Assembly (NCBI GenBank): GCA_016432525.1 | Contig: CP066693.1 | Coordinates: 785,639 to 849,638 of the forward strand | From: Candidatus Woesebacteria bacterium | Lineage (GTDB): Bacteria > Patescibacteriota > Microgenomatia > UBA8517 | Length of the DNA: 64,000 nucleotides | Reading direction: 5' to 3' | Shown here: positions 1 through 64,000 of the stretch, one piece after another | Layout of the letters: each line of letters starts with the position of its first letter | How positions within the stretch are numbered: position 1 is the stretch's first letter | Translations under genes and position numbers: made by a program | The notes under the pieces: generated by a model | The model's input: the letters and a program-made list of their open reading frames with translations, nothing else | The model's database searches: none | What the model was told of the DNA's origin: nothing

Positions 1-106
1 TGTGTGATTGGGGTTATATCTTTCAAAGAATCAGCCCTAATCCAAGTAACAACAATCTCTTTGCCATTCCAGTCCATTGTGTTTGTAGGATAATTCATGT
101 TTAAAA

Positions 107-649
107 TTATTTTTCTAAATATTCAATCGCTTCAAGGGTACTTGGGTCAGTAATTAGTTTTTTTGCTTCATCTAATGTTATCCATCTGGTTTCATGGAAT
201 TCTTTAGCTAGCTTTTCTGGGTCTGGATTAAAAGTGTTTTTATCAAGCCATATAAAATGCCAAATATCATAATGTGTTTTACAAGTTTGTTTGGGATTAT
301 CAATTTTTGTTATGGTTAAAAGTTCTGGTTTACCAACTGCATCCTCTGGCATATTAGGGTTACCCCATTCTTCTCCTATTTCTCTTCTAAGAGCTTCAGT
401 TGGGGTTTCACCTTTATCTATATGTCCACCATTAAATAACCACAAACCAGATTTCTTGTGATGTCCTATGAAAACTTCTCTATCCTCTGGGCTAAAACCA
501 GCAAAGTAAACACAATAATGAGTTTGTGGATTTTCATCTCTTGTCAAAAGTCCTTCAGTCAATCGGCGTAGATATTCCTGTTTTATTTCTGAAACACTGT
601 CTGTTGTTTCAACAATGCTTGTAATTTCAGTTACTAATCTTTCTGTCAT
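107..649 (-). CDS. NUDIX hydrolase
   Basis: Nudix box GHIDKGETPTEALRREIGEEWG (GX5EX7REUXEEXGU). The ORF track start at 673 is a TTG; the first ATG (MTERL...) at 649 removes the overlap with the upstream gene. Confidence 0.75.
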   Translation of the reverse strand: MTERLVTEITSIVETTDSVSEIKQEYLRRLTEGLLTRDENPQTHYCVYFAGFSPEDREVFIGHHKKSGLWLFNGGHIDKGETPTEALRREIGEEWGNPNMPEDAVGKPELLTITKIDNPKQTCKTHYDIWHFIWLDKNTFNPDPEKLAKEFHETRWITLDEAKKLITDPSTLEAIEYLEK

Positions 650-650
650 A

Positions 651-1397
651 TTAGTTAAGTAAAAATTTGACAATAAAATCCGTATAGAGTTTCTGAGCTA
701 ATCTTTTGTCTTTATCATTTATTTTCGAAAAATTGTGGTTTGCTCCTTCAATGATTACCTTCTTAGGTTTAGCATTCTTATAACTTTCAAATAGTTTATC
801 TTGAGCATCAATCGGCACTACATCATCTTTACTCCCTTGAAGAAATAATAACTCACCTTTAAAGTTTTTAGTTGAATCAAAAATCTCCTTTTCGCTTGGA
901 ACAGTTGAAAGAATAGATTTTGTAGAATCAGATGGTTTTGTTCCGCTTCCTGCCAATATAATTTTATCTATATATCTAAACTTATCTTCTAAAGTTGAGA
1001 TAACTGTTCCACCAATTGAATTTGCAATTATATAAAACCTTAATTTATCTGATTCAACTTCAAACAAATATTTGCTTTGATCAAGAACAAAATCAATAGT
1101 ATCTCGTAAGTCTTGAGTTTCTTCTTTAAAAGTTTTTTCTTCAAAGGCTTGCATTTGTTTTTCGTAAGTGCCATCATCTGGAAAAATGTTCCAGTTCCGA
1201 GAAGATGAAAACTGAACTACATTTGCAATATTTTTTTCTAAAATCTTATTGCCTAATAGTTTTGATTTAGAGCCCCTATCTCCAGACATAGCATACAATC
1301 CATGAACATTTATAAAAACTTTGTTTGTTTTCTTTGAAGCTTTAAAAACTTGAAGCTTGATAAATGATTTATAGTTTCCTTTTAGAAAAATATCCAT
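651..1397 (-). CDS. alpha/beta-fold hydrolase (esterase/peptidase-like)
   Basis: Nucleophile-elbow-like ANSIGG and an overall alpha/beta hydrolase pattern (dienelactone hydrolase / S9-like). Family assigned by eye only. Confidence 0.5.
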   Translation of the reverse strand: MDIFLKGNYKSFIKLQVFKASKKTNKVFINVHGLYAMSGDRGSKSKLLGNKILEKNIANVVQFSSSRNWNIFPDDGTYEKQMQAFEEKTFKEETQDLRDTIDFVLDQSKYLFEVESDKLRFYIIANSIGGTVISTLEDKFRYIDKIILAGSGTKPSDSTKSILSTVPSEKEIFDSTKNFKGELLFLQGSKDDVVPIDAQDKLFESYKNAKPKKVIIEGANHNFSKINDKDKRLAQKLYTDFIVKFLLN

Positions 1398-1888
1398 TAT
1401 TTATTCAAATCTTTGGGGCCGAAAGCAAACGGGAGAAGAGATTCAATTCCAACAAACCTATGTATCGGACCTGTCTCACCTGTTATTAAGATTACTAAAG
1501 GTTCGCCTGATAAATCTTCGTATTCTTTAATTACCTGTCTACAAGCTCCACATGGTGTTACTGGAGCACTTGTTTGAAAGTCTTTACTTGTACCTATTAC
1601 AGCAAGTTTTCTAATATCTTCTTTTCTTCCCAGAGATCCAGCTGCAACTAAAGCTGATCTTTCTGCACAAATAGTTGAACCATAAGCTGCATTTTCTTGA
1701 TTACTACCAATTACTATGTCTCCATTTTTCATACCAAGTGCTGCTCCAACTGTAAAATGAGAATATGGTGAGTGGGCATTATTCATTGCCTCTCTTGCAG
1801 AAGTGATAAGTAATTGTTCGTCTTGAGGTAATTCTTCTATTGAATCAAATTTTTCAAAATCGATAGTAAGTTGTATTGATTCGTGCAC
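1397..1888 (-). CDS. cdd: cytidine deaminase
   Basis: Zinc-binding CAERSA and PCGACRQ motifs of the cytidine/deoxycytidylate deaminase family, at Cdd-like length. GTG start. Confidence 0.8.
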   Translation of the reverse strand: MHESIQLTIDFEKFDSIEELPQDEQLLITSAREAMNNAHSPYSHFTVGAALGMKNGDIVIGSNQENAAYGSTICAERSALVAAGSLGRKEDIRKLAVIGTSKDFQTSAPVTPCGACRQVIKEYEDLSGEPLVILITGETGPIHRFVGIESLLPFAFGPKDLNK

Positions 1889-1964
1889 AACCGATTATAA
1901 CAGATTTTTTTAATAGTATTTACATAGTAGAAAAAGTTTGTTAATTTGTTATAAATAAACATAT

Positions 1965-2780
1965 ATGAACTTTACTTATCCAGACTTAAAAAGACTCTAT
2001 GAAAGTTCATTAGAAACATTTAGTGGATTACCTCAAGTATCAAGAATAGCTATTTATGGATCTGGAGCAAAAAAAAGTTTCGATCGCTATTCTGATTTAG
2101 ATTTGGAGGTTCAGCTTTCCGAATGGAATACTTTGTCTACTAAAATTGAGTCCTCCCTTAAAAAAATAGATAGTCCGTTTATTGTTTTTCCTGCTGTGAA
2201 TGATCCTGGTAATGGAGTTTTAACAGTACTTTGGAGAAATTTTCCTTTCTATCAAAAATTAGATATGCGACTCACCAGTTCAGATACTCCCCTTTCAGAA
2301 GGTTCTGAAATTGTTTACGAGAAAAAGAAGAACGGTAAATCTGATGAAAAAACTAAGAAATTACTAAAATTAAGTTTTGAAGAGAATTATAGACCTTTTT
2401 ATGACATGTTTATTGGAGCTACTCGTTTTGCTAAACACAGAAGAAGGGGTGAATATCTAAGTGCGTATAAATTTTATCGATCTGGCTGGGAATCGTTAGC
2501 AAAATTGTACCTTTTTGATCTCAAAGAAGGTAAATATACAAATAACATAATCTCAATTGAGAATCTGAAGGTTTTAGACAGAGAAGATAAATCTATTGCA
2601 AATATTCTTGCTAAATATATTTCATCAAATCCACAAAACATTGATGAATACTATGTAAACTTGTTAGAAAGATATATGAATGAATCAAAATTAAGTGGTT
2701 TAGTTAAAAAATCTTCTTTAGAAGAAGACTTCGGGTTAAATGTGATACAATTCGTGCGTAATGAGCTTTTTGGAAAGTGA
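1965..2780 (+). CDS. nucleotidyltransferase-domain protein (Pol-beta-like NTase)
   Basis: G[S]x9-13Dx[DE] signature: IAIYGSGAKKSFDRYSDLDLEV. Confidence 0.5.
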   Translation: MNFTYPDLKRLYESSLETFSGLPQVSRIAIYGSGAKKSFDRYSDLDLEVQLSEWNTLSTKIESSLKKIDSPFIVFPAVNDPGNGVLTVLWRNFPFYQKLDMRLTSSDTPLSEGSEIVYEKKKNGKSDEKTKKLLKLSFEENYRPFYDMFIGATRFAKHRRRGEYLSAYKFYRSGWESLAKLYLFDLKEGKYTNNIISIENLKVLDREDKSIANILAKYISSNPQNIDEYYVNLLERYMNESKLSGLVKKSSLEEDFGLNVIQFVRNELFGK

Positions 2781-4026
2781 AATCGCACTAATTCATAGCA
2801 ATACTTCAGTTCATGAGGGAAGGAAAACTTTTGGTCAATTTGATTCTCTTATACCTAATTATACGAATACAGAGCTATTCCCTGTTACTGACGAGAGAAC
2901 ACAAACAGCCATAATAATTCCAGTGATGGAACGAGAAGGAAAATTAAATGTCTTCTTTGAAAGATTAACCAGGGCAGTTGTTGCTTCCGGAATACCAACT
3001 TCTCTTGTGGTTATGGATAATTCACTCACAGACAAAATGATTAGAGAATTTGAAGAGAGGTCGCAAAGATTAAAAGGCACGCCGGTGACAAGTATTCTTT
3101 ATCACCATGATGCTAGAATGACTCAAACAACACTTCGTAATCATGCTGTTACAAATTTCCTACCAAGCGAAAGTGAAAATGTTGGTTTGTGGGATAGTGA
3201 TATCTATTCATCAGTACAGACGTTACAAAAACTTATGCAAACTTGGGGGCTATCCAGTGTAAATGGCATTGCTCCACCCTTGGTTGGATATAAAGCTGGA
3301 GAAATAGATGAAATTCTAAAACAATACGAAAAAATAAGAGTTGATCCAGAAATAAGAAAAAGAACACACATGCCTGGAGCAATCGGAGAAGAAAATGGAG
3401 TTTGGGCAGGAGATATTTTAAGAACAACAATGATGAGAGGAGCGTTTCTTGTTAAAAAAGATTTTCTTCAAAAGATTGCGAGAGAAAATCCAAACAACTC
3501 TCCTTGGCTAGAAGATTTTGTAGTTTGGCAAAATGTACCATTCTTTTTGGCAGCTCGTGAAATTGGCCTGGATTTTGGTTATGTAATGACTTCTGACGCC
3601 ATTGTTGCACATGACGACAATATTGACGAGTTATCTGTTGGCTATTCCTTACCATACAGAAGATCTGAAACATTAAAGTCTTTAGTAATGTTAATGCATA
3701 GAAATAAAATATATTCTCCTGAAAGCAGAGATATAAACTCAAGGTTTTTAAGATTTAATTTAGATGCAATTTCCAGAATTTGTGGCTTTGACAAAAACCA
3801 AGCTGGAGAGTTTCAAGAGATTTTAGTAGAAGTGGCGAATATGATTAATAACTCCAATGACTCAGGAGAGTTTAACGATAAATGGCAAACACGAAAAGTA
3901 TCAATCAAGTCTGATTATTTAGGATTTGCAGATGAAGTAGTAAATAAGTTAGCTCAAGATGAAGTATTCCAAAGAGTAAAATCTCTACATTCTTCTGATT
4001 TAACTCACGCCATGTATTCTATTTAA
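2761..4026 (+). CDS. hypothetical protein, GT-A-fold glycosyltransferase-like
   Basis: DxD-like GLWDSDIY after an IIIPV...VVMDNS Rossmann-like start. Weak call, made by eye. Confidence 0.3.
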   Translation: MSFLESEIALIHSNTSVHEGRKTFGQFDSLIPNYTNTELFPVTDERTQTAIIIPVMEREGKLNVFFERLTRAVVASGIPTSLVVMDNSLTDKMIREFEERSQRLKGTPVTSILYHHDARMTQTTLRNHAVTNFLPSESENVGLWDSDIYSSVQTLQKLMQTWGLSSVNGIAPPLVGYKAGEIDEILKQYEKIRVDPEIRKRTHMPGAIGEENGVWAGDILRTTMMRGAFLVKKDFLQKIARENPNNSPWLEDFVVWQNVPFFLAAREIGLDFGYVMTSDAIVAHDDNIDELSVGYSLPYRRSETLKSLVMLMHRNKIYSPESRDINSRFLRFNLDAISRICGFDKNQAGEFQEILVEVANMINNSNDSGEFNDKWQTRKVSIKSDYLGFADEVVNKLAQDEVFQRVKSLHSSDLTHAMYSI

Positions 4027-5076
4027 GACTTCTATAAATTGAGCATAAATTTTCTCAATATCAAAAGTTAAAGCATGCTCATATCCTAGATCGCCCAATC
4101 TTTGTTGTAAGGCTGTGTCTCTCAAGAAAATATTCATCGAATTAATCCATTGTTTAGGATTAATAAATTCATTGACCAAAATCCCCCCTTTACCAATAGC
4201 TTCAGGTAAACCTCCAATATTACTCGCAATAACTGGTATTCTATTTACCATAGCTTCAACTGCAACTCTACCGAAACCTTCTTCCCATTGTGAGGGAACT
4301 AATAAAACTTTAGTCTTACCATAAACTTCTCTCATGTCATATTGACGATCAACTATGGTTACATTTTCAGAATTTCTAAATTCATCAGAGACACCACGCC
4401 ATCCCGAAACAACTAAAAATTGTTGACCAGGAAAGGCTTTAATTACTTCAAGCAAGATGTCTCCTCCTTTATCAGAAGTTGGATTCACCATTGTTATGTA
4501 TTGAGGATCAACTTTATCGCATTTATAACGATCAATAACCAATGGGCTATACAAAATCGAGGAGGGGCATTTTAAAAGAGGGCCAAAATGAGCCTCTGTG
4601 CTTCTGGAATTAAAGAATACATGAGAAATCTTTTCACTCTCATTTATTGGCAAATAATTAAACGGGTGGTGATCGTGTACAAATAAAACCGTTTTCAGTC
4701 CAAGAGATGAAGCAATGTCAATTACTCTATGAGAGAGATTTAACTGAGTCAAAACTATATCCGGGCGACTTTCTGAAAGCATAGTTCTAAGATCACCTTC
4801 AAATAATTCATCTTTTACAAGAACGCATTTATAACTATCTGGATTTGTGTATTCAATTCTTTCTGGACTTGAACTTGTAACAGATACTCCTCTACTCAAA
4901 AGCTGATCAACTATCTGCTCTGATGTTTCTTTAAAGTCAGGATTGTCTATTTTCCCAACAGCTACTACTTCTTGCCTATCAGAGTGAAGTCCGTTGAGTA
5001 AATCGTTTATAGCAATACCGTCACCCCCTTGAAAAAGTGGGTATTGTCTACGACCATTTGCAAAAACTTCTTTCAT
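4000..5076 (-). CDS. glycosyltransferase family 4 (GT-B)
   Basis: EGFGRVAVEAMVNRIPVIASNIGGLPE (EX7E motif). Start moved to the internal ATG (MKEVF...) so it abuts the upstream stop at 5078. Confidence 0.8.
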   Translation of the reverse strand: MKEVFANGRRQYPLFQGGDGIAINDLLNGLHSDRQEVVAVGKIDNPDFKETSEQIVDQLLSRGVSVTSSSPERIEYTNPDSYKCVLVKDELFEGDLRTMLSESRPDIVLTQLNLSHRVIDIASSLGLKTVLFVHDHHPFNYLPINESEKISHVFFNSRSTEAHFGPLLKCPSSILYSPLVIDRYKCDKVDPQYITMVNPTSDKGGDILLEVIKAFPGQQFLVVSGWRGVSDEFRNSENVTIVDRQYDMREVYGKTKVLLVPSQWEEGFGRVAVEAMVNRIPVIASNIGGLPEAIGKGGILVNEFINPKQWINSMNIFLRDTALQQRLGDLGYEHALTFDIEKIYAQFIEVLNRIHGVS

Positions 5077-5077
5077 C

Positions 5078-6109
5078 TTATAAATCCTCCTTTGTGTAAT
5101 AATCAGATAATTTTTGTAAATAAAGAACAATTTGAGCACGAATCCCAGTAACTATATGTTTGCCGACTTGACCTGACATGTCTACATTTCCTATCTGATC
5201 ATTTCTACCGGACATACTTTCTTGGTGAAATTTTTTAGTTGTTACAGGAAATCTTTCTGCTATCCAAATCATATTATTCTTCTTAGCCTGAAGCATAATT
5301 TTCTGATTAAAACCATCGTCTTCAAAAGAAGGTTCGGGAGGATATCTAAGCCACGATAAAAGATCTACGGGAAACATTCCAGATAGAATATTAAGACCTT
5401 TATCAAATACTTCAGCTAATGAATTTACTTCAGGAAAGCTTGAGTCCCAGTCTCTTGGGTTAGGTACATGAATTATACTTTTATCTATTTGATGTATTTC
5501 TGAATCGGCAAAACCATGAGCGATATATAAACCTTTTGATTTTGCTAATCTAGAATTTGCGACTTTGAATAATTCTCTTAAACTATTTTCTCCATACAAT
5601 TTGTCATCTGAATCTACCACTAAAACATAACCTGGATCATTAACTTGTCCACGCTTTGCATAATGGACAAAGTCTAGTCCAAAATTTCTTACAGGTGAGG
5701 CTGATCCAGTTTCTTCTAAATATGATACATGTAAAACTCTGTCATCTTTAAACTCAGCTACCACTCTTTTAGTTTCTTCATCTTCCCCATTATCAATAAT
5801 TACCCAATTCCAATCCACACTTCCAGTTTGTGCAGCCAAAAACTTATAAGCATTTGCCAGTGAATCGGATCTTTCTTTAGTTGCAGTTACAATGGTAATG
5901 GGAGCTTGTGAATTTCGTAATACTTCGATAGCATTATTCCTCTGCTCAAGTGTTTTAATACCCTCCATAGTGGCTCTCAAAGCGTCAGGAAATATCTTTT
6001 TTGACAAAGAATCTACTGAGATAGTTTTAGTGTCTGAATAATAACTTAGTCTATGCTCCAAAAAGGCTTGTTCAGATGCAAGATATGCCCATTTATCGGT
6101 TTCTTTCAT
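5078..6109 (-). CDS. glycosyltransferase family 2
   Basis: GT-A signatures ITIVTATKER, NWVIIDNGEDEE and VVDSDD (DxD). Confidence 0.6.
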   Translation of the reverse strand: MKETDKWAYLASEQAFLEHRLSYYSDTKTISVDSLSKKIFPDALRATMEGIKTLEQRNNAIEVLRNSQAPITIVTATKERSDSLANAYKFLAAQTGSVDWNWVIIDNGEDEETKRVVAEFKDDRVLHVSYLEETGSASPVRNFGLDFVHYAKRGQVNDPGYVLVVDSDDKLYGENSLRELFKVANSRLAKSKGLYIAHGFADSEIHQIDKSIIHVPNPRDWDSSFPEVNSLAEVFDKGLNILSGMFPVDLLSWLRYPPEPSFEDDGFNQKIMLQAKKNNMIWIAERFPVTTKKFHQESMSGRNDQIGNVDMSGQVGKHIVTGIRAQIVLYLQKLSDYYTKEDL

Positions 6110-6148
6110 ATCGTGGTAGTATAAACCTTATAGGATTTATGAAGCAAA

Positions 6149-6682
6149 TTATTTGTTTTGGTTTTGTCCTAGCATTTTTCTAAACATCTTTGCCTGTCTA
6201 ATCGCATCTCCTAAAGCATTATGGGTATACGGAAGTTCTGGATCAAAATGTTTTTCCGTTTGTGCTTCACTCCACTCTTTTCCCGTAATTCCCATGCCGT
6301 AAGACTTGATATCGATTCCAGCATGACCAAAAGGGTTAAACCCTAAATAATAAATAAAATAATAATTTACAAAAGCCCAATCAAACATGCCGTTAAATCC
6401 CACAAACCTTGGTGTTTTATCGCCACTATTTGTTTGAATCCAATCATTAAACTTTCTCATTGCGGTTTCTGGATCTAGTCCATTTTTTTCAAGATCACTC
6501 AAATTTAGTCTGCACATTTCTAAAGCTGCTGGAATATATTCTTTACTTGTTGGCTTTAATTCGGCGTAATAGCATTTTTCTAAATCCTCAACTAAACAAG
6601 CACCTATTGATAGCATTGAATATTTTACAGGAATCGGCCCTGAAGCTTCTATGTCTACTGAGACTAAGGATTCTTTTGACAT
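6149..6682 (-). CDS. DEDDh-family 3'-5' exonuclease
   Basis: Exo I motif SVDIEASGP and Exo III motif HNALGDAIRQAK. Confidence 0.7.
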   Translation of the reverse strand: MSKESLVSVDIEASGPIPVKYSMLSIGACLVEDLEKCYYAELKPTSKEYIPAALEMCRLNLSDLEKNGLDPETAMRKFNDWIQTNSGDKTPRFVGFNGMFDWAFVNYYFIYYLGFNPFGHAGIDIKSYGMGITGKEWSEAQTEKHFDPELPYTHNALGDAIRQAKMFRKMLGQNQNK

Positions 6683-6918
6683 TGAAATAGTATATCAAAG
6701 TAGTTCAAATAATTATTAATAATTAACTGGTGAAGCTAGATTTGGAGTTTGTGAAGAAACAATTCTTCCTAAAATATCCCTTTCGAGAATTAACCGTGCC
6801 TTTCTTGGGTTAGGTAGAATAAAAATCGAACTAAATTCTATTTTTGGAATAGTAGCCTGTGGATTCCTATAGAAAGATGTGAGCTCATACTGGAATTATA
6901 TCAGAATCAGACTAGGGG

Positions 6919-7845
6919 TTATTCCAAACCTAAACTCTCTCCCTTGATAATTGTCTGTCTATCTTTATCTCTCCACTTATACATCCCTTCTCCACTCCAA
7001 CCTATCTTTCTTGATATAAGAACATCACGCGAATATCCCAAGTTCCCAAAACGTAAAGTACCTGCATCAAGTTTCTTAATATAAAGTCGTTCTTCCGATA
7101 AGTCACAGATCAGCGGATTTTTCTTTATTGTTGCCATTAATCTATCAACATCTTTTTTTGATTCCTGAAGAAGACTATCCATAGCCTGAGGATTGTTCCA
7201 AGCATCAAGCTCAGTTTTAGAACGAATGTGACGCGTCTCAAAAAAATTAGATCTAAGTGTTTTTCGATCCAAAGTGATAAACATTTCGCCTCCCACAGCA
7301 AGATGTCTATAAAGTTTTTTGATTGCCCTCAACGGATCCGCAAGATGTAAGATACACATATTCGATATAATAAGATCAAATTCCTGAGATCTAAAGGATG
7401 TTTCTTGAATATCACCATCAATCAGCTTTATTTCCATTTGTTTATCCTCTGACTTTTGTGCTTCATCTCTAATATCTCCCAAATTGATTTCACACAACAA
7501 GAGGTTGTCTAATATACCATCTGTTTGCGCTTGCTTACCTATGTCTCTAAGAAATCGGCCTTTCCCGCAACCTACATCAAGAACTCTTACTTTTCCATTG
7601 TCGGCTCTAGACTTAATATTTTGATAAAGACCATCGTGACCCTCACCAACCAAAGATTGATCGTAGTCACTTAAACCACCATCAATATAAAAATAACCCA
7701 ATTCGTCAATGTGATTTACCCCATTGTCGCCCCATCTGACTACTTTTGATCTACAGATGGTAGCTGCACGAGCTTTCTCTGCATCCTCTTTCTCAATCGC
7801 ACGTAATTCAGAAAAACGTAAATATTCTCTGCCCATGACACGCAT
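6919..7845 (-). CDS. class I SAM-dependent methyltransferase
   Basis: Motif I VLDVGCGKGRF and a downstream acidic motif DLIISN. Confidence 0.7.
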   Translation of the reverse strand: MRVMGREYLRFSELRAIEKEDAEKARAATICRSKVVRWGDNGVNHIDELGYFYIDGGLSDYDQSLVGEGHDGLYQNIKSRADNGKVRVLDVGCGKGRFLRDIGKQAQTDGILDNLLLCEINLGDIRDEAQKSEDKQMEIKLIDGDIQETSFRSQEFDLIISNMCILHLADPLRAIKKLYRHLAVGGEMFITLDRKTLRSNFFETRHIRSKTELDAWNNPQAMDSLLQESKKDVDRLMATIKKNPLICDLSEERLYIKKLDAGTLRFGNLGYSRDVLISRKIGWSGEGMYKWRDKDRQTIIKGESLGLE

Positions 7846-8037
7846 TATATCATATTTTTCTCCTATAATTTATTGAAAATAAACAACTCGGCCCAACATA
7901 TTTCTCTCAATTATAATTCTCTTTTTATTCGGGTTTGGGAGTTTTAATCTGAAGTAAAAATCAAAAGTTGGGTTAGTGAAAAGTGTATCCCAACTTTCAG
8001 ATTCATGAAGCTATTTTAACATGAAGATCCTGAATAC

Positions 8038-8394
8038 TCACATCTTGGCTTGGAGCATACTAACCTTGTTGTCTTCGCTATCAATAAACACTACCCAGCG
8101 ACCAACTCCTGGAATATCTTGAGGTTCACCCTGGATTTGACCACCTGCATTTGTAACCATTTTCATTGCCTCCTCTAAATTATCAACTGAAATTACAACT
8201 GATGGATAAGGATTTGTAGATTTTGATTTTTGATAAAATCCTCCGTTAATTGTACCAGCAGTTTTAACCATTCTATTTTCATCTGTATCAGCTGTTATAG
8301 CTACAATATAATTACCCATTTCTTGTCCTGCGTCATTCATTCCCCAACCAAAAACATCTTTATAAAATTTAGGATTGAAGTAAAGCTTACCCAA
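8038..8394 (-). CDS. VOC/glyoxalase-family protein
   Basis: About 118 aa with a glyoxalase/bleomycin-resistance-like pattern (ITADTDENRM...GGQIQGEPQDIPGVGRWVVFIDSEDN). Confidence 0.5.
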   Translation of the reverse strand: MGKLYFNPKFYKDVFGWGMNDAGQEMGNYIVAITADTDENRMVKTAGTINGGFYQKSKSTNPYPSVVISVDNLEEAMKMVTNAGGQIQGEPQDIPGVGRWVVFIDSEDNKVSMLQAKM

Positions 8395-8590
8395 GCCATA
8401 TATGGGTACAAAAGATAAGCTCCTGTCTTGGAAATTTTCCCAAAAGAATCTATGCTCTTGTAAATTGCCCCCGATGATATAATCACTATTTTGATTAACT
8501 GGAGCAAAATCCCGTTTATCTGGAAATGACCCTATTAAGGGCTACAAAACACTTCTTGTAGCCCTATTTGAAAAATCTTATACTAATTTA

Positions 8591-9247
8591 ATGTCTCCCA
8601 AATCCGCAAATCATCATCATAAATTTGTAATTCTTTTTGCTACCTCCACCCTAGCTCTAAGTATCTTGATAGTCTTAGTTGCAAACACATTTGCAAAAGA
8701 AAGGCTCAAGTGGCAGCAACAAGTCAATCGTAGAAAATGTGATGCTGAAGGCGAAGCCATAATCAATGTTCACCAACGAGTTGTCAAAAGTGTAGATTCA
8801 GGGCAAGCTGGAAATTACTGGGCATTTGATAATTACGATAGAAATATAAAAGTTTGGAAAATAGATGAAACTACTAATGAATTTTGTGCCACTGTCACAT
8901 ACAATGGCGACTTTGACGCAATTGCAGGTCAAAGAAGTCCTGGAAATACAGGAATCTTAACTGGTAAAGAAGACGGAAGATTTGATGGTGGATATAGAAT
9001 GCATATAATAGGAACGATGCAAATCGATCCTAAATTTAACATCACAAAAGGATCTATCGGAACAGCTTATTACAACTGTGACATAAACGGAAACTGTCCA
9101 GGAGCATTTGATTGGACAACAAAGTATTTCAACACTACTGCAACAGGCTTTTCATCAACACTTGAATGGTGGGGCTGGCAATATAGAGCTCCCAAAAACA
9201 AAGTTTGGGTCAACTCAATTGACGGTAATTCCGGAGATGTAATTTAA
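8591..9247 (+). CDS. hypothetical secreted/membrane-anchored protein
   Basis: N-terminal transmembrane helix and Cys-containing extracellular region. No recognisable family. Confidence 0.35.
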   Translation: MSPKSANHHHKFVILFATSTLALSILIVLVANTFAKERLKWQQQVNRRKCDAEGEAIINVHQRVVKSVDSGQAGNYWAFDNYDRNIKVWKIDETTNEFCATVTYNGDFDAIAGQRSPGNTGILTGKEDGRFDGGYRMHIIGTMQIDPKFNITKGSIGTAYYNCDINGNCPGAFDWTTKYFNTTATGFSSTLEWWGWQYRAPKNKVWVNSIDGNSGDVI

Positions 9248-9601
9248 ATGTCACCTTCAAGTATTGGTGGATATTTCCTCTTAATTCTACTTGCAGTTTT
9301 AGCTCCTACTCCAATCCCAATTCCACTAGATGAAATAGTTATTGCATTAATCGCAAAGGGATTTAATCCAATTTTTGTGATAGCTGTTGCTCTTATAGGT
9401 GATCTGATCGGCACTTTTTTTATCTTCAAGGTGGGTCGTAAAAGTCGTGATTTTATTGACGAATATCACAAAAAAAGAAAAAGAAAAGATTATGCTTTTG
9501 CAGACAAGCTTTTCAGAAAGTATGGTAAATACGCCCTACTTTTAAGCGGTATTCCATTTCTTGGAGACGCACTAATTTTTATAGCAGGGTTTATCGTCTA
9601 A
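9248..9601 (+). CDS. small membrane protein, DedA/YqaA-like
   Basis: Three predicted transmembrane segments with a G-rich loop. Resembles the short YqaA/DedA-type fold. Confidence 0.35.
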   Translation: MSPSSIGGYFLLILLAVLAPTPIPIPLDEIVIALIAKGFNPIFVIAVALIGDLIGTFFIFKVGRKSRDFIDEYHKKRKRKDYAFADKLFRKYGKYALLLSGIPFLGDALIFIAGFIV

Positions 9602-9745
9602 AAATGTCAGATTTTTTCATTTATTTCATATTAGGAAAATTACTTTGGTATACTTTTATTTCTTTTGGAATTATTAATTTTCTTTTACACTACAGAGGAT
9701 TTCATAGATTTAGAAAATTTTATTAAAGCTGTATAAACCACTAAA

Positions 9746-11506
9746 TTACCAACTTCCCCCTCCCCCACCTCCAAATCCACCGCCGGAAAATCCACCCCCA
9801 CCAAATCCAGATCCACCAGACCATCCCCCGGATGACTTGGCCCCAGCAACAAAAGAGGAAGAAGCACTAGAGTTAAAACTACTAAATGAACTTACCCAAA
9901 CTGCAGTTGATGCATCAAAATACTTTGGCGGTTTCACTCCCAATTCCTGCATATCACGAGCTAGTTGTTTAACAACCCCGAGTGAAATTGCCAATGGTAA
10001 AATTTCTTCCAAAAATAAATGTTTTTCGCTTATTTCCTCTCGCCATTTTCCTTTTTCAATATAAAACTGGAGACCTTTTATTTGCCTGTAAAGAGCATAA
10101 CCTTTAGGAGTTCTTCTTGGCATTTTATATGCAAGAAAAAGCGAAATTGGAGAAGTCATCAAACTTATTATTACAGCCATATAATTAAAATTTAGTCCGG
10201 AAAAAATAAAGGCTAAAACTGTTCCAAAAATAACTAAAGAGCCAGCCCCAGTTAGATAAATTGCTCGAACCTTAGAAGGATCTCCAAAAAAATATCCTCT
10301 TTCAGAAATCTCTTTATAAAGTTTTTCCCTAAATTCAGAAAGTTTAGGATAAAATTTGGTTCTTAGCTCAGAAAGTTTTACTTGACCTTGGGTTTCCCCA
10401 AACGAAAACAAAGATTCAAATAAATATTTTTGATAATTTCGCAAATTCTCTCCCGGCTCTTTTAGTTTTCTAATCAAATAATCATCCTTCGCCCACTTTT
10501 TAACAATCTTTTCAATCTTTAAATAACCCAATCTCCCCAACTCAGTTATTTCCGAAACCACATCGGCAGTATCAACCCTCTCATCCAAAATTGTTCCAAC
10601 TTCAGAAGGAGTAAGTCCATTTATTGGGCTATACACCAAAGGCAAATATTCTCGTTTATTAATTAAAGGCAATGTCTCAGTCTTTTCGTTATCAGGCTCA
10701 TAATACACATTATCTCCTTTGTATCTAACATCACGCCCGCGCTTAAACCACAAAACAAAAATTATTAGAAATGGCAAAATCGAAAATGGATAACCCCAAT
10801 AGTCAGAAATTAAGTCAAAAGTATTTCTTGAAAATGTAAGTTGATTATCCTTATTTAATCCAACAACTATGCTCATATCAGATCCATTACCCAAAGAAAC
10901 ATTTGATGATGCATCTAAACTATTTTTCTTGGCTGCATCAAAGTCACATTTAGCCTCAACTGAACCGTACAAACCAGAAAAACACTGGAAATCCTTTATA
11001 TCAGCAAAAGCGCTTTCCAGATGAACATGTGTTGACAAAATCTGGGTGTCCCACCCATTTCCTGCAATATTCCAATAAAGCTCGTCATGGTCATCAAATC
11101 TGGCAATTATATTTCGAACACGATAACTGATTCTATAAACTTTAACTCCTGCAACATACGAATTGGGGTCTCCAATCTTAATCTGAATATTATCCCCAGA
11201 GCTTGAAGTTGTATATTTATATCTTTTACTATTTTCGTCAGTGACAGATAAAATCGAAAGCTTGGAATTTATAATCTTTCCATTTTTTTTGTATACAACA
11301 GGAATTGTTCTATAAATTCCATGCCTCTGCTCATTAAACAAAACACGTATTGTTTCAGAAACATTAAGCGATGCATCTTGGTTTATGGAAATATTTGAAT
11401 CAAAACTTTGGATAACATAAGGCAAACTGGGTTGCGAAAAAGCAAAAGAAAAGGGAATTATGGTCATCAAAATAGCAAGAATTATCCCTGAAAAAAGTTT
11501 TCTCAT
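9746..11506 (-). CDS. DUF2207-family membrane protein
   Basis: Signal peptide, large extracellular domain, transmembrane helices and a C-terminal Gly-rich tail (GGWSGGSGFGGGGFSGGGFGGGGGGSW), as in DUF2207. Confidence 0.6.
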   Translation of the reverse strand: MRKLFSGIILAILMTIIPFSFAFSQPSLPYVIQSFDSNISINQDASLNVSETIRVLFNEQRHGIYRTIPVVYKKNGKIINSKLSILSVTDENSKRYKYTTSSSGDNIQIKIGDPNSYVAGVKVYRISYRVRNIIARFDDHDELYWNIAGNGWDTQILSTHVHLESAFADIKDFQCFSGLYGSVEAKCDFDAAKKNSLDASSNVSLGNGSDMSIVVGLNKDNQLTFSRNTFDLISDYWGYPFSILPFLIIFVLWFKRGRDVRYKGDNVYYEPDNEKTETLPLINKREYLPLVYSPINGLTPSEVGTILDERVDTADVVSEITELGRLGYLKIEKIVKKWAKDDYLIRKLKEPGENLRNYQKYLFESLFSFGETQGQVKLSELRTKFYPKLSEFREKLYKEISERGYFFGDPSKVRAIYLTGAGSLVIFGTVLAFIFSGLNFNYMAVIISLMTSPISLFLAYKMPRRTPKGYALYRQIKGLQFYIEKGKWREEISEKHLFLEEILPLAISLGVVKQLARDMQELGVKPPKYFDASTAVWVSSFSSFNSSASSSFVAGAKSSGGWSGGSGFGGGGFSGGGFGGGGGGSW

Positions 11507-11522
11507 AAACTAATTATATTCC

Positions 11523-12068
11523 TTATCTTAAACATAAAGGCCACGGCTCGGTTCCTCTTTTTGAAACCAAATACGCAGCTGTTCTTATTGACTCTTCAAT
11601 GTTAGTCCTCAAAATCGGGTTTGCATCAAATGCCATTTGATTTCTTGTCGAAATCCAAGTATTTGTTGAAAACTGAAACATTCCCAAATAATCGCCATTT
11701 TGAGCATTAGGATTAAAATGCGACTCACAATTTGCAATCCTCTCCAATAAATTTGAATCAACATTATAAACTTGTGCATACCTTTGAATAACCGGTGAAA
11801 TCGCAGGGGGTGACCAAACATCAGGAGTGGGCGTAGGCGCTGGTGGAATTGTTGGCGTCGGAGCTGGAGCCTCTGGAAATGGTGTAGGGGCCGGAGTTGG
11901 CGACTCCGTCGGAGTTGGGTTTGGGCTATCTGTAGGTATTGGCGTTGAACTTGCCTGAATGTACGCTGCCAAGACAGTTTTTTTCTCTTGTTTTTTTGAA
12001 TTCAAAAAAATACTAAAACTAAAAAAACCAACAGCAAATCCGACCAAAAACCAAGTAAATATTTTCAT
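11523..12068 (-). CDS. Rpf-like transglycosylase-domain secreted protein
   Basis: IANCESHFNPNAQNGDYLGMFQFSTNTW matches the Rpf / transglycosylase-like domain. Preceded by a Pro/Thr-rich linker after an N-terminal transmembrane helix. Confidence 0.6.
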   Translation of the reverse strand: MKIFTWFLVGFAVGFFSFSIFLNSKKQEKKTVLAAYIQASSTPIPTDSPNPTPTESPTPAPTPFPEAPAPTPTIPPAPTPTPDVWSPPAISPVIQRYAQVYNVDSNLLERIANCESHFNPNAQNGDYLGMFQFSTNTWISTRNQMAFDANPILRTNIEESIRTAAYLVSKRGTEPWPLCLR

Positions 12069-12097
12069 TTTAGCCTATTATACATATATACTAATAT

Positions 12098-13144
12098 ATG
12101 CCCCAAATTGATAAAGACCTCACCCATAATTTGAAAAAAGCTGATTTAAGATATGTAACAGATACACAGATGGGCATAACCCGCAAAAAGAATGGCCACT
12201 TCAAATATTTTGATACCCACCAAAAACTCATAAAGACCAGCGCAACTCTTAAAAGAATCGAATCTCTTTCGATTCCTCCAGCTTGGAAAAATGTCTGGAT
12301 TTGTCCATCTCCTTCAGGATATCTACAGGCAACAGGCCTTGATAGTAAGAGTCGTAAACAATATATTTATCATCCAGAATGGACAAAAGTTTCCCAAGAA
12401 AAAAAATTCAACAAAGTAGTTTTCTTTGGCTACGCCCTCCCAACAATTAGAAACAAAGTTTACAAAGATATGTTAATAGAAGATCTTATAAAAGATAAAA
12501 TTATTGCAACAGTTATCTGGCTTTTAGAACACACATTCATTCGAATCGGAAACGAGGAGTATGTAAAAGATAATAATTCTTTTGGTCTGACCACTCTTCG
12601 CTCCCGCCATGTAAAAGTACGTGGAAAAAACATAAAATTTCAATTTCGCGGAAAAAGTGGAGTGGAGCAGTCAATAAGTATCACTCATCCTCGAATTGCC
12701 AAGATAATTAAAGAGTGCAGCCAGCTTCCTGGATATGAAATCTTTCAATATTTTGATGAAGGTGGTGAGCGTCATGCGATTAATTCTGAGGATGTAAATG
12801 AATATCTAAAATCCATAACTGGCGAATATATTACAGCCAAAGATTTTAGAACTTGGGGGGCAACCGTCCTTTGTGCGACTTCTCTCAAAGAAATCGGCCC
12901 CTCAAAAGGCGAAATCGAAGAAAAGAAAAATATATCCTCTGCTGTCAAAAAAGTTTCAAGCCATCTTCACAACACAGCCAAAGTCTGTAAAAACTACTAC
13001 ATTCATCCAACTGTTTTTGAAACTTATCAAAAAAATATACTAGTTCCACATTTCAATCGCATTTTTGGACAGAAAAACTCCAAAAATAAAGGTCTTGCCA
13101 AAAGTGAATATGCAACTTTAACTCTAATTCGAAGCTATTCCTAG
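12098..13144 (+). CDS. DNA topoisomerase IB (poxvirus-type)
   Basis: N-terminal FKYFD...IPPAW...LQATGLDSKSRKQYIYH and C-terminal catalytic-Tyr context CKNYYIHP. About 348 aa, as in bacterial TopIB. Confidence 0.75.
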   Translation: MPQIDKDLTHNLKKADLRYVTDTQMGITRKKNGHFKYFDTHQKLIKTSATLKRIESLSIPPAWKNVWICPSPSGYLQATGLDSKSRKQYIYHPEWTKVSQEKKFNKVVFFGYALPTIRNKVYKDMLIEDLIKDKIIATVIWLLEHTFIRIGNEEYVKDNNSFGLTTLRSRHVKVRGKNIKFQFRGKSGVEQSISITHPRIAKIIKECSQLPGYEIFQYFDEGGERHAINSEDVNEYLKSITGEYITAKDFRTWGATVLCATSLKEIGPSKGEIEEKKNISSAVKKVSSHLHNTAKVCKNYYIHPTVFETYQKNILVPHFNRIFGQKNSKNKGLAKSEYATLTLIRSYS

Positions 13145-13250
13145 CCTAAAAACCTATAATGATTGATTAATTTCAACTCATGTGTTATACTTCTCAAAGT
13201 TGTTTAAGATCTCAGGAAAAATTTCGTCTTCTTTTTCAACCCCAAAATAA

Positions 13251-14477
13251 ATGTATTCAAACAATCGATTTAAGTTTCGTCGTAGCCGTTTCGGCCATTC
13301 CAATCATGGTAGCTTTTATCGTGGAAACACAAGCCGTGGTAATTTTCGTAATGGAGGCAGAAAAAGTAAGCTTTTAGGCCAAGATATAAATATGTTTATA
13401 AAAAAGGCAAAGCCAATTGATCCAACAGAAACTCCCATTGCCCACTCAACTTTTAATGAATTTTTTCTTTCAGAAAGCTTAAAACAAAATATAGCAAAAA
13501 AAGGCTATGTTAAGCCTACCCCGATTCAAGATCAGGCAATTTCCCCAATCCTTAAAAACAAGGATTTAATGGGGACAGCCTCAACTGGAACAGGGAAAAC
13601 AGCAGCTTTCTTAATTCCAATCATAGATAAAATCTATAAAAACAAGAAAGATAAAGCCATAATTATAACCCCAACCCGCGAGCTTGCAGTCCAAATAAAC
13701 GATGAGCTTAAAAATCTATCATTTAACATGGGAATCTATTCAACTGTAGTTATAGGAGGAGAAAATATTAGAAATCAAATAAGATGCCTACAGAGAAACT
13801 CTCAAGTTGTCATTGGAACTCCGGGTAGGATCAAAGATCTTCTTAAAAGAAACGCCCTTTCTCTTAAAAATTTTTCAATCTTTGTCCTCGACGAAGTAGA
13901 CATGATGGTTGATATTGGTTTTATTCAGGATATTAAATATTTCATCTCTCTGCTTCCTCAAGTTCGTCAATCTTTGTTCTTTTCAGCAACTATTCCTCCA
14001 AAAGTCCAAGAATTACTTAAAACTTTTGTCAAAAATCCAATAACAATATCACTTAAAAAACAGGATACTTCAGAAAATGTTGACCAAAATATAGTAAGAG
14101 TTATAAATAAAAACAAAAAAATCGAGCAATTACACGAACTTTTGATTAAAGATGGATTTGATAAAGTTTTAATCTTTGGACGTACTAAACACGAAATTGA
14201 AAGATTAAACAAAGAGTTAATTTCAAGAGGTTTTAAATCAGGGTCAATTCATGGAAACAAAAGCCAAGGTCAAAGACAAAGAGTCTTACAAAACTTCAAA
14301 AAAAATAATCTTCAAATTCTTTTAGCTACAGACGTTGCCTCTCGTGGAATTGATATCGATAGTGTAACTCATGTCATAAATTACGATCTTCCTCAAACTT
14401 ACGAAGATTATATCCACAGAATTGGCCGCACAGGTCGCGCTAACAAAAAAGGCGTTGCTCTAACTTTTATTGACTAA
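13251..14477 (+). CDS. DEAD-box ATP-dependent RNA helicase
   Basis: Q-motif and Walker A GTASTGTGKTAAF, TPTRELA, DEVD (motif II), SAT, and HRIGRTGRA (motif VI). Has an RG-rich N-terminal extension. Confidence 0.85.
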   Translation: MYSNNRFKFRRSRFGHSNHGSFYRGNTSRGNFRNGGRKSKLLGQDINMFIKKAKPIDPTETPIAHSTFNEFFLSESLKQNIAKKGYVKPTPIQDQAISPILKNKDLMGTASTGTGKTAAFLIPIIDKIYKNKKDKAIIITPTRELAVQINDELKNLSFNMGIYSTVVIGGENIRNQIRCLQRNSQVVIGTPGRIKDLLKRNALSLKNFSIFVLDEVDMMVDIGFIQDIKYFISLLPQVRQSLFFSATIPPKVQELLKTFVKNPITISLKKQDTSENVDQNIVRVINKNKKIEQLHELLIKDGFDKVLIFGRTKHEIERLNKELISRGFKSGSIHGNKSQGQRQRVLQNFKKNNLQILLATDVASRGIDIDSVTHVINYDLPQTYEDYIHRIGRTGRANKKGVALTFID

Positions 14478-15287
14478 TTAGGACAGTAGTGATCCCCCAT
14501 CAACAATAATCTGTGTTCCGGTTATATAAGAAGACATGTCAGATGCCAAAAATAAAGCAACTTTACCAATATCATCAGGCTCCCCCATTCTACCCATTGG
14601 GATTTTAGCTAAAAATTTCGCGATCATTTCATTTGGGTCCACTGAAGATGTTGCAGGGTGAGTTAACTGCATCTTCTTGACTCCTTCAGTCATTACTCCC
14701 CCAGGCGCAATTGCATTAACCCAAATTTTATACTGAGAAAGCTCTAAAGCTACATTTTTAGTAAATCCCCAGGCTCCGTGTTTTGATGCATCGTAATGAG
14801 CTAGTCCAACACTTGATGGGTGAAGGGCATCAATTGAAGTTATATTAATAATTTTCCCTCCTGCACCTTTCAGAATCATTCTCTCACTTACATATTTTGT
14901 ACAAAGGAAAACTCCCTTCAGGTTTACAGCCAAAACTTTTTCAAAATCAGAAATAGTCATTTGAGTAACAGGGATGTTAGGATAAATTCCAGCATTATTT
15001 ACAAGTATGTCAACTGAGCCAAAAAGCTTAACAGTTTCATCAACCATGTTTTTGACATCTTCCTCAACAGATACATCAGTTTGAATCTCTGCAACCGAAA
15101 ACCCTTTAGATTTAAGATCAGTTACTGCCTTTTCAGATTCTTCTTTTGTAATTCCTGCAATCACAACATTGGCATGCGCCTCTGCAAGCCGTGAAGAAAT
15201 TCCAAACCCAATTCCAACGGCTCCCCCTGTCACAATGGCAGTCTTATTAGACAAATCTAAAAGCTTATCGTAAGGGGTAGGATCCAT
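14478..15287 (-). CDS. SDR-family oxidoreductase
   Basis: TGGAVGIGFG cofactor motif, NNAG, and catalytic YDASKHG. Start set at the internal ATG (MDPTPYDK...), which also removes the divergent overlap with the MFS gene. Confidence 0.8.
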   Translation of the reverse strand: MDPTPYDKLLDLSNKTAIVTGGAVGIGFGISSRLAEAHANVVIAGITKEESEKAVTDLKSKGFSVAEIQTDVSVEEDVKNMVDETVKLFGSVDILVNNAGIYPNIPVTQMTISDFEKVLAVNLKGVFLCTKYVSERMILKGAGGKIINITSIDALHPSSVGLAHYDASKHGAWGFTKNVALELSQYKIWVNAIAPGGVMTEGVKKMQLTHPATSSVDPNEMIAKFLAKIPMGRMGEPDDIGKVALFLASDMSSYITGTQIIVDGGSLLS

Positions 15288-15310
15288 CAAAAATATTATA
15301 CAATAAATTA

Positions 15311-16480
15311 ATGACAAAAATTTCAATTAAAAAATATTTCTCAGGTGTTACCAAGGACACTTTCTTCTTATCTCTAGTCTCTCTTTTTGCAGATATCGCA
15401 ACAGAAATGCTCTACCCAATCCTTCCAATTTTTCTTACTCAGACTCTAAAGGCAAACGGCTCAGCTGTAGGTTTAGTAGAAGGAATCGCAACAGCTACTC
15501 AAAATATTGTTCAAGGTGTATCGGGGTATCTTTCAGATAAAATCCAAAAAAGAAAAGCAATTGCAATAGCAGGCTATACTGTTAGCGCTCTGGCAAAACC
15601 TCTAATTGGTTTTTCAACTCTTTGGCAACAAGTTCTTGGAGTTAGATTTATGGATAGGCTTGGAACTGGTACACGCTCAGCTCCTCGCGATGCCTTAATT
15701 GCTGCCTCAGTTGATAAAAAATCTCGCGGTAAAGCATTTGGCCTGGAGGCAGTTGGTGACAACCTTGGAGCATTTCTAGGTCCCCTTTTGACAATCTTTC
15801 TTTTATTTAGTTTAAAAATTCAAATTCGCCATATTTTCTACCTTGCCGTAATCCCCGGTCTTTTATCAGTTCTAGCAATAACCCTAGTCAAAGAAAAAAA
15901 TATTTCTTTTAGTTCCAAATCAAAGCTTGAAGCAAATCTTCACAAATTTCCCAAAAAATATTACCTCTATCTTTTTGTAACAGCCATATTTGGTCTTGGG
16001 GTTTCCTCAACTTCTTTTTTGATTCTGCAAACCAAATCAATTGGTGTTTCTCTTGAGGGCACAATCCTAATTTATGCATTTTTTAATCTAATTGCTGCCT
16101 TAACTTCGTATCCAGCTGGTTTTCTTTCAGACAAATTCGGACGAAAAAATATTCTTCTTTTATCATTTGTGATTTTTGCACTCACCTATTTAGGCTTTGC
16201 CCTTACCCGAAATATATTGGCAATTACAATTCTTTTTATTTTCTATGGAGCGTTTCAGGGAATCTTTAGATCAGTTGGGAAAGCACAAGTAGTTGACCTA
16301 ATACCCCAAAATTTAAAGGCTTCAGGAATTGGTTGGTACATATCAACAGTAGGCTTAACTAGTTTAGTTGCAAGTTTAGTTTCAGGCCAGCTTTGGGATA
16401 AACTAGGCCATCCAGCAGTTTTTCTATATGGAGCTTTATTTGGAACAATGGGAATTATCTCTCTTATATTTCTAATTTAA
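15311..16480 (+). CDS. MFS transporter
   Basis: About 12 hydrophobic segments and an MFS motif-A-like GVRFMDRLGTGTRSAPRDALI. Confidence 0.8.
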   Translation: MTKISIKKYFSGVTKDTFFLSLVSLFADIATEMLYPILPIFLTQTLKANGSAVGLVEGIATATQNIVQGVSGYLSDKIQKRKAIAIAGYTVSALAKPLIGFSTLWQQVLGVRFMDRLGTGTRSAPRDALIAASVDKKSRGKAFGLEAVGDNLGAFLGPLLTIFLLFSLKIQIRHIFYLAVIPGLLSVLAITLVKEKNISFSSKSKLEANLHKFPKKYYLYLFVTAIFGLGVSSTSFLILQTKSIGVSLEGTILIYAFFNLIAALTSYPAGFLSDKFGRKNILLLSFVIFALTYLGFALTRNILAITILFIFYGAFQGIFRSVGKAQVVDLIPQNLKASGIGWYISTVGLTSLVASLVSGQLWDKLGHPAVFLYGALFGTMGIISLIFLI

Positions 16481-16498
16481 AAGTTATATAATTTATTT

Positions 16499-16870
16499 AT
16501 GCCAGGATATAAAGACAATATCGAAAAATTAACCCTAGAAAATACTTTCTTTCGTCATGTTCTTTTTACAGCTCCCCATTCCCAACTTGTTGTTATGAGT
16601 TTAAAGCCAGGTGAAGAAATTGGTATGGAAGTACACACAGTTGATCAGTTTTTCAGATTTGAAAAAGGAACCGGAAAAGTAATCATTGAGTCAACAGAGT
16701 ATGAAGTTTCAAATGGAGACGCAATAATTGTTCCAGCTGGATCAAACCATAATGTTATAAACACTTCCCAAACCGAAGATCTAAAGCTTTACACCATCTA
16801 TTCTCCATCTCAACACATGGATGGTACCATCCATAAAACTAAACAGGAAGCCATAAACGAGGAAAAATAA
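16499..16870 (+). CDS. cupin-domain protein
   Basis: Small beta-barrel with a cupin-like G(X)5HxH...E...G pattern (GEEIGMEVHTVDQFF...PAGSNHNV). Confidence 0.55.
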   Translation: MPGYKDNIEKLTLENTFFRHVLFTAPHSQLVVMSLKPGEEIGMEVHTVDQFFRFEKGTGKVIIESTEYEVSNGDAIIVPAGSNHNVINTSQTEDLKLYTIYSPSQHMDGTIHKTKQEAINEEK

Positions 16871-16884
16871 ATTTTTTCCTTTTT
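16861..16884 (+). terminator. weak AT-rich hairpin plus T-run overlapping the cupin stop codon
   Basis: GGAAAAA-taaat-TTTTTCC followed by TTTTT. Confidence 0.35.
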
Positions 16885-16913
16885 AAACCCAAGTACATTT
16901 TTAAATAGGAAAC

Positions 16914-16959
16914 TTTAGGTAATATTAGGTATTATCTGGCAAAATTAGGTAATATCTGG
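16914..16959. repeat. three imperfect direct repeats TTAGGTA(A/T)TATCTGG immediately upstream of the fic start
   Basis: ttaggtaatat / taggtattatctgg / ttaggtaatatctgg, ending 12 nt before the ATG. Candidate operator or promoter element. Confidence 0.5.
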
Positions 16960-16971
16960 TAAAGTAAGTTT

Positions 16972-17955
16972 ATGCTAATTCCTCCAAGATATGAGCTTAC
17001 TCCAGAGCTAGTTTCACTTCTCAATTCAATTGAAGCTTCCCGTCAGGTTATAGATTCAATTGAAATTCCCCTAGAAATTGAACAAAATATTCGCCGAGTC
17101 GAAAATCTTAAAAGCTCTCTTTTCTCTGCCAGAATTGAAGGAAACAATCTTAATCTTGAAGATCTACAAAATCCTTCAAAAACTCAAAAAAAAGCAGAGG
17201 TTTTAAATATTTTAAAAGCTATGAACTTTTTAAAAGAAAAGCAAAAAAAAGATATAACCACAGCTGAAATGCTTGCTCTTCACAAAATTACCATGAATGG
17301 TTTAATTGATGGACAAAATTTAGGAGTTTTTAGAAAAAACATGGAAGCAATTTTTAATTCAGCCGGAATTGCAATTTTTATGCCTCCTTCACCAAAACAA
17401 GTGCCTTCTTTAATAGAAAAATTGATTAAATTTATAAATTCAGACAAAGAGCGTTTTGCACCAATTAAAGCATCTCTTACTCACTACACTTTTGAAAAAA
17501 TTCACCCCTTTTTAGATGGCTCAGGCCGAGTGGGACGCCTTTTAATCCAAAAAATTCTTTACAAAGAAGGCTTTGGCATGAAAGGACTTTTATCTCTTGA
17601 AGAATATCTTGATAATCACAGATCTACTTATTACAGAATGCTTGAAGAGCCAGAAAAAGAACTCACAGATTACTTAATTTTTATGCTTACTGCAATTTCT
17701 GAGACTGCTCTAAAAGCAAAAGAATTAGTCCAGCAAAAACAAAAAGTCGAAGTTGAAGATTATCTCCTTCCAAGAAGAGCTGAAATTTTAAGAATCATAA
17801 AAGATCAAAAAATAGTTAACTTTGACCAAATCAGAAGGCGCTTTATGGCAGTAAACCCCAGAACTTTAAGATATGACTTAAAAAAACTTCAGGATGCAAA
17901 TTTGATTAGAAAACTTGGAACCACCAATGGAGTTTATTATGAGGAACAAAAATAA
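16972..17955 (+). CDS. Fic-family protein (AMPylase-type) with C-terminal wHTH
   Basis: Fic motif HPFLDGSGRVGRL (HxFx[DE]GNGRxxR with N to S), plus a C-terminal winged-helix-like segment. Confidence 0.75.
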   Translation: MLIPPRYELTPELVSLLNSIEASRQVIDSIEIPLEIEQNIRRVENLKSSLFSARIEGNNLNLEDLQNPSKTQKKAEVLNILKAMNFLKEKQKKDITTAEMLALHKITMNGLIDGQNLGVFRKNMEAIFNSAGIAIFMPPSPKQVPSLIEKLIKFINSDKERFAPIKASLTHYTFEKIHPFLDGSGRVGRLLIQKILYKEGFGMKGLLSLEEYLDNHRSTYYRMLEEPEKELTDYLIFMLTAISETALKAKELVQQKQKVEVEDYLLPRRAEILRIIKDQKIVNFDQIRRRFMAVNPRTLRYDLKKLQDANLIRKLGTTNGVYYEEQK

Positions 17956-17957
17956 AT

Positions 17958-17985
17958 CCCCTCGGGTTAATTTTAACTCGAGGGG
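17958..17985. terminator. bidirectional hairpin between convergent fic and 18004..18639
   Basis: CCCCTCGGGTTAA / TTAACTCGAGGGG, 13 bp with 1 mismatch. Confidence 0.55.
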
Positions 17986-18003
17986 TATAGGTATATCTCT
18001 AAA

Positions 18004-18639
18004 CTAATCTTTCCAATACTTGTCAGACAATCTCTCCTGTAAAAGCATAACATCAAAGTTAGACGTCAAACCTTTATGCATCCTTGTGGAATTTGCGTCA
18101 AGTCCTTTTGAAACAGGCACCAAGTACGGTGGGAGATAGTTGCCATCTGGGTCAACAAGAAAAGACAAGCTCTCTCCGTCTTCCATTCTGATGTATACCC
18201 TAAAATAGAATCCTTTGGGATATTTTTCGTCTCCTTCGTAAGGGAAAAATATTCTAATGACTTTTTCAGAGCCAATTCTGATGTAGCTTCCCTCTTTTGC
18301 ATGTTTAGATGGCACAACCTTCCGACAAAGGACCTTAGGTCCTTTTCCTAAACAAACACTTCTGCCATCTTCCGATAAAACTGGCATCTCATATACACTC
18401 AATCCTCCTGGAATCTCCATATCTGAAAGAAAAAACCCTTCTACAATATTTTCTTCTTTCGTAAGAGCAAAAACGCTCTTCCAGAATAGAAGTCGCTCGT
18501 ATGGCCCATTCAAGGAGTCTAGTGCGGCAAATACTAGATGTGTTGCTACTCTCTCGTTGCCCTGTGCAAAAGCAGAAACAAGAGGAGCATCCAAAATCTC
18601 TTTCACGATCGGGTTGGAAAAAGTTATCGTTGTGGACAT
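18004..18639 (-). CDS. hypothetical protein
   Basis: 211-aa ORF with no recognised motif. Codon composition is visibly more GC-rich than its neighbours. Confidence 0.35.
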   Translation of the reverse strand: MSTTITFSNPIVKEILDAPLVSAFAQGNERVATHLVFAALDSLNGPYERLLFWKSVFALTKEENIVEGFFLSDMEIPGGLSVYEMPVLSEDGRSVCLGKGPKVLCRKVVPSKHAKEGSYIRIGSEKVIRIFFPYEGDEKYPKGFYFRVYIRMEDGESLSFLVDPDGNYLPPYLVPVSKGLDANSTRMHKGLTSNFDVMLLQERLSDKYWKD

Positions 18640-18702
18640 CTCAAAATCCTTACCTCTAAACGTGCGGTCGATCTAATGGGCCAAGTATATCACAAACCAA
18701 AA

Positions 18703-18728
18703 GCGCCCCGCGTTAAACGCGGGGGCGC
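18703..18728 (-). terminator. GC-rich hairpin GCGCCCCGCG-ttaaa-CGCGGGGGCGC downstream of 18750..19217
   Basis: 10-11 bp all-GC stem in an AT-rich genome. T-rich tract follows on the minus strand. Confidence 0.5.
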
Positions 18729-18749
18729 TCGGACAGGTAACATCATGAC

Positions 18750-19217
18750 CTAAAAGTGGTGCCACATGCCAAATCTTAAAAGCGAAACATTAATCCCCTG
18801 TGACTTAGCCCAAGATTTTAAATCTAAGCTAAAACTTTGCAATGCCTTCTTCCTATCTGTAAGAGACATTGTATTCAAAGAGTCCAGGTTATGTTTCACC
18901 TTAAGACTATTTATTTCATTTAAGATGGCACTTTTTTGATCACTCGTGATCTTACCTTCAGTTACAAGTCGACTAAGCCTGTCCTCAAACCTAGCCTGCA
19001 TGTTTTGCATAATATGCATTTTCCGCTGACTTCTAAATTCATCAAAAAAGCTTTGGACCTGGTCCTTGGGAAGACCAAATTTTTGTGCAAATGCAGATAC
19101 AATATCTGGGTGAGTTTCAGTATCTTGCGCATAAACGCGATTTGTTGCAAAAAAAATGGCTCCAGTAACCATTAGACCAACTAATCCTAAAATCATAGCC
19201 TTGCTTTTAATCACCTT
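18750..19217 (-). CDS. hypothetical secreted protein
   Basis: N-terminal transmembrane/signal segment (MILGLVGLMVTGAIFF). GGAGGTGA RBS 6 nt before an internal GTG, so the start is placed at 19217. Track start is 19232. Confidence 0.4.
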   Translation of the reverse strand, partial: KVIKSKAMILGLVGLMVTGAIFFATNRVYAQDTETHPDIVSAFAQKFGLPKDQVQSFFDEFRSQRKMHIMQNMQARFEDRLSRLVTEGKITSDQKSAILNEINSLKVKHNLDSLNTMSLTDRKKALQSFSLDLKSWAKSQGINVSLLRFGMWHHF

Positions 19218-29228: not shown

Positions 29229-29659
29229 TTGCTTACAACTCCATAAGAATTAACGCTCAAAGTTTTTGTAGTTCCAAGACCAGATATTGTAATTGCAGCA
29301 GTTGTGTTGGGAATTCCAGTTACTCTGGCAAAATTAATATCGCTTGCCCCGGTTACCAAAATCTTTGGATTTATTCTAACCTTCTCATCAAAACTAGAGT
29401 TTCGAGTCAAATAAGAATTCCCTTGATAAATGGTAACAATTCCAGAAGCAATATTTACTCCCCACCCGGTAGATGCACTTTTACGACTTACAATTGAATA
29501 AAATTGTGCAGTCGAAAAAGCAGTTGTTAGTTGATTAACAGTTGAAGCTACATCATTTTGGGTTAAAAATCTGGAATAAAAAGATGAGGACAAAATCGCA
29601 ATGGTTGAGATTATCGCAACTACCAATAGTAGCTCTATAAGCGTAAATCCTTTTTTCAT
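29225..29659 (-). CDS. prepilin-type pilin
   Basis: MKKGFTLIELLLVVAIIS. Confidence 0.7.
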   Translation of the reverse strand: MKKGFTLIELLLVVAIISTIAILSSSFYSRFLTQNDVASTVNQLTTAFSTAQFYSIVSRKSASTGWGVNIASGIVTIYQGNSYLTRNSSFDEKVRINPKILVTGASDINFARVTGIPNTTAAITISGLGTTKTLSVNSYGVVSK

Positions 29660-30720
29660 TGTCTAATAGATCCAGTAAATTGATAGATTGGGGAAATTAT
29701 AGAAAGTGCCAAAAATGAAACAAACAAGGCAATTATTATAAGTAAAACTGGCTCAATGACAGAAGGTAAGTTCTGTGCCATATCATCAACCTCCTCCTCA
29801 AAAAAATTTGAAAGGTATAAAAGTGATTCAGATAATTTTCCCGATTTTTCTCCTACTCCAATCATTCTCGTCATAACAGCTGGCATATGTTTAAAGTTAC
29901 GCCTGGTGATTTCCTTTTCAATACTAACTCCTTTATCAACAGCCTTAGAAATTAAACTTATATATCCCTTAAAAACAAGATTCGAGGTAGCAGCCGTTGT
30001 TGCTACCATTGCCTCAGAAATTGGAATCCCGCTTTTAAGCATTACCCCAAGATTACGACAAAAATTTGTAATCTCCACACTCATTATAAAATTTCCAAAA
30101 AAAGGTATCCTCAAAACAAATCTCTGCCATCTAAGCTTAATTTTTGGAATATCGATAGCAACCCAAAAAATAATAAAGCCGCCAACTAAAAAGGCAACAA
30201 TAAAAATCCCGTAGTTCTTCATTGTATTTGCAAAAAATAGAAGTATTTTAGTAGAAAGAGGAAGCGCTACATCTAAAGATTCAAAAAGGTCAGTTAACTT
30301 TGGAAGAACAAAAATAGAAATTCCTCCTCCAACAATAATGGCAGCAATCACGATAATTGTTGGATAAATTAAAGCTGCTCTGACTTTTTTTCTAAATTCG
30401 TAATTTTTGGATAATTGGCTAGCCAGATACTCCAAATTAGCATCCAAATTTCCAGATTCTTCTCCTATTGCAATAATACTGACAAAAAGCTTATCAAAAA
30501 CATCTGGGTATTTCTCTAAACTTTTTGAAAGTTTTAGACCATTTTTTAAATCATTCAAAATTCCCAACAATATTTTCTTAAATGCTTTGTTGCGGCTTTG
30601 CTCATACAAAATATTTACAGAATCATAAATAGTAATACCGCTCTTAAGCATTACAGAAAGATGTTTTGCAAATAAAAGCTTGTCAACAAATCTTACCTCA
30701 CTTAAACCGGGCAGTTTCAT
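29656..30720 (-). CDS. pilC: type IV pilus platform protein PilC (GspF family)
   Basis: Two GspF-domain repeats with three transmembrane segments. Immediately downstream of the PilB ATPase. Confidence 0.85.
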   Translation of the reverse strand: MKLPGLSEVRFVDKLLFAKHLSVMLKSGITIYDSVNILYEQSRNKAFKKILLGILNDLKNGLKLSKSLEKYPDVFDKLFVSIIAIGEESGNLDANLEYLASQLSKNYEFRKKVRAALIYPTIIVIAAIIVGGGISIFVLPKLTDLFESLDVALPLSTKILLFFANTMKNYGIFIVAFLVGGFIIFWVAIDIPKIKLRWQRFVLRIPFFGNFIMSVEITNFCRNLGVMLKSGIPISEAMVATTAATSNLVFKGYISLISKAVDKGVSIEKEITRRNFKHMPAVMTRMIGVGEKSGKLSESLLYLSNFFEEEVDDMAQNLPSVIEPVLLIIIALFVSFLALSIISPIYQFTGSIRQ

Positions 30721-30724
30721 TTTT

Positions 30725-32401
30725 TTACTCCTTGGTAACTCTAATTATCTCATCTATAGTCGTTTGTCCTTCAAGTACCTTAATGAGACCATCTTCTATT
30801 AGTGTGCTCATCCCTTCTTTTATTGCACAATCTCTCAACTTATCACTATCTGCCTTACTCGTTATAAGATCACGAATCGCATCTGTTACAGCAAGAACCT
30901 CGAATATTCCAATTCGTCCGTTATATCCAGTCATGTTGCAGACACTGCATCCTTTTCCAGCATAAATTCGGGCCTCGCGATTTTTAGTATGCTTCTTTAA
31001 AAGATCGGGAGGAAAAAACTTCTTAAGCTCAGTTGCAGTTATGCTTTGTGATTTTCTGCATTTCTCACAAATTTTACGAACCAATCGCTGCCCTACAATG
31101 ACATTGATCGTTGAAGCAACCAAAAAAGGCTCCACGCCCATATCAATAAGGCGAGGCAATGTCGTTGCCGCGTCGTTTGTATGAAGCGTTGAAAGAACCA
31201 AATGCCCAGTCAGAGCTGAATTAACCGCAATATCTGCCGTTTCTGAATCTCTAATCTCCCCTACAAAAATCACATTTGGATCTTGCCTTAAAATCGCCCG
31301 TAATCCATTAGCAAAAGTTAGGCTGGTTTTAGAATTAACTTGAATTTGGTTGACCCCTTCAATGTCATATTCAACAGGGTCCTCAATACTTGCAATGTTC
31401 ACAGATCTTACATTTAAAATTTTCAAAATAGTATAAATTGTTGTCGTCTTTCCACATCCAGTAGGACCTGTTGACAAAAACATTCCATAAGGTTTATTAA
31501 ATCCATCTCTCACTTTTTTTAAGTCAGGCTCTCTCATTCCTAAATCATCAAGACGGTACTGCCTAGACCTTGAAGAAAGTAACCTCATAACAACTTTTTC
31601 ACCATTGACAATAGGTACTATAGAAACACGAATGTCCAAATCTTCACTAGGTAAAGTTAGTTGCATCTTTCCATCTTGTGCTGCCAAATGTTCATCAGTT
31701 CGAAGTTTAGATGAAACCTTAATCTTTGTAACAAGTTGATCATGAATGTTTTTGGGAAATCTTAATACTTCGTGTAAAACTCCATCAATCCTAAATCTCA
31801 CAACAGATGTCTTCTTCTCAGGCTCAATATGGATATCAGACGCGCGGTTTGAATATGCATATTCAATCAATAGATCGGATAGTCTCGCAATAGGAAGTTC
31901 ACTTGATTTACTTTCAGAAGCCGCAAGTATCTCTTTAGTTAAAAGTTCATCAAAACTTGCCTGTAAATTTTTTCTGTACAAAGAAAACGCCTCATCTATA
32001 TCTTTTTTTGTTGCAAAATAAACTTTAACTTTCTCCCCTGTTTTTTTGGAAATAAATCCCATGATTTCGCGATTAACAGGATAATCAGCAGCTACTTTTA
32101 TTCCATCCTTTTCCAAACCAAAACATATTATTCTCTGTTTTCTAGCAATAACTTCAGGGATAATTTTTAAAACATTTTCTTCAATATGCTCTTTAGAAAG
32201 ATTAGCGTAAGGCACCTTAAAAAGATCAGCTATAACTTTTCCCAAATTCTCATCAGAAATTAAGTCCCGATCTATAAGTTCATCATAAAAATCAATTTTG
32301 TTTGTAACGCTCTCTTTATAAGCCAAATCAAGCTTGGAAGATTCAATAACAGAAAGTTCCTTTAATGCTAAATACAAACTTTGATTATCATAAACCCCCA
32401 T
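30725..32401 (-). CDS. pilB: type IV pilus assembly ATPase PilB (GspE family)
   Basis: Walker A GPTGCGKTTT, Asp/His boxes, and tetracysteine CEKC...CSVC. Confidence 0.9.
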   Translation of the reverse strand: MGVYDNQSLYLALKELSVIESSKLDLAYKESVTNKIDFYDELIDRDLISDENLGKVIADLFKVPYANLSKEHIEENVLKIIPEVIARKQRIICFGLEKDGIKVAADYPVNREIMGFISKKTGEKVKVYFATKKDIDEAFSLYRKNLQASFDELLTKEILAASESKSSELPIARLSDLLIEYAYSNRASDIHIEPEKKTSVVRFRIDGVLHEVLRFPKNIHDQLVTKIKVSSKLRTDEHLAAQDGKMQLTLPSEDLDIRVSIVPIVNGEKVVMRLLSSRSRQYRLDDLGMREPDLKKVRDGFNKPYGMFLSTGPTGCGKTTTIYTILKILNVRSVNIASIEDPVEYDIEGVNQIQVNSKTSLTFANGLRAILRQDPNVIFVGEIRDSETADIAVNSALTGHLVLSTLHTNDAATTLPRLIDMGVEPFLVASTINVIVGQRLVRKICEKCRKSQSITATELKKFFPPDLLKKHTKNREARIYAGKGCSVCNMTGYNGRIGIFEVLAVTDAIRDLITSKADSDKLRDCAIKEGMSTLIEDGLIKVLEGQTTIDEIIRVTKE

Positions 32402-32428
32402 TTTACTGATCTTACCATATAATAGAGA

Positions 32429-32794
32429 TTATTTAATAAGCTTATTTACTTTTTCAAGAAGCTCTGCCATTGAAAGATCACTTTTCACAACATAATCATT
32501 TGCTCCTAATCCCAACGCCCTATCTATATCCTCTTTTTGGCCCAAATTAGATGATACAATTATAGGCGTACTCTTCCATTTATCACTCTTTCTCATTTCA
32601 GACAAAACAGAAAATCCATCCTTCACAGGCATCATCAAATCCAAAATTACAAGATCAGGATTAAATTCATCTAAAGCTGAAAGCGCCTCATTGCCATCTG
32701 AAGCAAGTCGTGTTTCAAATTGAGCTTTGGTAAGCTTTACTCGATAAGCATTTGCTAAAAATTTGTCATCTTCCACTACTAATATTTTCTTCAT
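32429..32794 (-). CDS. stand-alone response-regulator receiver domain (CheY-like)
   Basis: MKKILVVEDD...DLVILDLMMP...K. No output domain. Confidence 0.8.
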   Translation of the reverse strand: MKKILVVEDDKFLANAYRVKLTKAQFETRLASDGNEALSALDEFNPDLVILDLMMPVKDGFSVLSEMRKSDKWKSTPIIVSSNLGQKEDIDRALGLGANDYVVKSDLSMAELLEKVNKLIK

Positions 32795-33162
32795 AATTTG
32801 TTTTTGAAAACTTCATTAACTTTAGAAACCACGTCCGTCAAACTCCAGTCTGTTTTAATAAGATAGTCATAAACACCTTTCTTCTTACTCTCTACAATTC
32901 TATCTCCGTCACCCAAATTTGTAAGTATTATAACAGGAACACTAGATCCCCAATGATCCTCCCGTAATTTGGTGAGTAAACTCATCCCATCCATTCCAGG
33001 TAATATTATATCCAAAAGTATAAGGTCGGGATGCTCTTTTAAGGCAACCTCCAAGCCTTCCTTTCCATTGCTTGAACTTATAATTTCGTATCCCGCGTTC
33101 GTTAGCTTCTTAGAAAGGACCTTCAAAATTGGTCTCTCATCCTCAATTATTAGAATTTTCAT
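32791..33162 (-). CDS. stand-alone response-regulator receiver domain
   Basis: MKILIIEDE...DLILLDIILPGMDG...K. Confidence 0.8.
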   Translation of the reverse strand: MKILIIEDERPILKVLSKKLTNAGYEIISSSNGKEGLEVALKEHPDLILLDIILPGMDGMSLLTKLREDHWGSSVPVIILTNLGDGDRIVESKKKGVYDYLIKTDWSLTDVVSKVNEVFKNKL

Positions 33163-33538
33163 TTAATACTTCGTTGACAATCTTTATGATATCCGAAAGC
33201 GTATTTTCTGCCTTCAAAATATATTTTTTAATTCCCATCGAAGCCAAAGCATTCTGTTTCTGTTCACTGGCAGAATTGGAAACAACAACAACCGGAATTT
33301 TGGACCATAAGGGATTAGCTTTAATCATCTTCATAAAATCCAATCCATTCATATCTTTAAGATAATAATCAAGCCAGATTAATGCAGGGCTAGTATTCAT
33401 ATTTTTCAGATAATCAACAGCCTGCTCCGCACTTGAACAGGAAACTACATTAAACCCAGACAATTCAAGTTTTCGAGCTATGGCCTGAAGCAAAAGAACC
33501 TCATCCTCAATCACCATTATTGTCTGTTTGTCTTTCAT
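33143..33538 (-). CDS. stand-alone response-regulator receiver domain
   Basis: QTIMVIEDE...ALIWLDYYL...K. An alternative start at 33556 would overlap the upstream gene by 20 nt. Confidence 0.75.
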   Translation of the reverse strand: MKDKQTIMVIEDEVLLLQAIARKLELSGFNVVSCSSAEQAVDYLKNMNTSPALIWLDYYLKDMNGLDFMKMIKANPLWSKIPVVVVSNSASEQKQNALASMGIKKYILKAENTLSDIIKIVNEVLNENSNN

Positions 33539-33560
33539 TTGGTTAAACTCTACCATAGTC

Positions 33561-35180
33561 CTAAGAAATAGTCACCTCTCCTTTTTTAGGTTGCGATCCT
33601 GTTAAAGGCAAACTAAACCAAAAAGTAGTACCCTTGCCTTCATTACTTTCAAACCATATTTTTCCGCCAGACGATTCAATCACAGCTTTCACCAAATAAA
33701 GTCCCAATCCCGTTCCGTCAGTTTCAACTTTAATTACATTGTCAGCTCTAAAAAACTTCTGAAACACTCTTGGCTTTTGCCCCTCAGGAATTCCGTAACC
33801 ATTATCAGATACGCGAGATACCACATCATTTCCTGATTTTGAAACCACAATTTCAATATCTCCACCTTCTGGGGTATATTTTATTGCGTTAGTCAAAAGA
33901 TTTACATAAACATGCCTAATGAGTTTTGGATCAATATTAATTAGAGGTAGACTACTGTGAACACTCAAACCCAATCGATGCTTCTTTTCAATAAGTTTAG
34001 GTTGAAGCTCAGTAATTACACTATCTATAAGTTCTTTCAGGTTCGTTGGTTTGGGGTCAATAATAATGCGGCCTGATTCTATTCTTGAAATATTCAAAAG
34101 TGAATTTACAAGATCAATCATTCTCTCATTTGAATCATAAATATCTTTTATTATTTCTCTCTGCTCTTTTGTTATTTCACCAATGTCACCAGCTAAAAGC
34201 ATTTCAGAAAACCATTTCATGGCTGACAAAGGGGTTCTAAGCTGATGCGATGCAAGAGAAATAAACTCAGTCTTCATACGATCCACCTCATGCTCATATG
34301 AAATATCGCGAAACACAATTACTCCTCCAATAACTCTTTCGCCTAAAATAACAGGTGAAGCAGTTATAGCAGCTGGAAATTTAGTTCCATCCTTTCTTAC
34401 ATAGTAAAGATTTCGAGAGATAGTTCTCCTACCAGTTGAAAGAGCAGTATGGGATGGTCTCTGTTCTATTGTTGGTTCATTTCCTTTCTCATCTTGAAGT
34501 TTTATTACATGAAAAACTGGTTTTCCCAAAATCTCATCTTCAGCATAACCAAGCGATTCCAACGCTTGTCTATTTACATAAGTCAACTCTCCTCCATCGT
34601 CAAAACCTATAACTCCTTCTCCTATGTTGTTCAAAAGTGTCTTGCTTTTTGCTTCAGCCTCAGAGAGTTTTTTAAATGAGTCATCGTTAGCTTTTGCAAA
34701 TACTTCCATTTCATCTTTTACCCATGAAACAAGCGAAAGTAAAAGTTTTTTATCTTTCTCACTAAATTCTCGAGGATTCTTATCTTTTAATCCAAGCGCT
34801 CCAATTTTAAAACCATCAGAAGAAGTTAAGGGAACTCCAGCATAGAATCTAACATTTGGAAATCCCACAACCTGTGGGTTATCCAAAAATCTTTCATCTT
34901 TTAGAGTATCAGAAACTACAAACGGCTCATCTTGTAAAATCACATAAGAAGAAAAGGATATTTGCCTTTCCTCATCTCTTTGAATTATTCCACCACTTGC
35001 TATATGAAACACATTTTGCCAATCAACTAAAGTTATTTCTGCAATGGCAACATCAAAACAATCAATCAAAAAACGTGTTATTTTATCAAACCGCGGATCA
35101 GCAGCTGCACCTATAAGATTCAGTTTTCTTAACGCATTCACTCTCTCATTGTCCCTATCTGGCACAGCCGCTGGCGTCAT
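33561..35180 (-). CDS. cytoplasmic GAF/PAS sensor histidine kinase
   Basis: No transmembrane helix. GAF-like N-terminus, PAS, H-box SHQLRTPLSAM, N/G boxes NLLTNAIKYTPEGG and GTGLGL. Confidence 0.85.
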   Translation of the reverse strand: MTPAAVPDRDNERVNALRKLNLIGAAADPRFDKITRFLIDCFDVAIAEITLVDWQNVFHIASGGIIQRDEERQISFSSYVILQDEPFVVSDTLKDERFLDNPQVVGFPNVRFYAGVPLTSSDGFKIGALGLKDKNPREFSEKDKKLLLSLVSWVKDEMEVFAKANDDSFKKLSEAEAKSKTLLNNIGEGVIGFDDGGELTYVNRQALESLGYAEDEILGKPVFHVIKLQDEKGNEPTIEQRPSHTALSTGRRTISRNLYYVRKDGTKFPAAITASPVILGERVIGGVIVFRDISYEHEVDRMKTEFISLASHQLRTPLSAMKWFSEMLLAGDIGEITKEQREIIKDIYDSNERMIDLVNSLLNISRIESGRIIIDPKPTNLKELIDSVITELQPKLIEKKHRLGLSVHSSLPLINIDPKLIRHVYVNLLTNAIKYTPEGGDIEIVVSKSGNDVVSRVSDNGYGIPEGQKPRVFQKFFRADNVIKVETDGTGLGLYLVKAVIESSGGKIWFESNEGKGTTFWFSLPLTGSQPKKGEVTIS

Positions 35181-35199
35181 ACTTTATTCTAACACTACT

Positions 35200-35712
35200 T
35201 TATTCAACTATTAATTTACCTTTCATACCCATTTGTCTATGATTTCCAATGCTGCAGTAAAATTCAAATGTTCCAGTTTTATCAGGCGTGAACTCAACCG
35301 TAGTGGTTACTCCTCCTTTAATAGTTTCAGATTTGACTTTAAACTCATCAATTACAAAATCATGAGTTCCCTCATCATTGGTAAAAAGAATACTTACCTT
35401 CGTGCCGACTTTAACTCTTATTTCGTCTGGTTTGAAATAAAAACTTCCCCCTCGGATGCTGATCTGACTAACACTATTAGATTCTCCAGCAACACTAGGA
35501 GAACTACTCGCCTCCTGACTAGAAGAAACAGTGCTGGAAGCAGCCATCCTTGCACTATTAAAAAGCACTCTTTTAATTTTTCTTGCTATCAAAAACCCGG
35601 GAACAGCCAAAATAATTAAAGCAATTACTCCTCCAACCAAAAGCATTGATTTATTCGAAGAATTTTCGCTGCCCTTGGTTTCTTTTGTCTCGTTTTCTTT
35701 ATTTTCTTCCAT
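35200..35712 (-). CDS. membrane-anchored cupredoxin (type-1 copper site)
   Basis: N-terminal transmembrane helix. C-terminal GTHDF...FYCSIGNHRQMGM gives the His...Cys-x2-His-x2/4-Met ligand set of plastocyanin/azurin-like proteins. Confidence 0.6.
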   Translation of the reverse strand: MEENKENETKETKGSENSSNKSMLLVGGVIALIILAVPGFLIARKIKRVLFNSARMAASSTVSSSQEASSSPSVAGESNSVSQISIRGGSFYFKPDEIRVKVGTKVSILFTNDEGTHDFVIDEFKVKSETIKGGVTTTVEFTPDKTGTFEFYCSIGNHRQMGMKGKLIVE

Positions 35713-35799
35713 TTAAATCACCTCCTTTAAAACTTTTCATTATAACCATACCATTCTTGACTTTGCAATTGCTTTAAGTTAAAAAGATAGTCTAAAATT

Positions 35800-36105
35800 A
35801 TGTCAATCGAATCAATGAACGACGAAACCCAAAAACCAGATTCTCTGCCAGAAGTTCCTCCGCAAGGATCAGCTGAACCTCTTAAGCCAATAAATGCAAC
35901 AGATACAAAAAAAGTTGATCCGTTTGCAACAGTCCTGACACCAACAGGAGACAAAGCAATAGATCAAGCAATTAAAGGGCAAACTTCAGGAGACACAACT
36001 GCACGAGTCATCCGACAAGCCGAAGAAATAGCTTCAAGTGAAAACCCAACTCAAGTCATACAAGGAATAGTAAACAGAAAGCTTGGTGGAATCCCCAAAA
36101 AATAG
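35800..36105 (+). CDS. hypothetical small protein
   Basis: ORF only; low complexity. Confidence 0.3.
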   Translation: MSIESMNDETQKPDSLPEVPPQGSAEPLKPINATDTKKVDPFATVLTPTGDKAIDQAIKGQTSGDTTARVIRQAEEIASSENPTQVIQGIVNRKLGGIPKK

Positions 36106-36174
36106 TTTTAACCACTTCTTGCACTTTTACTCATTGACAGGAGAAATTAACAAATTGTAAATTTAAATATCAAT

Positions 36175-36687
36175 ATGGCTGCTCGAAAAAGAAAAAAAAC
36201 AAGCTCTCATAAATCTTTTGTATCTCACAAATCTCAAAATGATTTAATTGCACTTCTAGCAACCGCAATTATTGCAATTGCCTTTATTTTCTTACTTATA
36301 AACAACAATCCTCGAGGAAAAACTCAAGTTTCCCAAGCTGTTCCTACTATAAATCCAAACGAAACCAGAATAATTTTAGGCCAACAAAATGGCTCATACG
36401 AAACAGGTATGGCCGTTTTAAGTGAAAAGGATGGTAAAACAACTGTTTCAATAACAGTCAACGGTCAACCGAAAGGCATTGCACAGCCAGCCCATATTCA
36501 TACTGGAGCATGTCCAAATCCAGGAGCAGTGCTCTATCCTTTAAGCTCAGTAATAAACAATGTCTCAACCACAGTTCTTAATGTAAAACTCTCAGATTTA
36601 ATGAAAAAATTGCCTCTCGCCATTAATATCCATCAGTCTGCAACCCAAATGGGCAATTATGTATCTTGTGGTAACTTCCTAAAATGA
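36175..36687 (+). CDS. hypothetical secreted protein with an H-x-H-xxG-x-C motif
   Basis: N-terminal transmembrane/signal segment. PAHIHTGACPNPG resembles the copper-site segment (FHIHxxGxC) of bacterial Cu,Zn superoxide dismutase, but the protein is shorter and the resemblance is partial. Confidence 0.35.
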   Translation: MAARKRKKTSSHKSFVSHKSQNDLIALLATAIIAIAFIFLLINNNPRGKTQVSQAVPTINPNETRIILGQQNGSYETGMAVLSEKDGKTTVSITVNGQPKGIAQPAHIHTGACPNPGAVLYPLSSVINNVSTTVLNVKLSDLMKKLPLAINIHQSATQMGNYVSCGNFLK

Positions 36688-37079
36688 ATCCCTTCGCAAT
36701 AATCTTGGCCGCTATTACATCGCAAGTTTTAGGTTTTTTCTGGTATTCTCAAATGTTTTTTGGAAAAGAGTGGGTAAAACTTTCTGGCCACAAGAATTCA
36801 GAAAAAATGAAAAAAGAAGAAGGCAAGATCTATACTCTCAATTTCCTTTTGACTCTTTTAGAAGCTTTTATTCTTTCAAGATTCATGGCTCTTTCTCAAG
36901 CTCGTACAATATTAGAAGGAACACAAGTTGGATTTATGGCTTGGCTTGGTTTTACGCTAACTTCTATGCTTACAACAAACCTTTTTCAGAATAAGCCCAA
37001 AAAACTTTTTTACATAGACGCAGCTTATCAAATGGTTGCAATTATGGTAATGGGAGCAATTTTGGCTCTACTTTCTTAA
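36684..37079 (+). CDS. DUF1761-family membrane protein
   Basis: MNPFAIILAAITSQVLGFFWYSQMFFGKEW, the characteristic DUF1761 N-terminus. Four transmembrane segments. Confidence 0.55.
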   Translation: MNPFAIILAAITSQVLGFFWYSQMFFGKEWVKLSGHKNSEKMKKEEGKIYTLNFLLTLLEAFILSRFMALSQARTILEGTQVGFMAWLGFTLTSMLTTNLFQNKPKKLFYIDAAYQMVAIMVMGAILALLS

Positions 37080-37901
37080 GAAATAAATATCCTGATTATA
37101 TTCAGAAACTCCAACCTTTTCTCCTTCACCTTTCAATATCCTTTCTAAACCCATACAATTTCTACATCCTCCATATGGACATTTAAATACTTCAAGCTGG
37201 CGCGCAAGTTTGATTTTCTTTCCTACTTCAAATATGTATTCTTCCGACTTCTTCTCATCAGGTAAATTTACCTCTCGCGGCCCTTCATCTTTATCTAAAT
37301 ACCAATACGATGCACCATTAATTTGTCTATTTTGTAAGTTTTTTGAAAGCAAATAATAAATCGGGAGTTGTAAAGACTCCTCGCTTTCCTCATTTTTTCC
37401 AGTTTTGAAATCCAGAATGTGAACAGAATCATTTGTCTCGTCATAAATAAGCCAATCAATCTTTCCACACAAAATTATATTGTCAGGTTCAGAAAGCCAA
37501 TAGTATGGAAGTCCTCCATCAGCTCTAATTTTTATTGTTTTTTTCAAAAGTGGACCAGGATTTTCCTCGAGTTTTCTGATCATTGAAAATCCGCGGCTTC
37601 GGTATTCCGATTCCTCTTCTAAACTTACAAATCCACCTTGCTTGCCACTTACTTTTTGCCAAGCAACATCAAATTTTTGAGTGGGCTTTATTGTAAATCT
37701 GTCCTCAACTGCCAAAGTTGACATTGATTCAATTACTTCATGTACTATCATACCCAGTGTAAGCGCCGGGCTTCCAATTGTAATCTTATGTCCAGTTCTT
37801 GGATCTTTATAAACATTACGAAGAAAGTAAAGCCTGGGACATTTCAAATAATCTGAAATGGAGCTGTGAGAAAGCCATACTGCTTTAAATTTGTCCTTCA
37901 T
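37068..37901 (-). CDS. PD-(D/E)XK nuclease, Cas4/RecB-like with predicted Fe-S cluster
   Basis: Motifs D (GKIDWL), DxK (ILDFKTGK) and QxxxY (QLPIYYLL). One N-terminal Cys (YLKCP) and three C-terminal Cys (CPYGGCRNC), the Cas4/AddB pattern. Confidence 0.65.
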   Translation of the reverse strand: MKDKFKAVWLSHSSISDYLKCPRLYFLRNVYKDPRTGHKITIGSPALTLGMIVHEVIESMSTLAVEDRFTIKPTQKFDVAWQKVSGKQGGFVSLEEESEYRSRGFSMIRKLEENPGPLLKKTIKIRADGGLPYYWLSEPDNIILCGKIDWLIYDETNDSVHILDFKTGKNEESEESLQLPIYYLLSKNLQNRQINGASYWYLDKDEGPREVNLPDEKKSEEYIFEVGKKIKLARQLEVFKCPYGGCRNCMGLERILKGEGEKVGVSEYNQDIYFLRK

Positions 37902-39238
37902 AAACTAATCTCATCATAAAGCTTGGGACAGACTACGTCGTTAAGCTTCAAATCAGCCTTTATTTTCTCAGACAAAATATTCCTTGATTCATCTTCTCCG
38001 TGAATCAAAAATACTTTGGAAACTCCTTGTATTTTGGAAAGCCAATTTATTAGTTTCGGCTGATCGGCGTGCGCGCTCATTCCAGAAGATTTTCTCACAT
38101 GTGACCTAATTTCAACTTCCTCGCCATAGATTCTTACCTTCGTAGCTCCATCTAAAATCCTTCTTCCCAAAGTACCTGTTGCTTGAAACCCAACTAATAA
38201 AAGTCTTGTTGTCTCAATAGGAAAATAAGTCATTGCATGATTCAAAATTCTTCCTCCATGCATCATTCCGCTTCCTGCAATTATAACTTTAGCGCCAGTT
38301 TTGTCTTTAATTTTTTCGCTTTCATGGAAGTCTTCAATCATTGTTAGTCCTGGAAAATCAAACGGGTCATCAGTCCCATGATTTTTCAGTTCAGTACTGT
38401 ACAAATCTTTAAACCTTTTATAAATCTGTGTAGTTTTAATCGCCATCGGGCTATCCAAGTAAACAGGAGTTGAATCTTGTACCTTTTTATTTTTCTTCAA
38501 ATGATCAATTATATGAAGAATCTCTTGGGATCTTTCAATCGAAAAAGCAGGAATTAGTAAAGCTCCACCCGACTTTTCAATCTCATTAATTTCTTCAGCT
38601 AGAACTTCCTTTGGATCTTCTTTTGCATGGATGCGATCTCCATAAGTTGATTCCATCAAAACAAATGCCGCATTAGCTATATTTTCAGTAGGTTTAAGTA
38701 AATCCTCAGGTGTATTTCCCAAATCTCCGCTAAATGCAATTTTTGTATTATCAACATTCATTTCAATTGAAGCTGATCCTAAAATGTGCCCTGCATCAAT
38801 TAGATTGATTTCGAATTCAAAAATACTAAAACTTTTGTGGTAATCAACAATCTCAGCATTATATATAAGTCTCCGGACGTCTTCTTCGGTATACAAAATT
38901 GGGTGCGATCCATGACCTTCTTTTCCCACCTTGGCAGCATCCAAAAGAGTCAGCTCAAAAAGAGCACGTGTAGCCTCAGTCATATAAATTTTGCCATTAA
39001 ATCCATTCATCGTCAAAAGAGGAAGCCTTCCACAGTGATCCAAATGTGCATGAGTTAGTATTACTCCAGATAAATTTCTAGGATCAAATTTCAAATCTGC
39101 AAAATTAAGCTGCGTTGTCTCTTCCTCTCCCTGAAACATTCCCATATCAACCAAAACTGTTTTGCCTGAGTTTGCTGTAACCAAAAACGAAGATCCAGTA
39201 ACAGTACCGGAAGCCCCTAAGAATTTTATTTTAGCCAT
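37898..39238 (-). CDS. MBL-fold beta-CASP nuclease (RNA-metabolising metallo-beta-lactamase)
   Basis: HAHLDHCG motif 2, plus downstream Asp/His motifs spaced as in beta-CASP proteins. About 446 aa. Overlaps the Cas4-like gene by 4 nt. Confidence 0.8.
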   Translation of the reverse strand: MAKIKFLGASGTVTGSSFLVTANSGKTVLVDMGMFQGEEETTQLNFADLKFDPRNLSGVILTHAHLDHCGRLPLLTMNGFNGKIYMTEATRALFELTLLDAAKVGKEGHGSHPILYTEEDVRRLIYNAEIVDYHKSFSIFEFEINLIDAGHILGSASIEMNVDNTKIAFSGDLGNTPEDLLKPTENIANAAFVLMESTYGDRIHAKEDPKEVLAEEINEIEKSGGALLIPAFSIERSQEILHIIDHLKKNKKVQDSTPVYLDSPMAIKTTQIYKRFKDLYSTELKNHGTDDPFDFPGLTMIEDFHESEKIKDKTGAKVIIAGSGMMHGGRILNHAMTYFPIETTRLLLVGFQATGTLGRRILDGATKVRIYGEEVEIRSHVRKSSGMSAHADQPKLINWLSKIQGVSKVFLIHGEDESRNILSEKIKADLKLNDVVCPKLYDEISL

Positions 39239-39288
39239 ACGCTTAACAATATCAAAAAACTTAATCTATTTCTACCTATCAAATCTCT

Positions 39289-39573
39289 TTACTTCTTTGC
39301 CCATTTATTCCAAATTAAGGCAAATACATAACCCATCACATATCCAACCAAAGATGTAAAAACAACTAAAATTAACGCTGTAGTCAAAGAAAATTGACTA
39401 ACAACAAATGGGTTACTCAAAAAATGTAGATTATATACAAAATCCAAAATTGTTTGGGCAAATCCGAAACTCACGGCCAAACCCCATAAAGCATGCATTA
39501 AGCCCATAAAAACTCCTGTTGCGATTGCAACTTCCTGCGCTTTAAGTTTCTTCATTTTCTCACCCCCAATCAA
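39289..39573 (-). CDS. hypothetical small membrane protein
   Basis: Three predicted transmembrane segments. Confidence 0.3.
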   Translation of the reverse strand: MIGGEKMKKLKAQEVAIATGVFMGLMHALWGLAVSFGFAQTILDFVYNLHFLSNPFVVSQFSLTTALILVVFTSLVGYVMGYVFALIWNKWAKK

Positions 39574-39614
39574 TCTCTTAATTAAATCCTACTCTTACCA
39601 AATTTAAAGATCAA

Positions 39615-40325
39615 TCAATCTATTTCACCTTTTAAATACTTTTTTCGCTCAAGATCTGGAAATCTCTCAATTGAATATCTAAGAGCAGTTCTAGGTATAT
39701 TTTCATAATTTTCTTTCAAAAATTTCTTCAACAAAGTTATATCTTTTTTCCCAACTTCCCTTAAAACCCAACCAACTGCTTTGTGAATTAAATCGTGTTT
39801 ATCTGATAAAAGTATTTTGGAAATTTTTAAAGTATCGTTAAAATCACTTTGGGCAATATAATAAAACGTGGAAATTATAGAAATTCTTCTTTCCCAAAGG
39901 CTTTTGGAAGTTGCTAGTTTATATAAAATTTTTCTGTCCTTTTTATCTAAATAAGCTCCAACAATATCTCTACAAGTTACATCCACCAAATCCCAATTAT
40001 TAATATATTTCGTATTATTCAAATATATTTCAAAAATCGTTTTTTGAAGTTTTGAATCAGCTTTTTGAAATTTTTCAAGAAGAATCAAAAGTGCAATCAT
40101 TCTCTCCTCATGCCATTTTGATTTAAGAAATTTTTGAGTGTCAGGCAGACTCAAGTCTTTATACTTTTTAACAATTGCCCGAGTGGTAGGAAGAGTAATT
40201 CCCAAGAATTTATCCCCCTCGCCATATTGCCCAACTCCTGTCTTAAAAAACCTCATCAAAGCCTTTGCTCTTTTTGGATCAGCGCTCCCCTTAATTTCAG
40301 CTCTTATTTCAGTTAGTTTACTCAA
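39615..40325 (-). CDS. DNA alkylation repair enzyme (AlkC/AlkD-like HEAT-repeat glycosylase)
   Basis: N-terminal pattern LTEIRAEIKGSADPKRAKALMRFFKTGVGQYGEGDKFLGI is typical of this family. About 236 aa. Confidence 0.65.
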   Translation of the reverse strand: MSKLTEIRAEIKGSADPKRAKALMRFFKTGVGQYGEGDKFLGITLPTTRAIVKKYKDLSLPDTQKFLKSKWHEERMIALLILLEKFQKADSKLQKTIFEIYLNNTKYINNWDLVDVTCRDIVGAYLDKKDRKILYKLATSKSLWERRISIISTFYYIAQSDFNDTLKISKILLSDKHDLIHKAVGWVLREVGKKDITLLKKFLKENYENIPRTALRYSIERFPDLERKKYLKGEID

Positions 40326-40349
40326 TTCACAAAAATTATAACACTTAAG

Positions 40350-40646
40350 TTATCTTCTCTCCTTAAAAGACGGGCATTCTGGTTTAACTCCCAATTCTGT
40401 TTCCTCATATAACTTTAAAGGTGAAACTCCAGCGGTACATCGCAAAGAAACCACATCTTTTCCATCTTTATGACCAAATTCCAATTTTAAATTAGCACAA
40501 CTCCCACAAATTCCACACAAAGCTCTTAACCTATGAGAATTCTCCTCTCTCGCCTCAGTATGAGTTCTCGATCTGGGTTTGTAAGATCCAGAAATATGTG
40601 AGCGTACAGTCTCTTTTGCCTTTCTTATATTTTCCAAACTCTCCAT
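40350..40646 (-). CDS. hypothetical Cys-rich small protein
   Basis: CGICGSC...C...C pattern; possibly a zinc ribbon. No family assigned. Confidence 0.3.
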   Translation of the reverse strand: MESLENIRKAKETVRSHISGSYKPRSRTHTEAREENSHRLRALCGICGSCANLKLEFGHKDGKDVVSLRCTAGVSPLKLYEETELGVKPECPSFKERR

Positions 40647-40688
40647 AATCGATATTATATTAGCAAATTAACTTTGTTACAATAAAAT

Positions 40689-41420
40689 ATGCGCAAAAGA
40701 ATAAATCTTCTTGATAATGCAATTGATAAACTTTTAAATTTCAAAGCCCATGTTTTAATTTTTGAAGTTTTAATTGGATTCTTTCTAAATCTCGTTTCAT
40801 TCATACTTTTTATAAAACTTCGAGGTGAAACTTTCGAAAAAGAGCTGACCGCTTTTGACAATACAATCTGGCATTTTTTTTATGCCCTTCGGTCAACCCC
40901 TCTCACCAAAATTATGATCGCCTTTTCAAATCTTGGGGGCGAGCTTTCAGTTGTAATTCTGATAATTTTAAGTATTTTATTTTTTGTAAAGCACTATCAT
41001 CGTGAAGCATTTCTTTTAACTTTTTTGTTTGCTATGTCTACTCTTCTAGATAGCTTTTTAAAACAAATAACCCAACGCCCAAGACCATATATTGCGCCTC
41101 TTGTTGCAGAAACAAGTTTTAGCTTTCCTTCAGGACACGCTATGAACTCCCTCGTCTTCTATATGGCAATTGCCTATTTTACCTATCAAATTCTAAGAAA
41201 AAAGAAACTAAGCATACTAATTCTAATTGGCTTTGGAGCATTAATTTTTATGATTGGAACAAGTCGCGTTTATCTTGGAGTTCATTATGCAACAGATGTA
41301 GTAGCAGGCTATATCATAGGTTTTTGGTGGCTTTTAACAGTCATCGTTCTCGAAAAAACTCTGATTCTTTTTAAGCTCTACTCTCAATCCTCTCATTCAT
41401 CTCCCACAAAGAAACGATAA
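40689..41420 (+). CDS. PAP2-family phosphatase (membrane)
   Basis: KxxxxxxRP (QRPRPY), PSGH (SFPSGHA), SRxxxxxHxxxD (SRVYLGVHYATD). Confidence 0.8.
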   Translation: MRKRINLLDNAIDKLLNFKAHVLIFEVLIGFFLNLVSFILFIKLRGETFEKELTAFDNTIWHFFYALRSTPLTKIMIAFSNLGGELSVVILIILSILFFVKHYHREAFLLTFLFAMSTLLDSFLKQITQRPRPYIAPLVAETSFSFPSGHAMNSLVFYMAIAYFTYQILRKKKLSILILIGFGALIFMIGTSRVYLGVHYATDVVAGYIIGFWWLLTVIVLEKTLILFKLYSQSSHSSPTKKR

Positions 41421-42438
41421 AAAGTGATTCACTCCATCCAAGTGGAGTGTTTTCATTAAATTTAGAAGAATTCGAAAAGTAAAGTTCAGGTAAGCCTTCT
41501 TTGGTATCATCTTTAATTAAATTATTCAAAAGCTCCTCAGCTTTTTTCACATCTCCTAATTTTTCATAAATTATGCAAAGCCAAGCAAGCCCAAATGTCC
41601 ATTCTGCTTCCTCAGATACCCCATCAACATTTTTATTGTAGTATCTATCTCCTTTATATCTAATTACTCCTCGCGCTCGAAGTAGATGATATTCAACATT
41701 TTCCAAAATTACACTTCTCTCGGATTCGTTTACAACATCATACGGCCAAATTAAAGATAGAAGTGATAAATCAACAAATTTTCTCTCAGACTCACGGGGA
41801 AGTAACACATGAAGCGCTTTCTCTCCTTTCTTAATTAAATCCAAACTCACCTCAATTTTTGGATGTCTTCTTATAGATTTCAAACCGGAAACGCATGCCC
41901 CAACAGAAGAAGAATGAATCTCCTCGTCCTCTTCCCACATTCCACTATCTCTATCATGCCAATACTCGATTGCTTCTAAATATTTAACAAGTTTATTTAC
42001 AATTCGGATCTGCTCATCAGTTTTAATAATTGAACGCTTTTGATTCATTTCCAGATCTCCGATTCTAAATAAAATGCACCCTATTGCATCATTTTGTTTA
42101 TTCCCCCACTCCTCCCAAAATTCATTAAAATTCTCCGGGTGAAATCTTGCATGAATGTATTGATATGACGCCTGCGGTTTGTGGTTAATTGCCCAATCAA
42201 TTTTTTCCTCATATCGTAAAAAAATTTTCAAAATTGCTCTGTATGTTTTCTCAACAGTTTCAAAATCCCCAATTACTTCAAATGCCAAAGTCTCATAAAA
42301 ATTATCGCGAAGCCAGCTTTTGTCGTATCCAGTTGAAACTCCTTTTTTAGAAGCAGCAAAAAGTCCTGTTTTGTACTGAAGATCTCTCAAAATCTTAAGA
42401 TGTTTCTGTATTAAATCATCACAAGAAAGCTTGGGCAT
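41371..42438 (-). CDS. glycoside hydrolase family 15-like (six-hairpin glycosidase)
   Basis: TGLFAASKKGVSTGYDKSWLRDNFYE resembles the GH15 N-terminal W-x-RD region. Shorter than classical glucoamylases. Confidence 0.45.
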   Translation of the reverse strand: MPKLSCDDLIQKHLKILRDLQYKTGLFAASKKGVSTGYDKSWLRDNFYETLAFEVIGDFETVEKTYRAILKIFLRYEEKIDWAINHKPQASYQYIHARFHPENFNEFWEEWGNKQNDAIGCILFRIGDLEMNQKRSIIKTDEQIRIVNKLVKYLEAIEYWHDRDSGMWEEDEEIHSSSVGACVSGLKSIRRHPKIEVSLDLIKKGEKALHVLLPRESERKFVDLSLLSLIWPYDVVNESERSVILENVEYHLLRARGVIRYKGDRYYNKNVDGVSEEAEWTFGLAWLCIIYEKLGDVKKAEELLNNLIKDDTKEGLPELYFSNSSKFNENTPLGWSESLFIVSLWEMNERIESRA

Positions 42439-42473
42439 TATTTATTATATCAATTTACGATCTTTTTTCATGC

Positions 42474-42752
42474 TTAGGACCTTTTGTAAGCCTCAAAGTT
42501 CGAAGCTGCTCCCGGATAAACCGCTCGTAAAATCTCTAATACCTTATTTCTCACATCATCAGATTTAATAACATCATTTTGCGCGTTTCGAACAGCCCAT
42601 CCTTCTATTAAAGCTCCAACTCCTCCGGCTTCCTCAGACGAAAGGCCTGCCTTAACTACTCCATTCAAAACTTTCCCGCGATCCCAATCCTCTAATCTTC
42701 CATCTCTTTTTTGAACTTGTATTACAGTTGCCAAAATAATCACCTCCTCCAT
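42474..42752 (-). CDS. stand-alone ATP-cone domain protein
   Basis: VQKRDGRLEDWDRGKVLNGVVKAG, the ATP-cone signature. 92 aa with no catalytic partner fused. Confidence 0.5.
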   Translation of the reverse strand: MEEVIILATVIQVQKRDGRLEDWDRGKVLNGVVKAGLSSEEAGGVGALIEGWAVRNAQNDVIKSDDVRNKVLEILRAVYPGAASNFEAYKRS

Positions 42753-42787
42753 TTTAAGTATATACTCTTTAAGGTAGAATAGACTAT

Positions 42788-43555
42788 ATGTCCAAAAAAT
42801 TATTAGTCTTTATTATCGTTCTTTTGGTGTTAATTTTAATCTACCTCAAAAACTCAACTGTTACAAAAAACCAAGAAATTTCTTCACCCACACTGCCACC
42901 GATTTCAGAAAAAGACAACACCAAAAGCTTATTTTTCCAAAACCAAGAATATAGATTCGCTTTTTTTAAAGCGAGTCCCCAGGACTTAAGTTTAATTCCA
43001 AATTTTAAAGATAAGAAAAATTCAGTTGATATTAAAAACGAAAACAACTGTAATTCTTTGGTAAATGCAGGTTTTTACACAACTGAAAATAAACCCATTG
43101 GCCTTTTCAAAACAAATGAAGAATTAATTAAGAATTATTATCCAAATTTAACTTTTAATGGTGTGTTTTCAATATCCCAACAAAACATTGCCTCAATTGA
43201 GGATAATTTTTCTGATCAAAACGCACGCCTTGCTCTTCAATCAGGTCCAATTCTTATAAAAAAAAGTGTCCTACAAAAACTCACAATTAATAATGATAAA
43301 ACATCAAGAAGGGTAATCTTAGCTTTAAATAGCAATAATGAAGTTTATTTTTTGGTGATTTTTAGGCAAGATTCAAAATATTTAGGACCCTACTTAAACG
43401 ATCTTCCTAAAATCATATCTGACCTAGGCGCATCTCAAAATTTAAACCTATCTGACGCCATAAATCTAGATGGAGGAACAGCATCAGCTTTCTATTCAAA
43501 TGAAACAAGTCTAGAAGAGCTCGCCCCAGTCGGCAGTTTTTTCTGTATTAAATAG
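42788..43555 (+). CDS. phosphodiester glycosidase-family protein (DUF2233/NAGPA-like)
   Basis: Signal anchor, then NAGFYTTENKPIGLF...LDGGTASAF. Confidence 0.5.
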   Translation: MSKKLLVFIIVLLVLILIYLKNSTVTKNQEISSPTLPPISEKDNTKSLFFQNQEYRFAFFKASPQDLSLIPNFKDKKNSVDIKNENNCNSLVNAGFYTTENKPIGLFKTNEELIKNYYPNLTFNGVFSISQQNIASIEDNFSDQNARLALQSGPILIKKSVLQKLTINNDKTSRRVILALNSNNEVYFLVIFRQDSKYLGPYLNDLPKIISDLGASQNLNLSDAINLDGGTASAFYSNETSLEELAPVGSFFCIK

Positions 43556-45365
43556 TGCTCTTCCCTAACTTCCTAGCTCTTCTTGCCTCAGTCTCATCCA
43601 AAATAATTTTTCTAATTCGAATATTTTTTGGTGTAACTTCAACAAGCTCTGTATCATCAATATACTCAATCGCCTCTTCCAAGCTCATAACTTTTGGAGT
43701 ATTAAAATGCTCTTGTGCCCCATCTCCTTTTGATCTCATATTTGATAGTTTTTTCTCTTTACACACATTTACAGACATATCTCCACCTCTTGAATTTTGT
43801 CCAACTACTTCCCCTTTATAGACATCGTAAGCAGGCCCCACAAACAAGATTCCTCTGTCCTGAACATTGGTTAAACCATAAAGTCTTGTTTGCCCTGTCT
43901 CAAATGCAACCAATGACCCCTTTGTTCTTTCGTGCCTTTCACCTGTGTCAATATCAAATTTTTCAAACATAGTGTTAATTATCCCAAGTCCCTTTGTATC
44001 AGTCATAAAATCACTCCTAAATCCAAAAAAATTGTAGGTTGCAATAACAAATTCCAAAAAGGTATTTCCAGAATCAGTCTTCATATCCTCCATTTTTGCA
44101 TGTCTCTCTCCCATTTTTTGAATTACTACTCCACTGTATTTTTCTGGAATCTCAATAAAAACTCGCTCGAATGCAGTCATTTTCTTTCCATCAACATCTT
44201 TAACAATCGCTTTAGGCCTCGAAACTTGAAATTCATAACCCTCTCTTCTCATTCGCTCAATTAAAATTGCCAGATGAAGTTCTCCTCTTCCTGATACTAT
44301 CCACTCTCCTCCTGTTGTCTCTTCAACTCTTAGTGCAACATCAGTTTCCAATTCCTTGAAAAGTCTTGCTCTAATCTCTCGAGATGTTTTAAATTCACCT
44401 TCTCGTCCTGCAAATGGGGAATCATTAATCTTAAATGTCATAATAATAGTTGGCTCTTCAATTGAGACAACTGGAAGTGCAATTGGATTTTGTAAATCTG
44501 CGATAGTTTCACCAATAGTAACATCCGAAATTCCAGCTACAGCTACAATGTCTCCTGCTTCAGCGCTGTTAACTTCTACTCTTTCAAGTCCTTGAAAAGT
44601 CATTAAAGAAGCAACCTTGAACTGTGACTTGACTCCTTCTCGAGAAATTCTTGTTATATTTTGTCCGCTCTCAATTTTCCCATTATAAATTCTTCCTGTT
44701 GCGATTCTGCCTTTATAATTATCAGCTGAAATTGTAGTGACAAGCATCTGAAGTGGTTTATTGCTATCTCCAGATGACCCTGGAATTTCTTTCAAAATTG
44801 CATCAAAAAGTGGAGTTACATCCTTCATCTCAGAAAGATTAGGAGTAAGTCCTGCTAATCCATCTCGTCCCGATGCATAAACTACAGGAAAAAAAGCATT
44901 TTCCTCAGAAGCCCCAAGCTCAACCATCAAATCAAAAACCTTTCCCTCAACCCATTCAGATCTTGCATGAGGCTTATCAATTTTATTAATAACAACAATA
45001 ATTTTAAGTCCCATGCGAAGTGCCTGTTTCAAAACAAACCTTGTCTGTGGCATTGGCCCTTCTTTGGCATCAACAAGAAGTAAACAACCATCTGCCATAG
45101 TTAAAACTCGCTCAACTTCTCCTCCAAAATCAGCATGCCCAGGAGTATCAATTATATTAATCTTGGTATCTTTATAGAAAACTGAAGCATTTTTAGAAAA
45201 AATAGTAATTCCTCGCTCTTTTTCAAGCTCATTACTATCCATGATAAGTCCAGCCTCATCAACTTCTTTCTTGAGCTTGGTGTGAGACTGTCTCAAAAGC
45301 GCATCAACCAAGGTTGTTTTTCCATGATCAACATGCGCAATAATAGCAACATTTCTGATATTCAT
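43548..45365 (-). CDS. typA: translational GTPase TypA/BipA
   Basis: [30 protein letters not shown], and an EF-G-like domain order. 605 aa. Confidence 0.95.
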
Positions 45366-45372
45366 ATGAGAA

Positions 45373-45396
45373 TAAAAAAACCGCCCTTTCTGCGGT
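45373..45396 (-). terminator. short hairpin plus U-run downstream of 45419..45880
   Basis: ACCGC-cctttct-GCGGT, with 8 A on the plus strand (U-run on the minus strand). Confidence 0.35.
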
Positions 45397-45418
45397 AAAC
45401 TATATTATACTCTCTGCC

Positions 45419-45880
45419 TTACTTAATCGCAAAATTACTATCAAACCTCACACTAGGAGCTCTTAGGTTTGAATCTCTAAAATTATTATTATTTAAATCG
45501 TTATCCAAATTATTTACATCAGATTGGATCTGTAAAACCGCCGAGTCAGTTGCATATTTCGAAGGAATGCTCTCAACCGGCGCAAATGTGGCTTGGGGAG
45601 TGGGAGTTGGAGTAGCTTTCAAAGCCGGTTTTTTTACTCCTCTCAAAGCCCTAACAATGACAGATACAACCAAAAGAGCCAATATTATCCCTATTAATAT
45701 TCCAAACAGTTTCACCAATTTCTTCTGCTTTGAATCAAGTCTACCCATTACTCCTTTCGTCTGAATAGTAGGATCAGCAATATTTACAACTTGCTGTGGT
45801 TGGTTAGTTACAGGGCTCTGGCTCAAAGTATTATTATTAATTTGATCTTGATTAAGTTGTTTTTCTGTTTCTGGGTTCAT
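45419..45880 (-). CDS. hypothetical bitopic membrane protein
   Basis: Central transmembrane helix (LFGILIGIILALLVVSVIV) between Gln/Asn-rich and Pro/Thr-rich segments. Confidence 0.35.
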   Translation of the reverse strand: MNPETEKQLNQDQINNNTLSQSPVTNQPQQVVNIADPTIQTKGVMGRLDSKQKKLVKLFGILIGIILALLVVSVIVRALRGVKKPALKATPTPTPQATFAPVESIPSKYATDSAVLQIQSDVNNLDNDLNNNNFRDSNLRAPSVRFDSNFAIK

Positions 45881-46675
45881 TTAATTAGTCATTATATTTT
45901 TAACTATTTCCTTAAGATATATATTCGCTTCTTTTAGATATTGGATTGTCTCATCATAACTTCCCAAAAAAGAGTTGTAAGAAGAAAATGGATCCTTTAC
46001 AGTTTCAATCTTTGGAAGATCAGTCAGTATCGAGCTTTCTTTATCTTTTGCTCGATCAACTCTATTCTGAGTCTCAATTATCCACCTTTCAATTGTTTGA
46101 GTATCCTTATCTTTTTTTATCTCAGAGGTTTTAGTAGAAATTCGCCCAATAATATCAGTGATTCTTCCCAAAAAAACTTGAACAGTTCCATCAGGAAGAG
46201 TTGCCAAAATTCTATAAATTAAGGGAAGTGTTATCTTATTGTAATGATCACGAGCCTTATCAGAATCAGAAAAAAGATCAGTTAAAGATCCAGCGCTTGG
46301 TATTTTATCTCTATGATCAATATAAAAACTTACATCGCTATCAATTCTTCCATAAAATCCATTTTTGTCATTATCACCAATCCCTTTAGTGTCAGTTATT
46401 TTCTGTCGAAGCATGCTTAAATAAGTGGAAATTACATCATCACGTGCCTTTAAAAAGGCATAAGTTGCCTGCTGTGCTTTCTGTTGAGACGCCAAAGTTT
46501 GTGAAGATAAATATTGAGATCTTGCAAGCTGATAATCATTATCAGCCTTTTGGTAAATATCAACGCTTGCCTTGTAATCAGATAAAGCTTTATCAAAATC
46601 GGACGCCTTCACTCTATAGACAAAACTCAAAAACAAAAAAACTATAAAACTAAAGATAAAAATTTTCTTCGTCAT
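45881..46675 (-). CDS. hypothetical secreted protein
   Basis: Signal peptide. Helical and Gln-rich. Confidence 0.35.
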   Translation of the reverse strand: MTKKIFIFSFIVFLFLSFVYRVKASDFDKALSDYKASVDIYQKADNDYQLARSQYLSSQTLASQQKAQQATYAFLKARDDVISTYLSMLRQKITDTKGIGDNDKNGFYGRIDSDVSFYIDHRDKIPSAGSLTDLFSDSDKARDHYNKITLPLIYRILATLPDGTVQVFLGRITDIIGRISTKTSEIKKDKDTQTIERWIIETQNRVDRAKDKESSILTDLPKIETVKDPFSSYNSFLGSYDETIQYLKEANIYLKEIVKNIMTN

Positions 46676-46679
46676 ATAT

Positions 46680-47342
46680 TTAGTATGTAATTTTTATTCT
46701 CGCACTGTCAATAAAAGCAGTGTAACCATTAAGAGATTTGATTTGCACAGCATATAAATTTCGCCCACTTCGTAATTTAATTTGACCAGAACTTACTTGG
46801 GTTGTATCAGCGCTAGTTGTCGTCAGCTCTGATCCATCAACTGCAACTCCATTTGTTAAGTCAAAAATTCGTGCATAAGCTGCCCCATTTCCTTGATCAA
46901 CTTTCATAAAAACATCCCAAGTCGCATATGCACTTGCCCCATAATCACTATAAAAATCAATATAAACCTGGTTATTATTTAAACTTACCCAATTTTGGCT
47001 TTGAGTATTACTACTTCCACCAAGAGGAATATAAACAGTCTGAAGAGATTTTGGCTGTGGGCTTGATTTTACATAAACTGTCTGAGTACTAGTTTTATTA
47101 GAATTTAGATTTGCTGAAATTGTTGCAATCGCAGAAGAAACAGTTCTTTTAACATCATCAAGAGTGATTAAGCCACTTTGTGTCGCAGTATTAGGAGCAG
47201 CAGCAGTGTTTATATCAGCTGTTGTCTGATTCTCAATAACATTTGAAATATTATTTACTTTCGCAAAAAGAAACAAAATTGAAGCAGAAATTGCAATCAA
47301 AAAAATAATAATTATTCCCCAAAAGTAACTAGACTTTGTCAT
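46680..47342 (-). CDS. hypothetical secreted protein
   Basis: N-terminal transmembrane/signal segment. Beta-rich Ser/Thr/Asn composition. Confidence 0.35.
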   Translation of the reverse strand: MTKSSYFWGIIIIFLIAISASILFLFAKVNNISNVIENQTTADINTAAAPNTATQSGLITLDDVKRTVSSAIATISANLNSNKTSTQTVYVKSSPQPKSLQTVYIPLGGSSNTQSQNWVSLNNNQVYIDFYSDYGASAYATWDVFMKVDQGNGAAYARIFDLTNGVAVDGSELTTTSADTTQVSSGQIKLRSGRNLYAVQIKSLNGYTAFIDSARIKITY

Positions 47343-48729
47343 CTACTAAAGTATAGCCCATTTTGATTAACTGATCACGGATTTTGTCAGCGGCCTCAAA
47401 ATTGCCTTCTTTTCGAAAATTTTCTCGCTCTTCTAAAAGCTTTTGAGTATTAACTGTTACTTCCTTTTTCCCCACATTTAAATTCGCATTAATACAAAGC
47501 CCTAAAATCTCATCAAAATACATAAGTAAATCGTATTTATCAGAATGTGGGATATTACTTTTCAAAGCTTTCCACACTATCGCCAAAGCCTTTGGAGTAT
47601 TAAAATCATCATTCAAAAAAGAGCTAAAATCGGATCTAAACTGATCAATCTTTGTAAGCTTCTCATCTGAAAGTGTATTTCTGGTTTCCTCTCCCGTTTC
47701 TTTGGTTACACTCGCAATTTTGTAAAGCTTACTCAAAGCAGTTTCAGATGCCTTCAAGCTTTCCCATGTAAAATTTAACGGATCCCGATAATGTGTAGTC
47801 AAATATAAATATCGCAGCGCCAAAGGGTTAATTTCATGATTTTTAATATCATCTATTGTATAAAGGTTGCCCAAAGATTTACTCATCTTTTTGCCATCAA
47901 CCATTAAAAATTCATGATGAATAAAGTAATTAGCAAAAGGCTTTCCAGTTGCCGCCTCACTTTGTGCAATTTCGTTTGTGTGATGAGTTGGGATATGATC
48001 AATTCCGCCAGTATGAATATCAAAAGTTTCGCCTAAATATTTCATGCTCATGGCAGAACATTCAATATGCCAACCCGGGAATCCCTCTCCCCAAGGAGAT
48101 ACCCATCTCATGGTATGATTTGCAAATCTACCCACCGTAAAAATCCAAAGAGCAAAATCCGCAGGGTGTTTTTTGGCTGGGTCTGATACGACATCTTCTC
48201 TTACCGCCGTCTTTAAATCATCCAAATTCTGTCCTGAAAGTTTTGTGTAGTTAGCAAATTTTGAAATATCAAAATAAATTCCTTGTTCGCTCTGATAAGT
48301 AAACCCGCGCGCTTCTAATTTCTTTATTAAATCAATTTGCGCATCGATATGCTCCGTTGCCCGACAAACTATGTCAGCACGTTTTATGTTTAAGGCATCA
48401 TTTGAAATAAAAAATTGTTCTTCAAAAAACTTTGCAACTTCCCATACACTTTTCCCCAAAAGTTTTGCTCCCTTTTCCATTTTATCCTCTCCTTCATCAG
48501 CGTCAGATGTCAAATGCCCAACATCAGTTATGTTCATAACATGCTTTACCTGAAATCCATCTAAAGCCAACACTCGTTTAATTATGTCATCTCCAACATA
48601 ACGTCTTAAATGTCCAATGTGTGCATATCCATAAACAGTTGGTCCACAAGAATACATTCCTACACTTGGAGAATTAATAGGTTTGAACTCCTCAATTGTT
48701 CGAGTTAAGGAATTGTAAAATTTAAGCAC
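47329..48729 (-). CDS. cysS: cysteine--tRNA ligase
   Basis: MYSCGPTVYGYAHIGH (HIGH), KMSKSLGN, and zinc ligands. Probable GTG start at 48729, preceded by GGAGG. The track ATG at 48768 would overlap the upstream gene by 47 nt and has no RBS. Confidence 0.9.
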   Translation of the reverse strand: MLKFYNSLTRTIEEFKPINSPSVGMYSCGPTVYGYAHIGHLRRYVGDDIIKRVLALDGFQVKHVMNITDVGHLTSDADEGEDKMEKGAKLLGKSVWEVAKFFEEQFFISNDALNIKRADIVCRATEHIDAQIDLIKKLEARGFTYQSEQGIYFDISKFANYTKLSGQNLDDLKTAVREDVVSDPAKKHPADFALWIFTVGRFANHTMRWVSPWGEGFPGWHIECSAMSMKYLGETFDIHTGGIDHIPTHHTNEIAQSEAATGKPFANYFIHHEFLMVDGKKMSKSLGNLYTIDDIKNHEINPLALRYLYLTTHYRDPLNFTWESLKASETALSKLYKIASVTKETGEETRNTLSDEKLTKIDQFRSDFSSFLNDDFNTPKALAIVWKALKSNIPHSDKYDLLMYFDEILGLCINANLNVGKKEVTVNTQKLLEERENFRKEGNFEAADKIRDQLIKMGYTLVDDKV

Positions 48730-49195
48730 CTCCGCCTCCTTTTCTTTCTTTAGAAGTTGCTCGATCATACATACTTTTAACTGCTTTTTTCATTCCTCCA
48801 AATGGCCCTTTTGGCTTTTCATTAGTTGTAATTTGTGTCTGCTCTTTTGGTTGTATTTCCATTACTTGAGTTTGTATCTGGCTCCATTGTTCTTTTTGTT
48901 GAAGCCGCTTTTGCTGAGCTTCTAATAGCGCTTGATCTAGTTCAGCTTTCAATTCTTGATATCTCTTAACTCTATATTGTTCATCTTGCATTTTTTGAAT
49001 TTCAATTTGTTTATCCTGATCTTTTGTAGCACCTTCTTGTTGTAAATTTTCCATACCTGTAGTTTGTCTAACAACATCTTGACCCATGGATTTTGTGGTT
49101 TCAAAAGAAGTTTTAGCAACAGCCCTTGCAGCTTTAATAGCCTGATCTCGAGCAGAGCTTGCAACTTTTGTTGGAGATTGGAATATCGTAGCCAT
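48722..49195 (-). CDS. hypothetical coiled-coil protein with a C-terminal GGGGA tail
   Basis: Gln/Lys/Glu-rich heptad-like sequence. The track start at 49213 is a TTG; the ATG at 49195 sits 6 nt after a TATACT -10 box. The last codons (GGA GGC GGA GGT) form the cysS RBS. Confidence 0.4.
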   Translation of the reverse strand: MATIFQSPTKVASSARDQAIKAARAVAKTSFETTKSMGQDVVRQTTGMENLQQEGATKDQDKQIEIQKMQDEQYRVKRYQELKAELDQALLEAQQKRLQQKEQWSQIQTQVMEIQPKEQTQITTNEKPKGPFGGMKKAVKSMYDRATSKERKGGGGA

Positions 49196-49258
49196 AACAC
49201 TAGTATAGACCAAGTGAGCCTCAGGCTCAATTCCAGCCTCAAAATTATCCCATAATAC

Positions 49259-49287
49259 TTGACTTTTGACTTGAAAAATGCTATAAT
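49259..49287 (+). promoter_or_regulatory. consensus-like sigma70 promoter TTGACT-17-TATAAT
   Basis: TTGACT at 49259-49264 and TATAAT at 49282-49287 with a 17-nt spacer. Predicted TSS about 49294. Confidence 0.6.
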
Positions 49288-49344
49288 TCTTTTACATTAA
49301 ATTAGCCTTAATTCAAGGCTAGCACATTTAAGCAAATTCTCTTT

Positions 49345-49401
49345 AATTACCAACCTCTTTAGGCATGACCCTCGTGCTTAACGAGGTTGGTAATTTTTTT
49401 A
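49345..49401 (+). terminator. leader hairpin plus U-tract (attenuator or small-RNA terminator) between the promoter and the 49421 ORF
   Basis: Perfect 12-bp stem ATTACCAACCTC / GAGGTTGGTAAT with a 25-nt loop, followed by TTTTTTT. AAGGAG RBS and ATG lie 20 nt downstream. Confidence 0.55.
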
Positions 49402-49420
49402 TCTCACAAGGAGATTAAAG

Positions 49421-49699
49421 ATGTTCAAAGGAAATGGCAGAAAGGCTGATGTCGATACCGTCTTTCAAATGCTTGAATTCTCTTTTAGCCAAAAGCCATT
49501 CGAAATTGTCGGTGGGCTCGCCCACATCAACATGAAGTTAATGGTGAATCCAACCGCCGAGTTCGGCAGATTGGAATTTGGCCACACAGAGAGAAGGTCT
49601 TATCCGGCAATCCTGATCAGGGATAATAACCCTCGGGAGTTTGCTAGGAAAGAAGCCATTCAAGTTTATTGTGAAGGCGGTGTTTGGCACGCCACGTAG
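49421..49699 (+). CDS. hypothetical small protein (92 aa) in a GC-rich island
   Basis: AAGGAG RBS 6 nt upstream of the ATG. Codons are conspicuously GC-rich (CTC, GCC, CCG, CGG, ACG) relative to the neighbours. No family recognised; this could instead be part of an RNA element. Confidence 0.3.
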   Translation: MFKGNGRKADVDTVFQMLEFSFSQKPFEIVGGLAHINMKLMVNPTAEFGRLEFGHTERRSYPAILIRDNNPREFARKEAIQVYCEGGVWHAT

Positions 49700-49770
49700 C
49701 CAATCAGGCCTGGGGTGAGAAATCATTTTAGATTTCATCATATTAACACTCACCCCGCCTGCCGTTCATC

Positions 49771-50379
49771 TTAAATCTCTCGCCTTCCTTCAATCGCAGA
49801 AGTCAGAGTAATAGGGTCAGCATACCCTAAATCCGCTCCAGTAGGAATTCCCATCCCCAGTCTTGTAATTTTCAAATGATGTCCATTATTTGGGTTTTGT
49901 TCATGAAGTTTTTTGGTTATATACATAGAAGTTGCCTCCCCCTCCATCGTCGGGTTTGTAGCAATAATAATTTCATTGGCATCGTGCGCTCTCTTAAACA
50001 AATCCTCCATATAAAGCTCATCTGGCCCAATATTTTCAAGTGGATTAATTACTCCATGCAAAACATGATAAACACCGAAAAACTTTGCAGTTTTTTCAAA
50101 AACCAAAATGTCCAATGGCTCCTCAATTACCATTATGGTTTTCTTGTCTCTTTTTATATCTGAACACACCAAACACGGGTCCGCCTCAGAAACATTTTTA
50201 CAAACAGAGCAAAGTATTGTGTTTTTCTTAAGATTTGAAAGCGACTGAGCAAAATCATCGAGCTGACTTTGTGGAACACGAAGTAAATAAAAAGTAAGCC
50301 TCTCAGCAGTTTTAGGACCAATTCCAGGAAGTCTTTGGAAAGACTCAATTAAAGAATTGATAGGCTTGGCAATTTTCAT
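49771..50379 (-). CDS. recR: recombination protein RecR
   Basis: HhH (LPGIGPKTAERL), C4 zinc finger (CSVC...CLVC), and Toprim. Confidence 0.9.
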   Translation of the reverse strand: MKIAKPINSLIESFQRLPGIGPKTAERLTFYLLRVPQSQLDDFAQSLSNLKKNTILCSVCKNVSEADPCLVCSDIKRDKKTIMVIEEPLDILVFEKTAKFFGVYHVLHGVINPLENIGPDELYMEDLFKRAHDANEIIIATNPTMEGEATSMYITKKLHEQNPNNGHHLKITRLGMGIPTGADLGYADPITLTSAIEGRREI

Positions 50380-50397
50380 AATTTAGATTATACATAC

Positions 50398-50679
50398 TCA
50401 GAAGCCTTTAAGAAGACCTGATAATCCCCCGCCTTCATCCATCATTTTCTTCGCAGCTTTTTTCTGAACTTCCTTCATAGCCCTGTTTATTGCTTCAATC
50501 AAATCATCATTTTCATCTCCATCAATTATAATTTTTTCAACTTTCTGCTCCCCATTAACAGTCACTTCAATCCCTCTATATTCGGTAGTAGTTTTAATCT
50601 CGCGAAGCTTTTTCTGAAGATCCATCGCTTGCGATCTCATTTTCCTTAACTCATTAAGCTGTTGTACTTTGTCAAACAT
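50398..50679 (-). CDS. ybaB: YbaB/EbfC nucleoid-associated protein
   Basis: MFDKVQQLNELRKMRSQAMDLQKKL...EVTVNGEQKVEKIIID. Start placed at the internal ATG to fit the family N-terminus. Confidence 0.85.
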   Translation of the reverse strand: MFDKVQQLNELRKMRSQAMDLQKKLREIKTTTEYRGIEVTVNGEQKVEKIIIDGDENDDLIEAINRAMKEVQKKAAKKMMDEGGGLSGLLKGF

Positions 50680-52114
50680 TATTAAATATTTCCTTAGCAG
50701 CTTCAATTATATCTGCCTCGTGGGTTGTAGTCAAAGTCTCTTTTGGTTTTTCTGCTATCACAGGTTTTCTTTCAATAAGTTCGTAAAAAACCTGAATCAA
50801 GTCTCCCGTCAAAGAAGAAACTGCATCCTCTAAAATCTTTTTACTGGAAATTGTCTCTAATTTTTCTTTGTGAAATCTAAAAGGCACACCAATTTTTAGA
50901 ATAACTCCATCAAAAGATAAAGGTTGAGAGGTTCTTAAAAGAGCCTCAATCGAAACATTTTTAGATCTAATTTCCATTAAAATTTGATTCCATAAATCTG
51001 TGTCAATTGATTTTATCTGAATTTTTTCACTTTTTTCAGTTTTTTGAGTTTTTTTTTCTTCTGTTTTTGTCCCACACCATTCAAAAACCGCCATTTCCAA
51101 AGGCACTTGTGAAATATACGATTGCCCTATTTTTAATTTAGCTTTAATTAAAAGATTAGTGAGATTTGCTATTTCATCAATTTGAAAACTTTTTAATTCT
51201 TCTTCTTTCAAAACTCCACTTTTAGAAAGAAAACCTTTATGGAGTTGTCCCAAAACTTCATCTATAAAACTTTTTATATTTCCCCCAGAATTAACAAAAT
51301 CTTCAATAAATAAAACTGCCTCCCGATTTTCTTTTTGCGATAAAATTTCCAAAAAGTTCAAAACCTTACCAGAGGAAATATGTGCTGTTACTTTTTCAGC
51401 ATCTTTTAAAGAGATTTTCTTTTTGTTAAATGAAACCTGCTCCAAAATCTTAACTGCGTCTCGGAAAGATCCATCTGAAAGTTTGTAGATCAGATCAACT
51501 ACTCCTTCCTCAACTTTAATTTTTTCTCCTTTCATAACTCGCACCAGTTGTCTTTCCACTTCTTCCTTTTTAGCTTTTTCAAAGACTAGATTAAAAGTTC
51601 GAGAAATAATAGTAGAAGGCAACTTTTCTGGATTAGTTGTTGCAAGAATAAAAATTGCATGAGCAGGTGGCTCCTCCAAAGTTTTTAAGAAAGCATTTGC
51701 TGCCTCAACAGTCAACATGTGGGCCTCATCGATTATGTAAACTTTTTTTCTTAAATTTACAGGGGAAAGCATAATGCTTTCATTCAAAGATCTTATGTCG
51801 TCTATTCCCCTATGGGACGCAGCATCCATTTCAATTACATCCAAACTTGCCCCATTGGTAATGGAGATACAAGATTCACACTTATTACACGGCTCGATAA
51901 GCCCTGGTCCACGAAGCTTTTGCGAAGTCGACTCGCAATTCACAATTTTTGCCAAAATCCTGGCAGCAGAAGTTTTTCCAGTACCTTTCAATCCAGAAAA
52001 CAAAAATGCATGAGGAATATCACCTGTTGAAATTAGAGACTTTAACGACTCTCTGACGCTTTCTAAATCAAGCTCTTCAATTGTCTGGGGACGATACTTT
52101 AAATAAAGTGTCAT
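50672..52114 (-). CDS. dnaX: DNA polymerase III subunit gamma/tau
   Basis: Walker A GLKGTGKTS, Zn module CESTSQ...CNKCESC, and DEAH-like box. Conserved dnaX-ybaB-recR order. Confidence 0.9.
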   Translation of the reverse strand: MTLYLKYRPQTIEELDLESVRESLKSLISTGDIPHAFLFSGLKGTGKTSAARILAKIVNCESTSQKLRGPGLIEPCNKCESCISITNGASLDVIEMDAASHRGIDDIRSLNESIMLSPVNLRKKVYIIDEAHMLTVEAANAFLKTLEEPPAHAIFILATTNPEKLPSTIISRTFNLVFEKAKKEEVERQLVRVMKGEKIKVEEGVVDLIYKLSDGSFRDAVKILEQVSFNKKKISLKDAEKVTAHISSGKVLNFLEILSQKENREAVLFIEDFVNSGGNIKSFIDEVLGQLHKGFLSKSGVLKEEELKSFQIDEIANLTNLLIKAKLKIGQSYISQVPLEMAVFEWCGTKTEEKKTQKTEKSEKIQIKSIDTDLWNQILMEIRSKNVSIEALLRTSQPLSFDGVILKIGVPFRFHKEKLETISSKKILEDAVSSLTGDLIQVFYELIERKPVIAEKPKETLTTTHEADIIEAAKEIFNNV

Positions 52115-52177
52115 AGTTTCTAATTTACATCTTAAAAAAAACTTTAGAAACTATCTCTTTATAATACGAAGTGTATT

Positions 52178-52561
52178 TTAGTGATGAATTCCAAGAAGAT
52201 GCAAACTTCCATGCTCGACCAAATCACAAATTACCTCTTCAACTAATTTATTTTCTTTTTTTGATTCTTCGATTGCTTTTGGATAAGAAATAATTATTTC
52301 TCCAAGTCTGTTAACGTTATCTGGCGGTTCAATAAAATGCTCATTTGTTTCATTCTCCAAAAACGTAAAAATCGGATGCTCCTTACTATCTCCATAATAA
52401 GCTCTCCCAATTTCAACCATCCTATTTGATCCCAAAAGTGCAACAGAAACTTCAAAATCAGACGTAACACCATTTGAAACCAAAGTGTTAATTACGCGGT
52501 CTTTAATCTTCTTTGAAGAAACCGAAAAATTTGATTGTTTATAAACGCTAACTGCTATCAT
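52178..52561 (-). CDS. ybeY: rRNA maturation endoribonuclease YbeY
   Basis: HGSLHLLGIHH matches the HxxxHxxGxxH zinc motif. Confidence 0.8.
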   Translation of the reverse strand: MIAVSVYKQSNFSVSSKKIKDRVINTLVSNGVTSDFEVSVALLGSNRMVEIGRAYYGDSKEHPIFTFLENETNEHFIEPPDNVNRLGEIIISYPKAIEESKKENKLVEEVICDLVEHGSLHLLGIHH

Positions 52562-52562
52562 T

Positions 52563-52994
52563 TTATGATTTTGATTTAACTAACTCACTTACTCGCTTTC
52601 CTTCGGCTTGTCCTCTTGTCTTCTTCATAACTTCACCTATAACTCGACCCATATTTGATTTATCATCCATCCCACTTAAAACTTCGTCTATAATTTTTGA
52701 TAACTGCTCATCATCCATTTGTTTTGGTAAATACTCCTCCAAAATTTTAAGTTCAGCCCTCTCTTTTTCAGCTCGCTCTTTTTGGTTTGCTTTATCATAA
52801 ATCTCGATTGCATCTTTTCTTTTCTTGGCTTCTTTTTTGACAACAGTTAACTCCTCTTCCTCATTTAAATCAGACATTTTATCAATTCGAGCATAGGATA
52901 AAGCAGTTGAAAGCATACGAAGAGCAATAAGTCTTGTCTCATCTTTTGCCTTTAAAGCATCAGTGATTTGTTTTTGAATTGTGTCAGAAATCAT
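52563..52994 (-). CDS. GatB/YqeY-domain protein
   Basis: MISDTIQKQITDALKAKDETRLIALRMLSTAL, the characteristic YqeY N-terminus. Confidence 0.8.
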   Translation of the reverse strand: MISDTIQKQITDALKAKDETRLIALRMLSTALSYARIDKMSDLNEEEELTVVKKEAKKRKDAIEIYDKANQKERAEKERAELKILEEYLPKQMDDEQLSKIIDEVLSGMDDKSNMGRVIGEVMKKTRGQAEGKRVSELVKSKS

Positions 52995-53253
52995 ATTATT
53001 AGAAGTATATTATCACATTTGAGGAAAAATTATTCTCTTTTAAAAACCTGCCCAAATCTACTCCCGGGTTCACCTATGCCTTAGGTAAGAACGGTTTCGA
53101 ATAAGCACACACAGCGCTTATTCCTCTAGTCACAGACTTTCGCCTGCACAAGTCAAGGCTATTCAGTTTTTCGCATAAGATAGCTAGTAAATGGAAATGA
53201 CCATGCTACTCATACATTGGAAAAACCTTTATTAAGAGTTACCGATAAAAAGC

Positions 53254-53282
53254 AGTATACCAAATTACTTATAGGATGTCAA
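53254..53282 (-). promoter_or_regulatory. near-consensus sigma70 promoter TTGACA-17-TATACT immediately after the HIT stop codon
   Basis: Minus-strand TTGACA at 53282-53277 and TATACT at 53259-53254, spacer 17. Would drive a roughly 210-nt non-coding leader or small RNA before yqeY. Confidence 0.5.
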
Positions 53283-53283
53283 A

Positions 53284-53622
53284 TTAATTCTGAAGTCCTC
53301 TTGCTACATCATCGTCTTTTGAAACTCCTCCCAAAAAATGGACATGCATATGATCAATTGCTGCTGATTTCCCTGCATTAGTCACTAACCTAAAGCCAGA
53401 TATTCTTCGCTCTTTAGCTATCTCTAAAGCTATCTTTTTAATTTCAAGCCAAAGCCCATCTGTTATCTCATTTATATCTTTAATATGATTTTTGGGAACA
53501 ATCAAAAGGTGAACTGAAGCCTTAGGGTGAATATCACTAAAAACAACAAAACTAATACTTTCCTTTTCAATCTTCGAAGAAATTTCTCTATTGATAATCT
53601 TACAAAAAATACAATCTTTCAT
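53284..53622 (-). CDS. HIT-family hydrolase
   Basis: Histidine triad HMHVHFLGG. Confidence 0.85.
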   Translation of the reverse strand: MKDCIFCKIINREISSKIEKESISFVVFSDIHPKASVHLLIVPKNHIKDINEITDGLWLEIKKIALEIAKERRISGFRLVTNAGKSAAIDHMHVHFLGGVSKDDDVARGLQN

Positions 53623-53626
53623 GGGA

Positions 53627-53878
53627 TTATTTTTGTTGAGTTTCCCTTATTTTACTCATTCTAGCTACAAATGGATTAACTGGTTCCACTTTTTTAGCAA
53701 CAGGCGTATTCGCCTCATCTATAGCTCCTTGTTCCTTTGCTGTACTGGCGGCATTTTGTAATCCAAAAGTTTTCCTTTGTTCAGGATCTTGCCACGTACT
53801 TTGTTGCTTTTCTTGTTGCTCTTCAATCATCTTTTGTACATGTTTAGGATTAGACGGATCAAAACTTTCATCAATCAT
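53627..53878 (-). CDS. hypothetical small protein
   Basis: ORF only; Gln/Glu-rich. Overlaps the proS start by 4 nt. Confidence 0.3.
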   Translation of the reverse strand: MIDESFDPSNPKHVQKMIEEQQEKQQSTWQDPEQRKTFGLQNAASTAKEQGAIDEANTPVAKKVEPVNPFVARMSKIRETQQK

Positions 53879-55098
53879 TTACTCTCACCTCTCAATCTTT
53901 TTAATATCTCTTCCAAACTTAAAAGTTCAGTTTTGTTTGAAATTCTTTCTTTCCACTCAACTTTCTCCCCGGTTTTTTCAGACACAACAAGCCTCACTGG
54001 AATCCCGATTAAATCACTATCTCCAAATTTCTCTCCAGCTGACAGATCCCTATCATCCCACAAAACCTCAATATTTTCTTTTTGCAGTTTTTCATAGAAA
54101 GTTTCTGTTTTCTTTTTTATTTCTTTGTTTTCCCCAATGTTCAATATATGAACATCAAATGGCGCAACTACTGCGGGCCACATAATTCCTCTTTCGTCAT
54201 GATTTACTTCAACCAAAGTTCCCATAACTCTTGTAGGCCCTATTCCATAACTTCCAAACCAAACTGCCTTTCTCTCTCCATTTTTATCCACAAAAGTAAC
54301 GTTCATTTTCTCAGCGTAGTGTTTTCCTAATGGAAAAATGTTTCCAACTTCAATTGATTTTGCAGATTTATATTCACTTTTATTTCCTTCAAAAACTTCC
54401 TCGTTAATTGCCTCTGACTCCTCTTCTTTCCAATAAATTGTATCCTCTCCAGCATCAGTTAAAACTTGAAACTCATGCGTAAACTTGTCTGTAAAAACCC
54501 CACCTGATGCCTTTGTAACCTTAAAATTAAAGCCGAGTCTTTTAAATATTTTACAGTAAGCACCTTTTACTTTTTCGTAATAATCCATTAAATCTTCCTC
54601 TGAGACATGTGCGCTGTATAAATCCTTCATCATAAATTCTCTTCCCCTAAGTATTCCGCTTTTGGCACGAAGCTCATTTCTAAATTTTGTTGAAAACTGA
54701 TAGACATAGACAGGTAAATCCTGATAGCTTTTTATATTTTTCCTCAAAATATCCATCACAATTTCCTCATGAGTAAAAGAAAGTGCAAATTCCCGATCAT
54801 GAGCATCTTTAAATTGATACATGACATCCCGTGCCGTTTCCCATCTTCCAGTCTCATTCCAAATATTTTTTGGGTGAAGCAAAGGCATTTGCATCTCTTG
54901 TCCACCAATTGCATTCATTTCTTCCCGAATAATATTGTTTATTTTGGTAACAACACGAAGCCCTAAAGGTAGCAAAGTCCAACTCCCTGCCATCAACTGA
55001 TCAATAAATCCTGCACGAACTAAAAGTTTATGATTAATACTCTCTGCATCACTTGGTGCTTCTTTTCGAGTTTTAGGAAATAATTTTGATTGCCTCAT
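53875..55098 (-). CDS. proS: proline--tRNA ligase (short form lacking the INS domain)
   Basis: N-terminus MRQSKLFPKTRKEAPSDAESINHKLLVRAGFIDQLMAGSWTLLPLG matches ProRS. Class II motifs present. Confidence 0.85.
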   Translation of the reverse strand: MRQSKLFPKTRKEAPSDAESINHKLLVRAGFIDQLMAGSWTLLPLGLRVVTKINNIIREEMNAIGGQEMQMPLLHPKNIWNETGRWETARDVMYQFKDAHDREFALSFTHEEIVMDILRKNIKSYQDLPVYVYQFSTKFRNELRAKSGILRGREFMMKDLYSAHVSEEDLMDYYEKVKGAYCKIFKRLGFNFKVTKASGGVFTDKFTHEFQVLTDAGEDTIYWKEEESEAINEEVFEGNKSEYKSAKSIEVGNIFPLGKHYAEKMNVTFVDKNGERKAVWFGSYGIGPTRVMGTLVEVNHDERGIMWPAVVAPFDVHILNIGENKEIKKKTETFYEKLQKENIEVLWDDRDLSAGEKFGDSDLIGIPVRLVVSEKTGEKVEWKERISNKTELLSLEEILKRLRGESK

Positions 55099-55363
55099 TG
55101 TCTAGTGTAAGTATAATTTATGAATCCCAAGTTGTCTATTAACTCATTATGGGATAAAATATTTCAAAGCTCATTCAAAGAAGGCAAAAGCCGTGAAGAA
55201 CAAGCATTTAAGGCAAGCCTTCGTTGTAACAATCATCGCATCATTTCTAGCCATAGGGTGGATACTTTGGATACTAAGCGCAATCCTACCTCTCATAAAT
55301 CCAATTTATCATCCCTAAACCTTAAGGAGGTACTCTAAAAACCTATTTGGAACTACCTCCTTC

Positions 55364-56491
55364 TTATTTCATCAAACTATCTATAAATTTTGAAAAACTC
55401 CCAGCAGAAATTAATTTTGGAAGTTCGCGATAAGTTAACAAAACTACCAATAAAAGAAGAATCATCATGCCAACAGTATAAATTTTACTTTCCCAATTTG
55501 TTCTAAGTTTCTTCTTTAAAATTTTCTCAAGAACAATAATTAAAACTCTTGACCCATCCAAAGGTGGAAATGGAATCAAATTGAAAAAAGCTAAATTCAA
55601 AGAAATTATTCCAGCTAAACTCAAAAGCGGACCAATTCCAGATTTTGCAGCTTCTGCTGTAACTGCAACAATTACAACAGGCCCTCCAACATCTTTTGGA
55701 ACAACACCTGACAAAAGCTGGCCAACGATTCTTAAAAGCCCGAGAATTGTTTCACGGCTATAAAACCAAGTATCTTGCACTCCATAATAAACTCCATACA
55801 AAGGTCTTAAAATAAAAGGTGGATAATAAAGATATTGTTCTTTTGAAGTGACAACAACTCCAATCATGGCTCTTTCAACCCCCTTATCATCTTTTTCTAT
55901 CTTTGGAGTAACATATAAAACTACACTTTGGTCCTTTCTTTTTACTTCAACTCTCGCCTGCCTGTCACGATTTTCAGTTATTGCATTTATGAACTCCTCA
56001 TTTGTTTTTATAGAGTTTCCATTTACTTTCAAAACTTGATCTCCAGCAGCAAAACTAGCATCAAACGCAGGAGTGTTAGCTCTTACATCTTGAATCAAGA
56101 CATACCCCAAATCTCGCACCTTTGGAATTCCAGAAAATGTATAAATCACACTAAAACAAAAGGCCGCAAATAAAATATTCATAACAATTCCAGCTGTAGA
56201 AATAAAAACTCTTGCTTTTGCACTTTTATTTACAAATGCTCGTTTGGGATAACGAGTTTTTCCTTCATCAGTCTCTCCATGAAGCCTGACAAATCCACCC
56301 AAAGGAAGTGCATTAATTGAATACAGCGTATTGCCAATTTTCTTACCCCAAACTCTTGGTGGAATCCCAATTCCAAACTCCTCAACCCAAACACCTGCTC
56401 TTTTAGCAACTAAAAAATGTCCCAACTCATGAACAAAAACCAAAACAGAAAGAAAAATTAAAACTATCAGAATAGTAACTGGATCGATCAT
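55364..56491 (-). CDS. rseP: RIP metalloprotease RseP (site-2 protease)
   Basis: HELGHFLVAKR (HExxH) in the first transmembrane helix, PDZ, and a C-terminal LDG motif (PLDGSRVL). Confidence 0.85.
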   Translation of the reverse strand: MIDPVTILIVLIFLSVLVFVHELGHFLVAKRAGVWVEEFGIGIPPRVWGKKIGNTLYSINALPLGGFVRLHGETDEGKTRYPKRAFVNKSAKARVFISTAGIVMNILFAAFCFSVIYTFSGIPKVRDLGYVLIQDVRANTPAFDASFAAGDQVLKVNGNSIKTNEEFINAITENRDRQARVEVKRKDQSVVLYVTPKIEKDDKGVERAMIGVVVTSKEQYLYYPPFILRPLYGVYYGVQDTWFYSRETILGLLRIVGQLLSGVVPKDVGGPVVIVAVTAEAAKSGIGPLLSLAGIISLNLAFFNLIPFPPLDGSRVLIIVLEKILKKKLRTNWESKIYTVGMMILLLLVVLLTYRELPKLISAGSFSKFIDSLMK

Positions 56492-56511
56492 CTAGAAGTC
56501 ATTTTAACAAA

Positions 56512-57066
56512 TTAATTTCCCAAAAGCTCCTGCCTTTTCCTTTCCCCAGCTTCATCAATCTTTTTAACAAATTCATCAGTGATCTCCTGCAAACGTCTTT
56601 CCAGTTTAAATTTCTGGTCTTCTGTAATTTCTTTTGTCTCAAAACTCTTTTTTATTTGATGCATAGCATCTCCTCGAACCTTGCGAATTGAGATTCTTCC
56701 TTCTTCAAGTTTTTGCATCATAAGCTTTACATATCTTTCCCGATCCTCACCAGTTAAAGCTGGAAGTGAAATTCTAATTATTTCTCCATCAATTGCCGGA
56801 TTAAATCCAACATTTAATGACTCTATTCCTTTTTTGATTTCCCCAATAATAGACTTATCCCAAGGGCTAACAACAATTGTTTGTGGATCTGGTACGGTAA
56901 TTGAAGCAAGCTCCATAATTCTAAGTTTTTGAGTTCCCCCATAAACCATAACTTCCAAGTTTTCAACCAAAGCTGGTGTTGCTCTCCCTGTTCTAATTGT
57001 TGCTATCTCAGAAGTAAGATGCTCCAAAGCTTGGCTCATCGAAGATTTCAATTTATTTTCGTCCAT
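56512..57066 (-). CDS. frr: ribosome recycling factor
   Basis: 184 aa. TIRTGRATPALVENLEV and a coiled-coil arm. Confidence 0.9.
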   Translation of the reverse strand: MDENKLKSSMSQALEHLTSEIATIRTGRATPALVENLEVMVYGGTQKLRIMELASITVPDPQTIVVSPWDKSIIGEIKKGIESLNVGFNPAIDGEIIRISLPALTGEDRERYVKLMMQKLEEGRISIRKVRGDAMHQIKKSFETKEITEDQKFKLERRLQEITDEFVKKIDEAGERKRQELLGN

Positions 57067-57093
57067 TACTCAGTATCCATTAATTATAAATAA

Positions 57094-57567
57094 TTATTTC
57101 CCAATTTCCAATCTGTAAAATTTTCCAATTCTTACATTCTCTCCAGTTTTTGCAATCAGCTCTTTTACTAGGTCTAAAACTGTTTTTGATGGATCTTTTA
57201 TAAATTCCTGTTTTTCAAACTCAGCTACGTTTTTGGGTTCAGAAAAAGCTAGTTGCATTGCAAGATTCTTTCCAAGTTGAATAAAAAGATCATTTCGGGA
57301 AACAAAGTCAGTCTCACATAAAAGCTCAACCATTGTTGCCAGTTTTTGATTATGATGAATATAAGTTGCGACTATTCCTTGAGAAGTTTCTCTCTCAGAT
57401 CTTTTTGCAGCTTTTTCAAACCCTTCTTTTTTCAAAATCTCCAAAGCCTCTGTCTCATTGCCTTCAAGCTCATCTAAAAGTTTTTTAACTCGAATTACAG
57501 GAGCACCAGTTTCCTCTCGAAGTTTATTAATTAATTTAATATCAATTTTTTTTGCTTTTTTTGACAT
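57094..57567 (-). CDS. tsf: elongation factor Ts (short form)
   Basis: KLINKLREETGAPVIRVKKLL (UBA-like EF-Tu binding). The ATG at 57567 still overlaps the rpsB 3' end by 26 nt; the track start at 57591 overlaps by 50 nt. Confidence 0.85.
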   Translation of the reverse strand: MSKKAKKIDIKLINKLREETGAPVIRVKKLLDELEGNETEALEILKKEGFEKAAKRSERETSQGIVATYIHHNQKLATMVELLCETDFVSRNDLFIQLGKNLAMQLAFSEPKNVAEFEKQEFIKDPSKTVLDLVKELIAKTGENVRIGKFYRLEIGK

Positions 57568-58255
57568 TTTTCTTGACTTCTCCCCCCTCAATTATAGCCT
57601 GTTCTACTAAAGATAAAACATAATCTAGTGCCTTGCTGGCGTCATCATTCATTGGAATTGGAAAATCAATCGAGGATGGGTCAGCATTCGAATCAGTTAT
57701 TCCAACAATGGGAACCCCAGTCATGTTTGCTTCCTTTACACAACTAAATTCTTTGTGTGTATCAACGATAAAAATTAAATCGGGTTTTTTGCTTAGAGTT
57801 CTCAAGCCTCCAACAGTTTTTTCAAGTTTTTCAATCTCCCTAGAAATCAAGAGTCTTTCTTTTTTAGTAAGATTGGCATATTCTCCTTTTGCCATTTTCT
57901 CTTTCATGTCGGAAAGCTTTCGGACAGAAGATGCAATCTGGTTAAAATTTGTCAGAGTTCCACCAAGCCATCTTTCAGAAACATAAGGCACATTAAGTTT
58001 TTCTCCCATTTGGGCAATTTTTTCTTTAACCTGTTTTTTAGTTCCAACAAGTAAAATTATTTTCTTTTCCTTTGTTGTCTTGGAAAGCTCAGAAAGAGCA
58101 AGTTGAAGCATCTCACGAGTTTTAATAAGATCAAAAACATGTATCCCTTCACGAACACCAAAAAGATATGGAGCCATTTTTGGGTTCCAACGACGAGATT
58201 GATGCCCAAAATGAGCACCGCTATCTAAAAGTTTTTCTAAATCAATATCAATCAT
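57542..58255 (-). CDS. rpsB: 30S ribosomal protein S2
   Basis: MIDIDLEKLLDSGAHFGHQSRRWNPKM. Lys-rich C-terminal tail. Confidence 0.95.
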   Translation of the reverse strand: MIDIDLEKLLDSGAHFGHQSRRWNPKMAPYLFGVREGIHVFDLIKTREMLQLALSELSKTTKEKKIILLVGTKKQVKEKIAQMGEKLNVPYVSERWLGGTLTNFNQIASSVRKLSDMKEKMAKGEYANLTKKERLLISREIEKLEKTVGGLRTLSKKPDLIFIVDTHKEFSCVKEANMTGVPIVGITDSNADPSSIDFPIPMNDDASKALDYVLSLVEQAIIEGGEVKKNVKKSKKN

Positions 58256-58284
58256 GATTAGTTTTTTCCTTCCTTAATCCTCCA

Positions 58285-58339
58285 TTTATCAGCCGTGCCC
58301 CGTGCGACGGGGAAGTAATCAGGAAGGTTACTGATAAAT
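58285..58339 (-). promoter_or_regulatory. structured 5' leader of rpsB (nested GC-rich hairpins)
   Basis: Outer inverted repeat ATTTATCAG / CTGATAAAT enclosing CCCCGT-gcg-ACGGGG. Lies between the folD stop and the rpsB RBS (AAGGAAGG). Confidence 0.45.
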
Positions 58340-58370
58340 GTGTGTCAAACGAAAACTAGTATACAACTTG

Positions 58371-59177
58371 TTAATCTTTGGAGCAAGCTTTAACCAAATT
58401 TTCCATCAAAGCTACTATTGTAACTGGCCCTACTCCTCCAGGGACCGGTGTTATAAACGAAGCCTTTTTTGATACTCGATCGAAATCAAATTCAGGTTTT
58501 GGGGCCCCACAATCAATCGCAATTACTCCCTCTTTAACCATTTCTGCTTTAATAAGTCCGAGAACTCCAGTTGCACTTACAACCAAATCAGCTTCATGAA
58601 TTTTTGCGTATAAATCACGAGTTCCTTGGTCACATCCAGTAATCTTAAACCCTAATTTTTTAAGCTCTATACAAACACCTTTTCCAACTGTTCCATTCGC
58701 TCCAATAACAGTTGCTTTCTTTCCGACATAGGCAAGAGGTTTTATCGCAAAACTAACGATAGAAGAAACAGCCAAAGAAGTTGCACCCGAAAACAAAGAC
58801 TTGTCTCTAAGTCCATCAATATCTTTTTGTTTTTTAATTGAATTTAAAATTTCATCTTTATGTTTAGAAAGACTTTCCGGTAAAGGAAGTTGCACCATAA
58901 TTCCATGAACACTTTTATTTACATTTAATTTCTTAATAAGTTTAATAATTTTTGTGTGAGGCGTATCTTTTTCAAATTCAACAATATCCATTTCAATACC
59001 AACTTTCTCTGCTGATTTCTTTTTGAGATTTAAATAAATTTTTGAAGCTTTATCATTTCCTACCAGAATAGAAGTAATTCTTGGCTTAATTTTTCTCTTT
59101 TTTAAAAATTTTACACTCTCCGCAAGCAGTTCTTCCCGTTCTTTTGCAAACTTTTTTCCGTCAAAAATATAGCTCAC
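58371..59177 (-). CDS. folD: bifunctional methylenetetrahydrofolate dehydrogenase/cyclohydrolase
   Basis: PGGVGPVTIVALMENLV and the NADP-binding GxSxxxG region. 268 aa. Confidence 0.9.
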   Translation of the reverse strand: MSYIFDGKKFAKEREELLAESVKFLKKRKIKPRITSILVGNDKASKIYLNLKKKSAEKVGIEMDIVEFEKDTPHTKIIKLIKKLNVNKSVHGIMVQLPLPESLSKHKDEILNSIKKQKDIDGLRDKSLFSGATSLAVSSIVSFAIKPLAYVGKKATVIGANGTVGKGVCIELKKLGFKITGCDQGTRDLYAKIHEADLVVSATGVLGLIKAEMVKEGVIAIDCGAPKPEFDFDRVSKKASFITPVPGGVGPVTIVALMENLVKACSKD

Positions 59178-59213
59178 ATGCTTATTTTAACACAGATTGA
59201 AGCTAAAGGAAAT

Positions 59214-59258
59214 AAAAAAGCCCTGAAGGTATATTTTTGTTTTGTTACCCTCAGGGCT
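59214..59258 (-). terminator. intrinsic terminator (minus strand) 37 nt upstream of the folD start
   Basis: Minus-strand AGCCCTGAGGG-(18 nt loop)-CCTTCAGGGCT followed by UUUUUU. Confidence 0.6.
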
Positions 59259-59658
59259 GAAGACATTGATGGCGGCAGGAAAGAGTTACAAGTTGGCTGG
59301 CGGCCCACATGCGCTTCTCAACCACACTTGGTTCTTTCCTGCTTGCTGGCTTCACATCCAATAGCGATTCGCGACTCGCTATACCAGCTTGAATTCATGG
59401 TGTACGTCAAAGCTAGATTACTTCGCAAGAAGTAAATGCTTCCGTCAAGCACCGGGCCAGTAGCCGCCGGGCCAATCTAGCTGAAACACGAGAATCTATC
59501 CCGTGGACGGAGGAAACATCCGGGCAAAGCCTCGAGCGAAGCCCAAGTAGCCATACCACAAGCTCGGTTTTTTGTGGACCGCTCGCTTCCGGCGATAACC
59601 TTCACCGGTAAGGGAGCGATCCACAACCGCGAAAAACATCAAAGTGCAAATTTAAAGT
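59214..59658 (-). ncRNA. unclassified GC-rich structured RNA candidate (about 445 nt) between glyA and folD
   Basis: No ORF of 60 aa or more on the minus strand, and only a spurious 85-aa ORF on the plus strand. Bounded by a TTGACA-17-TATTAT promoter and an intrinsic terminator. Nested inverted repeats are present (TGGACCGCTC...GAGCGATCCA, CAGGAAAGA...TCTTTCCTG, TAGCGA...TCGCTA). GC content is far above the flanks. Confidence 0.4.
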
Positions 59659-59664
59659 ATGAGT

Positions 59665-59693
59665 ATAATATCACACCCAATTTATTCTGTCAA
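59665..59693 (-). promoter_or_regulatory. sigma70 promoter TTGACA-17-TGnTATTAT (minus strand)
   Basis: Minus-strand TTGACA at 59693-59688, 17-nt spacer ending in TG (extended -10), and TATTAT at 59670-59665. Confidence 0.55.
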
Positions 59694-59708
59694 CTCCTAT
59701 AGGTCTTA

Positions 59709-60929
59709 TTAATCTATTGGAAATTCTTCACAAAGTTTCTTCACTTCCATAGCAATCTTCTCTCTATCTTTCCTCTCTGAAACTTCACTAATCCACTTCG
59801 CAATTTTCTTCATTTCCCCCTCTCCCATTCCTCTTGCAGCTAGAGCAGGAGTTCCAAGCCTTATTCCAGATGGATTAAAAGGTGGGTTAGGATCATTAGG
59901 AATTGCATTATAGTTAACAACAACTCCAGCCTCTTCAAGCCTTTCCGCAAATTCCCTCCCTGAAATATTCTTTCTTCGAAGGTCGATCAAAATCAGATGA
60001 TTATCAGTTCCATTTGTTACTAAATCAAATCCATATTTTGTTAATTCTTCAGAAAGCATTTTCGCATTGTTAACTACTTCCTTTGCATAAGTTTTGTAGT
60101 TTTCGCTCTGCGCAAAGCGAAGAGCGATAGCTATTCCCGCAGTAGTATTATCATGAGGCCCCCCTTGAAGTCCCGGAAAAACAGCCCTGTCAATTTTCTT
60201 CCCCATTTCCAGATCTTTCTCAAGTCCTTTGTTAGTTACCATGATAATTGCACCTCTGGGTCCCCTCAAGATTTTGTGAGTTGTTGTCGTAATTACATGG
60301 GCAAATTTAGATGGATCAGGGTGGATTCCTGCAACAACTAGCCCTGAAATATGAGAGATATCAGCCATTAGATACGCTCCAACAGATTCAGAAATTTCAG
60401 AAAACTTCTCAAAATCAATTTGCCTTGGATACGCAGTTAATCCCGCAATAATTAATTTTGGTTTATGCTTTTTTGCCAGTCTTTCAACTTCCGAAAAATC
60501 AATATACCCATTTTTATCTACTCCATACTGAATACTATTAAAATATTTTCCGGAAAAAGTAATTTTCGGGTGCCCATGTGTTAAATGCCCACCAGCATTT
60601 AAACTCATTCCAAGAATTATGTCGCCTGGATCTAAAAGCGCCATATAAACTGCTGCATTTGCTGGCGATCCAGAATAAGGCTGAACGTTTGCATGAGGAG
60701 TTTTAAAAAGTTTTTTAGCACTTTCGATAGCAATCTCTTCAATTTCATCAATATATTTATTGCCTTGATAATAACGCTTATGGGGATATCCCTCAGAATA
60801 CTTATGCATGAGGACAGATCCTACAGTAGCTCTAACTTCAGGATACGCATAATTTTCAGAAGGAATCATCATCAAAGTTTCTTTCTGTCTTTTAGTTTCT
60901 AAACTAATAAGCCTTTTAATTTCATCCAT
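59709..60929 (-). CDS. glyA: serine hydroxymethyltransferase
   Basis: IPSENYAYPEVRATVGSVLMHKYSEGYP and the PLP-Lys region TTTTHKILRGPRG. Start moved to MDEIKRL (60929) to match the family N-terminus; the track start is 60992. Confidence 0.9.
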   Translation of the reverse strand: MDEIKRLISLETKRQKETLMMIPSENYAYPEVRATVGSVLMHKYSEGYPHKRYYQGNKYIDEIEEIAIESAKKLFKTPHANVQPYSGSPANAAVYMALLDPGDIILGMSLNAGGHLTHGHPKITFSGKYFNSIQYGVDKNGYIDFSEVERLAKKHKPKLIIAGLTAYPRQIDFEKFSEISESVGAYLMADISHISGLVVAGIHPDPSKFAHVITTTTHKILRGPRGAIIMVTNKGLEKDLEMGKKIDRAVFPGLQGGPHDNTTAGIAIALRFAQSENYKTYAKEVVNNAKMLSEELTKYGFDLVTNGTDNHLILIDLRRKNISGREFAERLEEAGVVVNYNAIPNDPNPPFNPSGIRLGTPALAARGMGEGEMKKIAKWISEVSERKDREKIAMEVKKLCEEFPID

Positions 60930-61002
60930 AATTTGGATTCTAAACAAAAAAATGCGGGAAAGCAAAAACGCTAAGCGTCTGATCTCCCGCAAAAACCTAC
61001 CC

Positions 61003-61608
61003 CTAACATTTAAACCAATACACGCTTCCGGGCGGCGTTCCAGGAACTATATGGTGCCTTCTACATCTAGCCTCATAGCTTTCAGATCCCCCAACCTGGA
61101 TAAGTTCCGAATCATAAGGCGCAGGTTTATGGTCAATTATTCGCTGAGTCCTACATGCTTCTTCGCCGCATATCGAACAAATAGCATGAAGCTTTGTCAC
61201 GTCTTCTGCAATTGCCATCAAAAGTGGCATAGAGCCAAAAGGTTCTCCACGAAAATCGGTATCAAGACCAGCAAGTATTACTTTAATCTTTCGAACAACC
61301 AAAAGCTTGCATAGAGTTGCTATTGAAGAATCAAAAAATTGAACTTCGTCAATGCCGACTACTTGAGTATTTGGATCCAAACAGTCTATGATCGTAAGCG
61401 CATTGTCTTTTTCGATCGATATCGCATCAAGAGAAATCCCATTGTGAGATTTAACTTGATTTACTGCGTAACGAACATCTATCGATGGCTTAAAAACTTG
61501 AATTTTCCTTCTGGCATGCTGCTCCCTTCTCAAAAGTCTCGCCAACTCTTCTGTTTTACCAGAAAACATACCTCCACAAATCAAATAGACTCGTCCCCAC
61601 CTTTCCAT
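61003..61608 (-). CDS. tdk: thymidine kinase
   Basis: P-loop GGMFSGKTEEL and C-terminal zinc ribbon CSICGEEAC...CRRHH. Confidence 0.9.
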   Translation of the reverse strand: MERWGRVYLICGGMFSGKTEELARLLRREQHARRKIQVFKPSIDVRYAVNQVKSHNGISLDAISIEKDNALTIIDCLDPNTQVVGIDEVQFFDSSIATLCKLLVVRKIKVILAGLDTDFRGEPFGSMPLLMAIAEDVTKLHAICSICGEEACRTQRIIDHKPAPYDSELIQVGGSESYEARCRRHHIVPGTPPGSVYWFKC

Positions 61609-61637
61609 CTTATCCTCACTTTCTTGTTAAACTGCGT

Positions 61638-62288
61638 CTATGTTCCTCTTTCGCGAGTAATAGCCCCCTCATGAAAGATTCTTTCATTAAGCTCCTTTGT
61701 AACATCAAGCATTACATTAGGAAACTCTTGATTAGCGTTAATATAAACCCATCTGCCACCAAGGTTTTCCCGACATAAATTAAGATAAGCCTCACGAACT
61801 TTTTCGTAAAATTCAACCGGCTGCGCATCCATTCTATTAAATTCTCTTTTGTTTTCTCTAATTCTTCTCAAACCTTCTTGAACATCAACATCTAAATAAA
61901 AGGTTAAATCAGGATCAAGTCCTCCTGTTGCAAATCTAGTTAAATGTAATATTTCCTCAATTCCCAATCCTCTTGCCATGCCTTGATAAACAATAGAGCT
62001 ATCATAAAATCGATCTAGCAAAACCGTAACACCTCTCTCAATTGCAGGTCTTATTTTTTTATCAACCAATTCCGATCTTGCAGCTTGATATAAAAGCGCC
62101 TCAGTCCGTAGTGATATGTTTGAATTTTTATGATCATGAAGAATATTTCTAATCTGCTCTCCTATTTCAGTATCCCCAGGCTCTCTAAAAACACAGACCT
62201 CCATTCCATGGGTTTGTATTAACCTTAAAGCACCTTTAATAACACTACTTTTTCCAGATCCTTCTCCCCCTTCAAAACTTATAATCAT
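61638..62288 (-). CDS. tmk: thymidylate (dTMP) kinase
   Basis: P-loop FEGGEGSGKSS, DRF-like motif (LLDRFYDSS), and lid region. Confidence 0.9.
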   Translation of the reverse strand: MIISFEGGEGSGKSSVIKGALRLIQTHGMEVCVFREPGDTEIGEQIRNILHDHKNSNISLRTEALLYQAARSELVDKKIRPAIERGVTVLLDRFYDSSIVYQGMARGLGIEEILHLTRFATGGLDPDLTFYLDVDVQEGLRRIRENKREFNRMDAQPVEFYEKVREAYLNLCRENLGGRWVYINANQEFPNVMLDVTKELNERIFHEGAITRERGT

Positions 62289-62378
62289 CTTTTCTTTTAT
62301 ACTAGATTTTTAGTTAAAAATCATCTAGCATAAACCAAATTCAAGAAAGTTCGCGCATTGACAAAGAAGAGGTGTAAC

Positions 62379-63299
62379 ATGCGCCAATACCTGGATTTAG
62401 TTAAGGACATCCTAGAAAATGGAGTGGAAAAGTCAGATAGAACAGGAGTTGGAACAATATCAGCCTTCGGAAGAATGCTAAGATTCAATCTCCAAAAAGG
62501 ATTTCCACTACTAACAACCAAAAAAGTTTCGTTTAGGCTCATAGCTCACGAACTTCTTTGGCTTATATCTGGATCGACCAACATTAAATATCTGATCGAC
62601 AATAACGTAAACATCTGGAACGAATGGCCACTGAAACATTGGTTGGTAGTAAACGGTCTATGGCAAGATGGAATGATAGGTTCACTTGCTTGGAATAAAT
62701 ACATGCAGGATTTCACCCATAACATAAAGACAAACAACGATTTTGCACAACAATGGGGGGAATTAGGTCCTGTATATGGTAAACAATGGAGATCATGGAT
62801 AGGCCCAAATGGTCAAATCCACGACCAGTTAGATGAAGCAATTCTCTTAATCAAAAATGATCCATCTTCAAGACGGATTCTGGTCAACTCATGGAATCCA
62901 GCTGATTTAAAAGAAATGGTCAAAAGCGGTCTTCCACCATGCCATTACGTATTTCAATTTTATGTTGTTAACAATAATCTCTCATGCCTTATGAACATGA
63001 GATCAGTCGATGTTTTCTTGGGACTTCCCTTCAACATCGCATCATACGCTCTGTTAACAATGATAGTTGCTCAAGTCACGAAAACTATACCTAAAGAGCT
63101 GGTAATAGCAACGGGGGATACACATATCTACAAAAACCATCGAGACCAAGTGAGACTACAACTAACCCGTAATCCCAAAAAACTTCCTAGGGTAATCATA
63201 AATCCAGACGTAAGCAACCTAGATGATTTCGGAATTGCGGATTTTACCTTGGAAAATTATGACCCGCACGAAGCTATTAAAGGAGATATAGCAGTATGA
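62379..63299 (+). CDS. thyA: thymidylate synthase (ThyA type)
   Basis: MRQYLDLVKDILENGVEKSDRTGVGT...RFNL and the catalytic-Cys region LPPCHYVFQFYV. ATG at 62379 is preceded by GAGGTG; the track start at 62358 adds 7 non-conserved residues. Confidence 0.9.
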   Translation: MRQYLDLVKDILENGVEKSDRTGVGTISAFGRMLRFNLQKGFPLLTTKKVSFRLIAHELLWLISGSTNIKYLIDNNVNIWNEWPLKHWLVVNGLWQDGMIGSLAWNKYMQDFTHNIKTNNDFAQQWGELGPVYGKQWRSWIGPNGQIHDQLDEAILLIKNDPSSRRILVNSWNPADLKEMVKSGLPPCHYVFQFYVVNNNLSCLMNMRSVDVFLGLPFNIASYALLTMIVAQVTKTIPKELVIATGDTHIYKNHRDQVRLQLTRNPKKLPRVIINPDVSNLDDFGIADFTLENYDPHEAIKGDIAV

Positions 63300-63796
63300 T
63301 AGTATCACTAATCGCAGCAGTTGCTCAGAACGGAACTATTGGCAATAAAGGCAAAATTCCTTGGGACATAGCAAGTGACCTTCTAAGATTCAGAAGAATC
63401 ACCCTCAATCATCATGTGATTATGGGTAGAAAAACCTTTGAATCTATTGGTAAACCCCTTGCATCCAGGACAAACATTGTAATAACAAGAAATAAAGACT
63501 ATCGTGCCGAAGGGGTTCTTATCGCTCACTCTCTTGAAGAGGCACTTAGAGTTGCCCGAGCAAGAGGGGAAGTAGAAGCTATGGTCATAGGTGGCGCAGA
63601 GATCTATCGATCAGCTCTTCGATTTGCATCGCGAATCTATCTAACAAGACTTGATCGTAAATTTGAAGGTGACGCTTTCTTTCCAGATCTAGACAAAAGT
63701 TGGAAAGAAACCATCACTGACTATCAAAGAGTCACCTTCAAAAGAGGATTAGGCGAAAATCTTGGAATGAGATTCTGTCTACTCGAAAAATCATAA
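63296..63796 (+). CDS. folA: dihydrofolate reductase
   Basis: MIVSLIAAVAQNGTIGNKGKIPWD, RKTFESIGKPL and GGAEIY. Overlaps thyA by 4 nt. Confidence 0.9.
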   Translation: MIVSLIAAVAQNGTIGNKGKIPWDIASDLLRFRRITLNHHVIMGRKTFESIGKPLASRTNIVITRNKDYRAEGVLIAHSLEEALRVARARGEVEAMVIGGAEIYRSALRFASRIYLTRLDRKFEGDAFFPDLDKSWKETITDYQRVTFKRGLGENLGMRFCLLEKS

Positions 63797-63801
63797 ACAA
63801 C

Positions 63802-63844
63802 AACCCGTCATCAAAGTGATTCCAGATGACGGGTTTATTTTTTT
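63802..63844 (+). terminator. intrinsic terminator after folA
   Basis: AACCCGTCAT-(14 nt)-ATGACGGGTT followed by TATTTTTTT. Confidence 0.7.
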
Positions 63845-64000
63845 ACTTCGCGATCCATCCACATCCTTGGAAGCATATTAGAAGGCTTCCAATCTCTTTT
63901 AAGATTTTTCAAATCAATTTCAGTTTGGTATTTTCCAGTTTTTGTATATTCTTTTTCGGTTTCTCCAACATCAAAAAAAGCAATTTGAGCAATTCTTCTT

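Follow-up and report, generated by a model that had tools for sequence, protein, structure and literature searches.

[quoted passage not shown] The original suggestion, made for the 64 kb stretch of DNA analysed here (the window), was that the pair could be an operon for DNA-end processing or defence. The view that the genes are independent of one another rests in part on the observation that both belong to large families which are highly conserved in Patescibacteria, each on its own. The features on which the analysis draws are collected in Table 1.

Table 1. Positions of the two genes and of their diagnostic features in the window
Feature	Position	Strand	Description
Nuclease gene	37068..37901	-	277 aa; stand-alone Cas4-like (Pfam PF12705) PD-(D/E)XK nuclease; a [4Fe-4S] 'iron staple' is predicted
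β-CASP gene	37898..39238	-	446 aa; by sequence a TTHA0252-type (bacterial CPSF-73-like) metallo-β-lactamase ribonuclease
ATGA stop/start overlap between the β-CASP and nuclease genes	37898..37901	-	read from sequence
MBL motif 2, HxHxDH (H63, H65, D67, H68)	codons 39035..39052	-	Zn ligands; invariant in 25 sequences; aligned to TTHA0252
H390 of β-CASP motif B (codon 38069-38071) and H413 of motif C (codon 38000-38002)	38000..38071	-	invariant; aligned to TTHA0252
C21, N-terminal Fe-S ligand (YLKCP)	codon 37839..37841	-	invariant in 83/83 homologues
C241, C246, C249, C-terminal Cx4CxxC Fe-S ligands (CPYGGCRNC)	codons 37155..37181	-	invariant in 83/83
Catalytic core: D149 (motif II), D164-x-K166 (motif III), Q178-xxx-Y182 (QhxxY)	37356..37457	-	invariant in 83/83
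Conserved C-terminal extension past the Cys cluster, residues 250-277	37071..37154	-	helix and β-hairpin, ending QDIYxL

Both open reading frames were found with the positions and lengths first proposed for them, the β-CASP gene being the upstream and the nuclease gene the downstream member of the pair. At their junction, which reads ...AGTTTATGAAGG..., the TGA stop codon of the former and the ATG start codon of the latter share the tetranucleotide ATGA, and the predicted 4-nt overlap is therefore genuine. Co-transcription of the two genes is physically plausible, and probably occurs. The overlap had also been read as a sign of coupling, but it is not distinctive, because 8/58 same-strand neighbour pairs in the window, functionally unrelated pairs included, overlap by 4 nt. 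A scan of the region from 36.5 to 41 kb returned 17 promoters against 15.6 expected and six terminators against 2.4 expected; these counts are at or near chance and therefore carry no information on operon boundaries.

In the product of the upstream gene Pfam recognises Lactamase_B (residues 13-184, 1.7e-16), Beta-Casp (238-361, 1.2e-33) and RMMBL (375-437, 1.5e-10), with no additional domains, in agreement with its initial assignment as a β-CASP metallo-β-lactamase. The best match in the PDB, at 7.5e-77, is TTHA0252 from Thermus thermophilus (PDB 2DKF), a demonstrated RNase of mRNA decay (Ishikawa et al. 2006), with which the protein aligns end to end (residues 6-421 against 5-408); other matches are Cas14 (2.6e-63) and CPSF-73 (3.3e-48). 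TTHA0252 is of similar size (431 aa) and has the same MBL, β-CASP and RMMBL arrangement, and its metal ligands and motifs A-C align with those of the present protein, although the hosts belong to different phyla. In an alignment of 25 sequences H63, H65, D67, H68, H151, D172, E235, H390 and H413, which represent MBL motifs 2-4 and β-CASP motifs A, B and C, are all invariant, and they align to TTHA0252 residues. A histidine in motif C is characteristic of RNA-specific members of the β-CASP group, and a valine of the DNA members (PMC3095777). The presence of the RMMBL domain, the motif C histidine, and TTHA0252 as best solved match together place the protein, by sequence, in the RNA-processing branch of the group and not with the DNA-repair type; CPSF-73, archaeal aCPSF1 (FttA) and RNase J share this branch, and the motif C histidine, with it. 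A DNA-end substrate common to both nucleases is therefore unlikely. The homologue search with this protein gave at least 8000 matches, and in this search as in the parallel search with the nuclease the best 120 matches were 55-73% identical to the query.

Several more specific identities for the β-CASP protein were tried and rejected. A DNA-processing enzyme of the Artemis/SNM1/PSO2 kind does not fit, since residue 413 is His and not Val and RMMBL is present. Every NCBIfam match falls under its cutoff. The ligase-associated exonuclease model TIGR04122 gave 60.6 bits against a cutoff of 325, and RNase J gave 14.4 bits against 400. The score for aCPSF1 was 289.6 bits against 580, and since the match begins only at position 176 of the profile, the protein has no counterpart of the KH domains with which aCPSF1 starts. 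The nuclease module of Cas14, the type VII effector (PDB 8YHD; NF045584), aligns with the protein at 2.2e-116, but the score is 389.7 bits against 800 and the match is confined to profile positions 2-426 of 612, so that the C-terminal part of about 190 positions is lacking. By homology, the β-CASP enzyme would hold two Zn ions through H63/H65/D67/H68, H151, D172, H390 and H413, and would degrade single-stranded RNA exonucleolytically in the 5'-3' direction, and possibly endonucleolytically, in general mRNA turnover.

The product of the downstream gene is a single-domain protein, as judged both from Pfam and from an AF2 model, and its description as a Cas4-like/AddB-like Fe-S nuclease is correct on the evidence of its motifs. 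It matches PDDEXK_1 (PF12705) at 8e-20 and 72.3 bits, against a gathering cutoff of 22, with residues 10-249 aligned to positions 2-240 of the 247-position profile, a far better fit than to PF01930 (18.1 bits, cutoff 22.7). The RecB motifs and the 1+3 cysteine pattern recognised at the outset proved to be invariant in all of the 83 homologues extracted from other genomes, and the same cysteine ligands and catalytic motifs are invariant in an alignment of 26 sequences; H54 is likewise invariant in both sets. D164-x-K166 aligns with the DxK motif of ACE1. It is predicted that C21, together with C241, C246 and C249, binds a [4Fe-4S] cluster, which would pin the N-terminal helix to the C-terminal region, while D149, D164 and K166 would bind the catalytic metal and Q178 and Y182 would help to position the substrate. 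The homologue search returned 5810 matches, the best 120 of them at 59-73% identity, and within Microgenomates the family is both widespread and conserved to an extreme degree.

Beyond the cysteine cluster the nuclease carries a C-terminal extension in which E253, D271 and Y273 are nearly invariant. The AF2 model (pLDDT 91.4 for the whole protein) gives this extension a helix at 250-256 and strands at 261-265 and 270-274, with pLDDT of about 88-94. The consensus for β-clamp-binding peptides is QL[SD]LF, and the terminal QDIYxL was considered as a candidate peptide of this type; the idea was dropped because the sequence does not fit this consensus and because in the model the tail forms part of a well-ordered β-hairpin that packs against the domain.

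The closest solved relative of the nuclease, both by sequence (E about 1e-3) and in a Foldseek search with the model (9iac/9iab, TM 0.60-0.63), is ACE1, an Argonaute-associated Fe4S4 ssDNA endonuclease whose structure was reported in 2025 (PMC12094033). The two share size (266-277 aa), a single PD-(D/E)XK domain, the D...DxK motifs and the 1+3 cysteine pattern of the Fe4S4 'iron staple', but their identity is only 13-16%. Further, ACE1 is found only in cyanobacteria, where its gene invariably accompanies that of a long-A pAgo, its partner in a heterodimer (PMC12094033), whereas the present locus has no Argonaute and the nuclease family is a vertically conserved gene of Patescibacteria. CRISPR-associated Cas4 (TIGR00372/PF01930; SSO0001 and type I-C Cas4) has the RecB motifs, the four cysteines and a related fold in common with the nuclease, but both curated cutoffs are missed (32.8 bits against 65 for TIGR00372), its structures are matched only weakly (E above 1e-2), and neither cas1/cas2 nor an array accompanies the gene. 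A better likeness is to the Cas4-like proteins of pfam12705 and the solo-Cas4 proteins of CPR genomes, which are enriched in solo Cas4-like genes (Hudaiberdiev et al. 2017, PMC5704561); the nuclease likewise is not CRISPR-associated. That study does not describe a Microgenomates family of 275-280 aa, its C-terminal extension, or a link to a β-CASP gene.

After ACE1, the best fold matches are the nuclease domains of AdnA, Dna2 and AddB. In fold, in Fe-S ligand pattern and in catalytic motifs the domains of AdnA/AdnB, AddB and Dna2 are like the nuclease, and for all of them the predicted substrate is ssDNA that enters a narrow channel; but in their case an SF1 helicase module is joined to the nuclease domain, in a protein of at least about 1000 aa, whereas the present nuclease is free-standing. 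By homology to ACE1, AdnA, AddB, Dna2 and Cas4, it would cut ssDNA ends or flaps, depending for any unwinding on a helicase encoded elsewhere; the role of the nuclease is therefore probably in recombination or repair. It is tempting to go further and to assign it to a split helicase-nuclease machine of the AddAB/AdnAB kind, in which it would carry out resection. On this view the β-CASP gene would be irrelevant to it and the nuclease family alone would matter, as the source of the principal nuclease for end processing in reduced CPR genomes. This is a possibility that can be held only tentatively. It accords with the resemblance of fold just described, with the conservation and wide distribution of the family in Microgenomates, and with the abundance of solo Cas4-like genes in CPR genomes. 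More distant relatives of the nuclease occur inside proteins of 769-1297 aa which, judged by protein length only, would fit the helicase-nuclease fusions of PF12705 already on record (PMC5704561). Nevertheless, no helicase appeared as a conserved neighbour of the nuclease in 80 homologous loci. A literature search on the absence of RecBCD/AddAB from Patescibacteria produced nothing usable.

The surroundings of the pair consist of housekeeping genes and are not a defence island. No tandem or spaced direct repeats of the CRISPR-array type were found in the 64 kb by Tandem Repeats Finder or by a search for spaced direct repeats, no Rfam family reached its gathering score in the window, and no Argonaute, Cas7/Cas5 or Cas1/Cas2 gene lies near the pair. 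When the pair and three neighbouring genes were compared with the PADLOC models, the only cas or defence match among these five was the weak Cas4-like similarity of the nuclease itself, to Cas4 and Argonaute-associated Cas4-like models at 1e-6 to 6e-9; across all 78 ORFs of the window the same models gave only generic helicase, Fic and exonuclease matches, distant from the pair. The absence of a CRISPR-Cas context, noted originally, was thus upheld, and the search for defence-island neighbours yielded none. The nuclease is flanked by the β-CASP gene and by a DUF1761 gene. The DNA alkylation repair gene that had been described as the neighbour of the pair is indeed of AlkD type (DNA_alkylation, 5.8e-61; 39615-40325), but it lies two genes upstream, with a 94-aa ORF intervening, and it is retained in only one close relative, on two contigs. 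Elsewhere in the window, at 5140-6148, there is a 343-aa glycosyltransferase ORF.

These surroundings bear on the suggestion that a solo-Cas4 or ACE-like nuclease and a Cas14-like β-CASP effector act together against phages or plasmids. A defence function has been proposed for solo-Cas4 proteins (PMC12094033), the closest solved structure of the nuclease is that of a defence accessory protein, and to this may be added the PADLOC similarities and the matches of the β-CASP domain to the Cas14 model and structures. The scores, however, lie well under the family cutoffs for both Cas14 and cas4, and the defence genes that would be expected in company with such proteins are missing from the housekeeping neighbourhood. 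The pair is not a mobile unit, and both genes appear to be vertically inherited and, at the identities given above for the best 120 matches in each search, strongly conserved, unlike defence genes with their fast turnover. A role in defence is accordingly very improbable.

The pair was expected to be syntenic in other genomes, and this is largely not the case. A β-CASP gene was found within 6 kb of the nuclease homologue in only 3/80 genome loci, and a nuclease within 5 kb of the β-CASP homologue in 0/80 metagenome loci. These counts, together with the RNA-type character of the β-CASP enzyme, do not sustain the proposal of a two-nuclease operon for DNA-end processing or defence. Far from being a conserved two-nuclease system, the pair is limited to a few related Woesebacteria lineages: apart from the window, it is present in L084, L081, L082/83, L003/L165 and L043, with spacings in these other loci of -4, 0, +12, +16 and about +17 nt. 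Paired and unpaired loci were placed on a neighbour-joining tree drawn without support values. The paired relatives keep the wider region too, including NAGPA, GH15, PAP2, TypA, Obg and cupredoxin genes, and the pair persists only in close relatives in which the whole region is syntenic. The pair is absent from L001, which houses the closest nuclease homologue (67% identity); in L013 a 656-aa β-propeller gene has been inserted between the two genes; and in L043 a frameshift interrupts the β-CASP gene but the nuclease gene remains intact.

For two given genes in a genome of about 900 genes, the chance of adjacency is roughly 0.2%, so that the juxtaposition calls for one ancestral event or for selection. 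Short-spaced adjacency does persist across lineages in which the β-CASP proteins are only 56% identical and the immediate flanks differ (the window, L003/L165 and L043), and the retention of this spacing despite divergence speaks to some extent for selection on co-expression in the clade. It could be supposed that in this sub-clade the pair is a real translationally coupled unit, which supplies an RNase-type β-CASP enzyme and an ssDNA nuclease in fixed ratio to act together. Their targets might be RNA-DNA hybrids or R-loops, primers and flaps, or imported nucleic acids that are broken down for nucleotide salvage. In keeping with this, the genes overlap at ATGA with no intergenic terminator, a spacing of between -4 and about +17 nt is kept in the window and in the other paired loci despite their differing immediate flanks, and the active sites of both enzymes are complete. 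Yet the rarity of the pair in the sampled loci, its disruption in L001 and L013, the frameshift in the β-CASP gene of L043 and the difference in predicted substrate, RNA as against ssDNA, all tell against it; regional synteny alone accounts for the retention, and 4-nt overlaps are common among unrelated genes in the window. Such a unit is therefore unlikely, and that the two enzymes might be translationally coupled upon one and the same substrate (RNA-DNA hybrids or flaps, or imported nucleic acids for salvage) seems slightly less likely still.

The preferred reading, that of two independent housekeeping genes, is consistent with what is found next to each gene elsewhere. When all ORFs of the 80 loci homologous to that of the nuclease were clustered, no conserved partner emerged, the commonest neighbour being a class II aaRS (17/80); an RNase_H_2-type 3'-5' exonuclease lies three genes upstream in 15/80, and other frequent neighbours are an LCP protein, TspO, membrane proteins and unassigned ORFs. 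There was no Argonaute among those recurrent neighbours that were annotated, part of the flanking ORFs having been annotated. The recurrent neighbours represent lineage-specific blocks, and are silent on function. The β-CASP gene, by contrast with the nuclease, does have a conserved partner, a SLOG-cluster4 gene, in 17/63 assessable loci, or about a quarter (17-21 loci), and its recovery as a positive control indicates that the neighbour analysis can detect real partners. TTHA0252-like RNases elsewhere frequently have the SLOG-cluster4 gene next downstream, and this association may be a more promising lead. In the literature searched, no case was described in which a Cas14/CPSF-73-like RNase and a Cas4-family nuclease are paired outside CRISPR or Argonaute systems.

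With so narrow a distribution of the pair, which does not amount to a conserved two-nuclease system, the finding is an ordinary one: most likely, each gene is a further member of a known family and their conjunction is unremarkable. The 'two-nuclease operon' can be struck from the candidates for new repair or defence systems, and the case illustrates that functional coupling should not be read from a 4-nt overlap where genes are as densely packed as in CPR genomes. The residual value of the finding lies in the individual genes. If the nuclease were the end-processing nuclease of these reduced genomes, then a missing piece would be added to the present picture of DNA repair in the CPR.

The β-CASP metallo-β-lactamase gene and the Cas4-like nuclease gene are both present as open reading frames where they were originally predicted, and the junction between them reads ...AGT TTA TGA AGG..., so that the stop codon of the first and the ATG of the second have ATGA in common, in a 4-nt overlap. 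Among the 58 same-strand neighbour pairs in the window, an overlap of exactly 4 nt is found in eight and a spacing of 20 nt or less in 35, and the short-spaced or overlapping pairs include unrelated genes such as a CHRD-like gene and a DUF1761 gene. Across the paired loci the spacing between the two genes is -4, -4, 0, +12, +16 and about +17 nt; conservation thus does not extend to the ATGA overlap itself.

Conservation of the pair was assessed from both sides. In 80 loci of species-representative genomes bearing a nuclease homologue (54–67% identity; 6-kb flanks where available), the β-CASP gene was found directly upstream of the nuclease only in L003 and L043, and 2 kb away in L013, where a 656-aa β-propeller gene lies between the two. 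In L043 (Woesebacteria GW2011_GWC1_42_9) the β-CASP frame is split near residue 200–207 while the adjoining nuclease gene is intact; the break reflects either a pseudogene or a fault in the assembly. The nuclease has no conserved neighbour, the commonest being a class II aminoacyl-tRNA synthetase (17/80 loci). From the other side, none of 80 metagenome loci with β-CASP homologues (35–60% identity; 5-kb flanks) had a nuclease homologue. The method is able to detect true partners, since in these same 80 loci it recovered a SLOG-cluster4 (PF18306) gene directly downstream of the β-CASP gene, at 17 of 63 assessable loci by clustering and at 21 loci by tblastn.

The relatives closest to the window retain the pair: L084, L081 and L082/L083 (one relative, two contigs), with β-CASP identities of 84%, 72% and 64%, respectively; retained with it are TypA, NAGPA, ATP-cone, GH15, PAP2, AlkD, cupredoxin, histidine kinase and response regulator genes of the wider region. 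The loci L003, L165 and L166 share NAGPA, Obg and cupredoxin genes in the region, but the pair's immediate neighbours are different. The nuclease tree, built by neighbour joining, places paired loci at three points in one of its halves, mixed with unpaired loci, and the closest homologue of the window nuclease (L001, 67% identity) is itself unpaired. The original prediction thus stands in what it observed and only in part in how it was interpreted: the two-nuclease operon is not conserved, synteny in other genomes being largely lacking. The simplest reading of the pair is one ancestral juxtaposition in a slowly rearranging region, persisting where the very short spacer took no insertion. A functional pair restricted to this lineage can be entertained because tight adjacency outlasts the divergence between fairly distant lineages with different flanks; set beside the rarity of the adjacency in the 80 nuclease loci, it is judged unlikely.

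The β-CASP RNase and the SLOG-cluster4 protein look like a genuine conserved pair in their own right. The β-CASP genes so followed are TTHA0252-like, belong to other lineages and encode proteins 39–43% identical to that of the window; the LOG-like gene specifies roughly 200 aa, shares the strand of the β-CASP gene, in most cases no more than about 100 nt from it, and matches LDcluster4 (PF18306) at best with 1.4e-36. No SLOG-cluster4 gene is present in the window or in any nuclease locus, and a full-text literature search for 'LDcluster4' found no paper. On the nuclease side, 15 of the 80 loci have an RNase_H_2/PolB-exo-like 3'-5' exonuclease gene (1.6e-12) three genes upstream, with two uncharacterised ORFs intervening; the block is lineage-specific, and the exonuclease is no general partner.

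The nuclease matches Pfam PDDEXK_1 (8e-20; 72.3 bits against a cutoff of 22), and scores below cutoff with Pfam Cas_Cas4 (PF01930; 18.1 against 22.7 bits) and the NCBIfam cas4 model (32.8 against 65 bits). The cysteines invoked in the original prediction, C21 and C241/C246/C249, and the nuclease motifs H54, D149, D164-x-K166 and Q178-xxx-Y182 are invariant in a 26-sequence alignment and in 83 of 83 homologues from other genomes, so that the expected conservation holds; C145, shortly ahead of the catalytic D149, is kept in 78 of the 83. Among solved structures, sequence comparison picks up 9IAC and 9IAB alone (E about 1e-3), which represent ACE1, an Argonaute-associated Cas4 family ssDNA endonuclease in which three cysteines near the C terminus and one near the N terminus hold an Fe4S4 cluster (PMC12094033). 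From the alignment, AlphaFold2 gave a confident model (pLDDT 91.4, pTM 0.87), whose best Foldseek match is likewise ACE1 (TM 0.60–0.63); the AdnA nuclease domain (TM 0.55–0.57), Dna2 and AddB are also among the best matches, whereas CRISPR Cas4 structures match weakly. The C-terminal extension, which ends ...SEYxQDIYxL and hardly varies at E253, D271 and Y273, is modelled confidently (pLDDT about 88–94). It was noted earlier that solo Cas4-like genes are over-represented in CPR genomes, that Cas4-like proteins evolve mostly vertically, and that the pfam12705 branch has no CRISPR link (Hudaiberdiev et al. 2017, PMC5704561). The label of a Cas4-like Fe-S PD-(D/E)XK nuclease without CRISPR context is accordingly accurate, and describes an already known kind of gene.

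The nuclease family is large and strikingly uniform. It comprises 5810 database proteins at E≤1e-3, among them an identical protein from a contig labelled Candidatus Woesebacteria; the best 120 of the 5810 are 274–306 aa long, 59–73% identical and nearly all from Patescibacteria. Relatives are encoded in at least 445 stretches of species-representative genomes, clustering at 50% reduces the family to 81 representatives at E≤1e-30, and relatives at a greater distance form part of proteins of 769–1297 aa. That end processing in these reduced genomes falls mainly to this nuclease family is a tentative possibility, compatible and partly overlapping with the reading of two independent housekeeping genes.

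The β-CASP protein contains Lactamase_B (1.7e-16), Beta-Casp (1.2e-33) and RMMBL (1.5e-10) domains. Among solved structures it matches best, and from end to end, the Thermus thermophilus RNase TTHA0252 (7.5e-77), followed by Cas14 of type VII CRISPR systems (2.6e-63) and then by CPSF-73, Integrator-11 and archaeal aCPSF1/FttA. No NCBIfam model reaches its cutoff: the protein was rejected as Cas14 (389.7 against 800, matching profile positions 2–426 of 612 alone), as aCPSF1 (289.6 against 580; KH domains are absent), as RNase J (14.4 against 400) and as a ligase-associated exonuclease (60.6 against 325). Zinc ligands and β-CASP motifs (H63, H65, D67, H68, H151, D172, E235, H390, H413) do not vary among 25 homologues. 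Motif C is histidine, as in RNA-processing members, rather than the valine of the DNA-processing Artemis, SNM1 and PSO2 (PMC3095777). TTHA0252 has 5'-3' exoribonuclease activity, and about 200 mRNAs shift in level when it is disrupted (PMC4229858). From its likeness to TTHA0252, the activity of that RNase and the motif C histidine, the gene is therefore best read as encoding an RNase of general function rather than an enzyme that processes DNA ends. Patescibacteria conserve this family widely and strongly in its own right, as they do that of the nuclease.

The 64-kb window has a housekeeping character from end to end, with genes for PilB and PilC, a PAS/GAF histidine kinase with three receiver proteins, cupredoxin, TypA/BipA, CysRS and another class II aminoacyl-tRNA synthetase, DnaX, RecR, RRF, ribosomal protein S2, FolD, SHMT, ThyA, DHFR, thymidine and thymidylate kinases, a MacB/HlyD transporter and an M50 protease. 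The minus strand carries most genes, GC skew is negative in every 2-kb bin but one, and an Rfam scan of the whole 64 kb gave no tRNA or other family at gathering score. The neighbouring DNA alkylation repair gene of the original prediction is a real AlkD-type gene (5.8e-61), with a 94-aa ORF intervening before the pair; the AlkD-type gene is retained beside the pair in L082/L083 only. The 94-aa ORF has no match in L081–L083, and in L082/L083 gene calling places nothing between AlkD and β-CASP. A 98-aa cysteine-rich ORF is kept at 73% identity in L084. PADLOC gave weak matches of the nuclease to Cas4 and Argonaute-associated Cas4-like nuclease models; in the whole-window scan a SoFic match (6.6e-54) is probably accounted for by a Fic-domain ORF, and generic Cas3/DpdF/Drm matches probably arise from a DEAD-box helicase. 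There are no CRISPR arrays in the 64 kb, and a defence role for the pair appears very improbable.

Coordinates of the gene pair and of other features in the window and in comparison loci
Feature	Position	Strand	Remarks
β-CASP gene	37898-39238	-	446 aa
Nuclease gene	37068-37901	-	277 aa
Nuclease C-terminal extension, residues 250-277	37071-37154	-	helix and β-hairpin; 28 residues after Cys cluster; conserved in family
Hydrophobic ORF between AlkD-type and β-CASP genes	39289-39573	-	94 aa; no family match
Cys-rich ORF	40350-40646	-	98 aa; …CGICGSC…C…C…; no Pfam, NCBIfam or PADLOC match
Bacterial type IB topoisomerase	12098-13144	+	Topoisom_I 1.9e-40; Top1B_N_bact 2.1e-21
DEAD-box helicase	13251-14477	+	adjoins topoisomerase
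Fic-domain protein	16972-17955	+	Pfam 1.4e-18; 19 kb from pair
581-aa ORF	27483-29228	-	no Pfam family at 1e-5; immediately downstream of type IV pilus genes, same strand
Type IV pilus run	PilC 29656-30720; PilB 30725-32401	-	includes 144-aa ORF; 4-nt overlaps along run
Split β-CASP gene	L043:4636-5977		
RNase_H_2 exonuclease gene, example	L006:3985-4662		
β-CASP + SLOG-cluster4, example	L090:5001-6958		
Other β-CASP + SLOG loci, about 20	L091-093, 095, 097, 099, 100, 102-104, 107, 109-111, 113, 118, 122, 144, 150, 151		

The two genes probably share one transcript in this lineage, possibly with termination-reinitiation at the ATGA, and there is no indication of a shared substrate for their products. 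By analogy with characterised relatives, the β-CASP enzyme would serve bulk RNA turnover, degrading single-stranded RNA 5'-3', possibly also endonucleolytically, at a binuclear zinc site; the nuclease, with a D-D-x-K metal site in a channel stabilised by a predicted Fe4S4 iron staple, would cut single-stranded DNA ends or flaps, and would need a separately encoded helicase for unwinding.

Follow-up and report, generated by a model that had tools for sequence, protein, structure and literature searches.

A short gene, orf92, lies between recR and a coiled-coil gene (cc157) of a Candidatus Woesebacteria genome. With a probability of about 0.6, it belongs to a horizontally acquired, self-contained and moron-like transcription unit, in which a terminator in the leader constitutively throttles orf92 and releases an RNA of ~105 nt. 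The locus was analysed within a window of 64,000 nucleotides, the whole stretch of DNA under study. There, a foreign piece of ~550 bases has probably entered an operon conserved in Woesebacteria (CPR), at the junction of recR and the coiled-coil gene. The core of the module would span ~450 bp (49251-49699), from 10 nt upstream of the -35 element through the stop codon, and appears to recur on two further contigs from metagenomes, of which one or both derive from Patescibacteria; in the one homologue with visible context, that context seems unrelated. The module would combine a sigma-70 promoter of the extended -10 type, close to consensus, with a long 5′-UTR, a strong Shine-Dalgarno (SD) sequence and a gene for a predicted cytoplasmic alpha+beta protein of ~90 aa. 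The promoter, leader hairpin, RBS, ORF, 3′ hairpin, opposite-strand palindrome and TATACT box described in the original prediction were all found, offset from the positions it gave by no more than a few bases.

The host cluster, dnaX-ybaB-recR-cc-cysS, is conserved and keeps its synteny in 75 species representatives. In 134 loci of relatives, the next ORF on the same strand follows the recR stop codon after a median gap of 8 nt (5-95%: -3 to 95), whereas 576 nt separate recR from the coiled-coil gene in the Woesebacteria window. Neither the DNA of the element nor an orf92 homologue was found in the recR loci of 160 relatives. The wide gap and this absence together argue for a lineage-specific acquisition. 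The cc157 gene of the window is homologous to the recR-adjacent gene of the relatives, the N-termini aligning as well. The cassette is oriented opposite to the cluster, and orf92 and recR are convergent. The closest relatives of the host show a best RecR identity of 71% (GTDB and JGI), so that the insertion is not datable and its exact boundaries are not fixed. The host population was seen in the groundwater read sets SRR12113415 and SRR12113388.

An IS element or MITE would be bounded by terminal inverted repeats and a target-site duplication, and an IS element would also encode a transposase. No integrase or terminal inverted repeats were found at the element by the repeat search and in the ORF list, no transposase ORF is present, and the element is single-copy within the 64-kb window. 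Only a 7-nt direct repeat, TAACACT, was read from the sequence. Its left copy (49195-49201) overlaps the first base of the coiled-coil ATG (minus strand, 49195-49193) and its right copy lies at 49744-49750. The pair is only suggestive of a target-site duplication, with a chance probability of ~0.05 by the author's estimate, which assumes an uncertainty of ~±30 nt per boundary. On the minus strand, an ATGAAC at 49764-49769, 1 nt past the recR stop codon, may be a faint vestige of the ancestral start of the coiled-coil gene, since relatives begin this gene with ATGAAY 1-15 nt from the recR stop. Against this weak reading, no -10 box precedes the ATG, and the N-terminus of cc157 itself aligns with those of the relatives.

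The composition of orf92 also departs from that of its host. Its GC3 is 0.53, compared with 0.26±0.04 (maximum 0.38) in 60 long ORFs of the window, and thus stands 6 SD above host genes; GC content rises to 0.50 at 49500-49700 over a background of ~0.35. The long leader and strong SD sequence of orf92 are likewise unlike the expression signals of the host. Together with the absence from the relatives' recR loci, these features support the earlier view, formed from GC-rich codon usage, that the element is apparently foreign or recently acquired. The contigs that carry the two homologues have a GC content of 44-49%, which matches the composition of orf92, and at one of them (L083) the GC content of the gene is typical of its surroundings.

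The cassette promoter (49251-49287, plus strand) comprises a CCCATAA motif, a -35 element TTGACT (49259-49264), a 17-nt spacer and an extended -10 element TGcTATAAT (49279-49287). With its -10 hexamer at 49282-49287, it matches the consensus at 11 of 12 positions, in addition to the extended -10 TG. Counting both strands, the 64 kb contain only four sites with at least 11/12 matches, this promoter among them. Both the cassette promoter and the leader hairpin described below are well beyond chance. At the other end of the leader, an RBS (AAGGAG, 49408-49413) lies 7 nt ahead of the ATG at 49421.

Host genes appear to be organized differently. A TANNNT box is found 4-16 nt before the ATG in 35 of the 72 long ORFs of the window, compared with a background of 17%, and an SD site is present in just 12 of the 72. 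This suggests that host genes mostly start leaderless, with a -10-like box directly before the ATG. A candidate promoter for the coiled-coil and cysS genes follows this pattern on the minus strand (49202-49230), with a -35 element TTGAGC (49230-49225), a spacer of 17 nt and a -10 element TATACT (49207-49202) that ends 7 nt ahead of the cc157 ATG at 49195. By itself, the TTGAGC-17-TATACT combination scores 9/12, which is at chance level (5 sites found vs 3.9 expected). Its position, shared with the -10-like boxes of about half of the window genes, makes it plausible that TATACT serves the coiled-coil/cysS genes, as had been proposed, and would imply a leaderless mRNA. A perfect 6-1-6 palindrome, GAGCCTCAGGCTC (49216-49228), lies between the divergent promoters and overlaps the minus-strand -35 element. 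The palindrome may act as an operator, and the regions upstream of the homologues in L083 and L084 do not conserve it.

The predicted 5′ leader of orf92 is ~127 nt long (49294-49420, plus strand), with a start site placed near 49294. It contains, in order, a small hairpin (49303-49321), an unpaired linker of 23 nt, a terminator-like hairpin, a U-run and the AAGGAG sequence. The segment 49294-49400 folds with -40.3 kcal/mol (z = -8.4). The intrinsic-terminator-like hairpin and its T-run occupy 49345-49400 of the plus strand. The two arms (49345-49368 and 49372-49395) are 24 nt each and 88% complementary, enclose a loop of 3 nt, and pair perfectly over the outer 13 bp, forming the longest inverted repeat in the 64-kb window. 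The hairpin is more stable as plus-strand RNA (-30.7 kcal/mol) than as minus-strand RNA (-23.8 kcal/mol), since G·U pairs favour the former. It is followed by seven T residues (49394-49400), of which two are able to pair within the stem, and the minus strand has no U-run. The hairpin ends 26 nt upstream of the orf92 ATG. An intrinsic terminator requires a stable, G+C-containing hairpin with a U-run directly after it on the transcribed strand, and all of these elements are present, with termination itself a prediction. The scan for promoters and terminators had overlooked this hairpin solely owing to its stem and loop limits. Features that speak against a terminator are the A·U-rich base of the hairpin and a stem that is unusually long for this class. 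The hairpin and U-run nevertheless make a terminator of the intrinsic class credible at this position, after the promoter and before the ORF, and the terminated leader RNA would be ~105 nt long.

Searches for a regulatory or repeated element in this region returned little. In minimum free energy folds of the nascent transcript at nine lengths, no antiterminator helix appeared and the 5′ arm stayed unpaired until the 3′ arm had been made. Rfam gave no match at gathering score over the whole window, and cmscan of 48000-51000 at E up to 1 returned only hairpins matched by chance (mir-BHRF1-1, rli32), which scored far short of the gathering thresholds. ARAGORN detected no tRNA or tmRNA. Tandem Repeats Finder (minimum score 30) identified no tandem array in 49200-49800, and the repeat search yielded only scattered two-copy repeats of 10-18 nt, with none in tandem array in the leader. 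A 17-codon ORF (49364-49417), the sole upstream ORF, was rejected as a leader peptide; it starts inside the hairpin and is not preceded by an SD sequence.

Downstream of this leader, orf92 (49421-49699, plus strand; NCBI: hypothetical protein HYS03_00215) encodes 92 aa and belongs to a family of three. A phmmer search against 1.84 billion representatives detected two homologues, P0002 (E = 9e-9) and P0003 (E = 9e-7), and a profile search of 5.8 billion proteins returned just the three members, orf92 included. The homologues, of 88 and 92 aa, are 37-41% identical to Orf92 and are both encoded on metagenome contigs; the family alignment has 28 invariant columns. No further members were found in JGI metagenome contigs, IMG/VR, INPHARED phages or PLSDB plasmids. 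A 1191-aa repeat protein, P0004 (E = 1e-4), was judged spurious because its similarity is confined to a short P[FY]..GG.A..N motif that occurs in it four times over. None of the three members matches a domain or family in Pfam, PHROGs, PADLOC or NCBIfam. The structure model of Orf92 is moderately confident and has no fold match in the PDB, where no sequence match was found either.

At the DNA level the homologues show only 41-62% identity, yet reading frame, length, start and C-terminal motif are all maintained. Among the residues identical between Orf92 and the homologues, 57-69% are specified by different codons, and dS is saturated. Homologues of the same length with different codons for most identical residues indicate that orf92 is a true protein-coding gene, by its sequence a member of a very rare family, and argue against the suggestion that an RNA element had been misread as an ORF. 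A dosage-sensitive accessory function of Orf92, of the conflict or addiction type, is a guess.

The two homologous loci share the promoter architecture of the module. Their promoters read CCCATAG-N-CTTGAC-17-TGTTATAAT, with 12/12 and 11/12 consensus matches, each with the TG and a 17-nt spacer, and the promoter-leader motif of the module can be written CCCATAGNCTTGAC...TGTTATAAT. Their leaders are also long, at 123 nt (L083) and 148 nt (L084), and contain blocks of conserved sequence as well as a long-range helix of 11 bp with a U-rich stretch after it. Rfam searches of both loci returned no match. The upstream regions of L083 and L084 are significantly alike (z = 9.3), whereas between the window and either homologue, the similarity ahead of the ATG does not reach significance outside the promoter consensus (z = 1.6-2.5). 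Neither homologous locus has an equivalent of the leader terminator hairpin, so that only the 5′-UTR of the Woesebacteria genome would carry a long, stable hairpin with a U-run. The original prediction had named the absence of hairpin and promoter from homologous loci as evidence against itself; the promoter is there and the hairpin is missing. This absence suggests that the hairpin is not part of the conserved module and that its role is perhaps incidental. L083 derives from Patescibacteria, its LepA being 73% identical to a protein of a 'Patescibacteria group bacterium'. In its relatives L165 and L167, lepA is followed by hrcA with no gene of the orf92 family, which by sequence comparison makes the family accessory at L083 as well.

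From the sequence we infer the transcription start sites, termination at the hairpin and leaderless expression of cc157, and these steps together would give the following mechanism. Because no competing fold opposes the hairpin, most transcripts should stop there, and the ~105-nt leader RNA would be abundant. Since orf92 would be present only on transcripts that read through, a very strong foreign promoter would result in a low output of Orf92. The insertion would have cut off the coiled-coil/cysS genes from recR, and they are now probably served by the -10 box 7 nt before the ATG, with the -35 element contributed by DNA beside the cassette.

The hairpin admits other readings, among them the attenuation control originally proposed. 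A credible terminator does lie between promoter and ORF, close to the start codon, as in attenuators and riboswitch leaders, which also produce a short terminated RNA and a read-through mRNA. In such a conditional arrangement, formation of the terminator would depend on a ligand, on a protein that is perhaps Orf92, or on the translation of a leader peptide; the small upstream hairpin and the unpaired linker could bind a factor, and the homologues' long leaders, with their conserved blocks, helix and U-rich stretch, would suit it. This is nonetheless unlikely, as the leader contains no recognisable aptamer and no Rfam family even at E up to 1-5, no antiterminator pairing arose at any transcript length folded, no plausible leader peptide exists and the hairpin is not conserved in the homologues. 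Without an antiterminator, an Rfam family or a hairpin in the homologues, constitutive throttling is simpler than regulated attenuation. The ~105-nt RNA may alternatively be the functional product, either as a trans-acting small RNA or as an RNA antitoxin that neutralises Orf92, the terminator setting the ratio of RNA to protein. Type III toxin-antitoxin loci (ToxIN, CptIN, TenpIN) are arranged as a promoter, an RNA, a palindromic terminator and then the protein gene (Blower et al. 2012, PMC3401426). The orf92 locus resembles them in its constitutive promoter, one of the four strongest in the window, in the untranslated RNA, in a palindromic terminator, which directly precedes the protein gene and would govern the RNA:mRNA ratio, and in its compact, mobile form. 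An unopposed terminator would leave the RNA in large excess, and the unit is isolated, mobile and accessory in two genomes, as addiction modules often are. This reading, too, is improbable: the leader lacks the tandem repeat array, the homologous loci lack the terminator and do not conserve the leader sequence, and Orf92 has no PADLOC or Pfam match to ToxN/AbiQ, CptN or TenpN and, at 92 aa, is about half the usual size of these toxins. A related and decidedly speculative idea, drawn by analogy and judged more doubtful still, is that the 450-bp module represents, in Patescibacteria, a minimal mobile unit of addiction or conflict of a new kind, whose abundant leader RNA and ~90-aa protein would form a repeat-less type III-like pair; the unit would hop into operons and provide the genes downstream with a promoter or keep theirs intact. 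Finally, the hairpin could instead be a processing or stability element of the 5′-UTR, that is, an RNase III substrate or a protective stem-loop, in which case orf92 would be highly expressed. Its 23-bp duplex is typical of either, is much longer than the stems of typical terminators and has A·U pairs adjoining the U-run, and the SD sequence is strong and well spaced. However, a run of seven T residues directly follows the hairpin, the hairpin does not open the transcript but begins ~50 nt into it, and the plus-strand-specific G·U pairs and U-run fit the pattern of a terminator, which together make this role quite improbable.

Two further explanations concern the element as a whole and fare worse. 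The unit may be ancestral to the lineage and have been lost elsewhere, with no horizontal acquisition; no examined relative is closer than ~70% RecR identity, which leaves some room for this. It is very improbable given a GC3 6 SD from the host mean and expression signals unlike those of the host, the tight recR-cc junction in the 134 relatives, and homologues in other contexts, at least one of them in another member of Patescibacteria. The GC-rich stretch may also be a structured non-coding RNA, with the 92-codon ORF accidental. In AT-rich genomes, islands of high GC content often prove to be RNA genes; the plus strand of 49401-49775 folds with z = -5.1, vs -3.3 for the minus strand, and the homologue mRNAs likewise exceed shuffled controls in structure (z = -3.1 and -6.2). 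Yet the coding sequence taken by itself reaches only z = -3.3, predicted folds differ among the three loci with none shared, Rfam offers no match, and the conserved frame and changed codons point to a protein; this reading is scarcely credible and already largely refuted. Between orf92 and recR, a separate 3′ hairpin (49705-49761) is built from an outer stem CAGGC/GCCTG and an inner stem GGGGTGAG (49712-49719)/CTCACCCC (49749-49756). It folds with -23.3 kcal/mol (z = -4.1) and has no U-run on either strand.

The preferred reading, a throttled and horizontally acquired unit, has its nearest parallel in the morons of lambdoid/HK97 phages, which are autonomous promoter-gene-terminator units inserted between adjacent genes and have an atypical base composition. 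Like a moron, the orf92 unit is a single small and probably accessory gene with its own promoter and flanking hairpins, placed between genes that are adjacent in relatives and distinct in composition from its surroundings. Unlike morons, it resides in a bacterial housekeeping operon (flanked by dnaX, ybaB, recR and cysS) rather than in a phage or prophage, and it has no relative in IMG/VR, INPHARED phages or PLSDB plasmids. The strongest terminator of the unit precedes the ORF instead of following it, and the 3′ hairpin lacks a U-run.

CPR/Patescibacteria have tiny, syntenic genomes, which are regarded as exchanging few genes. Orf92 resembles the ORFans of these reduced genomes in being short, without a Pfam domain and patchily distributed. 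It differs in that its expression signals are unusually explicit and conserved over three very diverged copies, and in the clear evidence of its transfer between genomes of different GC content. The orf92 unit may thus exemplify how such genomes acquire and domesticate foreign genes. As a single-gene unit with clean limits and of recent acquisition, it would still carry the composition and expression signals of its donor, while the operon that it splits would continue downstream with a leaderless start of the host style. The family also qualifies as a candidate for a role in conflict or addiction, in organisms whose systems of this type are little known. These findings leave current understanding intact; orf92 is not a new kind of system but a well-documented curiosity, of interest as an accessory gene.

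Two minor observations concern short sequences at these loci. RNase P-like or hammerhead-like strings (ACAGAGAGAAGGUCUUAUCCGG in the ORF and CUGAUGAG..CGAAA at L084 593-640) were dismissed as chance occurrences, as Infernal gave them no support. A hairpin of the form AATTACCA...TGGTAAT, further copies of which were found neither in the window nor in the homologous loci, is shared by L083, where in this single case it lies 170 nt upstream of the L083 promoter.

The element between recR and cc157, the gene for a 157-aa coiled-coil protein on its cysS side, is an ORFan cassette that has been acquired and has a terminator in its leader. It carries orf92 (92 codons; 49421-49699, plus strand), whose product is identical in sequence to NCBI entry HYS03_00215, a 'hypothetical protein' of a Candidatus Woesebacteria bacterium on a 917-kb contig. 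The flanking genes are all encoded on the minus strand, opposite to orf92, and comprise dnaX (52114-50672), ybaB (50706-50398), recR (50379-49771), cc157 (49195, the most likely ATG, to 48722) and cysS (48768-47329). The comparison used 80 recR loci from GTDB species representatives and 80 from JGI metagenomes, the closest with 71% RecR identity. Relatives keep the gene order dnaX-ybaB-recR-(coiled-coil gene)-cysS. Sequence was sufficient in 134 loci to measure how far the recR stop lies from the next ORF of at least 100 aa on the same strand: the median is 8 nt (5-95%, -3 to 95), and a single locus exceeds 300 nt. The window has 576 nt from the recR stop to the start of cc157, all of it occupied by the element. 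The recR-adjacent coiled-coil gene of relatives is a homologue of cc157 (phmmer E = 3e-10 to that of locus L005) and their N-termini align, so the extra DNA sits between the recR stop and the coiled-coil gene start.

Neither element DNA nor an orf92 homologue is found in any of the 160 relatives' recR loci. The element is single-copy within the window, and searches among phages, plasmids and IMG/VR contigs yield no relatives. Terminal inverted repeats are absent around it. A 7-nt direct repeat, TAACACT (49195-49201 and 49744-49750), encloses 542 bp and is a possible target duplication, with a chance occurrence of ~5% by our estimate. The ATGAAC straight after the recR stop resembles the start of the coiled-coil gene in relatives and hints weakly at a remnant of that gene's ancestral start. 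In about one third of Woesebacteria relatives (e.g. L006, L009, L019, L040, L041 and L057), additional genes amounting to 0.7-3.7 kb separate the recR-adjacent coiled-coil gene from cysS; the neighborhood is thus a place where genes are gained repeatedly, at a junction other than the one used in the window.

The promoter, leader hairpin with U tract, ribosome-binding site, 92-aa ORF, second hairpin and opposite-strand palindrome with TATACT box described in the original prediction are all present, as is the GC-rich codon usage. By the identity of Orf92 to the Woesebacteria protein, the window comes from a CPR/Patescibacteria genome, with 35.6% GC, and the GC3 of orf92 is 0.53 versus 0.26±0.04 (maximum 0.38) across 60 long window ORFs. 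Leaderless-type gene starts appear to predominate in the host. Of 72 long ORFs, 35 have a TANNNT box 4-16 nt 5′ of the first ATG, compared with 17% at random positions, and only 12 have a Shine-Dalgarno (SD) motif (GGAG, GAGG or AGGA). Examples of this arrangement include recR (TATAAT 8 nt ahead of its ATG), the 220-aa gene after cysS, and cc157. Against this pattern the cc157 start looks native, while orf92, with its 127-nt leader and an AAGGAG (49408-49413) 7 nt ahead of the ATG, looks foreign. The foreign origin proposed originally is thus supported by composition, non-host start signals, gap length and absence from relatives. The match of TTGAGC-17-TATACT (49230-49202, minus strand) to a promoter, 9/12, is by itself at chance level, though the TATACT box ends 7 nt 5′ of the cc157 ATG, a placement that matches the host pattern and supports its proposed service to the coiled-coil and cysS genes. 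Its post-insertion -35 falls within the palindrome GAGCCTCAGGCTC (49216-49228) that adjoins the cassette. The minus strand has two more promoters close to consensus. TTGACT-17-TATAAT (50734-50706), located inside the 3′-terminal part of dnaX shortly ahead of ybaB, suggests that ybaB-recR is transcribed separately from dnaX; TTGACA-17-TATACT, with a TG, starts at 53282.

The original prediction also allowed that the ORF might be a mis-read RNA element. No Rfam family is found at the region (E up to 1) or window-wide at gathering score, and ARAGORN finds no tRNA or tmRNA. Against 5.8 billion proteins, a word-indexed search matched nothing but the Orf92 query itself. Exhaustive phmmer against 1.84 billion cluster representatives identified two genuine relatives, P0002 (88 aa, 41% identity, E = 9e-9) and P0003 (92 aa, 37% identity, E = 9e-7), and a profile built from the three sequences recovers only the same three. 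Their alignment covers the full length and has 28 invariant columns, some of them in a C-terminal motif, CExG[IV]W[YH]A. For any pair of the three genes, the codons differ at 57-69% of identical residues, dS has reached saturation and dN lies between 0.3 and 0.8, which is the signature of selection on protein, not RNA. The family mRNAs have somewhat stronger structure than their shuffled versions (z from -3 to -6) and share no common predicted fold. The RNA reading is rejected because of this protein-level selection and because the predicted mRNA folds are not common to the loci. A further candidate relative in the representative library, the 1191-aa repeat protein P0004, was judged a spurious short-motif match: its motif P[FY]R.xGGHADVNLEF, present in four repeats, is shared with family residues 25-40 (E = 1e-4 summed).

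The P0003 gene lies on a 15.9-kb Logan contig (L083, 44% GC) between a histidine-phosphatase gene and hrcA, and the P0002 gene on a 1-kb contig (L084, 49% GC). L083 belongs to Patescibacteria, as its LepA has 73% identity with a protein recorded for a 'Patescibacteria group bacterium', and the P0003 gene is not a compositional island there. Two relatives of L083 (L165 and L167) carry lepA followed by hrcA-grpE-dnaK without an orf92-family gene, which is therefore accessory in that lineage too. Both homologues have the same expression layout, with promoters of the form CCCATAG-N-CTTGAC, 17 nt, TGTTATAAT (12/12 and 11/12); their leaders measure 123 and 148 nt and end in an SD of the GGAG type. 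Their upstream regions resemble each other significantly (z = 9.3); that of the window resembles them at the promoter only (CCCATAATACTTGACTTTT), and not significantly. The conserved module is thus ~450 bp, from ~10 nt upstream of the -35 through the stop codon (window 49251-49699). The L083 and L084 leaders are no more structured than when shuffled (z about 0), and neither has a terminator-like site. By eye, a putative 11-bp long-range helix, AGGCNGUUGUU / AACAGNGNCUU, with a U-rich stretch after it is common to these two sequences. On the loci compared, the strong leader hairpin is peculiar to the window copy.

Several other features of these contigs were observed. A hairpin AATTACCACGCAC..GTGTGGTAAT at L083 9659-9685, ~170 nt upstream of the homologue's promoter, has the same first and last bases as the window leader hairpin (AATTACCA...TGGTAATT) and is the sole other such hairpin among 84 loci searched; the likeness may be coincidence or a shared element tied to the cassette. 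A free-standing LAGLIDADG homing-endonuclease-like ORF (L083 6400-7197) overlaps the lepA start and is absent in L165, L166 and L167. The histidine-phosphatase gene (9026-9604) is likewise specific to L083, so the lepA-hrcA interval is variable in this lineage. Downstream of the L084 homologue, GUCUGAUGAGGCCCGGGAAGUUCGGGCCGAAAGAGAAAC (593-640) resembles a hammerhead ribozyme core with stem II. Stems I and III are poor, Rfam hammerhead models give no match (E up to 5), and the resemblance is probably due to chance.

The cassette promoter, TTGACT-17-TGcTATAAT (49259-49287, plus strand), has an extended -10 and matches 11/12 positions, a score reached by only four sites on both strands of the whole window. 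The leader (fold z = -8.4) contains the longest inverted repeat in the 64 kb (arms 49345-49368 and 49372-49395), directly followed by a T-run (49394-49400). Its folding energy is -30.7 kcal/mol on the plus strand versus -23.8 on the minus strand, a difference due to G·U pairs. Folding of the nascent transcript at nine lengths predicts a small 5′ hairpin (49303-49321), an open linker, and a terminator 5′ arm that stays unpaired until the 3′ arm is made, with no competing structure at any length. Attenuation, as originally proposed, is plausible; a regulatory role gains no support, given the lack of a competing fold and of an Rfam match to the leader. A leader peptide was rejected since the 17-codon ORF at 49364-49417 starts within the hairpin and has no SD. 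The hairpin after the orf92 stop (49705-49761; -23.3 kcal/mol, z = -4.1) has no U-run on either strand and so is not a canonical terminator.

The simplest reading of the leader is a constitutive attenuator. Most transcripts from the very strong promoter would stop near 49400 as a ~105-nt RNA, and a minority would pass the terminator and allow orf92 translation. The homologues lack the hairpin, so it may be a secondary change that tamed a strong promoter of foreign origin, aimed head-on at the host operon. Alternatively, the ~105-nt RNA could itself be a functional sRNA or an RNA antitoxin; no tandem repeat is detected in the leader, and the element differs from type III toxin-antitoxin loci in missing two of their defining features, the tandem repeats and the toxin family. 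The same hairpin could serve as an RNase III or stability element, or as a terminator under conditional antitermination by a factor; the leader belongs to no known riboswitch or leader family. The closest description of the cassette is a 'moron'-like autonomous unit, given its own promoter, atypical composition and placement between genes adjacent in relatives, although its setting is a housekeeping operon of the chromosome rather than a prophage.

Orf92 has no match in Pfam, PHROG, PADLOC, NCBIfam or PDB sequences. It is about neutral in charge by our residue count, with no obvious signal peptide or membrane segment on inspection. AlphaFold2 with a three-sequence alignment gave a poor model of Orf92 (pLDDT 55) and a moderately confident one of P0003 (pLDDT 79, pTM 0.72; the other four models of the run were much weaker). 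The predicted topology is beta-alpha-alpha-beta-beta-beta-beta, and Foldseek against PDB and BFVD returned nothing significant. Because the gene is rare, is accessory in both genomes with visible context and has a near-perfect promoter throttled in the window copy, our guess is that Orf92 might have a dosage-sensitive accessory role of the conflict type. Such a function in a conflict system, for Orf92 or the leader RNA, would if true raise the significance of the element.

A second GC-rich island (GC up to 0.54; 59212-59693, minus strand) fills the 530-nt glyA-folD gap. Its promoter, TTGACA-17-TATTAT with the -35 at 59693, matches 11/12 with an extended -10, and ~430 GC-rich nt are followed by a strong terminator, GCCCTGAGGG..CCTTCAGGGC + TTTTTTATTT (~59257-59212). 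Rfam gives no family for it at E values up to 10, ARAGORN does not class it as a tmRNA, and nothing similar occurs in the 167 loci compared. With a folding energy of -178.8 kcal/mol (z = -7.2), it is a candidate for an unclassified structured RNA of ~430 nt.

Follow-up and report, generated by a model that had tools for sequence, protein, structure and literature searches.

Bacterial non-coding RNAs that exceed 400 nt and adopt complex folds are rare, and to our knowledge nearly all of the studied classes do something unusual: catalysis, or the formation of membrane-associated RNPs or of RNA cages. The element described here, found in a genome of Candidatus Woesebacteria, resembles the OLE, GOLLD, ROOL, HEARO and raiA RNAs in its length of several hundred nucleotides, its multi-domain fold and its high GC content in an AT-rich genome, as well as in being a predicted discrete transcription unit of intergenic location and narrow phylogenetic range. 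This GC/intergenic signature is the one that the Breaker-lab pipelines use for large ncRNAs (PMC6429828, PMC11109978). Unlike those RNAs, the element was matched by none of the covariance models of Rfam 15, none of their typical partners (oapA, IscB, tRNA arrays, prophage) lies beside it, and only two genomes, both of a single CPR lineage, are known to carry it.

Three other systems are close in position or in appearance. The ZTP (pfl) and THF riboswitches, which control folD and glyA in other bacteria, share with the element a place directly upstream of folD, an intrinsic terminator and a one-carbon/thymidylate gene cluster; the element differs in being four to six times larger, in having no covariance-model match, in its absence from relatives, and in the lack of an antiterminator or conserved expression platform, with folD having a putative promoter of its own. 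RNase P RNA of type A is similar in size, in its stable-RNA-type promoter and terminator, in having, close to the 5' end, a long hairpin with an A-rich stretch behind it, and in peripheral helices that expand or are lost from one close relative to the next, whereas the element has no CR-I, CR-V or P4 pseudoknot and no similarity to M1 RNA. Finally, the proteobacterial ssrS gene (6S RNA) is a stable RNA gene located immediately upstream of a folate-metabolism gene, ygfA, with which it is partly co-transcribed. The 6S RNA is a rod of ~185 nt with a central bubble, whereas the element is multi-branched, measures 445-545 nt and is not matched by the 6S covariance model.

A GC-rich gap between glyA and folD

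The window, that is the whole stretch of 64 kb that was analysed, contains the operon thyX-tmk-tdk-glyA-folD-...-rpsB-tsf-frr, the order of which is otherwise strictly conserved. The element is bordered by two genes, both confirmed by Pfam:

59709-60992, minus strand: glyA
58371-59177, minus strand: folD, with a GTG start

The GC content of the window peaks in the 531 bp between them (54.7% at 59295-59594, against a mean of 35.6%), which are also, by a crude ORF-based gene call, the largest non-coding gap; two gaps that appeared larger were coding on closer look. Inside this otherwise short spacer the element occupies a self-contained minus-strand cassette of ~480 bp (59693-59214). The preliminary description of the locus, which was made from the sequence alone, had reported a GC-rich gap without a credible ORF, and no coding signal was indeed detected. 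None of the frames of the element holds a credible ORF under any reassignment of stop codons, and the alternative genetic codes yielded no long ORF either. Six-frame translations, queried as the 85-aa ORF discussed below (word index and full HMMER) and as a 533-aa concatenation of all open frames, matched none of 5.8 billion protein clusters and none of 1.84 billion representatives. The sequence features that had been listed (promoter, terminator, inverted repeats and a CR-I-like string) were all recovered in place. The element is likewise positioned in a folate/thymidylate cluster as had been claimed, but the metabolic link consists of that position only.

Selection on the element in a sister genome

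A sister genome (L110) came to light through the membership of the FolD 90% cluster; it has a FolD of 92% identity and carries the element at the same place between glyA and folD. The two copies are 92.3% identical over 441 aligned nucleotides, compared with 67.6% at the four-fold sites of folD and 74% at its third positions, and RNA positions 51-150 (59516-59615) show one change per 100 aligned positions. This excess over neutral sites, with no coding signature, amounts to the purifying selection that an independent RNA gene should display. The predicted RNA measures ~445 nt in the window and ~545 nt in the sister genome, which carries a 109-nt insert at a single site (55% GC) with a second copy of a UACC(N)GGUGAAGG hairpin motif.

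Substitutions are less dense at paired than at unpaired positions (5.5% versus 10.7%), as scored on a fold that was predicted from the window alone. Three base pairs are changed on both sides and all still pair, five carry a one-sided change to a wobble pair, and five are broken. Double changes occurred in none of the six slid-register controls, and the shuffle control reached the observed value in 58 of 500 cases; as there are only two close sequences (FolD 92%), the covariation rests on three pairs. The two sequences thus give modest support for the structure itself. Their comparison shows selection on the element as an RNA, in that the sequence and the helices are evidently held by purifying selection and the apical loops and one expansion site vary.

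One open reading frame on the opposite strand has to be considered in this context:

59178-59435, plus strand: antisense ORF, 85 aa in the window and 88 aa in the sister genome

The annotation of the deposited genome includes this ORF, and it stays open in the sister genome despite four internal indels, the net lengths of which (+3 and -15) restore the frame. If a small protein encoded here were the functional unit, the RNA features would be secondary. Yet this ORF, the only one open in both genomes, has a pN/pS of 1.3 on 62 in-frame codons, against 0.11 for folD; its pS is 0.048, against 0.38 for folD, so that the synonymous-like sites are as frozen as the rest. Its differences are spread over the codon positions without bias (3/4/4), and between the indels both the reading frame and the peptide differ in the sister genome. 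Moreover, it has no homologue in the protein collections mentioned above and no Pfam match, and the plus strand has no promoter for it. All three plus-strand frames are open at this place because the region is GC-rich. We regard an antisense protein as the most improbable of the explanations considered here.

Promoter, terminator and the expression of folD

The signals that delimit the element, and those in front of folD, are the following:

59688-59693, minus strand: -35 hexamer TTGACA, identical in the sister genome
59665-59673, minus strand: extended -10 box TGaTATTAT; TGcTAAAAT in the sister genome, at unchanged spacing
59214-59258, minus strand: intrinsic terminator with a 13-bp stem, a 14-nt loop and U6 (-21.7 kcal/mol, z = -6.5)
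59184-59192, minus strand: putative extended -10 box of folD itself, TGTTAAAAT, ending 6 nt before the GUG
59175-59177, minus strand: GUG start codon of folD, at the predicted +1 of this proximal promoter

A minus-strand promoter of the form TTGACA-17-TGnTATTAT at 59693-59665 had already been proposed, and it matches the consensus at 11 of 12 positions in addition to the TG. Only three sites of this quality exist in the window, all three in intergenic gaps; when the TG is not required, sites with 11 of 12 matches are not more frequent than in shuffled sequences. From the spacing, the transcription start is predicted at A59658, ~7 nt after the extended -10. Within the promoter spacer 6 of the 17 positions differ from the sister genome, a neutral-like level, and both hexamers keep their consensus positions. 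Because the spacer has diverged inside the cassette while the hexamers were kept, recent transfer is disfavoured as the cause of the similarity between the two copies.

The proposed minus-strand terminator with U6 (59258-59214) is present as well. Its arms (59258-59246 and 59231-59219) form 13 bp with one G.U pair and are followed by U6 down to 59214; our terminator scan was limited to loops of at most 8 nt and therefore missed this hairpin with its loop of 14 nt. The stem and the U-tract are identical in the sister genome, where the loop is reduced to 9 nt. A -35 and an extended -10 conserved across a diverged spacer, together with a conserved intrinsic terminator at the 3' end, are the marks of an independent sigma-70 RNA gene.

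The same arrangement might also be read as a cis-acting 5' leader or attenuator of folD, either riboswitch-like or responsive to a protein or a tRNA. The strong promoter would then be that of the folD-rpsB operon, and the terminator would gate the read-through. Such a reading draws on the location of the RNA in a folate gene cluster and on the end of the terminator only 36 nt before the folD start, and it had rested on the claim that folD lacks a promoter between the terminator and its start codon. That claim was not supported. An extended -10 box occurs in this 36-nt spacer, which is 94% identical in the sister genome, where the box reads TGCTAAAAT (TGnTAAAAT kept). Its position corresponds to that of a TATAAT found 7-8 nt before the folD ATG in four relatives (L006, L089, L091 and L108) and of a TAAAAT 8 nt before it in a fifth (L005). 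Since the GUG falls at the predicted +1, the folD mRNA would be leaderless.

Some features still speak for a leader: the folD-proximal promoter lacks a good -35, the short glyA-folD spacer of the relatives also holds a promoter, with a small hairpin and a U-run before folD in one of them (L003), and the 14-nt terminator loop suggests partial read-through. As this loop is unusually large, the terminator may leak, and part of the folD expression could come from the promoter of the RNA. Against this stand several observations. No Rfam riboswitch or leader family was matched, including ZTP, THF, THF-II, T-box and cobalamin. An antiterminator was not found, the best upstream complement to a terminator arm reaching -13.9 kcal/mol at a distance of 200 nt, compared with -21.7 for the terminator. 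In the sister genome a deletion has removed the 10 nt just upstream of the terminator, eight relatives run the same operon without such a leader, and ~390 nt far exceeds the known aptamer sizes. We therefore consider it unlikely that the element is a leader of folD with a gating terminator, as the riboswitch-like alternative in the preliminary description had it. The terminator loop is also complementary over 10 nt to the start region of folD; this lead was dropped, as the complementarity is not conserved in the sister genome.

Predicted fold of the RNA

On the minus strand the element has a minimum free energy of -178.8 kcal/mol (z = -7.0 versus dinucleotide shuffles), and the copy in the sister genome has a z of -7.2. 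Every subdomain is more stable on the minus than on the plus strand. The minus-strand fold contains 11 G.U pairs and no A.C mismatches, against 5 of each in the plus-strand fold, and all the transition-type imperfections are G.U pairs when read on the minus strand. The nested inverted repeats that had been described were all found: one of 10 bp (59275-59284/59333-59342), one of 9 bp (59411-59419/59474-59482) and the TAGCGA/TCGCTA pair, which extends to ATAGCGA/TCGCTAT (59361-59382). They are accompanied by a repeat of 17 nt with 88% complementarity (59572-59588/59610-59626). From 5' to 3', the predicted RNA consists of the following parts:

59628-59658, minus strand: AU-rich 5' segment ACUUUAAAUUUGCACUUUGAUGUUUUUCGCG, identical in both genomes
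59572-59626, minus strand: H2, a long near-perfect hairpin of ~23 bp with the apical loop AGGUUA (z = -7.6)
59559-59560, minus strand: expansion site, with the 109 extra nt in the sister genome
59383-59568, minus strand: central multi-branched domain, closed by CCGAGCUUG/CAAGCUGG
59418-59435, minus strand: hairpin UUACUUC-UUGC-GAAGUAA, with a compensatory change relative to the sister genome
59361-59382, minus strand: H4, the hairpin AUAGCGA-GUCGCGAA-UCGCUAU, invariant in the sister genome
59344-59360, minus strand: linker UGGAUGUGAAGCCAGCA, unpaired in the fold and invariant in the sister genome
59275-59342, minus strand: H5, closed by the 10-bp stem GCAGGAAAGA/UCUUUCCUGC, which encloses an inner stem with a variable apex

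The 5' segment pairs with 59263-59271 in the window fold (helix P1). This partner is deleted in the sister genome, and RNAalifold pairs the 5' segment with the H4/linker region instead; as P1, the closing helix, is thus not preserved, the overall architecture is to be taken as tentative. Two short strings in this conserved segment (CUUUAA and CUUUGA) might be read as boxA-like. H2, which carries the motif UACCGGUGAAGG, has no substitutions relative to the sister genome, and two of its pairs are U.G, which would be mismatches on the plus strand.

The central domain contains two small hairpins (59505-59521 and 59487-59505), a helix of 9 bp (59474-59482/59411-59419) and, in three places (59520-59528, 59467-59475 and 59451-59459), the repeat U(U/G)GCCCGG; between the two genomes its stretch 59517-59559 shows 100% identity. 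One of its apical loops changes from UUUCCUC in the window to UGGGUUUC in the sister genome on a stem that is kept; an anti-SD-like role of this loop was dropped, as the loop is not conserved. Among the compensated pairs, the window has A-U and the sister genome C-G at 59433/59420, in a hairpin the loop of which is altered too, and at 59338/59279 in H5 a G-C of the window corresponds to an A-U of the sister genome. The apex of H5 has indels and three broken pairs in the latter. H4 competes with an alternative 9-bp helix (UUCGCGGUU/AGUCGCGAA) that involves the 5' segment, and the linker could form a long-range pairing of 8 bp with 59536-59543.

Comparison with known RNA families

Searching the whole window with Rfam 15 at the gathering threshold gave no matches, and neither did the loci of the relatives. 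At E <= 10 the element of both genomes (queries of 471-641 nt) returned only noise, such as a trpB motif at 23.6 bits, against a gathering threshold of 59, and in other runs isrL and mycoplasma_FSE; this noise is caused by the terminator. RNase P RNA, tmRNA, SRP RNA and the ZTP and THF riboswitches had initially gone unrecognised in the sequence, and the covariance-model search, in which 6S RNA was included, agrees with that reading.

In its size, its strong promoter and terminator and its high GC content against an AT-rich background the element looks like a typical stable RNA gene, and one may think of a highly diverged or rearranged housekeeping RNA (RNase P RNA, tmRNA, 6S or SRP RNA). For CPR bacteria it is known that RNase P RNAs can fall below the Rfam thresholds: in 10 of 35 complete CPR genomes lowered thresholds were needed, and RF00010 still detected the diverged forms once its threshold was set low (PMC8172020). 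Short resemblances exist as well, such as an A-rich stretch and CCGAGCU after H2, AGGAAAG in H5, and GUCCAC...GCUU; when RNase P RNA was checked, several short resemblances were at chance level. The CR-I-like string that had been pointed out, GGAGGAAACATCCGGGC at 59509-59525 of the plus strand, is present; it lies on the wrong strand, however, requires an indel and has no CR-V partner, and it is a chance resemblance.

None of the four housekeeping RNAs was matched by the element of either genome even at E <= 10, and ARAGORN, permuted tmRNA forms included, found nothing in the window or in the sister locus L110. CR-I (GAGGAAAGUCCGGGC) and CR-V (ACAGAANCCGGCUUA) both have no occurrence within 3 mismatches in the element, a Smith-Waterman alignment with E. 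coli M1 RNA gave z = 0.2, and the helix order leaves no room between P2' and P1' for the 3' strand of P4. The lack of conservation of the 5'/3' closing helix also counts against such an RNA, as does, for tmRNA, the fact that by our own reading of the sequence neither a T-arm nor acceptor-like ends are seen; the multi-branched fold is at odds with the 6S rod described above. RNase P RNA was accordingly rejected by the RF00010 and RF00011 models, the CR-I and CR-V motifs, the M1 alignment and inspection by hand. SRP RNA has no covariance-model match, and the apex of H2 is a 6-nt AGGUUA loop instead of a GNRA loop. Readings as a tRNA with a group I intron, tmRNA, SRP or 6S RNA fail on topology; group I and II introns have no covariance-model match, and both genes that border the element, glyA and folD, are complete. 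A housekeeping RNA in disguise is, in our view, very unlikely.

Distribution of the element

The element is absent from eight more distant relatives with the same gene order. In these, glyA and folD overlap, are separated by up to 377 nt (a gap that holds a small ORF), or have another gene between them; a GC-rich gap is found in none of these loci, and blastn detected no match to the element in them. Distant-mode blastn against phages and plasmids gave no match either. A metagenome search with the 20-mer TGGATGTGAAGCCAGCAAGC produced one chance match (L088), and viral searches with 17-18-mers produced chance matches only, for instance inside a phage ORF of 734 aa. A contig search with FolD returned only FolD relatives of at most 40% identity from unrelated phyla. 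Overall, no homologue was found outside the lineage by exact-word DNA scans and protein-anchored look-ups, which are weak for distant homologues.

This distribution, an insertion into a conserved operon that is present in one narrow lineage only, would also suit a selfish or decaying piece of non-coding DNA (MITE-like, an intron remnant or foreign DNA) that has no cellular function and in which promoter and hairpins are incidental. The near-perfect inverted repeats and internal duplications fit such an origin, and the 109-nt indel indicates rapid structural turnover. It is contradicted by the identity of the two copies, far above that of the neutral sites, by the promoter hexamers kept across a diverged spacer, by the G.U asymmetry that favours one strand and by the compensatory changes. 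Furthermore, a terminal inverted repeat or target duplication was not found, a further copy occurs neither elsewhere in the 64-kb window nor at the locus of any relative, and the phage, plasmid and viral collections hold nothing beyond chance words. A selfish insertion is thus quite improbable.

A candidate large non-coding RNA

The element is probably an autonomous gene that encodes a large non-coding RNA of complex fold and is restricted to one narrow lineage of the Woesebacteria. Of the two readings offered in the preliminary description, an independent RNA gene or a folD leader, the former is favoured by the promoter and terminator of its own and by a structured minus-strand product that belongs to no Rfam family. 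Because folD appears to have its own -10 box, no antiterminator was found and the sequence adjacent to the terminator is not conserved, we infer an RNA gene and not a folD riboswitch.

Transcription of this gene, and the 5' and 3' ends of its product, are predicted from the DNA signals. Transcription would begin ~7 nt past the consensus extended -10 promoter and yield a transcript that is expected to fold into the long invariant hairpin H2, the multi-branched central domain and the two 3' hairpins H4 and H5, and to end at the intrinsic terminator. The same terminator would stop read-through from glyA and insulate folD, which is probably transcribed from the extended -10 box in front of it into an mRNA with no or almost no leader.

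The RNA presumably acts in trans, and by analogy its conservation pattern is that of trans-acting structural RNAs, e.g. protein-binding scaffolds and RNPs. It is possible, though short of probable, that it represents the first member of a hitherto undescribed class of large RNAs on the scale of OLE, ROOL and GOLLD, confined to one Woesebacteria lineage and functioning as a trans-acting RNP scaffold, a self-assembling RNA or a ribozyme. The hairpins with UACC-GGUGAAGG, the boxes GCCCGG and the extra domain of 109 nt suggest that the RNA is growing by modular duplication of hairpin units.

CPR genomes are tiny (~0.9 Mb) and contain very little non-coding DNA. An RNA of 450-550 nt under strong purifying selection in such a genome is unlikely to be dispensable, and the element would be among the few lineage-specific RNA genes known in the uncultivated CPR radiation. 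The locus would represent a complete RNA gene cassette inside a conserved operon, in which the downstream gene is not silenced and keeps a predicted leaderless-type promoter. Since the two variants differ by a whole domain, they offer a natural deletion construct for structural work.

A GC-rich cassette with its own promoter and terminator

The window belongs to a genome of Candidatus Woesebacteria (CPR/Patescibacteria). The gap between glyA and folD measures 531 bp. It is the longest gene-free stretch of the window in a crude gene call (two larger apparent gaps proved to be coding), and the window's highest GC peak falls in it (54.7%; window GC, 35.6%). The locus also occurs in an NCBI MAG, a Logan assembly and a contig of 916 kb. 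Every feature listed for this gap in the preliminary description was recovered, including all inverted repeats and the minus-strand promoter and terminator.

Genes, promoters and terminator (window positions)
Minus strand: tmk, tdk, glyA (59709-60992), folD (58371-59177, GTG start), rpsB, tsf and frr
59693-59665, minus strand: promoter of the element, TTGACA-17-TGnTATTAT, 11/12 matches plus TG
59258-59246 / 59231-59219, minus strand: terminator arms (13 bp), then U6 to 59214
49259-49287, plus strand: near-consensus promoter TTGACT/TATAAT (TTGACN-17-TGnTATAAT type), intergenic gap 49214-49420
53282-53254, minus strand: near-consensus promoter TTGACA/TATACT (same type), intergenic gap 52995-53283

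Promoter sites with 11/12 matches are no rarer in the window than in shuffles; with TG and a 17-nt spacer there are only three, all intergenic. The two others show that canonical extended -10 sigma-70 promoters are probably in use by the organism. The terminator was overlooked by the terminator-scan tool solely through its 14-nt loop.

The predicted RNA (~59658 to ~59214) has a folding energy of -178.8 kcal/mol (z = -7.0). Folding of the plus strand is stable too (z = -6.2), yet weaker in every subdomain. Since the minus-strand fold contains 11 G.U pairs and no A.C mismatch, against five of each on the plus strand, the RNA is assigned to the minus strand.

Known RNA families and coding potential

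With Rfam 15 at gathering thresholds no match was found in the whole window, and at E <= 10 the element gave only terminator-driven noise. ARAGORN detected no tRNA or tmRNA, and both searches were likewise negative for the copy in a sister genome (locus L110, see below). RNase P RNA was tested separately, since standard thresholds are known to miss CPR examples of it (PMC8172020). CR-I and CR-V are absent from the element within three mismatches, and the CR-I-like string reported previously on the plus strand needs an indel and lacks a partner. Aligned locally with E. coli M1 RNA, the element scores no better than chance (z = 0.2). Several short by-eye resemblances failed the motif and alignment tests, and the order of the helices could not accommodate the P4 pseudoknot, so that an RNase P identity was rejected. 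A housekeeping RNA diverged beyond the reach of such searches is a very improbable explanation.

As had been claimed, the gap holds no credible ORF in any frame, reassigned stop codons included. The deposited genome does carry an annotated 85-aa ORF on the opposite strand. This ORF is also intact in L110 (88 aa), where the net length of the indels preserves the frame in multiples of three. Neither a word search nor full HMMER against 1.84 billion representatives returned a homologue of it, Pfam gave no match, and the concatenated open frames of the element match no protein; a decayed gene of any known family can therefore be discounted. Between the two genomes the antisense ORF shows a pN/pS of 1.3 (pS 0.048), with 3/4/4 differences across the three codon positions, which argues for constraint on nucleotides rather than protein and makes a small antisense protein hardly credible.

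Conservation in a sister genome

The membership of FolD's 90% cluster led to L110, a contig of 2,165 nt from a second assembly. Its FolD is 92% identical, and the element occupies the equivalent position there, within a 624-nt gap. The two elements share 92.3% identity over 441 aligned positions (a lone change among the 100 aligned positions of RNA 51-150), and four-fold degenerate sites of folD are 67.6% identical (pS = 0.38). Both promoter boxes, the -35 and the -10 with its TG, are retained (TATTAT to TAAAAT) and six positions of the 17-nt spacer differ, a pattern that is the signature of a probably working promoter. It also indicates that the similarity of the elements is due to selection and not to recent transfer. 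Stem and U-tract of the terminator are identical, its loop shortening from 14 to 9 nt.

Substitutions were scored on the fold predicted from the window alone. They affect 16/292 paired and 18/169 unpaired positions, a density in pairs half that outside them. Three pairs are altered on both sides, and all three still pair:
59433/59420: A-U to C-G
59338/59279: G-C to A-U
59317/59300: G-C to A-U

Another five changes, each on one side of a pair, still allow wobble pairing, and five predicted pairs are broken, in one inner helix and at the apex of hairpin H5 (59275-59342). Slid-register controls gave no double change in 6/6, and since the shuffle control is weak with two sequences only (58/500 shuffles score as high), the covariation is at most suggestive. 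Apical loops differ (UUUCCUC to UGGGUUUC; UUGC to CUGU), and the anti-SD-like UUUCCUC loop was accordingly dropped as a conserved feature.

L110 345-453 is an extra 109-nt domain (55% GC) at window 59560/59559, absent from the window copy: a naturally occurring indel of a whole domain. In it the UACC(N)GGUGAAGG hairpin motif from the apex of the long hairpin H2 (59572-59626) occurs a second time. Together with the three GCCCGG boxes and the 24-nt internal repeat of the element, this domain suggests that the element may have grown by module duplication.

The 3' strand of P1, the closing helix of the window fold, is deleted in L110, so that P1 is not conserved; in RNAalifold the invariant 5' segment pairs instead with the region of hairpin H4 and the adjacent linker (59344-59360). 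The predicted global architecture is provisional. Two strong long-range alternatives could also form: 10 bp (7 G-C) between UGUGGGCCGC (H5 apex, 59300-59309) and GCGGUCCACA (H2 3' arm, 59573-59582), and 8 bp between GUGAAGCC (invariant linker, 59348-59355) and GGCUUCGC (59536-59543). The latter is invariant in L110; the H5-apex strand of the former has one substitution (59300, C to U). Either may represent a tertiary contact or an alternative fold.

A separate RNA gene or a leader of folD

A riboswitch-like leader whose terminator gates folD had been proposed because folD was thought to lack a promoter. An extended -10 box, TGTTAAAAT, is in fact present at 59192-59184 (minus strand). It ends 6 nt before the folD GUG, the predicted +1 being the G of the start codon, and is retained in L110 as TGCTAAAAT, within a 36-nt spacer that is 94% identical. 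TATAAT lies 7-8 nt before the folD ATG in four relatives (L006, L089, L091, L108), and TAAAAT 8 nt before it in L005.

folD-proximal -10 boxes (TATAAT/TAAAAT, often with TG)
Window: 59184-59192
L089: 4990-5003
L006: 3984-4003
L108: 2985-3003
L091: 4983-5003
L005: 735-755

The distance to the start codon is 6-8 nt across the clade (GUG in the window's genome), implying that folD mRNAs would be leaderless or near-leaderless in these Woesebacteria. No helix competing with the terminator was found, and L110 lacks the sequence adjoining it. A complementarity between a loop and the folD start was discarded as a regulatory lead, not being conserved there. With the folD box retained, these observations favour a putative stand-alone RNA gene, and a folD attenuator appears unlikely. 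The terminator may also end the upstream operon and insulate folD; partial read-through into folD could occur.

Distribution and genomic neighbourhood

Outside the lineage, the closest relatives of FolD are only 62% identical. Eight of their loci were compared, and in all of them (8/8) the gene order is thyX-tmk-tdk-glyA-folD-(small ORFs)-rpsB-tsf-frr. Their glyA and folD overlap, lie 70-78 nt apart, or are separated by a small ORF or a divergent gene; none of the eight has a GC-rich gap or similarity to the element, which points to an insertion, specific to this lineage, within a conserved operon. Such an insertion could be selfish, but the selection apparent on the element and the exact-word DNA scans of viral, metagenome, phage and plasmid collections, which gave chance matches only, make this quite improbable. 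Scanning genome contigs with FolD was uninformative: the FolD relatives retrieved, all from unrelated phyla, reach 40% identity at most.

The folD-rpsB slot is variable as well (L003 4811-5473, L006 4786-5197, L089 5794-6628, L091 5785-6099, L107 3779-4390, L108 3793-4403, L110 1664-1924). In the relatives it contains differing small ORFs without Pfam matches; L108 has a YafQ-type toxin pair, and L110 an 86-aa orphan ORF. The window's genome has just 115 nt here (58256-58370, minus strand, upstream of rpsB). They include TTGACA, the helix UUAUCAG...CUGAUAA and, directly before a GGAGG/GGAAGG ribosome-binding region, the GC-rich hairpin CCCCGUCGCACGGGG. This spacer, which has no Rfam match, could be an S2-type autoregulatory leader. 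ThyX (PF02511) is called at 545-596 aa in L089 (1-1544), L091 (1105-2895) and L108 (1-226), and at 300-313 aa, about half, in L003 and L107; the long calls suggest a possible tandem or fused ThyX.

A candidate RNA gene

The initial observation of a structured element is upheld; of the two readings offered, an independent RNA gene is favoured, and a folD leader is not supported. Two genomes of a single Woesebacteria lineage are so far known to carry the element. The best explanation for it is a functional gene, of candidate status, for a large structured non-coding RNA, whose class is not in Rfam and of which no description was found. Because its helices and junctions are invariant, its loops variable and its expansion confined to one site, we infer that the predicted RNA may be trans-acting, either structural or part of an RNP.
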